Origin: Candidatus Thorarchaeota archaeon
GTDB lineage: Archaea > Asgardarchaeota > Thorarchaeia > Thorarchaeales > Thorarchaeaceae
DNA: 64,000 nt
Assembly: GCA_004524445.1 (NCBI GenBank)
Contig: SDNP01000012.1
Span: 16,145-80,144 of the forward strand
Direction: 5' to 3'
The position numbers and the translations under genes are program-made. The notes under the pieces are model-generated. The model saw only the letters and a program-made list of their open reading frames with translations. It was not told where the DNA came from and ran no database searches. Positions 1 to 64,000 of the stretch are shown piece after piece; within the stretch, counting starts at the first letter, position 1; each line of letters starts with the position of its first letter.

Positions 1-1748
1 ATATGCTCTTTCTCCAAATATATTCCTAGGCTCATTAGATTCTGTATATCAAGACTATCATCCCTGAGTAATGCAACGAGCCCAAGCAAATCCAAAGCCT
101 GCCGGACTTTCTTAGCTGAATCGAGGATTCGGGGCCAATCCCCAGCAAGTAGATCCTTTTCAGCATCTTGCAACAGTCTTCTACTTGACTCTTGAACCAC
201 GAGTAGTCGTTCTTCATCCAGGTCACTCTTTTCGGTGGCCGTATTGATTGCTATTCTAGTAAACGTTGATATTAATAAAAGAAAAATCAAATCTGAGAAC
301 CCGAATTTTCGTTTCAATGGATTGTAGGCACTAAATTGACCGGAAGGTGGAATACTCGTGATTTCCAAAGAGATGATGTTGACGTCAGTTCTATGAGATT
401 CAGGTACTGATTTGTCAGAGTAACCATACTCTGCATCGAATACCTGAAAAACCTTAGAAGTGTGAAACCTAAGCAACTCCTCCAGGATGTGCTTATTCTC
501 TGAACTGAATTGCAAATCAATCTTGGCTACTTCGGAAAATACCCAGATGATAGCAAGAATGGACTCGACATCTTCAATCTCAAGTGTTCTTTTCATCAGC
601 TGTTCCCGTTCTAATACATTCGAACACCCGCATCTCGAAGCGGCTATGATTGTTCTAGCAAGATCAAGCGAATTGGAAAGGGTAGGATACTCCAAGCTTC
701 TTGATATCGCTGATTTTGCCTGGATTGCCAAGCTCGCCTTTGCCTGCGCAAGAGTCTGAGTTATAGATTCTGTTGGATATATTCCTGCAAGCCTCTTCCC
801 CGAGAATTCAAACCATTCCAGAACCGCTCTATCTCTAGCTTCTACGCTAAGACGCGGCTTAACGAAATTCGACCCACTTTCAATAGCGGATAATGGAGTG
901 GCGAAAAACAGAGACCTTCGTTCTGCAGGCTGCAATTCTATTTCAAATTTCATAATAGCCGTAGCAAGCCCTCTCTTTGTGCTAAATGTAGAATCTTTTC
1001 GGTCTGTATCCTTCATCACATCGTCTATGAGATTGGGGTTGTCTGCAGTGGTCATTATCAATCCATTGGGAGAAGTATCCGATATCAGAGCCAATAAATC
1101 GTCGGCATAGAGGTGGTTCTCATCTTCATCAAAGTCAATTCTCTCTATTGGTAGAACACCCAGCTGATTGAACGGACGCACTGCGACAAAAAAAGTAAAA
1201 CTGGCGGGTTCGAGGGATATATTCTTGAGAAGCATCTCATTAAGGATAAATTCTTGATTCTCATTCTCTGTGTAGTAGACCAATCTCTGCAGAATAACAG
1301 CTCCATGAGACCGATTCATCTGGTAGATTTGGTCCTCGGGCGATAGAATCATGATGTGTTCCTCTGCTACATGTTCGCTGGGAATATATAGCCCATCATC
1401 GTCAAGGAACCAGAAGTCGATTGAGCCAATAGCATGCGGAGTTGAAATCATACCAGCAGAGTCCATCTTTGCATAGTTGACTGAGCCAACCCCACCCACT
1501 ACAATCCATGAGTTATTTTCATTATTGTATAAGAGGGGCGTACTGCTGCCTATCTCATCTCTTTCCGAAAGTATCATCCATCGTGGGAGCATCCACTTCT
1601 CAGCCCGATTATGAAACTTGGCTGTGAGGGCAGCACGGATTACCTGCAATTCTTCCATCTCATTGCCGAAGTTGCCATCTATTGTCACACGATTGAATCT
1701 GGCATTGCGCCTGAATCGTTCAATAAGTGATTGAGTTCTGTTGTCCAG
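1..1748 (-). CDS. Hypothetical protein, probable six-hairpin glycosidase-like family; runs off the left edge and is absent from the ORF track
   Basis: Manual translation gives an uninterrupted minus-strand frame of >580 codons from CTG at 1748, preceded by GGAGGT at 7 nt (in-frame ATG at 1820 is an alternative). Motifs NSWIVVGG..MDSAGMIS..GSIDFW and FFVAVRPFNQLGV resemble the N-terminus of an uncharacterised glycoside-hydrolase-like family. Confidence 0.7.
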   Translation of the reverse strand, partial: MDNRTQSLIERFRRNARFNRVTIDGNFGNEMEELQVIRAALTAKFHNRAEKWMLPRWMILSERDEIGSSTPLLYNNENNSWIVVGGVGSVNYAKMDSAGMISTPHAIGSIDFWFLDDDGLYIPSEHVAEEHIMILSPEDQIYQMNRSHGAVILQRLVYYTENENQEFILNEMLLKNISLEPASFTFFVAVRPFNQLGVLPIERIDFDEDENHLYADDLLALISDTSPNGLIMTTADNPNLIDDVMKDTDRKDSTFSTKRGLATAIMKFEIELQPAERRSLFFATPLSAIESGSNFVKPRLSVEARDRAVLEWFEFSGKRLAGIYPTESITQTLAQAKASLAIQAKSAISRSLEYPTLSNSLDLARTIIAASRCGCSNVLEREQLMKRTLEIEDVESILAIIWVFSEVAKIDLQFSSENKHILEELLRFHTSKVFQVFDAEYGYSDKSVPESHRTDVNIISLEITSIPPSGQFSAYNPLKRKFGFSDLIFLLLISTFTRIAINTATEKSDLDEERLLVVQESSRRLLQDAEKDLLAGDWPRILDSAKKVRQALDLLGLVALLRDDSLDIQNLMSLGIYLEKEH

Positions 1749-1961
1749 ATTCAGTACCTCCGTGACAATGGTAGTGTGATAATTCAGATTGAAATATAAT
1801 AAGTAGTATTTATGTCTCATTCGGGTGAACAGAGAACACCGGTAAGATTTAAGCTACTGCCAAAGATTAATAGGATTTGAACAAGGCATTTTCAATAAGC
1901 AGACCCACAGTGTCAATGAAAGGAAAGAGAGATACACGGAATGAGCTAGGAGAAGACAGAT

Positions 1962-3149
1962 TTGGCTGAAATTGTCACAAGACCATCAAGACGGATCACC
2001 AACATGATTGCCAAGGAGCTGCGTCTTATTGTGAAGGATAAGGTGGCGCTATTTCTCATTTTTCTCCTACCTGCCGCGCTCATCGGCATGTTATATTGGA
2101 CAACAAATCAGAGTTCTTTTGGAGGGTTTGGAGGTGGTGGTGGCGGTAGAGATGCAGGTGATGCCACTAATACCACAGACACTAGTGGGTTTGAAAGTGA
2201 CTTGGTACTAGGTCTCATTGATAGAGATACTACAACTTCATATCCCGGTCAAGACCTGTCTGAAAATTTCACTGGTTACCTTCGAGAATTCACGAGAGAA
2301 CTGATTATCTACAATGATACTAACAAAGCCTATCGGGACCTGTATGAGGAAAAAATCGCAGGGTATATTGTCATTCCGGACGGTTTTGAAGAGAATTTGA
2401 CTGAGAATAATCCGACCTATGTAGAGGTCCATGTTGATGCAACTGATTTCCTCGCTGAGTCTCGAATACAAGGTGTTGTACAAGGGGCTACCATAGTATT
2501 TCGCGCTTCAAAGATGTGGATTAAGTCGGAGGTCTTTCCATCCGTCAAAATTGAATTCACTCCAGAGGGGAATTACATGAATATTTCATTCGGAGGATTC
2601 ATTGTGATTTTCTCAAGCTATCTTGGAATCGCCATGACATCTGCACAGTCTATCGTTGGCGATGTGCCACTGAGGAGAATGTTGCTTACTCCGACTAATC
2701 GGCTCGAAGTAATAGTTGCTAAAGTGATGGGCTATCTTATTATCGGTTTCTTCCAATCCCTTCTTCTGATTACTCTCTGGATTCTAGCCTTTAATCTCTC
2801 TCTTAATACGGGATTTGGATCGCTTGTCGCGATTATGAGCTTGACCTCCTTGACTGGGTCCACCACTGGATTACTGATTTCTGCAATTGCGGACACGAGA
2901 CTTCAAGCAAATCAGATGTTCTTGTTTGTCTTGTTTGGATCTGTGATTCTATCTGGATTCTTCATTGATGTGGGTTTCCTTGACGAGGTTCTCCCCCTCA
3001 ATCAAGGCTTACGACTGCTTATTGACACAGCTTTCAAGGGACTGAACCTACTTGATGTGTTTGACAAGGTATTGAAGCTGCTTGGGTTCTCGATTGCTGC
3101 GATACTAGTGGCGACTTTTGTATACGCCAAAAAGCCAACTCTAGGTTAG
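1962..3149 (+). CDS. ABC-2 type exporter permease
   Basis: N-terminal KELRLIVKDK..LIFLLP, extracellular domain with GYIVIPDGF, LRRMLLTP..EVIVAK motif, multiple C-terminal TM helices; TTG start. Confidence 0.9.
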   Translation: MAEIVTRPSRRITNMIAKELRLIVKDKVALFLIFLLPAALIGMLYWTTNQSSFGGFGGGGGGRDAGDATNTTDTSGFESDLVLGLIDRDTTTSYPGQDLSENFTGYLREFTRELIIYNDTNKAYRDLYEEKIAGYIVIPDGFEENLTENNPTYVEVHVDATDFLAESRIQGVVQGATIVFRASKMWIKSEVFPSVKIEFTPEGNYMNISFGGFIVIFSSYLGIAMTSAQSIVGDVPLRRMLLTPTNRLEVIVAKVMGYLIIGFFQSLLLITLWILAFNLSLNTGFGSLVAIMSLTSLTGSTTGLLISAIADTRLQANQMFLFVLFGSVILSGFFIDVGFLDEVLPLNQGLRLLIDTAFKGLNLLDVFDKVLKLLGFSIAAILVATFVYAKKPTLG

Positions 3150-3156
3150 TGATGAT

Positions 3157-4842
3157 ATGGTACAAAGAAGTGAAACAAAGCCCCTTTCTGAAGACGAAGA
3201 CATCCCTTTTGTAGAAGAAGCATATTTCACAGGAGCTAGGATTGGCGAGGCCATAGATTGGTGCATTGAACGGAAGGATAGAGAATTACACTGTGAAGTT
3301 GAGGGAAGATTAAATTCAACAAACAAAGATGTAGAATTCAATGGAAGAATTCTCACTGTTAAGAAAGGGCTCATCTCAAGGAAAATTGCGGTCATTATCA
3401 ATGAGGATATGCAATCAAAACGGAGAGATGGGTTGGACGCAGTAGTGACAGTTGGGGGAAACACGAGTTCCCAAGAAGATGTCGCTGCCAGTCAAATCAC
3501 TGTTCAAAACTACCTGAGAAGAGATATGTCCGGAGATCTCTATTATGATGGTCGTGACCTACAACAGGCCGTCAAAGATGCCACGAAGATGCAAAAGAAC
3601 CGGCAGATATCCTGCACTGTTTGGGGCAAGAGAATGTCGGACAAGTTACCCATTACAATCAAGGGCAATCTAGTAGGCTCAGCGGCTTCCCCAGCCCCGA
3701 TCCTTCCCGAAGGTTTCCTTGAGGTGCGTGTAGAACCCGAGGACTCAGTTGGAAGCCCCAAGATATTCACGGTTGTACAGCCACAATTGATTATAGGTCC
3801 CCGTACGGATCCCAATCTTACCGTTATCGCAGATAAGGTGTATATTCAGCCATTTTCATGGATTGAAACACCAGCGTATAGGAATGTGATTGAAACAAGG
3901 AATCTCACTGTGAAGGTAAGAAGCGGTAAGAAGATAATTGAGAATGTGTCCTTCTCTATCAAAGAAGGAGAGATGCTTGCAGTCATCGGAGAATCAGGTG
4001 CAGGAAAATCAACAACCATCAAAGCGTTGATTGGAGACATTCCAAGCACAGGAGTGGCCCGAATCGCGGGCATAGACTCACGGAATGCTCAGAAAGTGCG
4101 CTATTTCTTTGGTTACTGCCCGCAGGACCTCTCGTACATGTATGAAACGTTTACACCTCTCGAAAACATCATTGCTTTCGGGAAGCAGTATGACATAGCA
4201 GAGTGGCAGTTGATCCAAGAAGGAAAGACACTGCTTCGTGACTTTGGCATTCTAGAGAAGGGCAACAGCCCAGTAAAGGAGCTAAGCGGTGGACAACAAC
4301 GTAGGGTTTCAATTGCGATGGCGCTGGTTCATCGTCCGAAAGTACTTCTGATGGACGAACCAACTTCCGGTCTGGATCCGGACAATAGAAATGAGCTTTG
4401 GCAGTTTCTTGATTATATCAACCAAGAATATGGCACCTCAATGGTAGTCATTACTCACTATCCAATAGAAGCAGAATTCTGCGATAAGGTAGCAGTATTC
4501 ATGCGTGGTAAGAGCCTTGTGGCATTTGGCACGCCGGCGAACCTAAAGGCCTCAATGCCAAATAGGGGATTCTCAGTAGGTGTAGTCCTGGAAGAAGTTG
4601 ACCCCCGAGCCCGGCCGACCCTTGAAGAGGTTGAGGGAGTCACTTTCGTGCTTCAGCGGGGAGAATTAGTCAAAGTCTTCACGGAGGAGCCGCTTCAAAT
4701 TATCGCAGAAAGATGTGTAGAAGCCCTCTCTTCAAAAGGAATTGAAGTGAAGATTGTAAAGACAAAGGCAGTGGCCGATATGGTTGATTATTACATCGCC
4801 GTAACAAGAGGCCTAATCACCGGCACCATAGAGAAATCATAA
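3157..4842 (+). CDS. ABC transporter ATP-binding protein with N-terminal tandem TrmB-like subdomains
   Basis: Walker A GESGAGKS, signature LSGGQ, Walker B LLMDEPTSGLD, H-loop ITH; ~240-aa N-terminal extension with two related repeats. Confidence 0.9.
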   Translation: MVQRSETKPLSEDEDIPFVEEAYFTGARIGEAIDWCIERKDRELHCEVEGRLNSTNKDVEFNGRILTVKKGLISRKIAVIINEDMQSKRRDGLDAVVTVGGNTSSQEDVAASQITVQNYLRRDMSGDLYYDGRDLQQAVKDATKMQKNRQISCTVWGKRMSDKLPITIKGNLVGSAASPAPILPEGFLEVRVEPEDSVGSPKIFTVVQPQLIIGPRTDPNLTVIADKVYIQPFSWIETPAYRNVIETRNLTVKVRSGKKIIENVSFSIKEGEMLAVIGESGAGKSTTIKALIGDIPSTGVARIAGIDSRNAQKVRYFFGYCPQDLSYMYETFTPLENIIAFGKQYDIAEWQLIQEGKTLLRDFGILEKGNSPVKELSGGQQRRVSIAMALVHRPKVLLMDEPTSGLDPDNRNELWQFLDYINQEYGTSMVVITHYPIEAEFCDKVAVFMRGKSLVAFGTPANLKASMPNRGFSVGVVLEEVDPRARPTLEEVEGVTFVLQRGELVKVFTEEPLQIIAERCVEALSSKGIEVKIVKTKAVADMVDYYIAVTRGLITGTIEKS

Positions 4843-4863
4843 ATCCAGAGAGGAGGAAAAGGA

Positions 4864-7800
4864 TTGAGCGCACAAAAATGGGTAGCAGTTCTCTTGATGC
4901 TAGTATTTGCGTTGAGTCTGATTGCTCCAATACATTCAGCCCCTATTGAACGAGATTCGCCTCAACCGAAGAACAAAATCGACCAGAGATTATTCAACGC
5001 CACATCGAAAAATGCGCCAGTGGACACGCTGGTGCGATATGATTCAGACATATCTGAATACCAAATAGAGAATGCCATATCATTGATTGACGCATATGCT
5101 GAGATTCCACAAACCTTTCAAGAACTGAATATGATGCGCGTGAAGTTAGCAGGAGAAGCGCTCTCGGATTTAGCTGAACTGGACTACATCCGTAAAATCT
5201 GGTCAAATGAAATACTGAAACTGAACCCTCTGAATTTCACCCAATCGAAATCTACAGAAGACTACGTATCACCAGTCGATCTCATTGGAGCCAGGGATCT
5301 TTGGGACATGGGGTACAATGGATCAGGCTCAGTCATTGCCATACTCGATACTGGTGTTGACTTTACACATCCCGACCTTGATGATTTTGATAATTATTCA
5401 GGCAATGCACTCGGGTCCAAAGTTACTGCGTTTGCCTCCTTTGTTGAAGCAGACTCTCTTCCCTTTGATCTCATCGGTCACGGTACATATGCGGCCTCTA
5501 TCGTAGCCGGTACAGGAAACAAATCTAATCGCGTATATTCTGGAATCGCACCTGGCGCAACTCTTCTTTCGGGCAAGGTTACATTGGGTGGTCTATTCGC
5601 CTTGCCGAGTTGGATTGTTTCTGGCATTGAATGGGCAGCTAGTAGAGGAGCCGATGTGATCCTCATGCCCTTCAATACTTTTGGGGCTCCTGGCGATGCT
5701 GTTTCAGAGGCAGTCAAAATTGCAGTTCAGCGTGGAATATTCGTTGTAGCTGCCGCAGGAGACGATGGTCCAGATTACCTCACCGTGATGTCACCCGGTG
5801 GCATAGCAGAGTGCTTCACTGTTGGAGCCTATGATTCTAAACTCGATATGGTTCCTGATTTTTCAGGGAGAGGACCATCCCTAGGTCTTATCACCAAACC
5901 CGACCTTGTTGCTCCAGGCGTTGGGATTGTTGGGGCAAAGCCGGGAGCAGCTCTTGCCGAGTCAGGATTCACCGGATTTGACCTCCAAGATTTGAGTGGA
6001 TTCTCCGCATTGCTTGGCGGCCAATTGGGGGAGAGTGTAGACGATTACTACGTACGAGGAGATACAACAGCAGCAAGTGCAGCCATCGTAGCAGGGGCTG
6101 CCTCGTTATTAATGGAGGCATTCGATAGAGCAACTCCAATAGTAATTGCAAATACTCTACGTGATACAGCAACGCCCCTAGATTATGGTGCTAATGATGC
6201 AGGCGCAGGCCTACTCAATCTTCCAGCAGCCTTTGATGAATTGAGTAGAAAACAAAGGCCAATTTCGACACATAACAGAACAACGGGAATACCTCTTCTA
6301 GCGTTTGGCCTCCTGACATCTTCAGGGTTGAATGCAGAAACAACACTCTTGATGAGTAGCTTTGGAACAAGCATAGTAGCTCTAGACGAGAGAGATAACC
6401 AAGAAGGCTCGATTCATTTGTTGATGGGGATGTTTTCTATAAAATGGAATGACCTTGAGCCAATGAGTCTGATGAATTTCAATGTAAAGAGAGAATTGCA
6501 CCAAGTTGCCCTTGCCTCGCAGCAGAGTAATTACAACAGATGGGTAGGCGTTCTCTCATACGATGAGCAGGTGTATTTGACACTACTAGTAGAGTCGTAT
6601 AATCTCACTCTGTTCGAGGAAACCTCAACTACAGCTTTCAAAATCACCCCGTACATCTTGAATCTTGGTATGAACCCTATTTACAACGTGAGTCTCTATC
6701 TTGATTACTCGCTTGATCTGTTCCTAGATGGCCGTGATGATTATGGAAGGTATGCGCTGGGGAATCAACAGCTATTTGCCTATGGAATTTCGGAGGATAA
6801 TCGCAATTTCTACTTCGGCATGAACTCCAGCATGCCGCTCTCAGCTTTTGAAGTTGGTAACTCTTCAGAAGTGTCTGACCATGTGTCATCAGACAATCTC
6901 ACGGGAAACACACAATTCTATGGAGACGTCGGCCTTGGCATGAAATGGAACTTTGGCACATTAGACCCAAACGAATTAAGTAATGTGACAATTTCCATCG
7001 GATTCGGCGCAAATCGAACCACACTTGATGCATCAATCAGGAGAATGTGGGAACTTGAGCCACCTGCCACTTTCTCACAACGCGGAGACCTCCTTGTCGT
7101 TGAAGCAGATATACCCCGAACGGCTCAGACCAATCAGAATTATCAGTCACGTGCGGTTATTATGAATATTGGAGTAGAGAGTAGTCAGGCAGTGGCAATT
7201 CTAGCTATTGCGAATGGCTCACAGCAAGAGGGGACGGCCTTCACACGATATTTCTCATTTGATGAAATTGAACCATTTAATGCTCGAGTCATAACGACCG
7301 AATGGAGCCCAGTAGAAGAAGGAATTCACACAGCTGCGTGGGCGGTGGCCACGGGATTCGAATTTGCATTGCAGCTAGTCGCTAGTCCTACCGAAACGCT
7401 TTCAACAAGTGGAGTGAGTCTCTTGGATGACTTTCTTCTGAGAGACCTCTTTGTGATATCGCCAATTCGGTCAACGTCGATTTTTCCAAAAGAAGTGCCA
7501 TTTGGACCATTTGATTTGCGTTTTCCTATAGACTTTGGACTCTATTATTTCACTCTATCAACCACCGTGAGTCTAGGGAACTTGACCGTAGAAAAGTATG
7601 GCAATGCTGCTGATTGGGGAAATATCACACTTCCATCCTCTGAGGATGTAGACGGATTTTACAACTTCTCCTTATTCACACTAGTACCGCCAATCACAGT
7701 TGACGGATATCACAGATGTGACTACGTGTTGAATTCCGAATTTGGCTGGTCGATGAATCTTACTCTAGAGAGCAATTTGGAATATCCTCGTGCAATGATG

Positions 7801-9228
7801 CTACTTGATACGTCTCACGGAGGTGGGTTTGGTGCGTTTGGAAATTTTGGAGGAGGGATATCTGTAGATATTGGAGGTGATAGCGGAGGTCTGCCCAGCT
7901 TCCCACTAGCACAGGATACAGGTCAACAGGATGGCGAGGAGGGACTGGACTTTCAGTTTGGTGTAGGAGATATTGATTCGATAGGTTCTTTGACAGATAT
8001 GCTGGAGTCTTTTAGACTCACTACGTTCTCGGGCTTATCCAGCATGAAGAAGCAGATGGCGGATGCCGGTCTAAACCTCATCGAAACGCCGGGAATAGAA
8101 CTGGAAAGCGCGCTTCTTTCTCAATTCTCTTCTATCTTTATGTTCCAGCCATCGGAGGGCTTCAACAGTACAGATGTGAGTACGCTTAGAACTTTTTCCG
8201 CGAGCTATGGTAAGCTGATATTGTTTGGAGATTCCGATGACAGAGCGAATCTTACGGGAATAAACCAACTGCTACAACCGTACGGTTACCGCATGCAGGG
8301 TAAACACGAATCAGAAAATACAACCGGGATTTATCAGAATTCCATTCTTGGAAAAGGAATGACCTGTATGTGGCTTGGCGGTGGAACCTTCATTGAAAAC
8401 AATCAATCACGCGCCCAAGTAGGACTAAATGGAAGACCTGTTGTGCTCTTGGATCATACACGCCCGGAACTGGCATTATTTGGATCCTCACGGATATTCA
8501 TGAACAAACACCTCGTGAAATGTAATAATAGTATTCTATTGGATAACCTCATAGAATATCTGTTGAGAGATACGCTGACAACCGAAACGAGCCTCTCAGA
8601 AGACACGAACCGATTCCCCGTCGGAAAGAGTGTCTATGTAAATCTGAAGGTTTGGGATTATTATGGTGATCCTGTTGACGACCTCACGGTGGCAATTGCG
8701 TTTGAACTGCCAAACGGCAACTTCTCCTATTTCATTGCCGGGTTTGTCGAGGATGGGCTATACTCATCGCAGTTTCTGCCATCCTATTGGAGTTCAAATG
8801 GAACTATTAACGGAATATTCATAGTTTTGAGAGAAGAATACGCTGGTACTTACGCCAGTGTGACTTTTGAGCTATATACCACCCCACCTACTAATGGCAC
8901 AAGAAATGGCGAGCCTCTCTTCACCTTAGTCCAAGTTGCATTTGTCACATCCATTGGCATTTTTGGAGTTGTCTTGGTCGGTCTAGCTTGGAACAAATAC
9001 CGAAGAGGGGTCCGCCTTAGAATACCGGAGATAGATACGGAATTGGGTCAGGATATTGACAACACGTTGAATATGTTGCTCGCTGTCTTCACGCAAATGG
9101 AAGATGTGATTCAACGGGACGACTTGGATCGGATTCAGAAGATTGAGGCATTGCGGAGTTTGATGGTGAGCATGGAGAAGGCTCAAGAGGAGTATGAAGA
9201 TGTTAGCGACAGAGTAGGAGGTGTATAG
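4864..9228 (+). CDS. Membrane-anchored S8 (subtilisin-like) protein with GIFT-like domain; probably catalytically inactive
   Basis: Signal peptide, propeptide, ILDTG (D162), GHGT (H206), KPDLVAPG; Ser motif reads GDTTAASAAIVAG; LLDTSHG...LFGSSRIF..LLDNLIEYL region; C-terminal TM helix plus helical tail. Confidence 0.85.
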   Translation: MSAQKWVAVLLMLVFALSLIAPIHSAPIERDSPQPKNKIDQRLFNATSKNAPVDTLVRYDSDISEYQIENAISLIDAYAEIPQTFQELNMMRVKLAGEALSDLAELDYIRKIWSNEILKLNPLNFTQSKSTEDYVSPVDLIGARDLWDMGYNGSGSVIAILDTGVDFTHPDLDDFDNYSGNALGSKVTAFASFVEADSLPFDLIGHGTYAASIVAGTGNKSNRVYSGIAPGATLLSGKVTLGGLFALPSWIVSGIEWAASRGADVILMPFNTFGAPGDAVSEAVKIAVQRGIFVVAAAGDDGPDYLTVMSPGGIAECFTVGAYDSKLDMVPDFSGRGPSLGLITKPDLVAPGVGIVGAKPGAALAESGFTGFDLQDLSGFSALLGGQLGESVDDYYVRGDTTAASAAIVAGAASLLMEAFDRATPIVIANTLRDTATPLDYGANDAGAGLLNLPAAFDELSRKQRPISTHNRTTGIPLLAFGLLTSSGLNAETTLLMSSFGTSIVALDERDNQEGSIHLLMGMFSIKWNDLEPMSLMNFNVKRELHQVALASQQSNYNRWVGVLSYDEQVYLTLLVESYNLTLFEETSTTAFKITPYILNLGMNPIYNVSLYLDYSLDLFLDGRDDYGRYALGNQQLFAYGISEDNRNFYFGMNSSMPLSAFEVGNSSEVSDHVSSDNLTGNTQFYGDVGLGMKWNFGTLDPNELSNVTISIGFGANRTTLDASIRRMWELEPPATFSQRGDLLVVEADIPRTAQTNQNYQSRAVIMNIGVESSQAVAILAIANGSQQEGTAFTRYFSFDEIEPFNARVITTEWSPVEEGIHTAAWAVATGFEFALQLVASPTETLSTSGVSLLDDFLLRDLFVISPIRSTSIFPKEVPFGPFDLRFPIDFGLYYFTLSTTVSLGNLTVEKYGNAADWGNITLPSSEDVDGFYNFSLFTLVPPITVDGYHRCDYVLNSEFGWSMNLTLESNLEYPRAMMLLDTSHGGGFGAFGNFGGGISVDIGGDSGGLPSFPLAQDTGQQDGEEGLDFQFGVGDIDSIGSLTDMLESFRLTTFSGLSSMKKQMADAGLNLIETPGIELESALLSQFSSIFMFQPSEGFNSTDVSTLRTFSASYGKLILFGDSDDRANLTGINQLLQPYGYRMQGKHESENTTGIYQNSILGKGMTCMWLGGGTFIENNQSRAQVGLNGRPVVLLDHTRPELALFGSSRIFMNKHLVKCNNSILLDNLIEYLLRDTLTTETSLSEDTNRFPVGKSVYVNLKVWDYYGDPVDDLTVAIAFELPNGNFSYFIAGFVEDGLYSSQFLPSYWSSNGTINGIFIVLREEYAGTYASVTFELYTTPPTNGTRNGEPLFTLVQVAFVTSIGIFGVVLVGLAWNKYRRGVRLRIPEIDTELGQDIDNTLNMLLAVFTQMEDVIQRDDLDRIQKIEALRSLMVSMEKAQEEYEDVSDRVGGV

Positions 9229-10210
9229 ATTGGTTGAGAAGAGGGTAAAAGAAATAGTCGTTGAGGACCTCAAAGTTGCTTTCGGTGACTTTTACGCACT
9301 GAAGGGGGTTTCTTTCTTCGCCAACAAAGGCGAATTCCTAGGCATTATCGGGGCCTCGGGAGCCGGAAAGACGACGGTCCTGAGAGTGCTAACGGGACAA
9401 CTCAGTCCCACCGATGGAAGGGCATTCGTTGGAGGCATGGATGTGACGAAGAAGAAGGACCTCATCAGTCTACTTGTGGGATATGTTCCCCAACTTGAGC
9501 ACATCAGCCTGTATTACGACTTCTCAGCTCTTCAAAATGCCCAATTCTTTGGAAGGCTCTTTGGAATGAGACCCAAGGAGATAGAGGAGCGAGCAAGACA
9601 AGTACTCACGATTCTTGGATTTGATGAGGAACTGATGACCAAGGATGTCGACAAATTGTCTGGTGGAGAACGAAAGAGGGTTTCCATTAGTTTGGGGATG
9701 ATTCACGACCCTCCAGTTTTGTTGTTGGACGAACCGACTACCGGTCTGGATGCGCACCTTAGGCATGAAACACTAAACTACTTGAAGGAATTAAATTTCG
9801 AGCTCGGTACCACTCAGGTGATTATATCCCATGATCTTGAAATCGTAGATTACTGTACTCGCGTTGTCCTATTAGAGAATGGATATGTGAGCCAGTTTGG
9901 TACTCCCGAGGATCTCATCTCCACTCTCCCTGGACAGGGTGAGAGCCTGAAGGTTGTCCTCCAAAGCATGTCCCGACCGGTCTTAGATAAACTCAGCAAA
10001 ATCGAAGGAGTAGAATACATGGCCCGGTCCGGCAGAAATGCTCTCAAGCTGTTTATTGACGAGCCCGCGGAACATATGTTGCCTGTTGTGCAGGAGCTCA
10101 ACGAGTTAGAATTACCATATGAGGAGATCAGCATCGTGGAGGCAGATTTCTTCGATTATTTCCAAGTAAAGCCCTGGAAAGAAAAGGGCAAAGGAGTGGT
10201 TGTACCATGA
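9221..10210 (+). CDS. ABC transporter ATP-binding protein
   Basis: GASGAGKT, LSGGE, LLLDEPTTGLD, ISHD; overlaps both neighbours. Confidence 0.95.
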   Translation: MYRLVEKRVKEIVVEDLKVAFGDFYALKGVSFFANKGEFLGIIGASGAGKTTVLRVLTGQLSPTDGRAFVGGMDVTKKKDLISLLVGYVPQLEHISLYYDFSALQNAQFFGRLFGMRPKEIEERARQVLTILGFDEELMTKDVDKLSGGERKRVSISLGMIHDPPVLLLDEPTTGLDAHLRHETLNYLKELNFELGTTQVIISHDLEIVDYCTRVVLLENGYVSQFGTPEDLISTLPGQGESLKVVLQSMSRPVLDKLSKIEGVEYMARSGRNALKLFIDEPAEHMLPVVQELNELELPYEEISIVEADFFDYFQVKPWKEKGKGVVVP

Positions 10211-21400: not shown

Positions 21401-21730
21401 GATTAGCATAGCCTTTCCAAAGCCACGTTTCTGAAATTCTGGATTTACTCCGAGGAGACCTACATATGATGCTTCAGGATCTAATTCGCTTTGGCACACG
21501 TTACAGTGTCCCACAATTTTGCCGTCAACTTCTGCAATCAGCACGCGAATATCTTCTTTCTTCTGAAGATTGTCAAGAACCCTTTCTGTTGTGATTGGTG
21601 TGCCACCCGTGAAGCCTCCGGGCCATGAGTCACTATCATCAAAGCTATTGAAGCACTCCGCCAGCAGTTTGGCATCTTCTCTGGTCTTTGCGATATCTCG
21701 CACGGTGCCTTCTGACAGCTTATTGGACAT
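18431..21730 (-). CDS. Large GNAT-family N-acetyltransferase with beta-rich C-terminal domains
   Basis: LGVNPEFQKRGFGK acetyl-CoA motif and LHTWGGNLKAVPLYKRVG; start placed at ATG 21730 (MSNKL) behind GGAGG. Confidence 0.85.
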   Translation of the reverse strand: MSNKLSEGTVRDIAKTREDAKLLAECFNSFDDSDSWPGGFTGGTPITTERVLDNLQKKEDIRVLIAEVDGKIVGHCNVCQSELDPEASYVGLLGVNPEFQKRGFGKAMLIEAAETSARAGKRRVDLHTWGGNLKAVPLYKRVGYNWVPETSVLMESHIPGILNAEIFSEFFKRHNWYNSLERDITQEPDTVQEDSIGVFKYHFAGNGDTLDVVIDREAKGMCGFSRTLDGQTIAAEIKPKRHIGYIGYGEVPFSIRLKNGTEGPLPYQLTISSSDYFHIKLKDEDTGILNPNETVELPGFFSIDKAAEPLDRDKDPDIKVRTQAEFALEFGGEKILLYSGLIPTELISVTTNPPFLALSPGEKKQIGVILSSNAELQLSGTAEIIPSEDTIIDPTRERFYLEAGESTEILIELNAPDSDESDVSVLELDLKVEQSGQESWLSRQRIPIPTISPSGAVAYRSPHGLLILETFSFRIGINDQPPMALRKIWHKQTNRTLSLWGFLPALGYPFPSGGSEWDRKRFDIQIHNTNDYAEVRLQGESTETPGCKLDICFKVFPGQEYLETSIEMTNNGQEVLDNLGVRIAGWADFNGQKLYVPLRGKIYHLSSAEWSGNEQLPRKPKEYHEQWAAVSMYDDKVLLGYLWDIGEDLREIRLRRRGLPYFEYGLPNIAPSETIEKRLLRFYIGDGEWIKIRNLSANLNNRRMPGHPQEIQSDLQVGFISPGNVRGLHSESSLLLRRNNVNDIEFEIRVINETPVAVQGRMDFPNGITLDNQDTFEFRSDSLGINSPYRVLLRLHASSDASWLREGGEITLRFQNRIARIPFAAIAYDSPQGVDVEIGQAQGKKLHQLLTKPLSIAVSPDYCGGLLRISKGSEESVLYDTFPKAKPFVWWARFHSGISPIIQAEGIWDWESALPKESWKATQIELSPWTGYEMTSSLKHCPGLKDFVWRLRYLVLPGTPLLHFSVKAENKSKKWARFTFGFRGALKQNGMPLSNVLTTFNGKEQLIEPTGQHLSVQSSAQEGWICIPNSPQPIGLISTAKHRETLSFATLSDKAQMFDLSDERELYPGESTSLQGYIVLSSSCDEVKTLKNLSALIFK

Positions 21731-21838
21731 CTTGATAGCCTCCACTAGAATTAAGGGAAACATCTATCCCCGATGGCAAATGATTAAGAGTTTTTTGAAC
21801 TCCGCCAATAGCTTCGAGGGATTCCATACCACTTAGGA

Positions 21839-23551
21839 CTATATGCCCAGCTGCTTCTTCAGTTCCGCAAGTTCCAGAGTGTTAATGACCCTATTTGGCT
21901 CGATCCAACCACGACGGGCAAGAGTAACACCTAGTTCTATGAATCTCAGATGCTCTGTGCTGTGGGAGTCTGTTCCAATCGAGAACCTCAAATCATGATC
22001 TTTGGCATCAATTAGGTGAGAGTCAGGAAGATCCATTCTTGTAGGGAAGCAATTTATTTCAAGGCAGACATCTTGATCCTCAGCTGCACTGTATATAGCA
22101 GGCAGGCCTAATTCATAGGGCTGTCTTTTGTTGAGGAGCCGACCAGTGAGATGCCCGATTATATCCACATGTTCATTATGAATGGCGGAAAGGATTCGTT
22201 CAGTAATTTGTTCTTGAGATTGTGACAACCCGGAGTGGATGGCTGCAACAACAACATCCAACTCCTCAAGAGCATCATTGGCAAGGTCCAGTTTGCCGTC
22301 TGAATCTATGTTCACTTCCGCGCCAGGAAGAATAGTAAACTCTTCTAATTCCTCATTCACTTTATCGATTTCTTTCTGTCGTTCTTGAAAATCATCTTCG
22401 TCCAACCCCGATGCAATTCCTAATCCTTGGGTATGATCACAAAGCGCAAGAAACTTCAGGCCAGATGCTTTCGCGGTGAGGGCCATCTCTTTCATAGAAT
22501 GAACCCCTTCACTCCAGTCGCTATGTACATGAAGGTCTGATTTGAGATGCTCAAAATTCAGAACCTCCGGAAGTCTCCCCTCCCCAGCTGCCTTTATTTC
22601 TCCTCGATTCTCTCTTAGCTCGGGAATAATATATTCCAGTTCCAATTTTCTGTATATTTCATCCTCTGTCTTCGAAGCCAAGGTTTCTTCTGATTCTCTG
22701 TCCTCCAAGCCATATTCACTTAATTTCCAATTATGGTCTATGGCCCGCTTTCTCAAGGCAATATTATGGTCCTTAGAGCCGGTAAAATACAATAATGCCG
22801 CTCCGAAATTTTTCTCATCGATGACTAAGAGATCCACTTGCAGGTTATTCTTCAGCACAACAGTGCTCTTTCTTTCGCCCTTGGATAGAACTCGCGCAAC
22901 TTTCTCGCTGGATGTGAAAAAATCCATCACCTTAGAAGAATTGTCTGATATGACAAGAATATCAGCATCCCCAATAGTTGGTCTGCGCCTGCGTGTTGAT
23001 CCAGCAATCTCAACGCGGCTAACATAATCCAGCTCGTCAAGTTGGGTCTTTATTTCTTCTACATCGGGCAGCATATATCCTAAGACAAATCGTTCGTGGC
23101 TCTCTCGATACATCGAGATATTTTCCAATATGTTCTGTTCAGTCTTCTCTCCAAATCCCTCAAGTTCGCGAATTTTGTGATTCTGAGCTGCATGCTCTAA
23201 CTCATCAACAGTTGTTATTTTCAGTTCTTGATACAGCTTCTCAGCCATTTTTGGACCTATGCCTTCAACAGCCATGAGACTCCGCAATCCTTGGGGCATT
23301 TCTTCACGAAGGTTGTTGAGATACTCCAATTCACCCCGCTGGAGGTATTCAGCAATTTTTTCAGCGATGCTCTCACCTACACCCGAAACCTCTTGCAGCT
23401 CTCCCTGGTGATATACCTCTTCAATTGGATCCGAAAGCGTTTCAATAGCGCCAGCGGCTCTTCTATAGGCTCTTGGCTTCCACTGAACTCCCTTGATTTC
23501 AAGATAGTCTGCGATTTCATAGAGTATGTCGGCTACTTCCTGGTTTTTCAC
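21839..23551 (-). CDS. polX: DNA polymerase X family / PHP domain protein
   Basis: HhH motifs (GVGESIA, GIGPK, GFGEK), AGSTRR, GDADIL, VDL, YFTGSKDHN, PHP motif DLHVHSDWSEG. Confidence 0.95.
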   Translation of the reverse strand: MKNQEVADILYEIADYLEIKGVQWKPRAYRRAAGAIETLSDPIEEVYHQGELQEVSGVGESIAEKIAEYLQRGELEYLNNLREEMPQGLRSLMAVEGIGPKMAEKLYQELKITTVDELEHAAQNHKIRELEGFGEKTEQNILENISMYRESHERFVLGYMLPDVEEIKTQLDELDYVSRVEIAGSTRRRRPTIGDADILVISDNSSKVMDFFTSSEKVARVLSKGERKSTVVLKNNLQVDLLVIDEKNFGAALLYFTGSKDHNIALRKRAIDHNWKLSEYGLEDRESEETLASKTEDEIYRKLELEYIIPELRENRGEIKAAGEGRLPEVLNFEHLKSDLHVHSDWSEGVHSMKEMALTAKASGLKFLALCDHTQGLGIASGLDEDDFQERQKEIDKVNEELEEFTILPGAEVNIDSDGKLDLANDALEELDVVVAAIHSGLSQSQEQITERILSAIHNEHVDIIGHLTGRLLNKRQPYELGLPAIYSAAEDQDVCLEINCFPTRMDLPDSHLIDAKDHDLRFSIGTDSHSTEHLRFIELGVTLARRGWIEPNRVINTLELAELKKQLGI

Positions 23552-23555
23552 CAGC

Positions 23556-25313
23556 CTACGCCTCCTGGTTTTCGTACATGGTCACAATTTCTGATGTGGT
23601 TGTTGCATCTGTTGGACTCTTGTCAGGACGCCAATTTTGAAACCTGGGAAAGCGAAGAGAGAGCCCTCGATCTCCGTCCCCATCGCATGTGTGCACAGGA
23701 CTCTTTGTTATTTCAGAGGATAGAATTTCTGCAACGTACTTGGGATAGAACCAGTAATCGGGTTCAATATCCTTTGTCGCTGATATCCTAGCTGGTCGCG
23801 AATCGGTCTTAGCATCTTCCAGCTTGTCGGGTAGATTTTCTAGTACCTCATCAGTGAATCCACTACCAAGCTTGCATACTGTTTCAAAAACAGCCTCTTC
23901 TTTGTTGTAGGTCGCACACAATAACGATCCGTAAGTACCTGCACGGGCACCTTTACCCGCATAAGCACCAATTATGACTAGGTCCAGAGTATCAGAAAGG
24001 TCAGAGGCATAACTTGGTTTCCATTTAATCCAGCTCCACTCTCTTGCACCAGCACGATAGCGTGAATTATCTCCACAGGATTTACATACAACGCCCTCAA
24101 GTCCCCGATCTAGACATTCCTGGAAAAATTCGTCGATAGCTTCAAGCTTCGAACTAGTTACGCGCCCTGCAATCTTCATCTTGGCGGTTTCATTCACTGT
24201 TCTTTCAAGGTTGTTTCTTCTCTCAGGATAGAGCTTTGTCAGAAGTGATTTTCCATTCTTATAGAGGATATCAAAGACAACGTATTGTACGGGGATTTTT
24301 TCCGCATACTCTTCAACATCATATTTCCGCCTTCTATTCATTATTCGTTGAAACGGATAGTACTCTTCTTTTTCAAAGTCATAGGCAACAGCTTCCCCAT
24401 CTAGAATAACAGATTCTGCAGAGGTGTGGTCTTGTACATATTGAACTATATCTGGAAACTGCCCTGTCACTTCATTGAGTCTTCTCGAGTATAATCGAGT
24501 CTTATCTCCGTCCTTATGGGCTTGGATCCGTTCACCATCATATTTCTCCTCTGCTGCAATAACCTCAGACCCTATCTTCTCCATAAGAGTTGTCAAACTG
24601 TCCACTCGCTGAGCTAACATGGGTCTAAGTGGACGATTGATGGCTACACGCATTCTCTTGATTCCGTCCAAACCGCTCTTTGCAAGCACTTCAGCAACGT
24701 GTCCAATGTCTGAAGATACGTTGTAAGCATGCTCCAAGGGTTCTCTCTTATCCTTTGAACCAAGAAAGGCTTCTGCTAGACCATCAAGTACGGTCATATC
24801 ACCAGCCCCCAGCCGCATCGTACCCAATGCAAGCCGAACTATGTAACGACGCTCCAAATCATTGCTGGCCGCTAATAGACTAGCAAGGATACGCTTCTTT
24901 TCCTCTTGGGAACCAGATCCACTTGCGTTCGCGATGGCAATGAGTCCCTGGTGAACTTCATCTACGGTCAGATTGGTACCGGTTTTGAGTTCATCTTGAT
25001 ACAGCTCGTGCCGCCTTCCATAGAAATAAGCAGCACCATCACCAAGGTCACCCAACTCCTTCATCTTTGATTCGACTTCGCTCTCATCAACATTTGATGC
25101 CATTGCCACGCTGGCCTTGGTCATCTCTTCTCCCAATCCAACTTTGACATCCCTATAGTCAGCCGCAATATCCCCAGTCAAGAAATAGGCAGCTATGTCG
25201 ATTATTTCCTCGTCAATCTCAGTGAAAAGGTCGGACATAATGGAGATCATTTTGTTTCGAGATGAGGTTTCTTCTATCTTTTCGAAGTATTGGGCAAGAA
25301 CCTCAAATTTCAA
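23556..25313 (-). CDS. lig: ATP-dependent DNA ligase (archaeal/ligase I type)
   Basis: PMLA, EEKYDGERIQAH, ILDGE, FDILY, EGVVCK, WIKWK, LDLVIIG, SLRFPRF. Confidence 0.97.
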   Translation of the reverse strand: MKFEVLAQYFEKIEETSSRNKMISIMSDLFTEIDEEIIDIAAYFLTGDIAADYRDVKVGLGEEMTKASVAMASNVDESEVESKMKELGDLGDGAAYFYGRRHELYQDELKTGTNLTVDEVHQGLIAIANASGSGSQEEKKRILASLLAASNDLERRYIVRLALGTMRLGAGDMTVLDGLAEAFLGSKDKREPLEHAYNVSSDIGHVAEVLAKSGLDGIKRMRVAINRPLRPMLAQRVDSLTTLMEKIGSEVIAAEEKYDGERIQAHKDGDKTRLYSRRLNEVTGQFPDIVQYVQDHTSAESVILDGEAVAYDFEKEEYYPFQRIMNRRRKYDVEEYAEKIPVQYVVFDILYKNGKSLLTKLYPERRNNLERTVNETAKMKIAGRVTSSKLEAIDEFFQECLDRGLEGVVCKSCGDNSRYRAGAREWSWIKWKPSYASDLSDTLDLVIIGAYAGKGARAGTYGSLLCATYNKEEAVFETVCKLGSGFTDEVLENLPDKLEDAKTDSRPARISATKDIEPDYWFYPKYVAEILSSEITKSPVHTCDGDGDRGLSLRFPRFQNWRPDKSPTDATTTSEIVTMYENQEA

Positions 25314-25390
25314 CCTTAATCCGTCATATTAAACATAGTTATGTGCGAAATAAGAGTTTGGAAGCATTCGTTTTAAAAAAGGAGCCATCC

Positions 25391-25433
25391 AAACTAAAAC
25401 AGAAATAAATGGAGGGGGCAAAATCCCCCACCA
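25391..25433 (-). terminator. Hairpin plus T-rich tract terminating the minus-strand membrane-protein operon
   Basis: TGG-A-GGGGG-CAAAAT-CCCCC-A-CCA stem; on the minus strand it is followed by TTTATTTCTGTTTTAGTTT, just after the stop at 25442. Confidence 0.55.
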
Positions 25434-25441
25434 CCGAAGCT

Positions 25442-26209
25442 TCAGGATAGTGTAGCCTGCACGCCACCCATAGTGGCAGTTGCTGATATGGTCAATGTCT
25501 GAGAAGCAGAGTTGTAGTCAGATGTTTCATAGATGTTTCCGTCAACCCCACTCCAACCATTTGCAACAATATCTACTCCACCGATTGTAGTGCTAGCAGT
25601 GAATCGCCCCCCAACAGAATTAGGTAAAGCGACATTCATCTGAATCCCACCAGTAGTGGTTTCAGCAACGAAATGGACATCATCGCCATAGAGTATTGCA
25701 TCATCGCTCAGAGTCAATTCTATGCCGCCAGTAGTTGCAGTTATGTCAACGTTACCAATATGGGCATACTCATTGATAGCCACCTGACACCCCCCAGAAG
25801 CGACGTTCAAATCCATAGTATAGTTTGATCCGCTGCCTAGTGTTACATTCACAGCTGCAGCTGGATAATCAAGCGTGATGAAACCAGATGCATAGTCCAC
25901 TGTAGGCAAGCCGTATTGTTGTATTGTGTTATTAGGAACTTCCATATCAATTCTGTACAGAAGTGCATTGTCTTCCACAAACATTACTCTAACAGCTCCA
26001 GCATCAATTGATATATTCACAGTTGTTAGTTCTGGCATTGTGGTGGGCTCACGTTCAAATGTGAATTCAGTGGTGTCCTGCCAGTTAGTACCAGTCCAAT
26101 TCCAGTGAGCTGTACCAAACCATGCTAGAGCTCCGACTACAATTGCACCGATAACTATGACAGCTATGATGCAAGCAACCATCGTGTTGTTTCGTTCGTA
26201 ATTACTCAT
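25442..26209 (-). CDS. Membrane-anchored beta-strand repeat protein (DUF4097/adhesin-like)
   Basis: N-terminal TM helix, repeated TTGGI/ASGG/TIGGV/TMGGV units; start ATG 26209 overlaps the upstream stop. Confidence 0.7.
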   Translation of the reverse strand: MSNYERNNTMVACIIAVIVIGAIVVGALAWFGTAHWNWTGTNWQDTTEFTFEREPTTMPELTTVNISIDAGAVRVMFVEDNALLYRIDMEVPNNTIQQYGLPTVDYASGFITLDYPAAAVNVTLGSGSNYTMDLNVASGGCQVAINEYAHIGNVDITATTGGIELTLSDDAILYGDDVHFVAETTTGGIQMNVALPNSVGGRFTASTTIGGVDIVANGWSGVDGNIYETSDYNSASQTLTISATATMGGVQATLS

Positions 26210-26846
26210 TGTCGGTATTCTTCCTTTCAAATTTCTTGAGAAAATCATTCCATTGCTCTCGGTGTTTCCGATATATCGAATCTTTTTCCAACGCAAACTT
26301 CCGCATGATGCGTGATGCGTCATTTCTGACTGAGGGAGAGAGTTGCCGGTAGAGCTCTTCGTCACAGATAGGCAGATTAGAACTAACTTCATTCTCTATC
26401 TCTATCAATTGCCTCAGTAATTCCATTGCTTCTTGTTTCTGGGAATCGGCGATATCTATCCCATACACTCTCAGTGCAGAAACCGTTGATTGAAGCCGAT
26501 CCTTCGCAAATTGAGCAACTCCCCCATTTGTTTGCATCATGCCGGATATTCCAAGGCGATACTCTCTAGCAGATGTGCGATAGAATCGCTGAGTGATGCC
26601 AGTGGGGGTTTGTTCTGTGCGCTCCTGGACCACCAGACCTGCTTTCTTCAGCTTATCAATATGGTGCAGTATGGTCCCAGGATTCTTGTCTAGAGCATCA
26701 GCAAGCTGCTTCACCGTCATCGGAACATTTGATAAATACTTGAACACAATGGCGGCTCTAGTTGGTTCAAAGAGTATCTTGATCGTTTTTGGGTCAGAAA
26801 TTACTTCTAAATCCGACATAGGTAGTACTTCTTCTTCGTCTGACAT
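26202..26846 (-). CDS. ArsR/HTH_20-type winged-helix transcriptional regulator
   Basis: PTRAAI..L...PMTVKQLADAL......ILHHIDKLKKAGLV...RFYR. Confidence 0.88.
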   Translation of the reverse strand: MSDEEEVLPMSDLEVISDPKTIKILFEPTRAAIVFKYLSNVPMTVKQLADALDKNPGTILHHIDKLKKAGLVVQERTEQTPTGITQRFYRTSAREYRLGISGMMQTNGGVAQFAKDRLQSTVSALRVYGIDIADSQKQEAMELLRQLIEIENEVSSNLPICDEELYRQLSPSVRNDASRIMRKFALEKDSIYRKHREQWNDFLKKFERKNTDNE

Positions 26847-26849
26847 CTT

Positions 26850-27764
26850 CTATACATCCCCCACAAGTCGGATATCAGGTTGTGTTTCTTCATGCTGTGT
26901 GCCATTCACTCCACTTAGTATCATATACACGCGACTCAAAACGATTACAGCAGCAGGAAAATGGATGAAAATCAGAAACAGCACAACCGCCACACCATAG
27001 AGGCCGAGTATGCTAATTGCTATGACACCAATACTTGCGAAATATGGAGTAAGCATCAATGGCAGAACCAGTAGAGTTGGAATTCCGATTAGAGATATCC
27101 AGACAGAAAACACCCTGTCGAAATACCGGGTACTCATCTTCAAAGAAACTCGTACTGCATCCAGAACTGAGTGTCCATCTATGATCGCTGGGAATACCAT
27201 TGATAGAAGCCCCATGACCACTGTGAGGTATATCACACTACCTGCTGAGAACACAGTTATTGTTGCGTTTGTTGGAGTCATGAACACAATTGGTCCCGCA
27301 AAGACGAAAAGCAAGCCAACTGGTAGGATGGCTAATAGGAACATTATGATGCCGCCTCCAGCAAGCTCTAAGAATTTGCTCTTGTACCATGCAAAAACGC
27401 CCTGTGCGGTGGTTCCTTCACTCTCCACAATTTCTCTGCCCATTCCAAAAAGCGCCCCCACAGCTACTAGAACTGGAGCCGCAATTGGCAGAAGAATTAG
27501 CGCAAAGATTCCAAAGATGGCAGCACCGCTGATGCTTGAGAAGTCTGTTGCCAAGGTTGTGAATAGCAACACGAGGTCCTCAAAACCAATTGTCAAAATA
27601 AATAGTGGTACAATGATGACAAGCAGTACGACCATGAGAAGTACCGTAACGACAAGAACACCTAGCGTTCCAAGAATAAAAGATATGACGTTCTTGAAAG
27701 CAAACCGATAACTAATCTTCCAGTCTTGGAATAGGGTTCTAAGGCTTGATTGTTTTTCAGACAT
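26850..27764 (-). CDS. Polytopic membrane protein (paralog of 27841-28758)
   Basis: About 6 TM helices; GALFGMGREIVE...FAWYKSKF matches its neighbour; start ATG 27764 after AGGTGA. Confidence 0.8.
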   Translation of the reverse strand: MSEKQSSLRTLFQDWKISYRFAFKNVISFILGTLGVLVVTVLLMVVLLVIIVPLFILTIGFEDLVLLFTTLATDFSSISGAAIFGIFALILLPIAAPVLVAVGALFGMGREIVESEGTTAQGVFAWYKSKFLELAGGGIIMFLLAILPVGLLFVFAGPIVFMTPTNATITVFSAGSVIYLTVVMGLLSMVFPAIIDGHSVLDAVRVSLKMSTRYFDRVFSVWISLIGIPTLLVLPLMLTPYFASIGVIAISILGLYGVAVVLFLIFIHFPAAVIVLSRVYMILSGVNGTQHEETQPDIRLVGDV

Positions 27765-27840
27765 TTTGTTATCACCTAAGGGGGTAGTTTGAGTGTCCAC
27801 AGAGTAATTACATCCGCAGACACTCGTTGTCGCTCATATA

Positions 27841-28758
27841 TCACATCATTGGTACTTCAGGTGCAGTTGGCTCGTAGACTTGCCCCCCAGTGATTTCATG
27901 ATACACCTTCACAATTGAAATGACTGCCATGGGTAGGAAGAGGAGAAGAGTTAGAAGACCTGCAATAACAGCCCAAATCCCAATGAAGATTGCAGCTGGA
28001 TTGAGTGCCATAGCGGGATTGGGACCAATCAGCAGACCGCCAATTATCACTGGAGAGTAGACAAGCACAAAGAATACAATCAGACCGCTTAATAATCCGA
28101 ACACGCGCTCGAAGTTCTTTTTGGCCAGATTGAATGACTCTTTGAATGCATCTTGTACATTCTGCCCGTTTACAACGCTGGGTATGACCATGAGGCAAAA
28201 TCCCACCGTGATAAAGGTGTATATGAAGCTAAAGACTGAGAGTACTATTGAGGCGACTCCAGTCACTTGGAAGTCCATCGCCCATGAAACCAGGCCGTAC
28301 ACAATGCCTTGGGGAACGAGTATGATTAGTGTAAGGATCACACCAGTTCCGGCGAAGGTAAGGAATTTGCGCCTAAACCATGAAAAAGCAGATTCAGCTT
28401 TGGTTTCGCCAGTTTCTACGACCTCTTTACTCATGCCAAAGATTGAGCCTACTACTACAAGAGCTGCAGCAGCAAAGGGCAACATTATCAAGATACCAAC
28501 ACCACCGATGGCAAAGATTGCACCAGGATTGTGCGGCATAGTGTTAGCCATCCACTGTCCCCACTCAGTCCATACAACTGGCCCAGTGAGTAAGAACAAA
28601 GCGACAATGGGGATTGCAATAACCATCACAATCAGGACGAGTACTATTGCCATTCCTAAGTTAGCTAAGAAGTACGAGAGCATGTTGTTCTTGGCCATCC
28701 TTAGACTTGACTTCAAGTTCTCGTAGATTGTTCCGAAGGAGGTTGTTTGATTCGACAT
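27841..28758 (-). CDS. Polytopic membrane protein
   Basis: About 6 TM helices; GSIFGMSKEVVE...FSWFRRKF; DAFKESF motif. Confidence 0.8.
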   Translation of the reverse strand: MSNQTTSFGTIYENLKSSLRMAKNNMLSYFLANLGMAIVLVLIVMVIAIPIVALFLLTGPVVWTEWGQWMANTMPHNPGAIFAIGGVGILIMLPFAAAALVVVGSIFGMSKEVVETGETKAESAFSWFRRKFLTFAGTGVILTLIILVPQGIVYGLVSWAMDFQVTGVASIVLSVFSFIYTFITVGFCLMVIPSVVNGQNVQDAFKESFNLAKKNFERVFGLLSGLIVFFVLVYSPVIIGGLLIGPNPAMALNPAAIFIGIWAVIAGLLTLLLFLPMAVISIVKVYHEITGGQVYEPTAPEVPMM

Positions 28759-28773
28759 TAATTTTCCACCGTA

Positions 28774-28855
28774 ATGTTTGTCAATCGTTATATCGTTTGA
28801 CTTATACCAAAATAGGCTTCTTTATTTATAAGTATTTTGATGTTTGCCAAACATC
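28774..28855. promoter_or_regulatory. Putative operator palindromes flanking a TATA box
   Basis: Perfect GATGTTTG-C-CAAACATC (28839-28855), related ATGTTTGTCAATCGT (28774-28788), and TTATAAATA on the minus strand between them. Confidence 0.55.
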
Positions 28856-28884
28856 GGGGCGTTTGGGAGAAGGAGAGTTAATCA

Positions 28885-28980
28885 CCAAAAGCAGGGGGTG
28901 GTCAGCACAGCCAGTGGCGAGCTGAATTGGTTGTCGAGGGAGGTCGACAGACACATGTCGAACTGACTATCCTGACCAAT
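28885..28980 (-). ncRNA. Candidate structured small RNA
   Basis: Nested stems UGGUCAG/CUGACCA, AUAGUCAG/CUGGCUGU (G-U pairs possible only on the minus strand), and UGUCGA-CCUCCC-UCGACA hairpin; TTTATG ~25 nt upstream and a T-run downstream. Confidence 0.5.
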
Positions 28981-29097
28981 AGCATATTCATATCTAGGAA
29001 ACATAAACTCGTAAAAAGTCGGCAACCTATACCACTCTAGCTGACATATTTAATAAGCTTAGACTCTACGAAGAAAAGCAATCGAGGGGACCAAGAT

Positions 29098-30708
29098 ATG
29101 GACGAAGAAGCGAATGAAAAGCAAGAAACCGAGTTCGACTCAGAGATGTACCTTGAGATTCTCAGAGAAAACCCACCAATGAAGCGATATGTATCGCGTG
29201 GAGATATTCCTGATTCGGTCGATATTGAGGGTCCTCATGAAGATGCAGACAGGGCCATATTTAGGGCACTACGATTCGTAATGAGTGATGGAACTCCCAG
29301 ATTCCAACCCGTACTGGGGTCCGCTGGACTTGGCAAGACGCACTTATTCTGGGCATTGAAGGACAAGGAGAATGAATTTGGGCGAGGGTCATACTTGGCA
29401 GTATACGTTCCTTCGCCACCAGCCCCTGTTCGAGTACCCCTTCATTTTCATGCATGTTTAGTAGATGAGGCTGGGGAGGAGATCTTTGAGAGCGCTACTG
29501 ATATGCTCATTACAAAAATGCGCGATGTCAAAGGAGAGCCGACTGAGATTTATGACTACAACTTGGCACTAAATCGCCTATTAGTTGATTATCCAGGTAT
29601 ATCTGCAGATGTCGTCAAGGCACTTCTCAGATACAGATTGGATCCCGGAAACAAGGATTTGGCCAGAAGATGGTTGCTCGGCGATGCACTTGATGAAGAG
29701 GAAATGGAAAGACTTGATGTACGAACTATCCTAGAGGATGATGACGTCACAATGGCCACCCTTAAGCTCCTGTTTGAGGGCTCAGATCAGCCGATTCTCT
29801 TGTTCATCGATGAGATGGAGGGTCCCTACAACACTCATGGAGAAGAGGGAGAACGTCATTTTTTGGAGATAATCAAGATGATCTACCATGAGGGCACAAA
29901 TGTAGCCATTGTCACATCTTGTCTCACCGACATCTGGGACCGTATTTTTGAGATAGCAGATGAGCCCACGAAGACACGAATGGAGGAACCAGTACACCTC
30001 AGAAAATTTGAGAGAGAAGACATCGAACGATTCATCATTGAATCCATGACTAAGTATTGGACTGAACAAAACATAGTGCCTCCTCCCAACCCAACCTATC
30101 CTCTTGGCAAGAAGCACATTGAAGAAGCATTTGAAATATCTAAAGGAAACCCGCGGGAAGCTCTCAGGCACTTGATCCCACTTATTGACTCCATACTCTT
30201 TGAAACAGAACCCGAACCCATTGAACCACAAGCAGATTATGTGATCAAACTAACGGCACCAGTAGTCATTAATTCGATAGCAGCTGGGCTTCAACAGATT
30301 GGAGAACAGGAAGATATACAGGTCAGCCTTATGGTTGCCAAGGGTGTCGCTGACCGGCAAGCCACAGCGATTCTTCGAGCCGAGAAGGGAGATACCGCAA
30401 AGCGAATAGCCATAGATGTGGCAAACGTGAAGGATTGGAATCGAAGCGGAGGAGTTGCGGCATATTACTCAGTAAAGCGGCTAAAAGAAATAATGGATAA
30501 AGATGAAGCGGACTTTGCCATAGTTGCTGTGCCAGAGGAAACGGGAGGCACAAAGTTCCAGGCAATAAGTGATGACTTGGATGAAAAACTGACAAGCCTC
30601 AAATTAACAGAAGAATCAGCTAGATCGCTGGTCAGGGGGACAACTGAGGAGAAGCTTGATGCTTTTCAATCACAGGTGTTCAAGGATATTCTCTCAAAGC
30701 TATTCTAA
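29098..30708 (+). CDS. P-loop AAA+ ATPase, BrxD/DUF2791-like
   Basis: Walker A GSAGLGKTH, Walker B LLFIDEME, RRWLLGD...LDVRTILEDDD...LKLL, GNPREAL. Confidence 0.75.
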   Translation: MDEEANEKQETEFDSEMYLEILRENPPMKRYVSRGDIPDSVDIEGPHEDADRAIFRALRFVMSDGTPRFQPVLGSAGLGKTHLFWALKDKENEFGRGSYLAVYVPSPPAPVRVPLHFHACLVDEAGEEIFESATDMLITKMRDVKGEPTEIYDYNLALNRLLVDYPGISADVVKALLRYRLDPGNKDLARRWLLGDALDEEEMERLDVRTILEDDDVTMATLKLLFEGSDQPILLFIDEMEGPYNTHGEEGERHFLEIIKMIYHEGTNVAIVTSCLTDIWDRIFEIADEPTKTRMEEPVHLRKFEREDIERFIIESMTKYWTEQNIVPPPNPTYPLGKKHIEEAFEISKGNPREALRHLIPLIDSILFETEPEPIEPQADYVIKLTAPVVINSIAAGLQQIGEQEDIQVSLMVAKGVADRQATAILRAEKGDTAKRIAIDVANVKDWNRSGGVAAYYSVKRLKEIMDKDEADFAIVAVPEETGGTKFQAISDDLDEKLTSLKLTEESARSLVRGTTEEKLDAFQSQVFKDILSKLF

Positions 30709-30724
30709 CTTCGCTCCCGCATGA

Positions 30725-31453
30725 CTAGGGACGACCGAGTCTTTCAATAAGTTCCTTATGCTCGCAGGATGGCATCATTTTCACAGCCTCTGCTATATTC
30801 TGACTGACATGCTTGGGAATATGAGTGTCCTGCCAAATGTGATGACGCTTGAACTCTGCAATTTCAAGATTCTCGCAAATTCCTCGAATAGTAGTGGTTA
30901 GGTCTGTCTGAATGCTTCTCATGGTTCGGGAGTTTATAAGAGGAAAAATAATGCTTGGAGCGGCGGGAATCAGAAACAATAGTGCAAACCCTAAAGATGT
31001 AGCCGGCATCCATTGCAGAAGAAAATCAATCGTGTCGACAGGCATGGAAAGAATATTGTATACGTGCAAAAGGGCGGCAGTATACGATCCGATATACAAG
31101 AGGAGGGATACAAAAGATATGACCAGAAAGGGAAACCCCACCAGCAATAGATTGTCAATCATGTTTCTCTTTGAAACGTAGGGCAGGATAGCTCCTCCAA
31201 TGAAACTCGTATCGTCATTCCCTTTCACCCTCTGGAATGGGAGAACACAATCATTCAATTTCAAAGAAAGAAAACTCCTGTCACTATGTTGTGTTATACT
31301 TTCATATCCCTTCTCAGAAAATCTCTCAAGGAGCAATTCAAGTGTAGGAAGAGGTTCACCCTGTATGAGGAAAAGAAACCCCTGGTCAGAGTCCATTGGT
31401 TTCAGGTACCACAACCTACACATGGTCCTCAAAATATTTCCGTACTCATCCAA
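30725..31453 (-). CDS. Hypothetical membrane protein
   Basis: 242-aa ORF with two hydrophobic segments. Confidence 0.65.
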   Translation of the reverse strand: MDEYGNILRTMCRLWYLKPMDSDQGFLFLIQGEPLPTLELLLERFSEKGYESITQHSDRSFLSLKLNDCVLPFQRVKGNDDTSFIGGAILPYVSKRNMIDNLLLVGFPFLVISFVSLLLYIGSYTAALLHVYNILSMPVDTIDFLLQWMPATSLGFALLFLIPAAPSIIFPLINSRTMRSIQTDLTTTIRGICENLEIAEFKRHHIWQDTHIPKHVSQNIAEAVKMMPSCEHKELIERLGRP

Positions 31454-31623
31454 CTTAAATTAACGGGGTATCTATCATATTAACTCGAGTTTGATTTCAT
31501 TTATTATGCAACTTGTAATTTCGCAAGTATCAATCCCAAGGTTGATTGTTTCTTTCTGATAGTTCAAAGAAGATAATATTGAATGTATTTCGAAAAATAA
31601 TCGTACAATTGATGGACAAATCA

Positions 31624-32082
31624 TTATTCGTCTTCAAGAATGATTTTTGCCGTGCCTTCGAAAACGGAAAGCTGGTCATCTGTGATTTTATTTCCACCTT
31701 CATCCACCACATACCAAGCAGATTTTGGGTCAATTTCATCAAATGGCCATTGCTCCTCCAAGACATTCCGTAAAATCTTGTCAGGTTCTGCCCTTAGGAA
31801 GTACTCGTCCCCGGTCGCGGGATTCTTCACCACTCGAGCAATTTTGCCATCTTGTTCCTTCGTTATGCTGGTGGATGAGCGTAGAATGTTTAGTTTGCCA
31901 GAAAAGTAACAGAAACTAAGAAAGAGGAGGATAGATGTAACAATAAGGAGTGAGGCAGATTGGGTTGGGGGAAGAGGAAGTATACCTGTTTCCCTAAACG
32001 CGCCCCAATAATAGAGAAGAATTATTGCAAAGGGAACTAGAAGGAATAATGCTGAAAGGATACCAATCTCTTTCTTCTTCAA
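31624..32082 (-). CDS. 2-TM protein with C-terminal ubiquitin-like (beta-grasp) domain
   Basis: Two TM helices, then VVKNPATGDEYFLRAEPDKILRNVL...WYVVDEGGNKITDDQLS...TAKIIL. Confidence 0.65.
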   Translation of the reverse strand: MKKKEIGILSALFLLVPFAIILLYYWGAFRETGILPLPPTQSASLLIVTSILLFLSFCYFSGKLNILRSSTSITKEQDGKIARVVKNPATGDEYFLRAEPDKILRNVLEEQWPFDEIDPKSAWYVVDEGGNKITDDQLSVFEGTAKIILEDE

Positions 32083-32204
32083 TCGCTAAGCACACCCACC
32101 CGAATTCGTTGTGTAACTGACATCTCCTTGGTAAAACAGGGAATTTACGCATAAATAGCTTCGGTGCAAATCGATGCAATTGGCAGAGGTTCTATTTCTG
32201 CAAT

Positions 32205-33311
32205 TTAGTTGCAGAATACGAATATGCTTTCGACGACATCGCGGAACTCATCATGAGGTAAGGCTTCATGGGCGCCAATATTCGTGTCACCATATCTCTC
32301 TTGATAATAGAGAACTACTCTACGTAATCCAACTCTGCAGAGTTCATCCGCATTTTCAACGACCAGATAGCATGCAAAATCATCAGACCGCTCAATGATC
32401 ACCTCTCTTGATTCAAGCCGTACGTGGCGCAGATTTTCTTCTCTGTCAGTACTCCTAGTTATCTCATCAATGAGTTTGGATGTCCCACAGATTGCTGCTG
32501 ATGTCAACTCAGCTGTGATGAGGTTATCTTGACTCCAGTCATAATAAGCCAACGCCATGCTGGTATCGATTGAGGAAACAAGTATGATTCGTTGGGGAGT
32601 CGCGTGTGAGAATGAGAGAAAGAGAGGATGGCGTGTGAAAGCATAGATTACCAAGCCCACCGAGAAAGAAAATGAAACATTGGATACCACAGCCCCATAC
32701 TGATTTGGTAAAATGAAAAGAATGAAAGAGCCTAGAAAGGCCGTAATCAATCCCACATAGAGGAGTTTCAACGACCTTCGTACCATGTAGGGGATGTTCT
32801 CTGATTTTTTCCTTTTCGCAACAATGCCCAAGATTTCTAGGGCAGGAAGAGCGGTCAACGCATTAAGTATCACAAAAAGCATATTGTCCGACGTTACAAA
32901 CCATATAGAATTCAAGTAATCATAGATTACGAACACATTTCCAGGAAGAATATACATAACGCACATTCCAGCATATATCATTGCATAGAGTATGAGACGG
33001 TCCCAACTCACTTTGGCCTGTCCACCAATAATTCCTCTTAGGATCAAGAATGCCCCCAAATAGAACAGCAGACCGCTACTCCGAAGAGATACCTCCATGA
33101 TGATCTGATCCGTGTTGGCTGGTGAATACCTAAACAACAAATCCACTATGCTGGAAGTGCCAAGAAGAATCATACCGGAGGAAACGAATAGAAGGGGTCG
33201 GAATTCCCACTTGCGATATGCATCAATGGACCGCCATGCCATATACAGAAAGATGAGCAAAGTGATGACAATGGCGGCAATGTTTAATAGAGCAATAGAT
33301 GAGAGTTGCAT
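32205..33311 (-). CDS. 7-TM membrane protein with C-terminal longin-like domain
   Basis: Seven hydrophobic helices, then a beta-beta-alpha-beta-beta-beta-alpha-alpha pattern (RIILVS..ALAYYDW..ELTSAAICG..IDEI..RHVRLE..VIIER..CYLVV..LRRV..YQERY..FRDVVESIF). Confidence 0.75.
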   Translation of the reverse strand: MQLSSIALLNIAAIVITLLIFLYMAWRSIDAYRKWEFRPLLFVSSGMILLGTSSIVDLLFRYSPANTDQIIMEVSLRSSGLLFYLGAFLILRGIIGGQAKVSWDRLILYAMIYAGMCVMYILPGNVFVIYDYLNSIWFVTSDNMLFVILNALTALPALEILGIVAKRKKSENIPYMVRRSLKLLYVGLITAFLGSFILFILPNQYGAVVSNVSFSFSVGLVIYAFTRHPLFLSFSHATPQRIILVSSIDTSMALAYYDWSQDNLITAELTSAAICGTSKLIDEITRSTDREENLRHVRLESREVIIERSDDFACYLVVENADELCRVGLRRVVLYYQERYGDTNIGAHEALPHDEFRDVVESIFVFCN

Positions 33312-33519
33312 TTTGGTGGTGCGCTCCGACAGGATGCTTTGCTAGGTAGCGTGAGTTGTAGATGAGAATGAGCCTAGCAGAATAATAAGTCTATGTCAAC
33401 TGGAATGAGGGTTTAGCAACATCAAAAGCAAACTTGGAGATATATGAGATGACAGTTTGGACAATGAGCGGGCTTCAGTGTGGCGCTTAAATTCTCTGCT
33501 TCTGAACTCTCATCCGAGG

Positions 33520-33958
33520 TCATCCCACGACCTCAAGGAGTTCAACCCAGTACCGTTTCTGGGAGGACAACACTCCTTTGTGCAAGATTGTCCAACCTAG
33601 AATAAACGGTTTCTCAAGACGTAGTTCACCCAATCTAATCTCGAATACAGTGTCAGCAGCATCAATCTTACTGCCGACTATTTGGGCATAATTTCTCAAA
33701 ATTGCTGCTCTCTTGTCTGTTGTATAAGCCATATAGCTAATATGGCAATAGTTCGAATGTCATCTTGCCGTACTGAAATTTCCTCTACCTTCTTTAGAAT
33801 CTCAAGAAGTCCATTAGCCTCTAAAGTTGCCCTCTGTGATGTCAATTCAGCGACAATCTTCTCCATATCATCTGCGAATTAATCAAGTGATTGTTTCACT
33901 TCTTTGACCGTGCGCCATCAACTATTTGATCTACATTCCAAGACCGATCTTCCACCAT
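33520..33958 (-). pseudogene. Decayed gene fragment, possibly oligoendopeptidase F (M3B) N-terminus
   Basis: GAGGAG plus ATG 33958 gives MVEDRSWNVDQIVDG then an early stop; protein-like helical text continues in two other frames (..LLEILKKVEEI.., ..YTTDKRAAIL..FEIRLGEL..). Confidence 0.45.
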
Positions 33959-34049
33959 AATGAAAACCAGCTCCTCAGCATAGCAATTGCATTAAAAGCA
34001 CTGCAGTCTCAGCCTTCATCAAGACGCAAGACAATGGACGCACATTAGG

Positions 34050-34715
34050 TTGAGTGAAGATACAATGGCAGCCTATCGATATGACCTGCACATACACACC
34101 AACTACTCAGATGGCGTTGCCTCTGTCAGAGAAGTTGTGGAGAAGGCAGCGGCACTCCGACTTGAAACAATAGCTATCACCGACCACTTCTGGCCATCTT
34201 TGGGTAGTCAACGGGCAAAGAGAGGACTCATCAAAAATCGCAGAATCGAAATCGACCAGCTGAGAAGTGAGTATCCAGGACTCAGAATTCTTGATGGGGC
34301 AGAAGTAGATATCATGCCATATGGTAAACTGGCAGATGTTTCGGGTGGGTACGGTCAATTTGACATCCTAATAGGTTCATTTCATTACACCTGCGATTCA
34401 TCACTCTGGAGTTCTACATTGATAAAGGCACTGAGAGAGTTCAACTTCGATACATTGGGACATTGGGATGGTTATCTGACAAATTATCGGAAAGAGGACG
34501 GGCGGAGAGCGGCACAAGCACTTGCAGAAGCAAATGTGGCGATAGAATTGAGCGCCAGATATCCTGTCAGTCATACCGAGTTCCTAGAACTTGCGAGGGA
34601 TGCCGGCTGTAAGTTTGTCTTGGGAAGCGATGCGCATACCCTTAACGAGATTGGACGATTAGATGACCAAATCAAGATGGCAGAAGCTCTGAATCTTCCT
34701 CTCGTAGAGTATTAG
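34050..34715 (+). CDS. PHP domain protein
   Basis: DLHIHTNYSDG, ITDH, GAEVD, GSDAH. Confidence 0.9.
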   Translation: MSEDTMAAYRYDLHIHTNYSDGVASVREVVEKAAALRLETIAITDHFWPSLGSQRAKRGLIKNRRIEIDQLRSEYPGLRILDGAEVDIMPYGKLADVSGGYGQFDILIGSFHYTCDSSLWSSTLIKALREFNFDTLGHWDGYLTNYRKEDGRRAAQALAEANVAIELSARYPVSHTEFLELARDAGCKFVLGSDAHTLNEIGRLDDQIKMAEALNLPLVEY

Positions 34716-34796
34716 CAGGGTAAAGAAGAATATCCAGAACGTTTTTGTCTGCTATCACCTCTCTATTTCCTGGATATTTAACGGAGGAATAACTCG

Positions 34797-35219
34797 ATGA
34801 ATGAAGATAAGCTGCTATTCCCATCAGAAGAATGGATTAATATTTACATGGAAAAGCTGAACAACAATAAGGCCTACAAAGACGCGGCGTCCACTTGGGA
34901 GGGCGATTTCATTTTTCAAATAGACCCCGATGGTGAGATAGTGGAGGAACCCATCAGATTCTACTTAGACCTTTGGCATGGTGATTGCAGAGAGGCAAAG
35001 ATGGCGGATGAGGATACTGATGCTGAGTTTGTCTACCAAGGCCCGTACAAGAATTGGAAGAAGTTGATTGAGGGAGAGATAGACCCGATAAAGGGACTGA
35101 TGTCAAGGAAATTTAAGCTCGGAAAAGGCGACATGGGAAAAATTATGCGAGCTACAAAGGCAGCAGCTGAGCTGGTGGCTACTGCATCGCAAATGCCAAC
35201 CAAGTATCTAGACGAATAG
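34797..35219 (+). CDS. SCP2 sterol/lipid-binding domain protein
   Basis: FPSEEW, LDLWHGDC, WKKLIEGEIDPIKGLM..KFKL..GDMGKIMR. Confidence 0.88.
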   Translation: MNEDKLLFPSEEWINIYMEKLNNNKAYKDAASTWEGDFIFQIDPDGEIVEEPIRFYLDLWHGDCREAKMADEDTDAEFVYQGPYKNWKKLIEGEIDPIKGLMSRKFKLGKGDMGKIMRATKAAAELVATASQMPTKYLDE

Positions 35220-35253
35220 AACAAACAGCTAAAGACTACCAGGAGCAAGAGTA

Positions 35254-36339
35254 TTGAGCTTTCTTTACACTGATGTCTGTACATCTTTAGGCATCAAGTA
35301 TCCCATATTCCAAGGAGGAATGGGGCCCTATAAGACGGAAGACTTGGCGATAGCTGTCAGTAATGCCGGTGCACTAGGAGTGATTAGTAGCATCGGGATG
35401 GCAGCAACGCTTCTACCCGAAGCAGCACCTGTCGATGCAAAGAGGATGTTTGGAGAGGACCCACCAAAAGAGCTGCTGAGAAAATCAATAGAACGAGTCG
35501 CGGAAGAAACAAAGGCAAGTGAGGGAATATTTGGGGTAAATGTGCCCGTGGCATCTGAGTTCATTCTAGCATCCAAGATGTTCGTGGAACAAGTAATCGA
35601 ATCAAGAGAGAACGATTCAGAAATTGAGAAGCGGCTCAGAGTTTTAGTTACGTCAGCAGGCAACCCCACCCCATGGGCGGAAGTGAAGAAGCATGGGCTG
35701 ACCTGGGTTCATGTTGTACCATCAGTCTATCACGCCAAAAAGGCCGAAAAAGCAGGAGCAGATATAATCGTCGCTTCGGGGCATGAGGGAGGGGCACATG
35801 TTTCATGGGACCCGGTTCACTCAATGGTCTTAGTACCTGCGGTGGTGCGAAGCGTGGATGTGCCGGTTGTTGCCGCGGGAGGCTTTTGTGATGGGGCATC
35901 TTTGGCTGCTGCGATTTGTTTGGGTGCAGATGGTATTCAGATGGGAACCAGATTCATTGCAACAAAAGAAAGCGATTTCGAAGATCTTTGGAAGAAGGCG
36001 ATTATTGACAGAGAGGAAAGACAGACGTTAACGGGAAGGGGGCTATTTGGACCAATGAGATTCCTACGAAATAAGAGAGCCGAGAGGATTGTAGAGAGAA
36101 CATTGAAGGATGTACCTTCATTCTATCTCGGAGAACCAGTGCAGTCAAATGAAGAAATCCTGGAATTGGAGAGGTCAGGTTTCGATGAGCTCCTCAATGG
36201 CAATGAGAGTGAAGCACTCATGTTTGGTGGGGAGTGTTCAGGCCGAGTTGACGATCTCCCGTCAGTAGAGGAGCTAATAACTAGAATAATGAATGAATCA
36301 AGGAGCGCTTTCAACCGCATATGTGACAGTCTGGAGTAA
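35254..36339 (+). CDS. Nitronate monooxygenase / FabK-like FMN enzyme
   Basis: PIFQGGMG, AVSNAGALG, GHEGGAH, VVAAGG, GIQMGTRF. Confidence 0.9.
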   Translation: MSFLYTDVCTSLGIKYPIFQGGMGPYKTEDLAIAVSNAGALGVISSIGMAATLLPEAAPVDAKRMFGEDPPKELLRKSIERVAEETKASEGIFGVNVPVASEFILASKMFVEQVIESRENDSEIEKRLRVLVTSAGNPTPWAEVKKHGLTWVHVVPSVYHAKKAEKAGADIIVASGHEGGAHVSWDPVHSMVLVPAVVRSVDVPVVAAGGFCDGASLAAAICLGADGIQMGTRFIATKESDFEDLWKKAIIDREERQTLTGRGLFGPMRFLRNKRAERIVERTLKDVPSFYLGEPVQSNEEILELERSGFDELLNGNESEALMFGGECSGRVDDLPSVEELITRIMNESRSAFNRICDSLE

Positions 36340-36443
36340 CTACTCGAAAGAGTCAGCAGACATAAGAGGGAGTGTTCTAATTGATTGAAAGGAAGGCATA
36401 TTCAAGCAAATAGCAGGTATGCCATGCCAAGAGGAATGAGAAG

Positions 36444-37619
36444 ATGGTCTGGTGGTTTCTAGTCCCGAAGGTTGTGTTTGGCGAAGATGCTCTCGATGAA
36501 CTTGAGCAGATTGAAGGTAAGAAGGCATTCATTGTCACTGACAAGGTGATTGCGGAAATCGGGCTTGCGGAGAAAGTACAGACAAAGCTTCAAGCACTCA
36601 ACTGGGACGTTCGCATCTGGAACAATGCAGAGGCAGATCCAAAGGTTTCGACAGCAAAATCAGCGGCGAAGGAGATGCGAAGCTTTGGAGCAGATTGGAT
36701 TTTTGCTATTGGAGGCGGATCCGTCATGGATGCCGCAAAAGCCGCGTGGGTACTCTATGCGAACCCAGACATGAATCTGGAGGCACTCACACCCTTCGAC
36801 TCTATAGGGGTCAGAGAGAAAGCAAAACTGGTTTGTATTCCGACAACTGCGGGGACAGGTTCAGAAACAACAAAGGCAATAGTTGTTCGCGAAGATGAGT
36901 CAGGTAGAAAGTTCGCAACTATCAATTCGGAACTTGTGGCGGATTTGGCAATATTGGAGCCAGAGTTTGTCAAAGGTCTACCCCGGGACTTGACTGCCTA
37001 CACGGGAATGGATGCACTGACTCATGCAGTTGAGGCGTATGTATCCATGTGGAAAAATGACTTTTCAGATGCATGTGCTCGTCAAGCTATTCGTATGGTC
37101 TTTCAATGGCTGCCTAAGTCAGTAGACAACCTGGAGGATTTAGAAGCGAGAGAAAAGATGCTTGTTGCTGCCAATCTTGCAGGTATGGCATTCAGTAATT
37201 CGCAAGTCTGTCTGGCGCACTCTCTCGGACATAGTATGGGATCAGTTCTTCGCACACAGCACGGTCTTGCTGTTGGATTGGCCCTTCCATACACCATAGA
37301 ATACAGCGCACATGATAACCCAGAAACCGCGACTCACTATTCTGATTTGGCAGGAATGCTGGGAATTGTCGAAAAGTCTGAGGAGGGCACAGCACGGCTT
37401 TTCGCAGAAAGCATTCGGAACTTACAGAAATCGATTGGCTTTCCTACAAGCATAAAGGAAGCGGGGGTTACAGAGGAGGAATTTGAGAAAGCTCTAGATA
37501 AAATGGTAGAATTCGCCATGATGGATTCTAGTATCACGATGACGCCAAGGAATATTGGAAGCGGAGAAATACGGAGAATGTATGAATACATGTTCGATGG
37601 CAAGAGAATTGATTTCTAG
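36444..37619 (+). CDS. Iron-containing alcohol dehydrogenase
   Basis: GGGSVMDAAK, PTTAGTGSE, GMDALTHAVE, LAHSLGH, HG. Confidence 0.95.
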   Translation: MVWWFLVPKVVFGEDALDELEQIEGKKAFIVTDKVIAEIGLAEKVQTKLQALNWDVRIWNNAEADPKVSTAKSAAKEMRSFGADWIFAIGGGSVMDAAKAAWVLYANPDMNLEALTPFDSIGVREKAKLVCIPTTAGTGSETTKAIVVREDESGRKFATINSELVADLAILEPEFVKGLPRDLTAYTGMDALTHAVEAYVSMWKNDFSDACARQAIRMVFQWLPKSVDNLEDLEAREKMLVAANLAGMAFSNSQVCLAHSLGHSMGSVLRTQHGLAVGLALPYTIEYSAHDNPETATHYSDLAGMLGIVEKSEEGTARLFAESIRNLQKSIGFPTSIKEAGVTEEEFEKALDKMVEFAMMDSSITMTPRNIGSGEIRRMYEYMFDGKRIDF

Positions 37620-37630
37620 GTGGGCTTGAA

Positions 37631-39445
37631 GTGAAGGGATACAGGGGAAAGACACTCCGAATAAATCTCAGCACATCAGAAACCTCAGTCGAGGAACTGA
37701 ATGAGGAGCTGGCAAGGCGGTTCATAGGCGGGGCAGGACTTGGAACCAGATTGTTATACGATATGGTGGACAAAGATACCAATCCCTTAGGGCCACACAA
37801 TCCGCTGATATTCATGACAGGACCATTTTGTGGGACGATGGTTCCTACTGGAAGCAAGGCATCTCTATGTGCACGTTCCCCGTACACGGGTCTCTTGGGA
37901 TATAGCACCTTTGGAGGTCACTTGGGCGCAGACATCAAGTTCGCCGGTTACGATGGAATTATCATTACTGGGCAAGCGAGCAAGCCGAGCTATGTTCTAG
38001 TAGAAGATGGGGATGTCGAAATCCGAGATGCAAGAGAAATTTGGGGATTAAATACTGAGGACACATGGAACGCTCTCAAGGAGGAAACAGGTTATAGAAA
38101 TGCAGGAGTTGCACGCATAGGAATTGCAGGCGAAAATCTCGTCAAATTTGCCAGCGTGATTGTAGACCACTACCGTGCAGCAGGACGCACCGGAATGGGT
38201 GCTGTAATGGGCTCAAAGAGAGTGAAGGCATTAGTTGTAAAGGGGACCGACAGAAAAGTCCCAGTTTATGATGATGAATTAAGGGAATATACAACAATGC
38301 TCAATGATGACAAGAGAGAGGACCCCACATTTGTGATGTACTCCGATTTGGGTACAGCTGGCTATGTGGATATGGCTAGCATCATGTATGGCTCTCTACC
38401 GGCCGGGTACTATACAGTATCAGACTTCGACGCATATGACATCAGCGGGACCACCATGCGAGAAAAGATTCTTGTTGGCAAGTCTGCATGCTATCGATGT
38501 CCTATTGGGTGTGGCAGGAGAATCAAAGTTGAGAAGGGGAGATACGCAACAGAAGAGTTTGCAGGACCCGAATTGGAGATTACCGGCACCATGGGTTCCC
38601 TCATTCTAAACAACAATCTTGAAGCCTTAGCATATGTAAGCAAGCAGTTCGACTTGCTAGGCGTCGATTTCATTTCAGGTGGAAACACGATAGCTTTTGC
38701 CTACTATCTATTTCAGGAAGGAATCTTAACAGCGAGCGATTTAGATGGTATAGAGCCTGAATGGGGAGAAGTCGAGAGCGCACTGTCACTATTGGAGAAG
38801 ATATCGAAAAGGGACGGAGTGGGTGACCTTCTTGCCGAGGGAAGCAAGTCTTTCGGAGCTGAATATGGTGTTGAGGAGTTGGCGGCACAAGTGAATGGAC
38901 TAGAGCTTCCTCAGCATGACCCCCGCGGATTCTCGGGTATGGCTATAGCCTATGCTACCTCGCCCCGCGGTGCCTGTCATATGAGCGCTGATATGTATAA
39001 CGTTCAAATGGGCCAGCAGAATGAGGCTCTAGATATTGTAAGTGAGGACAGATTCGCCAATGAAGCAGATATAGCTGCCAAGCAACAAGACTTCAGGTGT
39101 GTCACTAACTCGGCGGTAATCTGCAATTTCTACCCAATAAAGGCTGAAGAGCTTACTGAACTCGTGCAAAAGGTGACTGGGTGGGATTATTCTGTATCGG
39201 AGCTAGGAATGACTGGGGAGAGAATATTCACATTAATGAGATTGCTTAACCTGAGACTCGGTTATTCCACAGAAAATGAAAAGCTGCCTCAAATTGTAAT
39301 GCAACCTTTGGAGGGACCTACAGAGGGGCATGTTCCTGATATGGATGCACAGCTATCCACTTGGTACGAATATCGCAAGTGGGATCGGAAGACAGGCAAA
39401 CCGAGCACGGAACAACTCGAGAAGCTTGGACTGGACGGTATGTAG
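37631..39445 (+). CDS. aor: Aldehyde:ferredoxin oxidoreductase (tungsten) family
   Basis: GRTGMGAVMGSK, CYRCPIGC, GPELE, HDPRG, RGACH. Confidence 0.95.
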   Translation: MKGYRGKTLRINLSTSETSVEELNEELARRFIGGAGLGTRLLYDMVDKDTNPLGPHNPLIFMTGPFCGTMVPTGSKASLCARSPYTGLLGYSTFGGHLGADIKFAGYDGIIITGQASKPSYVLVEDGDVEIRDAREIWGLNTEDTWNALKEETGYRNAGVARIGIAGENLVKFASVIVDHYRAAGRTGMGAVMGSKRVKALVVKGTDRKVPVYDDELREYTTMLNDDKREDPTFVMYSDLGTAGYVDMASIMYGSLPAGYYTVSDFDAYDISGTTMREKILVGKSACYRCPIGCGRRIKVEKGRYATEEFAGPELEITGTMGSLILNNNLEALAYVSKQFDLLGVDFISGGNTIAFAYYLFQEGILTASDLDGIEPEWGEVESALSLLEKISKRDGVGDLLAEGSKSFGAEYGVEELAAQVNGLELPQHDPRGFSGMAIAYATSPRGACHMSADMYNVQMGQQNEALDIVSEDRFANEADIAAKQQDFRCVTNSAVICNFYPIKAEELTELVQKVTGWDYSVSELGMTGERIFTLMRLLNLRLGYSTENEKLPQIVMQPLEGPTEGHVPDMDAQLSTWYEYRKWDRKTGKPSTEQLEKLGLDGM

Positions 39446-39451
39446 GCGGAG

Positions 39452-40972
39452 TCAAGAGCTCATGTTTCCAACATTAGCTAGAACAGACTTTAGCACATCA
39501 TAGAGAATACCTACGTCTTCGATTTTCAGTTTCTCGTCGGGAGAATGGGGATTCTTTATTGTTGGGCCTATCGATACCATCTGTAGTCCAGGGATTCCCG
39601 CGCCCAGAATACCGCATTCTAATCCTGCGTGGATGGCTTCCACAATCACATCTTCCCCATAAACTTCCTCATACTTTTTCCGAAGGAACTTCAGAAACGG
39701 ACTCTGTGGATTTGGAGCCCAGCCAGGATACGCCGGGCTTCTTGTGCCGACCCATCCACCCATTTTTCCAATAAACATCAATCGTCGCCTCACAGACTCC
39801 AATTCCTCTTGAATACTGCTTCGTGAGGACATCTGTAATTCAATGCCATGTTCATCAGTATTGATTACTGCCACATTGTTCGATGTTTCGACAAGATCTT
39901 CTACTGTCGGTGAATATCTCAGGGGCCCATGTGGGAGAGAATGGATTGTCCGAATAACACATACTGAGCTCTCTGTGTTAAATGTGCTAACGGGAACCGA
40001 CTCGGTCAAAGCAATGTCGATGTTTGGTTCGAGAATACCCCCGTTGATACCTTGTCTGTTGTAGTAGTCGGTTATTGCTGAGATTTCTTCCTCAATCAGT
40101 CTCTTTGTTTCATCTGCATCTTCTTTTTTCACCGCAAAGATAGCATGAGATTCTCGAGGTATCGCATTTCTCTTACCCCCACCGGTCCAATTGGATAATC
40201 TTACCTCGACTTCGTCAACCAAGGTAGACAAACATCGAGCAACAAGTTTGTTTGCATTAGCTCGAGGCTCATGAATATCTACACCGGAGTGCCCACCCTG
40301 GAGTCCTGAAATGGAAAGTTTCAGGAACAAGTCATCACTCTTCGGCTCAAATTTCTGGATCTTCTTCTCAAGAACTGTATCTCCACCACCAGCCGAGCCT
40401 ATAGTTATCACGCCTACATCTTCAGAATCGAGATTTATGAGAAGCTTGCTCTCAATGCCCATTTCTTCTGGGTCTAATGCAAAGGCACCTGTGAGACCAG
40501 TTTCTTCGTCTACAGTTGCAAGCATCTCGAGAGGGCCATGCTTGACATCCGGGTCTGTCAATATCGCTAGGCCAAGTGACATTCCAATTCCATTATCTGC
40601 TCCTAAGGTTGTTTCGTCCGCATCGACCCAATCACCATTATCCTGAATTCGAACAGGTATTGGTTTATTCTCAAAATCAAATCCACCTTCTTTATCGGTT
40701 TCACATACCATATCCAAATGACCTTGAAGCATGACCGTTGGGGCATCCTCCATGTCGGGGTCCGCTTCCTTCTTGATGAGAATGTTTCCGGCCTCATCCT
40801 CAATAACATCAAATTCTAGGTCAAGTTCTTCGGCCTTCTTGGCAATCCACTTTTTTAGACGCTGTCTGATTTTCTCCTCTTTCTTTGATGGGCGTGGCGT
40901 CTTTGTAAAGACCTCCTCGAAAATATGCCAAACAATTTGTGGCTCTAGCTTCTCAAGCACCATGATATTCAA
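39452..40972 (-). CDS. pepD: Aminoacyl-histidine dipeptidase (M20C)
   Basis: LQGHLDMVCE, TLGADNGIG, DEETGLTGA, NLDSE, GGHSG, IHAGLECG, HSPDE. Confidence 0.95.
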   Translation of the reverse strand: MNIMVLEKLEPQIVWHIFEEVFTKTPRPSKKEEKIRQRLKKWIAKKAEELDLEFDVIEDEAGNILIKKEADPDMEDAPTVMLQGHLDMVCETDKEGGFDFENKPIPVRIQDNGDWVDADETTLGADNGIGMSLGLAILTDPDVKHGPLEMLATVDEETGLTGAFALDPEEMGIESKLLINLDSEDVGVITIGSAGGGDTVLEKKIQKFEPKSDDLFLKLSISGLQGGHSGVDIHEPRANANKLVARCLSTLVDEVEVRLSNWTGGGKRNAIPRESHAIFAVKKEDADETKRLIEEEISAITDYYNRQGINGGILEPNIDIALTESVPVSTFNTESSVCVIRTIHSLPHGPLRYSPTVEDLVETSNNVAVINTDEHGIELQMSSRSSIQEELESVRRRLMFIGKMGGWVGTRSPAYPGWAPNPQSPFLKFLRKKYEEVYGEDVIVEAIHAGLECGILGAGIPGLQMVSIGPTIKNPHSPDEKLKIEDVGILYDVLKSVLANVGNMSS

Positions 40973-41057
40973 TCTCCAGTGCTCTAAGAAAAGAGCAGCC
41001 GTCTAATAGTCTTTACCACAGAGACGCTATCTTTTTGTCTATGTTCTCAAATCAATT

Positions 41058-41951
41058 TTGATTGAGAGGATTACAATGGTATTCGATCCCGCACTAACAA
41101 CAGCACTTCGCGAGGCGCTACCTTGGGCAGGCCCATTCTTCTTGGCAATCACTGAGCTTGGCTCTGAAACCTTCTATGTAGTACTAATTCTCGTGGGTTA
41201 CTGGGCATTTCGGAAGAAGGACTCCATTAAGGTGGCATATGTTCTTATCGCATCAGTTGTATCAAATTACTGGCTAAAACTAGCAATAGCAAACCCAAGA
41301 CCAGACCCAACGAACTGGTTAGGCGACTACGAAGCGAGTAATTATAGCACACCAAGCGGTCATTCTCAGAATTCAGCTACTCTATTTGGATGGATAGCTG
41401 CAAAAGCGAAAATGTGGTGGATGTACATTTTATCAGGGATTCTTATTTTTCTCATTGGAATATCTAGAGTGTATATCGGAGTCCACTATTTGGGTGATGT
41501 CTTACTTGGGTGGGGAGTAGGAATTCTTACGGTCACATTGCTTTATTTCGCAGAAGAGCCTATGTCTGCGTATTTTGAGAAAATGGATGGGCTACTCGCA
41601 TATGGTCTGCTGTTCATCTTCGGACTTTTAGCTACAATTATATCTTCGTTTCTACTTCCACAGCCACCGGGAGATAATTTCGGAGCATTAGGCGGACTAA
41701 TCATGGGTTTGGCAATTGGTCTTCCTTTGGAACAGCGATATGTGATGTTTGAAACTTCTGCACCAAATGGACAGAAGTGGCGAATAATACTCAGGGTTCT
41801 TATCGGTCTGATTTTAGTTCTTGGAGTAATGATTGGTCTGGCGCCAATCTTGGTGACCGAGAATGTATTTCTCAGGGCTATAAGATATACCCTTGTCGTC
41901 ATAATTGGTTCCTTTGTTTGGCCTCTGATATTCAAGCGGGTCGGTTTCTAA
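41058..41951 (+). CDS. PAP2 family membrane phosphatase
   Basis: K..IANPRP, PSGH, SRVYIGVHYLGDV. Confidence 0.92.
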   Translation: MIERITMVFDPALTTALREALPWAGPFFLAITELGSETFYVVLILVGYWAFRKKDSIKVAYVLIASVVSNYWLKLAIANPRPDPTNWLGDYEASNYSTPSGHSQNSATLFGWIAAKAKMWWMYILSGILIFLIGISRVYIGVHYLGDVLLGWGVGILTVTLLYFAEEPMSAYFEKMDGLLAYGLLFIFGLLATIISSFLLPQPPGDNFGALGGLIMGLAIGLPLEQRYVMFETSAPNGQKWRIILRVLIGLILVLGVMIGLAPILVTENVFLRAIRYTLVVIIGSFVWPLIFKRVGF

Positions 41952-42012
41952 GACAGTAATAAAACGCATCTCGATAGATTCAATAGCAGGGACACTAGCT
42001 AATAGAAGGAGT

Positions 42013-42741
42013 TTGAAACCTATGGAAAGTAGTTTCAGCAGTCCATTAAACAATCCTCTGTATCCTCCCCCACCCTACCATTATGAGAATGCACGATTAT
42101 CTCTTTCATTATTCTATCCGTCGGAGGGTTCAGTTCAATCACTTCTCCCAACTCCACTAAAGCCTTCACAGCTTCCGCTCATGGCTTTGCTTGTCGCTGA
42201 ACAGCCATGCAAAGAAACGGGCACTTTCATGGAGGCAGGGGTACTCGTACAGTGTATGTTTGATAATCCGGATTCAGGTCAAGAAGATGTGGGGGTTTAT
42301 TTCGCTCAGAACTTCGTTGACTCTGACATTGCTCTGGCGGCAGGGAGGGAGATTTGGGGGTACCCGAGAAAACTCGCGAATATATCTTTGGATTTGAAAG
42401 GAGATATATTGAGCACGAAGGTGATTCGAAACGGAACCCTTCTGATAGAAACCACTTGCGAATTATCAGACGAAGGTGAATGGATTGATAGCGGCCCCAA
42501 CATCAATGCCAAGGTAATACCGAAAACCGATGGAACTGGTCATTCAATATCATCTCTGACGGCAGCTTACCTCACCTATGATATTAAGAATGGCCGCTCG
42601 GGTGATGTGGAGATAAACATTCATGGGACACCCGAGAATGGTCTTGATGCCATTGAAATTGAGAGCTCAATGATTGGGCTCTATTTTGAATGCGACATGA
42701 TTGTTCCTGCGGCGAAAGAAATCGCGAATTTGGAGTTATAG
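42013..42741 (+). CDS. Acetoacetate decarboxylase-like protein
   Basis: PLYPPPPYHY, LLPTPL, AAGREIWGYPRKLA. Confidence 0.85.
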   Translation: MKPMESSFSSPLNNPLYPPPPYHYENARLSLSLFYPSEGSVQSLLPTPLKPSQLPLMALLVAEQPCKETGTFMEAGVLVQCMFDNPDSGQEDVGVYFAQNFVDSDIALAAGREIWGYPRKLANISLDLKGDILSTKVIRNGTLLIETTCELSDEGEWIDSGPNINAKVIPKTDGTGHSISSLTAAYLTYDIKNGRSGDVEINIHGTPENGLDAIEIESSMIGLYFECDMIVPAAKEIANLEL

Positions 42742-44454
42742 ATATTCACTCGCCTCAAGTTTAGCTAGCTTCAGACCGGCAAGCCTAGTATTACGTCTAA
42801 AGAGAAGATAGCATATCAATGCAAACCCGGGGAGAGCGAGGTATGTATAGAGTACATTCATTGTGAGTCCAATCGAAATCATCCCAAAAATCCCGAGATA
42901 GCCCAGTAGCAGAGGCAAAGCCAAAGTTCGCACTAGGCTCCATATAGATATCGGCATCTGTGTTGAAGAGCCACGCTGTCTCTCTATTTGACGCTCAGCT
43001 TTGAATTCTCCTCCATCTGCAGCAGCGTAGGCCGCACTCGCACCTGATGCCATTGTCAGGAATATTAGACTAATCGTGATTGCGGGAAGGTATACTAAAA
43101 GAACAGGAGTGAGGAAGTAGATGACGACCGAGGTTATGATTCCGGCGCCAATTGTAAATGGAAGAGCGCTGTACACTTTCCCCTTGAGGTAATCCTGCAG
43201 ATTTGTACTCGCAAGTTGAAGATTCATTATATTGTCACCCTCATAGACTGTTTCGAGCCCGGCAAAATAATACCCATATGCGAGAGCAATGGGGATCACC
43301 GCTGATATCATCAGGTATGGAGTGAACGCAAATGTTGTTTCGCCCCCTGCGAACGCCGGTAGTATAATCCAGATCACATATCTAATGGGTCCCAAGAGGT
43401 ATTGTGTCAATACTCTTGCTTCTCGTCTTATGTTCGAGAGATTATACCATATTGAAACACTAATCGTTTGGTTGAACTTTATTCCGGGTATTGGCTGTGG
43501 ATTCCAGGTTGAATGTTCTATAGGCACAGTCTTCTTCGGTGTGCGTTTCTCAGCGGAAGCAAGCCAACCACTGTAATGCGCTCTCTCGCTTGCAATAGCA
43601 GTCAAATAGAGTAGGCCGACTGAAATGAATCCGTAGAAAATTGCCATAGCCAAGTCCTGCATCGGGATGGGAATGCCAACAAGAGTGCGAAGGGTGATGG
43701 AGCTGGCAGCGTAGCCAGGTGTGAGGTCCGACGAGAACCCCAAGGCTTGGAGAATATCAAAGATACCACCAAAAAGCCCCGAACCAAAACCGCCATCCGA
43801 GAGGTAGAATGATGCATACCAGAGAGTGCCTCCAATTATTCCGGCAGCAGTGAGTATCGCATAACCTACCTGCTTCAGTCTTCTCCTTCCAGCCACTAGC
43901 CTAGAAACCCCAAGGCCAAGTAGTCCCCCAAAAGAAACGCCAATTGCTATCAGGAGATACATCGATAATAGAAACGCGGGAATGGACAGGAAAGCAAAGA
44001 GAACGGGGGAAAGTATACTGAACCCAGCAAATATTGATCCGCCAATTACGAGCCAGAAAATGCTGTTGTAAAATACTGTAATTATAACCTTTTCCAAGAA
44101 TAGAGTTCTGAGAGAGATGGGCATTACCATAAGATATTCCATTCGGGAGCTATTTGCTACAGTTGTAGCCATGACTGCAGTTGAGCCCAGAAAAGAAAAC
44201 AACATGAGTGTATTGAAGATTGTTGCTCCAAGCCCAGGATTTTCCGTAGCAACTGAACGTGCCAAGGGCCACAACACAGGCCCAAGAAAAACAATGAACA
44301 GTGTGATAATCACAGCGATAGCAATAGCTATTATTAATCTTGAAGACCTCTTCCAGAGAGGCTCAAGCTCAGTGCGTTTGCCACCAGGATTCACAAAACG
44401 AAATGTTCTGGACAAGTCTTGTCGAAGAAGGAAGATCAAATCAGAGAGGTTCAA
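42736..44454 (-). CDS. ABC exporter permease (large polytopic)
   Basis: Many TM helices, EYLMVMPIS..LFLEK; coupled to the ATPase gene. Confidence 0.8.
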   Translation of the reverse strand: MNLSDLIFLLRQDLSRTFRFVNPGGKRTELEPLWKRSSRLIIAIAIAVIITLFIVFLGPVLWPLARSVATENPGLGATIFNTLMLFSFLGSTAVMATTVANSSRMEYLMVMPISLRTLFLEKVIITVFYNSIFWLVIGGSIFAGFSILSPVLFAFLSIPAFLLSMYLLIAIGVSFGGLLGLGVSRLVAGRRRLKQVGYAILTAAGIIGGTLWYASFYLSDGGFGSGLFGGIFDILQALGFSSDLTPGYAASSITLRTLVGIPIPMQDLAMAIFYGFISVGLLYLTAIASERAHYSGWLASAEKRTPKKTVPIEHSTWNPQPIPGIKFNQTISVSIWYNLSNIRREARVLTQYLLGPIRYVIWIILPAFAGGETTFAFTPYLMISAVIPIALAYGYYFAGLETVYEGDNIMNLQLASTNLQDYLKGKVYSALPFTIGAGIITSVVIYFLTPVLLVYLPAITISLIFLTMASGASAAYAAADGGEFKAERQIERQRGSSTQMPISIWSLVRTLALPLLLGYLGIFGMISIGLTMNVLYTYLALPGFALICYLLFRRNTRLAGLKLAKLEASEYL

Positions 44455-45233
44455 TTCTCTTCACCAGAGTCCTCAAGGTAGCTAGCAATCAATTGCATAT
44501 CGGGTCCGCCAGTAAGTTCAAGAAAAATTTCTTCAAGAGAGGATTGCCCTTCAGCCTTTTCGCGGAGCTCATCCAGAGTTCCTTCTGCAATCATCTTGCC
44601 ATCTTTAATTATTCCAACTCTATCACACATTTGTTCGGCAATCTCTAATACGTGAGTTGACATAAGAATAGAGGCTCCACGCCTCCTCAATCCATTTAGG
44701 ATTTCCTTTATTGTCGCGGCACCTCGCGGATCTATTCCGGCTTGCACCTCATCCAAGATTAGAACCTGTGGTCTATGAACGAGCGCGGCAACCAGACTCA
44801 CTTTCCGTGTCATGCCTTGAGAGTATGTTTCGATGAGATCATCACTAGCATCTCTGATATCCAGCAGTTCAAGGAGCTCCTCAATGTCCTCCGTTCTCTC
44901 TTCACCACGGTCGACTCGCCAGATATCAGCAACATAATTGACATATTCCCAGCCAGTGAGACGCTCTGGTAACACAGGGTTTTCTGGAACATATCCGGTG
45001 ACTCGCTTTGCTTTCACAATCTCATCCTTTATTCCATGACCGTTTATCTTAGCGGTTCCCTCGGTAGGCTTGAGTAAACCAAGCAGCATTCTCATAGTAG
45101 TTGATTTACCTGAACCATTTGGTCCCAGTAACCCATAGATTTCTCCCGACTTTACAGTGAACGAGAGATGGTCTACTGCGACGAAGTCTCCGAACTTCTT
45201 TGTCAGGTCCTGCGACTCAATCATTAGAATCAA
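44451..45233 (-). CDS. ABC transporter ATP-binding protein
   Basis: GPNGSGKS, YSQGM, LILDE, STH. Confidence 0.95.
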   Translation of the reverse strand: MILMIESQDLTKKFGDFVAVDHLSFTVKSGEIYGLLGPNGSGKSTTMRMLLGLLKPTEGTAKINGHGIKDEIVKAKRVTGYVPENPVLPERLTGWEYVNYVADIWRVDRGEERTEDIEELLELLDIRDASDDLIETYSQGMTRKVSLVAALVHRPQVLILDEVQAGIDPRGAATIKEILNGLRRRGASILMSTHVLEIAEQMCDRVGIIKDGKMIAEGTLDELREKAEGQSSLEEIFLELTGGPDMQLIASYLEDSGEEN

Positions 45234-45307
45234 ATTTGACAGTTATCAGAGTAATTTATGCGTTCGCATATATATCCGGTTAGCATCCAACGGATTTATT
45301 ATTCATT

Positions 45308-46420
45308 ATGATTCGCTCATGTACCATGACGCTAGAAACTTGGAGATTGTTGGACCTAGGAGCAATCGACCCCCTGGAGACTCAAATCATCTATGATATG
45401 GTCGCTCAAGGGATTACAGAGGGAGAATCGCAGAATACAATCATTATTTGCTGGCCCGCTGAGCCCTTAGTAAGCGTTGGGTACTTCCAAGAGATAGAGA
45501 AAGATATTGACCTCGAATTTTGCCGCGAGAATGATATCGTGGTTACACGCCGTGTAATCGGCGGGGGTGGTGTCTACCTAGATGATGGACAGCTTTTCTA
45601 TCAACTAATTGGGCGAGTTGATAGTCCGACTACGCCAAAGCCCATTGATGCCTATTATCGGAAGTTTCTCAAAGCACCAGTTCAGGCATATAGGAACCTT
45701 GGCATTGAAGCTGAATTTCGGCCGGTCAATGATATTCAGGTCAATGACAAGAAAATATCGGGAAATGGAGCAGGAGATGTTGGTGATGCACGCATTCTCA
45801 CCGGCAACATGATTTTGGATTTTGACTTCGAAATGATGGTGAAGGTTCTTCGAGTACCAAGTGAGAAATTTCGAGATAAAATCTACAAGAGCCTCAAAGA
45901 CCGGATGTCAACAATTCTACTTGAAACTGGATCAATGCCAGAAAAAGATGAGGTCAAGATGGACTTAATTGGTCTTTACGAAGAAACCCTTGGCATAGAG
46001 CTGGAAAAGGGCGAGTTGTCTTCTTGGGAAAAGAGCAGGATGTTGGAGCTCCGCCCTAAATACAAATCAGATGAGTGGCTTCATTGGAGAAGCGGTGGAA
46101 GACTTGATGCCCGAACGGTTAGAATATCCGCAACAGCATCTGTTGGTACAGCGAGCCATAAGGCCGAAGGCGGGCTGATTCGGGTGACTGCAGAGGAGGT
46201 AGAAAATGAAATTAAGGAAATTGTCATTAGTGGAGATTTCTTCATGCTTCCATCCACAGCCATCGGAGCACTTGAGAATAACCTGAAGGGCACGACTCTT
46301 TCTAAGGACGCGATACTAGAAAAAATAAAGGAAAGCTATACTGAGTTTGATATCGATTCACCAGGAGTCAAGCCAGAAGATATTGCTGACACCATAGAGT
46401 TAGCTTTCGAACAGAGGTAG
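45308..46420 (+). CDS. lplA: Lipoate-protein ligase A (with C-terminal domain)
   Basis: RRVIGGGGVYLD, NDIQVNDKKISGNG, GGLIRV, ISGDFF. Confidence 0.9.
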   Translation: MIRSCTMTLETWRLLDLGAIDPLETQIIYDMVAQGITEGESQNTIIICWPAEPLVSVGYFQEIEKDIDLEFCRENDIVVTRRVIGGGGVYLDDGQLFYQLIGRVDSPTTPKPIDAYYRKFLKAPVQAYRNLGIEAEFRPVNDIQVNDKKISGNGAGDVGDARILTGNMILDFDFEMMVKVLRVPSEKFRDKIYKSLKDRMSTILLETGSMPEKDEVKMDLIGLYEETLGIELEKGELSSWEKSRMLELRPKYKSDEWLHWRSGGRLDARTVRISATASVGTASHKAEGGLIRVTAEEVENEIKEIVISGDFFMLPSTAIGALENNLKGTTLSKDAILEKIKESYTEFDIDSPGVKPEDIADTIELAFEQR

Positions 46421-46478
46421 AGCGAACGACCCGAGAGGGATTTAACGGATTGCAAAAAAGTCTTGAAGGTAACCAATC

Positions 46479-47564
46479 ATGTTGTCGGATACCACTTTCT
46501 CTGCGATTGCACCAGGAAGAGTCTGCATCTTTGGAGAGCACAGTGATTACTTGGGACTGAATGTGATTCCCGCTGCTATTAGCATGTATATCGAAATTTC
46601 TTGTTCGCCACGTGATGACCATCTAATGGATATCAGATACACGGATGTGGGAATAAAGGATACGTTCAAGATTGACAGAGAAATCGAATATGCGCATGAG
46701 AGAAACTATGTTAGAAGTGCATTTAATGTTCTTAGAAGGCATGGAATTGTCCCCGTTTCAGGTTGGTCAATGCATGTCAGAGGGAACATACCTATCGCAG
46801 GAGGGCTGTCAAGCTCGTCAGCATTAGCTGTGGCATCCGTCTTGGCATATTCTAGGATGGCTGGAGAACCTCTGAATCCCAGGGCGATAGCGGAGCTTGC
46901 ATTCCAGGCAGAGGTCAAGGAATTTGGAGAGAGTGGAGGTATGATGGATCATTATGCTTCTGCATGCGGGGGAGTTATACACCTAACTACAAAAGCCAAG
47001 ATAGAGGTGACAAGAATCCCGGCATCCATCAGTGGGCTTGTCATCGGCGACTCGGGGGAGATGAAGGAAGATACAGTTGGCGATTTGGCAGAGATCCGTA
47101 ATTTGGCTGAGAGGGGATACAGCAAACTAGCACGGTATATAGAGAATTTCGATCAGACCAAAGCACCCCTTGAAAAGGTCCAACCATTTCTGAACCGGCT
47201 TTCCTCAAGAGAGCAAAGAGTGGTGGAAACAACCCTCAAGAACAGGGACTTGACTCAGCGTGCATATGACACTCTGAAGACCAGTAACTACGAGCCTGAA
47301 GATTTAGGCTCAATGATTGACCAACATCATGTCTATCTCCGTGATGGGCTGAATCGGTCAACCGAGAAAATAGAGGAGATGATACGTGCTGCAAAGGGTG
47401 CAGGAGCTTTGGGATGCAAAATCAACGGAAGCGGGGGTGGTGGAACAATGCTGGCATATTGTCCAGGAAGGGAGGATGCTGTTTCCTTAGCTATCCAGAG
47501 AGCAGGGGGGACACCATATGAGGCCACCATTGCAAAGGGTGCCCACCTGAACATTTCAGATTGA
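46479..47564 (+). CDS. Galactokinase-like GHMP kinase
   Basis: APGRVCIFGEHSDY, PIAGGLSSSSA, GMMD, GCKINGSGGGG. Confidence 0.9.
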   Translation: MLSDTTFSAIAPGRVCIFGEHSDYLGLNVIPAAISMYIEISCSPRDDHLMDIRYTDVGIKDTFKIDREIEYAHERNYVRSAFNVLRRHGIVPVSGWSMHVRGNIPIAGGLSSSSALAVASVLAYSRMAGEPLNPRAIAELAFQAEVKEFGESGGMMDHYASACGGVIHLTTKAKIEVTRIPASISGLVIGDSGEMKEDTVGDLAEIRNLAERGYSKLARYIENFDQTKAPLEKVQPFLNRLSSREQRVVETTLKNRDLTQRAYDTLKTSNYEPEDLGSMIDQHHVYLRDGLNRSTEKIEEMIRAAKGAGALGCKINGSGGGGTMLAYCPGREDAVSLAIQRAGGTPYEATIAKGAHLNISD

Positions 47565-47569
47565 GTTGG

Positions 47570-49144
47570 TCAGTCGCTCGAGGCGAGTTCTTCCATTCTA
47601 TTTTTAACGATTTCAAGTATTTCGTCTTTGAGATTCTCGCTCTCCTCAATTAGTTGCTCGACTTCTTTCCGGGTATTTTTGACGAATTTCTCGTCTTTGA
47701 TATTATCAAGATTTATCTTGACATTAAGAGCTGCTGCCTTAATCGCTGCTGATAACGCATACGCAGCACCGCCAGCATCGGTTATGGCATTGATATTGCC
47801 CTTCTCGGCTGCAACTTTCGCATGAGTGAGTGCCTCATATGACTGCTTCATGGTTTCTAGAGGAATCTCTGCAGCATGGATAGTAGCCTCCTCAATTGCT
47901 TCCGCCTTCTTTTCTTTCTCCTCTTCGTTGTCTTCCGGAAGCTTGTATGTTTCCATCACTTTTTCAAAGGCTTCGGAGTCTTTCTCAACTAAATCCATAA
48001 GAACACCCCGATTCGTTTCGCACGCATGTCGGTGATCAAGCATCTCCTGCTTGATGGCTGCAAATTTCCTTCCAGTCAATGAGAGACCTGTCACCATGCA
48101 GACGAGAGCCGCACCGTACGAGCCCATAGCTGCAGCAACACTTCCTCCACCAGGAGTTGCCCTAGCACGGCGTACCTGATTCCCGAATTCAATCAAGGAC
48201 ATCTCAGTGAACGATTTCTCAGTAGGCTCTTCAGCACCGCCAAGGTAGTACAAGTCGAGAATCATTGAGTCATCAAGCTTCTCCGGCTGCAAATAGTACT
48301 TGAGAGCATCAATGAGAGCGAAGAGGGGTACCATCCCAACAATCTCGGTTTCAACAACAGTGGCACCAAAACGCCTTGCTTCATTCTTCACAACTTCAAG
48401 AACCTGATGTATCTTTGTCCTCTTCGGATGCGTGAGATTGCATGAAACTTGGACCATTCCTTTGTCTGGCAAGTTTAGACCAATACCCTGCACGTTTACG
48501 AAACCACCAGTGGTTGCTCTGACAGCATTTGCACAGACCTTAGCCACTTCAACATCCGTTGTATTTAGATTGAAATTGATTGCAATCAGGAAAAATCGTG
48601 CTCCTGTAGCAGTAGCACCAGCCTTTGGGTTGATTTTGTTCGGGCCATAGTCAGGAGTCTTGCTCTCATCCTCTCCGATTGTTTCGCTAAGTCCTTCGAA
48701 TTCTCCCTGACGAATATTAGGCAATTCCTCCCTTTCAGGACGGGTAGCGGCTTTGGCGTAGAGATAGACAGGAACATCGTGCTTCTTAGAGTATTCCTCA
48801 GCAAATTCCTTTGACAGCTCTATGCACTCCCCGATGGTCGTACCATGAAGGGGAATAAAAGGAACAACATCAACGGCGCCCATTCGAGGGTGGGCTCCCT
48901 CGTGCTTTCTCATATCGATTTTCTCTACTGCAACATCTGCAGCCTTCAAGGCAGCCTGTTTGACTTTTTGTGGTTCTCCTATGAATGTGAATACAGACCT
49001 GTTGTGGTCAGGGTCATACTCAACATCAAGAAGACGAACACCATCAACACTCTTGATGGCATCAGCCAATTCATCAATTACCTCTTTTCGACGACCTTCG
49101 CTGAAATTAGGTACACATTCAACAACCTTCACGCGTGTCACCAA
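47570..49144 (-). CDS. ftcD: Bifunctional glutamate formiminotransferase-cyclodeaminase
   Basis: ECVPNFSEGR, DHNRSV, HPRMGAVDVVPF, TPGGGSVAA, LNVKINL. Confidence 0.95.
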   Translation of the reverse strand: MVTRVKVVECVPNFSEGRRKEVIDELADAIKSVDGVRLLDVEYDPDHNRSVFTFIGEPQKVKQAALKAADVAVEKIDMRKHEGAHPRMGAVDVVPFIPLHGTTIGECIELSKEFAEEYSKKHDVPVYLYAKAATRPEREELPNIRQGEFEGLSETIGEDESKTPDYGPNKINPKAGATATGARFFLIAINFNLNTTDVEVAKVCANAVRATTGGFVNVQGIGLNLPDKGMVQVSCNLTHPKRTKIHQVLEVVKNEARRFGATVVETEIVGMVPLFALIDALKYYLQPEKLDDSMILDLYYLGGAEEPTEKSFTEMSLIEFGNQVRRARATPGGGSVAAAMGSYGAALVCMVTGLSLTGRKFAAIKQEMLDHRHACETNRGVLMDLVEKDSEAFEKVMETYKLPEDNEEEKEKKAEAIEEATIHAAEIPLETMKQSYEALTHAKVAAEKGNINAITDAGGAAYALSAAIKAAALNVKINLDNIKDEKFVKNTRKEVEQLIEESENLKDEILEIVKNRMEELASSD

Positions 49145-49281
49145 GCCGGTCGGATAATTTCAGGCAAAAAAGGATTTGGGAATCGGGGTTTTAACCAAAA
49201 AACAACATGGGATGCGCAAAAAGGCAAGCCTAATTCCGCATCTTTTGCAGTCATGTGCATTCTTTTTCCTAGTGGTTACGT

Positions 49282-50217
49282 TCAGCTTGTATATCCGCCA
49301 TAGTCTATTGCATCAACAATGAAAATGTTAGTTTGATTCTGCAGGTATGAATATGCAGCTAACACGTTTCTAAGTAACATGGCAATGGTCATTGGCCCCA
49401 CACCCCCAGGTACTGGTGTTATGTAGGATGCTTTCTCTTTAACAACTTCAAAATCCACATCACCCTTTGGTGTAGCCACGTCTATGACAATGGCATCATC
49501 TTTGACCATATCTTCAGTGATAAAATATGGGTCATCATCCGACTCACGAAGCCCAACTGCAGTGACCAAAATGTCCGCTTTCTTAGTCTTGCTTGAGAGA
49601 TCCTCTGTTTTGGAGTGACAAACATGTACAGTGACATCTCTATCAAGCAACATGAATATCAATGGCTTGCCGACAATGGTGGATCGATTGATGATGACAG
49701 CGTCTTTTCCTTTCAATTCTACGGGCAGTAAATCCAGCATTGTGACAATGCCTTGAGGAGTTGCGGCACTCAAGAAGTCATCTCCATGGAATAACCGATA
49801 GATATTCCTAGGAGAGAACCCGTCAACATCTTTGCCAGGCGATATTGCATCAATGACCTCTTCTTCATCAATATGATCTGGGAGAGGTAACTGCACGAGT
49901 ATTCCATGAACATCACCATCATGGTTGAGCTTTTGTATTTGATCGATGAGCTCTTCCTCACTCGTGTCTTCAGGCAAATCATAAGTTTCAGAAAGGATAC
50001 CGGCTTTTTTACAAGCACGTTGTTTCATACGAACATACATTTTCGAACCAGGGTCCTCACCAACAATAATGGCGACTAGCTTTGGTGGTGTCCCATGAAT
50101 CTCAGTAAGATGCTCAACTTCTTTTTTGATGTGTTGTCGTATCTTTTTTGCAAGGGTTTTGCCATCGATGACATTTCCTTCTACAAATTCCTCAGGAGCA
50201 ATGTCGTATTCGCTCAG
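49282..50217 (-). CDS. folD: Bifunctional methylene-THF dehydrogenase/cyclohydrolase
   Basis: HGILVQLPLP, KDVDG, TPVPGGVGPMT. The conserved N-terminus (IDGKTLAKKI..VGEDPGS) lies upstream of the ORF-track start; likely CTG start at 50217 after GGAGG. Confidence 0.93.
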   Translation of the reverse strand: MSEYDIAPEEFVEGNVIDGKTLAKKIRQHIKKEVEHLTEIHGTPPKLVAIIVGEDPGSKMYVRMKQRACKKAGILSETYDLPEDTSEEELIDQIQKLNHDGDVHGILVQLPLPDHIDEEEVIDAISPGKDVDGFSPRNIYRLFHGDDFLSAATPQGIVTMLDLLPVELKGKDAVIINRSTIVGKPLIFMLLDRDVTVHVCHSKTEDLSSKTKKADILVTAVGLRESDDDPYFITEDMVKDDAIVIDVATPKGDVDFEVVKEKASYITPVPGGVGPMTIAMLLRNVLAAYSYLQNQTNIFIVDAIDYGGYTS

Positions 50218-50229
50218 GTTAATAGCCTC

Positions 50230-51825
50230 CTAAAATACACCGGATATGTTCCCATCCGCATCTATATCCATTTCTTCTGCTGCGGGCTCGCTGGGGAGTC
50301 CAGGCATCAGCATTACATCTCCAGTGTATACAATAACAAAACCGGCCCCAGCACTTACATCAGCCCCACGCACAGTTAGGGTGAAATCTTCTGGGCGACC
50401 TTTCTTGCTAGGATCATCGCTGAGGCTAAATTGTGTTTTCGCCATGCATATCGGGAGCTTGCCATGCCCACGCTTCTTCAACGACCATAACTCTCCGTTG
50501 GCGTTGTCTATGTATCTGACGTCCTTTGCTCCATAGATACTCTTCGCAACCTTCTCAATTTTCACTTTGAGGTCTTCATCAATAGAGTAAGTATAATTCA
50601 CTTCTTTCCCAGTTCCTACAACATCAAGTACTGCCTGCGCCATGTCCTTTCCACCCTCACTGCCTTTGGCAAATACTTCCGAAACTTCCATTCTCCACCC
50701 ATTCTTCTCACAGAATTCCCTGACTTCCGCAATCTCTTCATCAGTATCATCGGGAAAACGGTTCACAGCAACTACGAATGACGGACCAAAGTTTTGGATA
50801 TTCTCTGCATGTTTTTCAAGATTGGGCAACCCCTTCTTGAGGTCATCGTCACCTTGCTCTTTTAGTGCGCGTATACTCGTAATGATTACAACTCCATCCA
50901 CATTGAGATTACCAGCACGTGTGACGATATTCATGAATTTCTCCGCACCGAGGTCCGCTCCGAATCCCGCCTCCACTACTACATAGTCGAAGAGACGCAA
51001 CGCAATATCGATGGCCATTATTGAGTTTGTGCCATGAGCTATATTCGCAAAGGGGCCGATGTGTATCAGAGCTGGTGTTCCCTCTGATGTCTGTACCAGA
51101 TTTGGCTTCAGTGCATCCCTTAGTAAGACAGACATTGCTCCATTTGCATTGATATCTTTGGCGTATACTTCATTAAGATCGTAATCTCTAGATAGCAAGA
51201 TATTGCCGAGTCGTTCCTTCAGGTTAGTATAACCATCAGCCAATGCCATTATTGCCATTATTTCGGATGCTGCGGTGATGACATAGCTATCCTCTCTTGG
51301 AAAACCATTATCCTTCCCTCCAAGCCCCACAACGACTTTTCTTAGCGCTCGATCATTCATATCTATTGTTCTCGTCCAGTAGACTCTTCGGGGATCAATG
51401 CCTGCTTCATTCCCTCTGTTCACATGATTATCTAGCATTGCAGAAAGAAGATTATGAGCTGCTGATATTGCTGGAAAGTCCCCCGTGAATAGGAGATTTA
51501 TCTTCTCGAAAGGATGGACCTCTGATTTTCCTCCACCTGCTGCCCCACCTTTAATCCCAAAGACAGGACCTAGTGATGGTTCGCGAAGAGTGACCACTGC
51601 GTTCTTGCCGAGAGCATTAAGCGACATGGATAGCCCAATAGAGTTTGTAGTCTTGCCCTCTCCCGCGGAGGTGGGTGTGGTTGCGGTTACAAGAATCAGT
51701 TTTCCTTTCCGTTCTCCCAGCTCTTTCCGAATGTTGAGATTGATTTTGGCCATATGCCTTCCATAGGGCTCGAGATACTTCTCAGGAATTCCTGCCTTTT
51801 TTGCGACTTCAGTTATGGGTTTCAT
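50230..51825 (-). CDS. fhs: Formate-tetrahydrofolate ligase
   Basis: TPTSAGEGKTT, LREPSLGP, KGGAAGGG, GPFANIAHG, EAGFGADLGAEKF, MAKTQFS. Confidence 0.97.
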   Translation of the reverse strand: MKPITEVAKKAGIPEKYLEPYGRHMAKINLNIRKELGERKGKLILVTATTPTSAGEGKTTNSIGLSMSLNALGKNAVVTLREPSLGPVFGIKGGAAGGGKSEVHPFEKINLLFTGDFPAISAAHNLLSAMLDNHVNRGNEAGIDPRRVYWTRTIDMNDRALRKVVVGLGGKDNGFPREDSYVITAASEIMAIMALADGYTNLKERLGNILLSRDYDLNEVYAKDINANGAMSVLLRDALKPNLVQTSEGTPALIHIGPFANIAHGTNSIMAIDIALRLFDYVVVEAGFGADLGAEKFMNIVTRAGNLNVDGVVIITSIRALKEQGDDDLKKGLPNLEKHAENIQNFGPSFVVAVNRFPDDTDEEIAEVREFCEKNGWRMEVSEVFAKGSEGGKDMAQAVLDVVGTGKEVNYTYSIDEDLKVKIEKVAKSIYGAKDVRYIDNANGELWSLKKRGHGKLPICMAKTQFSLSDDPSKKGRPEDFTLTVRGADVSAGAGFVIVYTGDVMLMPGLPSEPAAEEMDIDADGNISGVF

Positions 51826-52028
51826 TTTTCCTACACCAGCGAAAGTAAACTATTGATTGGTTGTTCAAGTGAGTGCGAGTATTCATTGATAAAATGCACC
51901 CTATAGCTACAGAGGAGCTTGATGGTACAACATAAACCCTGAAATTCGCTTAATCATAATAATGTTGTTGAGTTTTACTGAAAAAGAAAATAAGGCAGCG
52001 TGTATATCCCCTTATTGGACTGAGAAAT

Positions 52029-53336
52029 ATGGATAGGCTTCCTCTTGAGGCATTGCCTGATGCGTTGCCTGATGCAATTGATGTCGAGAAGTATGTGATT
52101 TGTACATATTATGTGGGATTACCGCCGTTTATGGACGCTAAGCAGGTTGCTCATGCAGCAGCCATTGAACAGAGCACAGGTACTTGGACGATGGTACCAG
52201 GTGAAACCCTGCAAGTCCGGAAACGTCATGTAGCCAAAGTAGTTGGTCTCTACGAAGTGCCTCAGTATGAGTACAGCACACCTAAGGACCTTGAGAGGCG
52301 ACAATACATAATTCAGGTTGCATTCCCATGGGAGAATTTTGGTGCACAAATACCAATGCTGCTCAGCACAGTGATCGGGAACATCTCTTTGGGTGGAAGA
52401 ATAAAATGCCTTGATATGAGGTTTCCAAAGTCTTGGTTAAAAGAATTCAAGGGACCAAAATTCGGAATAAAGGGACTACGCAAGCTGCTGGGAGTCAAGA
52501 AGCGGCCACTATTGAACAATATGATCAAGCCTTGCGTGTACACCTCAGCTAAGATGGGAGCAGATCTCTGCTATGAGGCTGCGGCCGGCGGTGCAGATAT
52601 CATTAAGGATGACGAATTACTTGCAGATCCCAAATTCAATACCCTTGAAGAGAGAATTCCTCTGTTCATGGAAGCAATCGACAAGGCAGATGCTGAGAAA
52701 GGAGAAAAAACACTCTTCACGGTGAATATCACCGACAAAGTCCCAAAACTGTTCGAGAACGCAGAAAAGGCAATAGAACTAGGTGCCAATGCCCTGATGA
52801 TTAATTTCTTAGCTGTGGGATACTCAGCATTCAGGCATGTCTGTGAAGACCCCTCAATCGATGTCCCAGTTCTGGCACATATGGATATCACTGGAGCCCT
52901 GTCATATTCTCCGATCACCGGAATTGGAAGCAACATTGTGATTGGAAAGCTTCCAAGGATTTGTGGATCGGACATAACAGTATTTCCAGCCCCATACGGA
53001 AAAGCTCCGCTGCTGAAAGAACGATTCTTAGCCATGGCACATGACATGATCATGCCGCTTAGAAATATAGACCAAACAATGCCAATGCCCAGCGGAGGTA
53101 TATCGCAAGGCATGGTAGAAGAGGCAGTGGATGATCTTGGACCGGATATTGTCATAGGTTCAGGTGGTGCAATACATGCACACCCTGATGGACCGAAGGC
53201 TGGAGCAATTGCATTTAGGCAGGCTATTGAAGCAAAGATGAAGGGAATTCATGTCAGCGTGTATGCAAAAGAACATGAAGAACTCAAGAAAGCGATGGAC
53301 TCATGGGGCTCAGGAAGAACGGGTTTCGACTTATGA
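52029..53336 (+). CDS. RuBisCO-like protein (form IV)
   Basis: EQSTGTW, GNIS, IKPC, GGADIIKDDE, PSGG, GGAIHAHPDG; lacks the K177, R295 and H327 equivalents needed for carboxylation. Confidence 0.9.
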   Translation: MDRLPLEALPDALPDAIDVEKYVICTYYVGLPPFMDAKQVAHAAAIEQSTGTWTMVPGETLQVRKRHVAKVVGLYEVPQYEYSTPKDLERRQYIIQVAFPWENFGAQIPMLLSTVIGNISLGGRIKCLDMRFPKSWLKEFKGPKFGIKGLRKLLGVKKRPLLNNMIKPCVYTSAKMGADLCYEAAAGGADIIKDDELLADPKFNTLEERIPLFMEAIDKADAEKGEKTLFTVNITDKVPKLFENAEKAIELGANALMINFLAVGYSAFRHVCEDPSIDVPVLAHMDITGALSYSPITGIGSNIVIGKLPRICGSDITVFPAPYGKAPLLKERFLAMAHDMIMPLRNIDQTMPMPSGGISQGMVEEAVDDLGPDIVIGSGGAIHAHPDGPKAGAIAFRQAIEAKMKGIHVSVYAKEHEELKKAMDSWGSGRTGFDL

Positions 53337-53448
53337 GCCTAGTTAGGAATCATCACATCAAAGCTTAATTATCAGCTTCTGCAGACTTAAAATCCCCGTA
53401 GATTCCCGTACTTAGAAGAAGATAACTTAGACCTGCAGTAATGAGAGG

Positions 53449-55692
53449 GTGTTCTTGATTAGAAGAAACATAGTAGTTAGGATTGCCATTATCATCCTAG
53501 CTCCCATTAGTCTCTATTATTTTGGAGGGGCATTATGGTATTCCAGTCTCACAATATTGGGCTTCTTTACAATTACCGCATTTGTTTCTGTAGCTGGGAT
53601 ATCAATAGTAGCCCTGAGATTAGATGAAGATAATTCCCTATTCAATGTCATTATAGGATTGCTGTTCTCCTTTTACGCCGTACAATACCTTGGCACATCT
53701 ATCATGGGCATATACTATCAGCAAACACCCGAACAACTACTGACTGTGACAAGGCTATTCTACCAAGTGATAAGCATCACCATACTATCCATTCTGAGTC
53801 TAGCAGGCATAATCAGCAAGATACACGGGCTAAAACGCAAAAAATCAATAGCAAGTGTTGGAGTATTAATCACAGTCATCATTCTTCTTATATCGCTTGC
53901 TTACTCCTTCATCTTCTCAATAGGGAATAGCAATGAGTTCGGTTCTGTGTTGAGCAATGTGGCGGCTATCTTATCTATTCTCTTGTTTCTCTTATCCGCT
54001 GGAGCTTCAGTCCGATATAGGAACCGTATTTCTGGAGTGGATTTCTTCCGTTTTTCAGCAGCTAATATGATTTTTCTGGTTTCTGTGATACCTCTATCCT
54101 TCATTGTCGATGGTTCAATGCAATATTGGACACTATCACTCTCACTCCAAGGCACTGGTTTGTTTATACTCTATCTGTCAATTATGATACCCTGGCTTAC
54201 CTCAAAGGGGCTCAAACTGGGCATCGCTTACGTCAATGCGTCACTGCCAATCTTCGTCGTGTTAATTCCATATCTTGCTGTCATAGCTCTTCAAATCATA
54301 CTGCCAGTTGACATTCTGATAGATACTGGCGCCTATCTAATTGCACATCTGGGAGCTGCATCACTATCGGCTGTAATGGCGTATTTGATCAAAGTCTATT
54401 CGGACATAAAACCAAATGAAAACCAAGCTCCCCTCATATTCATGTTCGCTTCATGGGCTATAGTAAATCTAGCTGAGGTAATTGAGAGTCTCGCAATAGG
54501 ACTCGAGTCTGGTGAGTCCATAATACCCTATATTATTGGAAGCTTCGTCACAGCAACCATGCTGGTAGCGCTCATCAGACGGTTGAAACACAAGAATGTG
54601 AAAGAGCATATCAAGCCAACATGGTGGCTGGTTCTAGGTATCGTCCATACATTAGCGCTAATACTAGTGGGAGAGTATATACAATTCATCGTCATGGGAC
54701 AAATACCTGGGCTCCAAAGAACCCCAGTAAGCCGGTCAGTACTCCTAGCATTCAATCTTGTGAACATGGCACTCTTCGTATATGTTGCATCAACTCTTAC
54801 AGTTCGAGACCAGAAGAGAATCTCTGTAGAGACTCTTGCAGTATGGCTTCTAACTCTATGGATTGTACCCAACGTAATGAAAAGCATCTTTCTGGCTTGG
54901 ACCATAGGTTGGTGGGTAGCTGAAGTATTTATGGCCATGGGCCTGGCTCTTGGACCTGCGCTGCTCGGTTACCAGTACGTTCAAGCAATCTCGGAGGCGG
55001 AAGCATCGGACCGCAAAGCAAGTTTGTTCGCGGATATATTGATGCATGATGTGAGCAACTACCAGCAGGCAATGAAGACCAGCCTAGAGCTTGCCACCTT
55101 TGAGAGCATCCATGATGAGATTAGACAAGAGAGAATCGATAATGCATTAGATGCACTGAATGAATCTGAAAGGCTTGTTTCAAACCTTCGAAAACTAATT
55201 TCTGCCCAAAGCATGAAGCACGCAAATCTTCAGCCAACAAATCTGCAGCGAGTCCTCAAGAGAGCTGCGACGATAGCCAAATCCTCCACCGACAGAAAGC
55301 CAGAGATACAACTGCCAGAGAAGGCAAGTGAGTGTTTTGTGCTTGCGAATGAATTACTTATTGATGTATTTCTGAACCTATTTCTCAATGCTATAGAGAG
55401 CTCTGATGACTCGCCAAGAATCGAGGTGGATATTCATGCTATAACTAGCAATATGCAGAGCTTTTGGAGGGTTGAAGTAGCTGATTTTGGAAGAGGAATC
55501 AAGCCAAGTAGAAAGGAAGATCTCTTTAGACGTTTCATGGAAGGGGCTAAAGGGACGGGTCTTGGACTATCGCTAGTTAAGGCATTGGTAGAATCCTATG
55601 GCGGTGAAGTGTCTGTAAGAGACCGTGTCCCAAGAAGCTTTTCCAAGGGAACAAAATTTGTGCTGGATTTGAGAAGAACGGAACCAAAGTGA
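53449..55692 (+). CDS. Multi-TM sensor histidine kinase
   Basis: About 14 TM helices; H-box MHDVSN, N-box NLFLNAI, G1 DFGRGI, G2 GTGLGLSLV. Confidence 0.92.
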   Translation: MFLIRRNIVVRIAIIILAPISLYYFGGALWYSSLTILGFFTITAFVSVAGISIVALRLDEDNSLFNVIIGLLFSFYAVQYLGTSIMGIYYQQTPEQLLTVTRLFYQVISITILSILSLAGIISKIHGLKRKKSIASVGVLITVIILLISLAYSFIFSIGNSNEFGSVLSNVAAILSILLFLLSAGASVRYRNRISGVDFFRFSAANMIFLVSVIPLSFIVDGSMQYWTLSLSLQGTGLFILYLSIMIPWLTSKGLKLGIAYVNASLPIFVVLIPYLAVIALQIILPVDILIDTGAYLIAHLGAASLSAVMAYLIKVYSDIKPNENQAPLIFMFASWAIVNLAEVIESLAIGLESGESIIPYIIGSFVTATMLVALIRRLKHKNVKEHIKPTWWLVLGIVHTLALILVGEYIQFIVMGQIPGLQRTPVSRSVLLAFNLVNMALFVYVASTLTVRDQKRISVETLAVWLLTLWIVPNVMKSIFLAWTIGWWVAEVFMAMGLALGPALLGYQYVQAISEAEASDRKASLFADILMHDVSNYQQAMKTSLELATFESIHDEIRQERIDNALDALNESERLVSNLRKLISAQSMKHANLQPTNLQRVLKRAATIAKSSTDRKPEIQLPEKASECFVLANELLIDVFLNLFLNAIESSDDSPRIEVDIHAITSNMQSFWRVEVADFGRGIKPSRKEDLFRRFMEGAKGTGLGLSLVKALVESYGGEVSVRDRVPRSFSKGTKFVLDLRRTEPK

Positions 55693-55719
55693 AAACAGCA
55701 CAAATATCAAGTAAGGAAT

Positions 55720-57303
55720 TCAGTGCTCTTTTTTGTTCAGTTTCTTCCATAAGCCCTTATTCTTCTTGTAATATTCTTTCATGATTTCATATAGATGAGT
55801 ATATGTTTCGAAGTTGTCAGGGTTGGGTGAAAATATACATTCAACCGGTATCTTTTCACTCACTTGATTGAAGTCTCTCAGCTCCCCGAGACCTACGAAT
55901 GCGACCATGGATACGCCTATGCTGCCGGCTTCTAATGGATGTCGCATCCGATTTATTGGCTTCTGGAGAACATCGGCAAAAATCTGCGGCCAGAGATTAG
56001 AATTTGCACACCCACCAATCATGTTGATGCTTGGAACCTCACCCAGCATCTTACTTTTCTCCACACCCTCCATCATCCAGCGTGTATGAAAAGCAACACC
56101 CTCTAAGACAGCTCGGACCATTTCTTTCTTTGTATGTGCCAGAGAGAGGTTGAAGTAACCACCTCGTACATTGTGGTCATCCAGAGGAGTCCGTTCGCCA
56201 AATAGCCATGGAGCGAAGAGTAAATTATCACAACCTGCCACTGCTTGCTCAGCAATCTTGTCAATGGTTTTGAATGGATTTCTGTCCCCACGTCTGCAGA
56301 TTGCACATTCTTCAGAGGCATAGGATTTTACGTTCTCGCATAAATTACAGTGCCATTCCTCGCGAAGATGCTTCAGGCAAGCACCTGCAGACTCTTGTTC
56401 AGCCACCATGAAATACATGCCTGGGATAGCACTCCTTATCGAGCCCGTATATGAACTGATGTCCAGTTTCCGGTCTGCAACGTGTGCACCTAGCCATGCA
56501 CTTGACCCTGCATAGAGGTGAAGTTCCTTCTCACGGACAGCCCCGGACCCAACCCCTGCGGCAGTCATATCTCCGCAACCATTAACAACCCTTGTTTCAG
56601 TAGTGAGTCCAAGTTCGGATGATGCCTCTGAAGTTAGTGAACCAACTACCTCAATAGATGGAGCTAGTCGTGGCAGCTTTTCTTCATCTAGATCCATCCA
56701 ACCTAAAATAGTGTCAGACCATTCGTTCTTTCCCTTCCTCGTATTCATGAACCAAGTAAGGTTGGCACAGTCCCAAGATGTCACATATTCTCCTGTTGCT
56801 TTATGAATCAAGTAATCTTTGCAATCTAAGAATTTGTGAGTCTTTTCGTAGACCTTAGGTCGTTCCTCCATCACCCAGAGAATCTTTCCAATGATATCCT
56901 TGCCAGAGGGCACACCACCCGTAATCCTCAACATTCTGAGCAGGTTGATGGGATTTGATACAATAGCCTTGTTCTGCTTGGCGGCTCGAGAATCCATCCA
57001 AGTCATGCAATTCATCAACGGTACTCCTTCACGATCAACCGGGATAGTACCCATCATTTGTGTAGAGAAAGTGATGGCTATGATATCTCGCACTGAAATC
57101 TGTGATTTTGAAACAGCTTTCATTGTAGTTTCTTTTATTGCATCCCACCAGTGCTTCTCCGGGTCTTGCTCAGCCCAGTTTGGCTGCGGGTAGAGGATTG
57201 GATAACTCTTCTCAGCGGAGGCAAGAATCTCTCCCTCAATATCAACTAGTGATGCTTTGTTTCCGCCCGTGCCAACATCATGCGCCAAAATGTAACCGGT
57301 CAA
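55720..57303 (-). CDS. FGGY-family carbohydrate kinase (xylulokinase-like)
   Basis: HDVGTGGNK, WAEQDP, WMDSRA, GCGD, PWLFGERTP, RAVLEGVAF. Confidence 0.92.
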   Translation of the reverse strand: MTGYILAHDVGTGGNKASLVDIEGEILASAEKSYPILYPQPNWAEQDPEKHWWDAIKETTMKAVSKSQISVRDIIAITFSTQMMGTIPVDREGVPLMNCMTWMDSRAAKQNKAIVSNPINLLRMLRITGGVPSGKDIIGKILWVMEERPKVYEKTHKFLDCKDYLIHKATGEYVTSWDCANLTWFMNTRKGKNEWSDTILGWMDLDEEKLPRLAPSIEVVGSLTSEASSELGLTTETRVVNGCGDMTAAGVGSGAVREKELHLYAGSSAWLGAHVADRKLDISSYTGSIRSAIPGMYFMVAEQESAGACLKHLREEWHCNLCENVKSYASEECAICRRGDRNPFKTIDKIAEQAVAGCDNLLFAPWLFGERTPLDDHNVRGGYFNLSLAHTKKEMVRAVLEGVAFHTRWMMEGVEKSKMLGEVPSINMIGGCANSNLWPQIFADVLQKPINRMRHPLEAGSIGVSMVAFVGLGELRDFNQVSEKIPVECIFSPNPDNFETYTHLYEIMKEYYKKNKGLWKKLNKKEH

Positions 57304-57415
57304 GAATCAACTACTCTCCAATTCATCCTAGATGTATGTGGCACGACAAATAGGTTTCGCTCTTTTTGAGGCGTTCTAGTAAATCTAATGTAGCTCTCAT
57401 GGAAATGAATTTGAA

Positions 57416-58630
57416 TCAGAGGTCAATCTGCTCAACATTGCCTTCGTGGTCAATTGATTCAATAATCAATGGAGAGCCCTCTCCGGTCACATCATCTAGT
57501 TTCAGATACTCCTGCATGAGGCCAAGAAACTCAAGTGGATTGATACATGCCTCGGGAGGAAGAACCCCTTTACCAGTGACTTTGCCACGTTTCATGAGAA
57601 GTGCACCGATAGCTGCGGGTATACCGGTTCCCTCCCCCATGGATTGGCCCTCTGAAGCAAGAGAGAAGTCAAATTGGTGCGGGTTGTCTTCTACAGTCCC
57701 CTTCATAGTGATTTTGAGACAACCTCGTTGAGTCCCAAAACCCGTTTCTTCAAGAATTTCATCTCTACGTGATATGATATACGCAATAGTAAACTCTCTG
57801 GGGATTACCTCTTGGCCCTTTACATTAATTGCCTCTTCTTCAACGATGCCTAGTCTGACGATTTTGCGGATTAGATCATAGTACTCATCAGGAATGACAC
57901 AGCCAAGATTTGTTACTCTCTGACAATCGATATAATTGGGAAGCGTAATGGTTTCGGGATGGGGATAGGGATAACAACGATAGGTTCCGACACAGTGGAA
58001 CTCAACATCTTGCTCAAGAGCCTTGCCACTATCCTCGAAATATCTCACTGTGGTAAACTCCCCGTCTAGGTACATTGGAATGTCAGCAAGCATGCTGTGA
58101 ATCCTATGAGCAACAACTGCGGGGCCTTCGTTGGGTTCGCCGCCGTGGGCATGAAGAATATCTATTGAGTCAACCTCATCAAGCATATGGTCAGCACAAA
58201 ACTTCGCAAGAAGGTTGGCAACCCCAGGAGAGCTCCCCATTCCGGTCAATGCAGTGATACCGGCATTTTTGGCATTTTCATCCATTTCCAGCAGTTTTTT
58301 TGTGGCGTCGAAGTCATCGCAAACATCGACATAATCGATTCCGGCTTCAATAACCGCTCTCAGCACCATTGGACCATATTTGTAAAAGGGGCCACAACAA
58401 TTTAGAACCACATCAGCACCTTTTACCGCCTTCTTAGTGCTGTCGGGGTTACCAGCATCGACTACAAGAGCAGAACAAGATTCAGAGTCGATTTCCTCAG
58501 CTCGTTGTCGGGCGCCTTCCTCATTTATGTCCGCAATTATAATCTCATCGAAGTCATCGAATGAAGCGAGCGCTCGAACTGCCACGCTGCCCACTATGCC
58601 GCAACCGCCAATAACCACAATTCTTGACAT
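57416..58630 (-). CDS. Saccharopine dehydrogenase-like NAD(P)-binding oxidoreductase
   Basis: VIGGCGIVG, NCCGPFY, YVDVCDD, GMGSSPG, HPE, GVLPPE; start ATG 58630. Confidence 0.88.
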   Translation of the reverse strand: MSRIVVIGGCGIVGSVAVRALASFDDFDEIIIADINEEGARQRAEEIDSESCSALVVDAGNPDSTKKAVKGADVVLNCCGPFYKYGPMVLRAVIEAGIDYVDVCDDFDATKKLLEMDENAKNAGITALTGMGSSPGVANLLAKFCADHMLDEVDSIDILHAHGGEPNEGPAVVAHRIHSMLADIPMYLDGEFTTVRYFEDSGKALEQDVEFHCVGTYRCYPYPHPETITLPNYIDCQRVTNLGCVIPDEYYDLIRKIVRLGIVEEEAINVKGQEVIPREFTIAYIISRRDEILEETGFGTQRGCLKITMKGTVEDNPHQFDFSLASEGQSMGEGTGIPAAIGALLMKRGKVTGKGVLPPEACINPLEFLGLMQEYLKLDDVTGEGSPLIIESIDHEGNVEQIDL

Positions 58631-58788
58631 GGTTACTGTATGCACCAATTGCTCCATATAGGTATGTCGAATAAAACCCACTTTGCTGACACATCTGAAG
58701 GTTTGAGAGGCAGAGAATCCGCCGTTAAGTCAAACCCTACTTGACGAGAGATAAATGCAGCAGTGTAATGATACAGTCGTCAAGCGCA

Positions 58789-59541
58789 TCATTCAATCCT
58801 GATGTTCTGTCCAACTGACAACCGAAGCTCCTCAACAGCACTTGCGTTTTTCACAGCAATCTCAAGAGTGTCATAGCTGCCAGTGACCAAGAAGAGACCC
58901 TCATCAGGGCCCTCGGAATAGGTCGGATACCAGTTGAGGTCCCATTTCAAGTCAGAGGTTTCAATCCGGTATTCTTTGCTATTTGCATGGGGAATATTTG
59001 TGATGATATTTCCAAATCTATCAATTCGTACTACTATTCCATCGCGCTCCCGCAGAGGAAATTCCAATTTCACACTCAATTCTGGTTTGAATCCCCCAAG
59101 CACCTGACCTGCCTGACCACGTCCCATATACCCTGCAGCTCTAGCAAATACATCACGGCCATGAAAGGTCTTAGATGCATCATTTTCAACTACTAGCGTG
59201 GAAATGCTCTTTATTCCGTCATGTATTACCGCTGGATACATCAAACCGTTATCTGGCCCAATGAATGAATAATTCTCGGTTCTCACATATACCGAGTCCC
59301 TTTCAGTTCCAACACCCGGATCAATCACACAGACGAAGATGGTGTTCCGTGGAAATTCCGTGAAGGCATTCAACAAAACCCAAGCCCCCTCGCGAACTGA
59401 TTGTGGTCGAATCGAGTGCGTTAAATCAACAATTCGAGAAGTTGGACTCAAAGAGATTATGACGCCTTTCATTATACCCACATATTCGGATTCTCCAAAA
59501 TCAGTCAATAAAACAATAAGTGGGGATTTCCTCATAGCCAT
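58789..59541 (-). CDS. SAM hydroxide adenosyltransferase (DUF62, chlorinase/fluorinase family)
   Basis: LLTDFG, VIDPGVGTER, GPDNG, TFHGRDVFA, IDRFGN; Asp-Arg-His triad present. Confidence 0.92.
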   Translation of the reverse strand: MAMRKSPLIVLLTDFGESEYVGIMKGVIISLSPTSRIVDLTHSIRPQSVREGAWVLLNAFTEFPRNTIFVCVIDPGVGTERDSVYVRTENYSFIGPDNGLMYPAVIHDGIKSISTLVVENDASKTFHGRDVFARAAGYMGRGQAGQVLGGFKPELSVKLEFPLRERDGIVVRIDRFGNIITNIPHANSKEYRIETSDLKWDLNWYPTYSEGPDEGLFLVTGSYDTLEIAVKNASAVEELRLSVGQNIRIE

Positions 59542-59557
59542 GGTTCTTACCAGCGTT

Positions 59558-60712
59558 CTATTCGATTTTCACCAATCGGATTTCTTTATAATCTGTTAAG
59601 ACGCGAATGTAGCCTCTCAACATTTCATCCACACTATTATCTCCGGTGTCAACCTTAAGTGTCCCACCCTCGATACCTTTGAGCTTTGAAGGGGTACTCA
59701 TAACAATGATGTCGTCCCGTTCGACTTTCTTGATTATCTTAGGACTGATTTGCTGATTACCTCTTCCAAACAGCATTCCTTGATGTCCTATAGGGGACAC
59801 GATGATTTTTGTCTTGCTGAAGTCATCCACCAGATCTAGAATCTGATCTTCATTGAGATCGTTATGAACCTCTCCGTCTTTATACAGGTCGACCCCCAAA
59901 GTGGTCTTTTTTATTTCAAGCAAGTCTGCCACACTCTTTACCGTAGTTCCCGGACCGAGTATGTAGGTCTCATTTTCATCCATATTTTCAAGGATATATC
60001 GGGCAATTGCCTCTTGGGCTTCCTTCTCATCTACTGTTGCGGGGCTGGCCTGTTTGGCGCCCTGAAAGCGGGCAGGAACAGATGGTCCCTTCATATAGCC
60101 GTAGAGCCTGATCTCGAGTTCATCATTCCTGAAGGCCTCTTCATCGATATCCATTATTTCGAATTCAGTCTCACCAGTTTTTCCCTCCTCCACCAAACGT
60201 ATGACCTCTGCGGCGTCCCGAGGATTCAGAACAAAAATGGCACTATACATCTTGACACCAGCCGGAATACCAATGACCAAGATGTCTTCAAGACCATGGT
60301 CTTTGATAGCATCTAAGATATCTCTGGCAGTACCGTCACCGCCAACGAAGGCTATTATATCAACACCTGCATCTGCTAATGCCAAAACGCATCGTTTGGT
60401 ATCGTCAGCTGTCGTTTCATCGGAGATATCCAAATGGACCGTTTCGAAAGGGAGGTTCTCATTCTCGCACTCTTTGGCACCCATCTCGCCAGGACATACA
60501 GTCAAGGAAACATCATGTTTATCGTCCTCAAACAGAGGAGAGAGGGCATCAAGAAAGTCTTCCGCTCGATCTGGAGATACTGGTTCTGCCCCCAATTCTC
60601 TTGCCCTTTCAACTACACCGTCTGTCCCCTTAAGGCCTACACGCCCGCCCATCCCAGCAATAGGATTAACCAAGAAACCAATGTGCAACAATGTCATTTC
60701 ATCCCTGTGCAA
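59558..60712 (-). CDS. ATP-NAD kinase family protein
   Basis: NPIAGMGGRVGLKGTDG, GGDGTARD, GIPAGVKMYS, FGRGNQQ. Confidence 0.9.
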   Translation of the reverse strand: MHRDEMTLLHIGFLVNPIAGMGGRVGLKGTDGVVERARELGAEPVSPDRAEDFLDALSPLFEDDKHDVSLTVCPGEMGAKECENENLPFETVHLDISDETTADDTKRCVLALADAGVDIIAFVGGDGTARDILDAIKDHGLEDILVIGIPAGVKMYSAIFVLNPRDAAEVIRLVEEGKTGETEFEIMDIDEEAFRNDELEIRLYGYMKGPSVPARFQGAKQASPATVDEKEAQEAIARYILENMDENETYILGPGTTVKSVADLLEIKKTTLGVDLYKDGEVHNDLNEDQILDLVDDFSKTKIIVSPIGHQGMLFGRGNQQISPKIIKKVERDDIIVMSTPSKLKGIEGGTLKVDTGDNSVDEMLRGYIRVLTDYKEIRLVKIE

Positions 60713-60874
60713 GATATGTCTGGATAATCTAGACTATAGGGCTTTTGATAGATTCGTTTCAGAAACTCTACTTCCCGTAGGTATGAGAGCCAAGTACAGA
60801 TTCCCCCTCTGTTCGATTTTTCGAAAAGACGCATGCTAATGTATTTTAAATTATTGTAACGCGAAAGACATCGG

Positions 60875-62239
60875 GTGCATTTCACTTTGGATTTCAAAGG
60901 ACTTGGTACTATCCTCGTATTGGTTCTGGCCATTGGCTGCTCGGGGCCTATTGTCTATCCAGCACACAATGGTACAGCTATAGCATCAGAGAATCCCAGC
61001 AATATTATTCTGATGATCGGAGACGGGATGGGATTCAACTACACAGATCTTGCTCGGCTCGTGGAGTATGGAACGACACGGAATTTGACAATGATGCAAT
61101 TGCCAACCCAGCTATCATCAGAAACGCTTAATGTGGATGGCGAAATTACAGATTCAGCAGCCGCTGGCACTGCCATTGCAACCGGAGAAAAAACAAAAAA
61201 TCGCATGATTTCGATTGCACCAAATGGAACAATACTTCCTACTATTCTTGAGATGGCGCAGAGCATAGGAAAAGCGACAGGAGTAGTGTCTACGAGTTAC
61301 ATTCAACACGCAACTCCTGCTTCATTCATGTCACATGTAGACAACCGAGGTGACTATGCAGAAATCACTCGACAAATTGTTGAAAGCAGCGATGTCGATG
61401 TCTTATTGGGTGGCGGATATTCCTTTTTCTCCGATAGCCAGATTCTATCAATGCAACAAAAGGGATACTCAATTCTTAGAAATCGTACTAGTCTCTTAGA
61501 AGTAAATGCTATTCCAATCTTGGGTCTATTTGCTGATGGACATATGGATAATGAACAGGCACGGGACTTGGAAACAATCCCCTCGCTTGCAGAGATGACT
61601 AACAAATCCATTCAGCTATTATCGCGAGATCAAGATGGATTCTTCTTGATGGTAGAGGGAAGCCAAATCGATTTTGCGGGACATGATAATGACAAGGTAG
61701 ATGGTGCGCTTGAAACCATAGCTTTTGATGCCGCAGTGAAAGTAGCACTGGACTTCGTTACCACCCAAGATAATACCCTCCTAATTGTAACAGCTGATCA
61801 CGAAACAGGGGGCTTGTCTGTTCACGGGAACACTCTTTCAGAGGAATTGCCTTCGGATGTGTCTGGAGCCGGTGAAAAACGAAACCTCCGAATTGAGCGA
61901 GCTAATAATGTCACTGTATCTTGGTCCTCTGATTATCATACTGCATCACCTGTTCCTATATTCGGACTTGGTCCAGAGTTTTCAATATTCCAAAATGACA
62001 CCACCATAGACAACACCAAGCTGTTTTCAGAAATGCGATTATTCTTCGGGACTGAATCCTATGAATATTGCTCTGAAACAACTGAAACTTCTGAAACAGA
62101 AGAGACAACTGATGCGGACACAGGAACCACAACACCACCTCCAGTTCAGTTCCCAACTACTACACTTTGGGCACTGGCAATCCTTATTCCAATTCCTATA
62201 ATTATCATCATATTCTTGCTAAGGAGAAGGTATAGTTAG
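60875..62239 (+). CDS. phoA: Membrane-anchored alkaline phosphatase
   Basis: MIGDGMG, TDSAAAGTA, HATPA, FFLMVEGSQID..GH, VTADHETGG; Thr/Glu linker, C-terminal TM helix and RRR. Confidence 0.93.
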   Translation: MHFTLDFKGLGTILVLVLAIGCSGPIVYPAHNGTAIASENPSNIILMIGDGMGFNYTDLARLVEYGTTRNLTMMQLPTQLSSETLNVDGEITDSAAAGTAIATGEKTKNRMISIAPNGTILPTILEMAQSIGKATGVVSTSYIQHATPASFMSHVDNRGDYAEITRQIVESSDVDVLLGGGYSFFSDSQILSMQQKGYSILRNRTSLLEVNAIPILGLFADGHMDNEQARDLETIPSLAEMTNKSIQLLSRDQDGFFLMVEGSQIDFAGHDNDKVDGALETIAFDAAVKVALDFVTTQDNTLLIVTADHETGGLSVHGNTLSEELPSDVSGAGEKRNLRIERANNVTVSWSSDYHTASPVPIFGLGPEFSIFQNDTTIDNTKLFSEMRLFFGTESYEYCSETTETSETEETTDADTGTTTPPPVQFPTTTLWALAILIPIPIIIIIFLLRRRYS

Positions 62240-62246
62240 TTCTCAA

Positions 62247-63371
62247 TCAGTCGTTGAAGTCTATCATAAATTCAGAAGAGGTTCTCCATGACTTTGAGTC
62301 CTCGTCATATGTTTCAGGCCATATGCCATAGACCTCAGTATTCTCATAGTCAATGAGAGAAACCATAAGATTGGAGCTATTGCGGTGGACGTAGTCTAAC
62401 ACTCGTGACATGTGCGAGGGTGGCAACCTGAGATACCAAAACAGGAAATCATCCTCGATTTTTAGTGTTGACCTGAATGGAATCGGATTGGATAGCATCT
62501 TAGCCTGCAATTCCAAAGAGAATCTCTCTTCTACGTTGGCTGTGAGAATAATGTTGCTATAGAGATCAAATGCCTCTGGGTCAATGAAGACGTGGTATCC
62601 TTGTATGAAGTGCTCCTGCAATATCCTGAGCCGTCGAGAAAACTCCTGTGATGTGAATTCTATGCCCCTTTTGGACAATTTGTCTATTATCTCCTTCTGT
62701 TTTCGTCGAGCTCCATGGACCATGTCGCTCAGAATATGCATGTCTTTCTTGGAGAGTAAGTCCAACATTGGCGTGCTCTGCTTAGGCTTCTTTACCGCAG
62801 GAATTTCGATATCCGATTCAATCCAAGAAGACCAATCAAAATCCCATGTGAAAGAATTGTTATCCCAATGTTCTAATCGTGCGATACTGAAGATGGGTTG
62901 CGTGTGGGAGGCAGGCAGTATCCAAAAACTATCAAGGTATTTCTTTTTGATTTTGGTTTCTAGCAGAGTCGTAAGTTGATTCTGGGTCCCAATCGGAATC
63001 CTGAATTGGGCGAACAGTCCCGGGATACCTCCGTAGGATCGTGCCCGATATTTCGTATAGGGATGTGCATCACAGAGCTGCTCTAGATTCATGATGGATT
63101 CATGATTATCAGTCTTGAGGAATACATCAAGTGTAAAGAGCCCCAAAGCCGCTTCGTCAAACTCTGGCACAACTCTGAAGAATTTCTTTGGAGATTCTTC
63201 TAATTTACCATCTAGCCATTTTAGGTATTTGGCCACTGTGGATCGGGAATAGTTAACTCGCTGAGACAAATCCTGAGTTGTTTCTAATGGACCTTCCTGC
63301 AAAGCCAGCAGCAAACTTAGATGTTTACCGGTCAGTCTGAACGTTTCCAATACACTACCCTCTGAAATCAA
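62247..63371 (-). CDS. Tandem Lrp/AsnC-like winged-helix regulator
   Basis: Two HTH plus RAM-like halves (TTQDLSQRVNYSRSTV; DMHIL...EFSRRLRIL). Confidence 0.7.
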   Translation of the reverse strand: MISEGSVLETFRLTGKHLSLLLALQEGPLETTQDLSQRVNYSRSTVAKYLKWLDGKLEESPKKFFRVVPEFDEAALGLFTLDVFLKTDNHESIMNLEQLCDAHPYTKYRARSYGGIPGLFAQFRIPIGTQNQLTTLLETKIKKKYLDSFWILPASHTQPIFSIARLEHWDNNSFTWDFDWSSWIESDIEIPAVKKPKQSTPMLDLLSKKDMHILSDMVHGARRKQKEIIDKLSKRGIEFTSQEFSRRLRILQEHFIQGYHVFIDPEAFDLYSNIILTANVEERFSLELQAKMLSNPIPFRSTLKIEDDFLFWYLRLPPSHMSRVLDYVHRNSSNLMVSLIDYENTEVYGIWPETYDEDSKSWRTSSEFMIDFND

Positions 63372-63394
63372 GATTCTTACTGAAGTGTGTCCGG

Positions 63395-63865
63395 TTATAG
63401 CACTGTGACCTTGATATGGGGGTCACCTGTTCCAGAACCCGTAGGCGGGTCAAAGTCATAGCTGTCTGTTGTATAGCCATAGACAGATCCGCCAAAGGCT
63501 AATGCATCAATCAAGACGTTATACCAACCAGATTCCCAAGCTGAATCGAACCAAGTCAGGCGAATTCTGATTGTGTCAAATTTACCCACAAGTGTTACCA
63601 TCGCCAATAACTGAGCTCCAGATGGCAGAGTGAGAGTGAAATAGAAGTCTGTCTTTGAGGGGCTCTTATAGCCTTCAGTGACTTCACAGAGATACTCGAT
63701 TATTACGTCGTCTTCTTGCCCATCGCCATCAACGTCAGCATAATATGCATTCTCTATGGTTACTTGGAATCTGGAACTGACAGCAGAAACTCCTTGAACC
63801 ATCGATAAGAAAATCAGTGGTAGCAATGCAAGTGCTAAGAGCCTTGCTTTGTTTCCATATTTCAT
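63395..63865 (-). CDS. Secreted hypothetical protein
   Basis: Signal peptide from ATG 63865 (MKYGNKARLLALALL), YADVDGDGQEDD, beta-rich, FDPP motif. Confidence 0.7.
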   Translation of the reverse strand: MKYGNKARLLALALLPLIFLSMVQGVSAVSSRFQVTIENAYYADVDGDGQEDDVIIEYLCEVTEGYKSPSKTDFYFTLTLPSGAQLLAMVTLVGKFDTIRIRLTWFDSAWESGWYNVLIDALAFGGSVYGYTTDSYDFDPPTGSGTGDPHIKVTVL

Positions 63866-63904
63866 AGTTCGGGAAAATGTAAAGCATCTTATATATGTCT
63901 TCGG

Positions 63905-63941
63905 AAAATAAAAAAAGAGGGGATGAGGGAGACCCCTCATC
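63905..63941 (-). terminator. Hairpin plus poly-T terminator
   Basis: GATGAGGG-AGAC-CCCTCATC (63922-63941) followed on the minus strand by TTTTTTTATTTT. Confidence 0.65.
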
Positions 63942-64000
63942 AAATTGTAAAGGTTTCAGATGTTTCGACGTTAGCAGTTTCATCATATGTGTAACTGCTA
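63940..64000 (-). CDS. 3' end of a gene entering from the right edge
   Basis: Frame ...SYTYDETANVETSETFTI* ends at TGA 63942-63940, directly at the terminator hairpin. Confidence 0.4.
   Translation of the reverse strand, partial: SSYTYDETANVETSETFTI

Follow-up and report, generated by a model that had tools for sequence, protein, structure and literature searches.

The gene at 3157..4842 encodes an Asgard (Thorarchaeota-type) ATPase of the DrrA/ABC-2 type, 561 residues long, that begins with two tandem copies of the effector-binding second subdomain of the regulator TrmB (positions are those of the window, i.e. the whole stretch of 64,000 nucleotides that was analysed). The two copies, referred to below as D1 and D2, account for the span 3220-3850 (aa 22-231 of the ATPase, as translated from the ORF 3157-4842), in which a sequence-only reading had noticed sugar-binding subdomains. 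The fusion of a binding domain to an ABC ATPase is already known as a kind, including a carbohydrate-binding case, the CBD of Wzt, in another fold. The sequence-only reading knew of no TrmB effector subdomain on an exporter ATPase, and our literature search likewise gave no paper on a fusion of TrmB barrels with an ABC ATPase. The gene and its domains were delimited as follows:

3157..4842, + strand: whole ABC ATPase gene, 561 aa, with the N-terminal tandem of TrmB-type barrels; Pfam ABC_tran and Regulator_TrmB
3205..3522, + strand: barrel 1 (D1, aa 17-122), a strand, a helix and a five-strand barrel, assigned by PF11495, fold match and hhalign
3454..3480, + strand: GG-x5-ED loop of D1 (G100, G101, N, T, S, S, Q, E107, D108), corresponding to TrmB G319-D327
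3523..3861, + strand: barrel 2 (D2, aa 123-235), a duplicate of D1 without the GG/ED motif (LIIGPRTDPNLTV)
3883..4566, + strand: ABC nucleotide-binding domain, with Walker A, signature, Walker B and H-loop all intact
4567..4839, + strand: C-terminal domain of DrrA type, from the TIGR01188 drrA alignment

The motifs of the nucleotide-binding domain can be read in the translation (Walker A GESGAGKST, signature LSGGQQRR, Walker B LLMDEPTSGLD and the H-loop), and Pfam ABC_tran matched aa 262-404 with an E-value of 3e-28. The TIGR01188 model (drrA) aligned with aa 259-549 over model positions 7-300 of 302, at a score of 179.3 bits, which is under the cut-off of 312.45, so that the protein is DrrA-like without being a member of the DrrA subfamily. 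The GldA model TIGR03522 also matched, with 105 bits against a cut-off of 402. Homologs of the ATPase (n=142) were 558-566 aa long and came mostly from Thorarchaeota MAGs.

The kinship of D1 with TrmB was established by sequence profiles as well as by structure. Pfam PF11495 (Regulator_TrmB) matched aa 39-117 over profile positions 162-231 of 233 (E 8.5e-9, 35.4 bits with a cut-off of 22.2) and independently matched 18 of the 28 D1 sequences of the family. In hhalign the D1 profile aligned with a true TrmB regulator, P0160, with a probability of 94.9% and an E-value of 4.6e-8. An AlphaFold model of D1 alone (pLDDT 90.3) was compared by VIA-align, in an unbiased scan, with 48,161 PDB chains, and the best fold match was TrmB itself (3qph_A, chain residues 248-341; Z 15.8, rmsd 1.4 A over 91 residues). 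The second TrmB structure, 2f5t_X, followed with Z 14.9, and the next fold after TrmB reached Z 8.2; fold matches in the scan were confined to TrmB residues 246-342, and Foldseek gave an E-value of 5.8e-6 for the D1 model against TrmB. After TrmB, the nearest folds were the Pelota N-domain and the Sm/LSm, WYL and RimP domains (Z 5-8). Residues ~22-118 had been aligned by eye in the sequence-only reading with the C-terminal subdomain of a Thermococcales TrmB sequence, which matches 3qph_A nearly exactly, and the structure comparison proposed along with that alignment placed TrmB clearly at the top. Other searches were less informative: phmmer with aa 1-245 found no match in the PDB, and the ESM Atlas search returned no usable match. 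VipD and EcoRI, the top PDB matches of the D1 profile, were taken as chance (E > 0.2), TrmB being unreached in that search.

D2 is a true duplicate of D1. BLAST of one half against the other was weak (E 0.001); the family profiles of D1 and D2 aligned in hhalign with 98.7% probability and an E-value of 2.7e-16 over 92 columns. The D2 profile reached TrmB at E 0.04 in the PDB and P0160 at E 4.9e-6 (86.2%) in hhalign, and a two-domain model matched TrmB with Z 14.4 over model residues 53-224, which are mostly D2. For the D1 and D2 fold matches the rmsd to TrmB was 1.4-2.6 A over 91-97 residues. A designed TPR protein, the best PDB match of the D2 profile, was disregarded, as its score was scattered over many weak repeat matches. 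The description of residues ~128-231 as a second, degenerate copy was correct, the GG and ED pairs being gone. Within Thor-type genomes D2 shows 62-76% identity and D1 58-66%.

What surrounds this subdomain in TrmB proper is missing. The winged-helix DNA-binding domain of TrmB (PF01978) gave no match in the fusion ATPase, with P0160 as a control at E 4e-21. No effector subdomain 1 (PF11495 positions ~1-150) was found in the fusion ATPase either, the match being restricted to positions 162-231. In TrmB, subdomain 1 consists of an eight-stranded sheet and contributes Ser229 and the sugar-recognition helix, all of which are lacking here; thus, the cleft cannot form as it does in TrmB.

In earlier structural work, six residues, all in the second subdomain, were found to hold the non-reducing glucosyl of maltose or sucrose in TrmB, and of the six, the sugar sensors TrmBL1, Tgr and MalR share only Gly320 and Glu326 (PMC4158304). 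When mapped via P0160 (phmmer to 3qph_A, and hhalign), G101 of D1 corresponds to Gly320 and E107 to Glu326, so D1 retains two of the six barrel contacts, exactly the pair common to TrmBL1, Tgr and MalR. TrmB M321, V324 and I325 are replaced, and the counterpart of Asn305 is ambiguous (N82 in one hhalign run, I81 in another). The GG-x5-ED loop, which had been said to be retained, is indeed present in D1 as G100-G101 and E107-D108. In D2 of this protein the equivalents of Gly320 and Glu326 are missing (LIIGPRTDPNLTV); in several other families D2 too retains VGG...(E/N)D. G100 occurs in all 29 Thor-type sequences and in 19 of 26 others, and D108 in 29/29 and 17/26, respectively. E107 is found in 22 of the 29 Thor-type sequences (D in 4 more, Q or G in 3) and in 18 of the 26 others; the sampled f15 sequences have C in its place. 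In sampled members of families f21 and f22 (genus g60) the double barrel is kept, with the loop replaced by insertions in both copies. The truly invariant residues, W35, R39 and N118, lie on the helix and the linker, outside the loop.

The module was present in 126 of 400 Asgard genomes, and in one orthologous group of their ABC ATPases it is both conserved and obligatory. All close orthologs of the ATPase domain (E <= about 1e-79) have the 544-668-aa frame with the N-terminal extension, save those cut by contig ends; an ortholog free of the extension, sought among these close relatives as a natural control, was not found. The module is under purifying selection, with 54-68% identity across the family and 92% within the genus; for comparison, the values for the ATPase domain are 80-88% and 97%. 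In the source genome the barrel is restricted to the fusion ATPase gene, and a profile of pooled barrels searched against 1.84 billion proteins gave only 39 matches. Those of 1,800-2,400 aa that were examined, together with one of 788 aa, were spurious and belonged to cadherin-repeat proteins, and the short apparent standalone double barrels in the same list were mostly fusion fragments cut by contig ends. We also noticed that standalone single-barrel relatives in Asgard archaea have Arg-rich tails, which are typical of RNA binders.

The operon of the fusion ATPase is conserved and also encodes an ABC-2 permease, a second ATPase and a giant membrane protein of S8/GIFT-like type. In the window the neighbours are:

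1962..3149, + strand: ABC-2 family permease, 395 aa, 7 nt before the ATPase gene; ABC2_membrane_3 and ABC2_membrane
4864..9228, + strand: S8 subtilase-like membrane-anchored protein, 1454 aa; Pfam Peptidase_S8 (E 3e-38) and a weak GIFT (GldG/IFT52-like) match
9221..10210, + strand: second ABC ATPase, unextended, 329 aa; ABC_tran E 9e-27, motifs intact, 8 nt overlap with the S8 gene
10207..16962, + strand: surface protein, 2251 aa; beta-propeller and 35 TSP3 repeats, 4 nt overlap with the second ATPase gene

The permease matched PF12698 (ABC2_membrane_3) with E 2e-28 and PF01061 (ABC2_membrane) with E 1.2e-13, and it adjoins the fusion ATPase in other Asgard families as well. The S8 protein scored 23.6 bits against IFT52_GIFT, under the cut-off of 27.2. 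In families f2, f14, f16, f19, f21, f22 and f23 its gene adjoins that of the fusion ATPase at most of the loci sampled; in the f15 and f17 loci it was not found within the 4-6 kb fetched on each side. Orthologs of the second ATPase with 40-52% identity are in the same clusters of other families. The surface protein matched Pfam TSP3_bac (E 8e-236) and propeller families. At its C-terminus each of the two giant proteins has a membrane anchor and, after it, a cytoplasmic tail, which in the S8/GIFT protein opens with a basic stretch, KYRRGVRLR. D1 has a conserved acidic patch at residues 82-84 and 107-108. No sugar or glycan genes, including glycosyltransferases, were found in the operon and its surroundings (1-30.7 kb of the window).

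With regard to function, we favour the view that the double barrel is a ligand-binding regulatory module on the cytoplasmic side of the nucleotide-binding domain, and we would put its probability at roughly 0.4. D1 would supply a TrmB-type pocket made up of G101, E107, D108 and the acidic end of the neighbouring strand (82-84). The pocket would receive a small molecule of the cytoplasm, which may be a metabolite containing a hexose, and occupancy of the pocket would make closure of the ATPase domains and ATP hydrolysis easier or harder, an effect that the regulatory domains of MalK, ModC, MetN and OpuA also have. D2, whose pocket is lost in this lineage yet which is better conserved than D1, would probably have a structural role, bridging to the ATPase domain or a partner. 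That the ligand should be a sugar is a tentative suggestion and somewhat doubtful. The proposal of the sequence-only reading that a sugar controls export agrees with the homology and fold, the tandem duplication and the retention of Gly320 and Glu326, and it is weakened by the absence of subdomain 1, the two of six contacts and the variability of E107; the remodelled loop in f21/f22 (g60) and the lack of a sugar-gene context also argue against a simple TrmB-like sugar switch. The fuller picture, a metabolite (sugar) sensor gating a previously undescribed, Asgard-wide membrane machine, seems to us improbable as a whole; such a machine would comprise two ATPases, one or more ABC-2 permeases, a giant dead-subtilase/GIFT protein and, in this lineage, a Ca-binding giant surface protein.

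The double barrel may alternatively have no small-molecule ligand and act as a docking adaptor, which would grip a cytoplasmic segment of a partner and couple ATP hydrolysis to it. The candidate partners are the C-terminal tail of the S8/GIFT or TSP3 protein and the second ATPase. We consider this a possible explanation, although not a probable one. It is consistent with the cluster of ATPase, S8/GIFT gene and second ATPase being conserved across families, with the cytoplasmic tails after the membrane anchors of both giant proteins, and with the basic start of the S8/GIFT tail and the acidic patch on D1. Compared with the ATPase domain the module changes more rapidly, and individual lineages have remodelled its loop, both of which are features of co-evolving interfaces; the invariant residues of the module are outside the TrmB pocket. 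However, the S8/GIFT gene is missing from the 4-6 kb flanks in f15 and f17, and docking does not explain why the Gly/Glu pair of TrmB has been kept across so large a distance. This pair, which contacts the glucosyl in TrmB, could instead point to substrate recognition, in which the barrels would bind, on the cytoplasmic side, a glycan or glycolipid moiety carried by the exported substrate, load it into the ABC-2 channel and thereby modulate the ATPase. Wzt provides a precedent of an ABC-2 exporter ATPase that bears a domain for carbohydrate binding (PMC9445017), and since that domain both recognises the substrate and modulates the ATPase, substrate recognition is a live alternative to allostery; the additional match of the permease to PF01061 also fits. 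We nevertheless regard it as unlikely, because the fold is a Sm-like barrel and not that of the Wzt CBD, the position is N-terminal, the operon and its surroundings hold no glycosyltransferase or polysaccharide genes, the permease fits ABC2_membrane_3 better, and the f21 and f22 lineages are without the motif. Finally, the barrels could be nucleic-acid-binding or purely structural Sm-like domains with no regulatory ligand, as might be suggested by the Pelota, Sm/LSm, WYL and RimP domains that follow TrmB in the fold scan and by the Arg-rich tails of the standalone relatives. This is very hard to reconcile with a membrane-transporter ATPase in an operon with a permease; Z 5-8 is the range expected of a common arrangement, and the N-terminal module has no basic tail.

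These results indicate that the barrel with which TrmB holds sugar is mobile and not confined to transcription factors: it occurs in tandem on an ABC ATPase, follows a membrane anchor, and makes up small standalone proteins whose tails are rich in Arg. The fusion also offers a handle on a conserved, unstudied Asgard membrane machine through a predicted pocket with the diagnostic residues G101 and E107, and a ligand, if found, would reveal what this machine responds to or transports. Were the double barrel a sensor in the sense described above, cytoplasmic nutrient status would directly control surface display or export, and the closest archaeal relatives of eukaryotes would use the TrmB barrel post-translationally and independently of transcription.

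In comparison with known systems, both barrels resemble the second subdomain of TrmB from P. furiosus and T. litoralis (3QPH, 2F5T; PF11495 ~160-233) in consisting of a strand, a helix and a flattened barrel. Unlike TrmB, the fusion ATPase has no HTH domain, no subdomain 1 and no sugar-recognition helix; the unit is doubled in tandem and N-terminal on an ABC ATPase, only two of the six residues with which the barrel contacts sugar are retained, and W35, R39 and N118 are invariant residues peculiar to the Asgard family. In the ABC-2 exporter WzmWzt, whose ATPase bears a CBD, the O-antigen cap is recognised between the CBD and the NBD, and binding lowers ATP hydrolysis (PMC9445017). Wzt is thus like the fusion ATPase in being an ABC-2 exporter ATPase with an extra fused domain, which in Wzt binds carbohydrate and modulates hydrolysis (PMC9445017); it differs in that its CBD is C-terminal, has another fold and takes the system's own polysaccharide as substrate, and in its location in glycan-synthesis clusters, none of which were found here.

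The GldA/GldF/GldG-type systems, which have a GIFT-domain auxiliary protein, resemble the Asgard cluster in combining an ABC-2 permease and an ATPase with a large extracytoplasmic protein, which in the Asgard cluster gives a weak GIFT-like match. The Asgard matches to these models are both below the cut-off (GIFT 23.6 vs 27.2 bits, GldA 105 vs 402 bits), a subtilase-like domain forms part of the Asgard auxiliary protein, and there are two different ATPases. We know of no Gld ATPase bearing TrmB barrels, and our search for literature on GIFT or GldG in Asgard archaea found nothing relevant. Further parallels are MalK, the trans-inhibited ModC and MetN, and OpuA with its tandem CBS domains, in which small beta-rich or ligand-binding domains are fused to the nucleotide-binding domain on the cytoplasmic side, and a ligand or partner bound there can keep the ATPase domains apart. 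Those regulatory domains are C-terminal, have TOBE/OB, ACT-like or CBS folds and belong to importers, whereas the Asgard module is N-terminal, of TrmB type, and sits on a DrrA/ABC-2 exporter-type ATPase with a C-terminal domain of its own. Identification of a ligand would extend the few ligand-gated ABC ATPases by a new fold and by an N-terminal placement.

An exporter-type ABC ATPase encoded in the window has two TrmB-type barrels in tandem at its N-terminus, a conserved arrangement; they are here called D1 (aa 17-122) and D2 (aa 123-235). The gene for this fusion ATPase and its neighbours are arranged as follows:

3-1820, minus strand: ORF of 606 aa that runs off the edge of the window and diverges from the operon; a Pfam search at E <= 0.01 gave no match
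1962-3149: ABC-2 permease (PF12698 and PF01061); the fusion ATPase gene begins 7 nt later
3157-4842, plus strand: fusion ATPase, 561 aa, enclosing the site at 3220-3850
4864-9228, plus strand: S8 subtilase-like protein, 1454 aa, whose position beside the fusion ATPase is conserved in many Asgard families
9221-10210, plus strand: second ABC ATPase, all motifs intact, without N-terminal extension; the first 8 nt of its gene are shared with the end of the S8 gene
10207-16962, plus strand: protein of 2251 aa that combines a beta-propeller at the N-terminus (FG-GAP/BBS-like matches) with 35 TSP3 repeats of the bacterial type

The C-terminal 320 residues of the fusion ATPase form an ordinary ABC ATPase (Pfam ABC_tran, E 3e-28, aa 262-404) with a complete set of motifs: Walker A GESGAGKST, signature LSGGQQRR, Walker B LLMDEPTSGLD and the H-loop. 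Over aa 259-549 the sequence also aligns with TIGR01188, the drrA model of NCBIfam, at a score under that model's cut-off.

The sequence-only reading had aligned the first barrel by eye with the C-terminal subdomain of TrmB, and profile and structure comparisons bore this out. In Pfam, PF11495 (Regulator_TrmB) matched D1 with E 8.5e-9 and 35.4 bits (cut-off 22.2), aligning aa 39-117 with positions 162-231 of the 233-position profile, and among 28 D1 sequences drawn from various Asgard genomes, 18 matched it independently. P0160, a genuine TrmB regulator in which an HTH accompanies PF11495, served as the reference; hhalign aligned the D1 profile with its C-terminal end (aa 278-353; 94.9%, E 4.6e-8). 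The pooled D1+D2 profile gave 96.7% and E 3.9e-10 against P0160, and retrieved it from a library of 1.84 billion proteins with E 7.6e-4. The AlphaFold2 model of D1 alone (pLDDT 90.3) predicts a single strand, a single helix and a barrel, the composition described for the second TrmB subdomain (PMC4158304). In an unbiased alignment with 48,161 PDB chains, its top match was TrmB 3qph_A (Z 15.8, rmsd 1.4 A over 91 residues, chain 248-341), with 2f5t_X at Z 14.9 and the best non-TrmB fold, the Pelota N-domain, at Z 8.2. Foldseek also returned TrmB (E 5.8e-6, TM 0.72) and no other match below 1e-3.

D2 is a real duplicate of D1. PF11495 gave no match on the D2 of the fusion ATPase itself, and pairwise BLAST of the two halves was marginal (E 0.001); the repeat is, however, plain by eye in more distant Asgard families, and hhalign of the two family profiles gave 98.7% and E 2.7e-16 over 92 columns. 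The D2 profile matched P0160 (86.2%, E 4.9e-6) and PDB TrmB (E 0.04-0.07). The two-domain model (pLDDT 84.6, pTM 0.81) matched TrmB with Z 14.4 and 14.3 over model range 53-224, largely D2, the next fold reaching 6.7, and with a Foldseek E of 1.3e-5. D2 had been described as a degenerate second copy; the duplication and the loss of the TrmB motif stand, but only the motif is degenerate. Within Thorarchaeota-type genomes D2 is better conserved (62-76% identity) than D1 (58-66%).

In maltose or sucrose, TrmB grips the glucosyl at the non-reducing end via Asn305, Gly320, Met321, Val324, Ile325 and Glu326 of the second subdomain, and Ser229 of subdomain 1 contacts the second sugar ring; TrmBL1, Tgr and MalR retain only Gly320 and Glu326 of the six (PMC4158304). 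We mapped these residues by chaining a phmmer alignment of P0160 and 3qph_A with the hhalign alignments. G101, E107 and D108 of D1 correspond to Gly320, Glu326 and Asp327, thus D1 keeps the GG-x5-ED loop, as had been noted earlier, and the same pair as the other sugar-sensing TrmB paralogs. Met321, Val324 and Ile325 are replaced by N102, S105 and Q106, and the Asn305 equivalent is N82 by one alignment and I81 by the other. Conservation was counted over 29 Thorarchaeota-type and 26 other Asgard sequences.

Conservation of D1 loop residues (Thorarchaeota-type; other Asgard)
G100: 29/29; 19/26
G101: 26/29; 10/26
E107: 22/29, plus 4 with D; 18/26
D108: 29/29; 17/26

Every sequence counted shares three invariant residues: W35 and R39, which belong to the helix, and the linker residue N118. 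The loop of the fusion ATPase's D2 reads LIIGPRTDPNLTV, and VGG...(E/N)D is retained in D2 of several other families. Sampled sequences of family f21 and of genus g60 (family f22) kept the double barrel, W35, R39 and N118, with the loop replaced in both barrels, partly via insertions.

Homologs of the fusion ATPase came from MAGs labelled Thorarchaeota and other Asgard. Of 400 Asgard genomes, 126 had the N-terminal module, almost always in a frame of 525-650 aa; these included 80 of the 85 genomes from the window's own family as well as members of nine other families. A search with the ATPase domain also recovered f22 genomes that had escaped the N-terminal query, their N-termini being recognisably the same double barrel. 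Close orthologs found by the ATPase domain alone (E <= about 1e-79) all lay in 544-668-aa frames unless cut by a contig end, and no extension-free ortholog was found among them. The barrel profile matched only 39 of 1.84 billion library representatives, which makes this a narrow family. Within the window's genome (64 contigs, 2.79 Mb) the barrel is confined to the fusion ATPase gene. PF11495 has just one further match there (L052, contig C49:8409-8828, minus strand, 269-aa frame), a TrmB-like protein aligned to profile positions 2-134 that has subdomain 1 without the barrel, so that no complete TrmB sensor is detectable in the genome by the Pfam model.

Several variants were seen elsewhere. 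Family f15 (L037, L038, L049) carries a hydrophobic helical insert of at least 50 residues between D2 and the ATPase domain; in f23 (L042, L043), ~45 aa are inserted into D1 after its first barrel strand and before the second. Standalone single-barrel proteins of 145-162 aa (L046:4781-5269, minus strand; L047:4748-5185, plus strand; P0144) retain the DVAA part of the loop and not the Glu326 equivalent; their tails are Arg-rich or Arg/Asp-rich, one terminating in RRRRRRR, and they may bind nucleic acid. P0150 (256 aa, representative library) has an N-terminal membrane helix with a weak DUF4330 match, one TrmB-type barrel with a textbook loop, SVGGEMAYSEDIAA, and a further C-terminal region, and represents another setting for the barrel outside regulators.

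A conserved gene order recurs across families: one or two ABC-2 permeases come first, next the fusion ATPase, then the giant S8/GIFT-like membrane protein, and last a second ATPase of the plain kind (40-52% identical to the 9221-10210 product). Operon genes in the window are spaced by gaps of 7 and 21 nt and overlaps of 8 and 4 nt; the 4-nt overlap joins the second ATPase gene to that of the TSP3-repeat protein, which is thus translationally coupled and is accompanied downstream by a TPR protein. Thorarchaeota-type clusters have two different ATPases and one adjacent permease and f21/f22 clusters two permease paralogs, counts which hint at a heterodimeric ATPase pair. The S8 protein has the Asp (DTG) and His (HGT) motifs; in its nucleophile motif, GDTTAASAAIVAG, hand alignment placed Ala at the expected Ser position. 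A sub-threshold GIFT (IFT52/GldG-like) match lies at aa 1198-1240, and the C-terminus is a membrane anchor followed by a ~75-aa cytoplasmic tail.

We favour, with a probability of about 0.4, a cytoplasmic ligand-binding regulatory module, in which D1 would supply the ligand pocket and D2 would act as a bridge. A sugar, the ligand proposed from the sequence, is a rather doubtful candidate; no sugar-related gene was found within or beside the operon, and the next genes past it, on the opposite strand, encode a GNAT protein, PolX and DNA ligase. Alternatively, the barrels may dock the cytoplasmic tail of a partner, which we hold to be somewhat unlikely although the invariant residues outside the pocket, an acidic patch on D1 and the lineage-by-lineage remodelling of the loop speak for it. 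That the barrels recognise a glycan substrate, as in Wzt (PMC9445017), seems improbable, and an Sm-like role, nucleic-acid-binding or purely structural, very improbable; the D1 model matched Sm/LSm, WYL and RimP domains among the PDB chains at Z 5-6.5.

Our literature search found no paper describing a TrmB-barrel/ABC ATPase fusion. In automated Pfam annotation, PF00005 and PF11495 are already listed together for many homologs. Compared with TrmB family regulators, the fusion ATPase contains the fold of subdomain 2 twice; lacking the HTH domain and subdomain 1, it is not a member of that family. It belongs to a known pattern, in which a binding domain is fused to an ABC ATPase; as a ligand-binding regulatory module, the double barrel would follow, by analogy, the same logic as the regulatory domains of MalK, ModC, MetN and OpuA.
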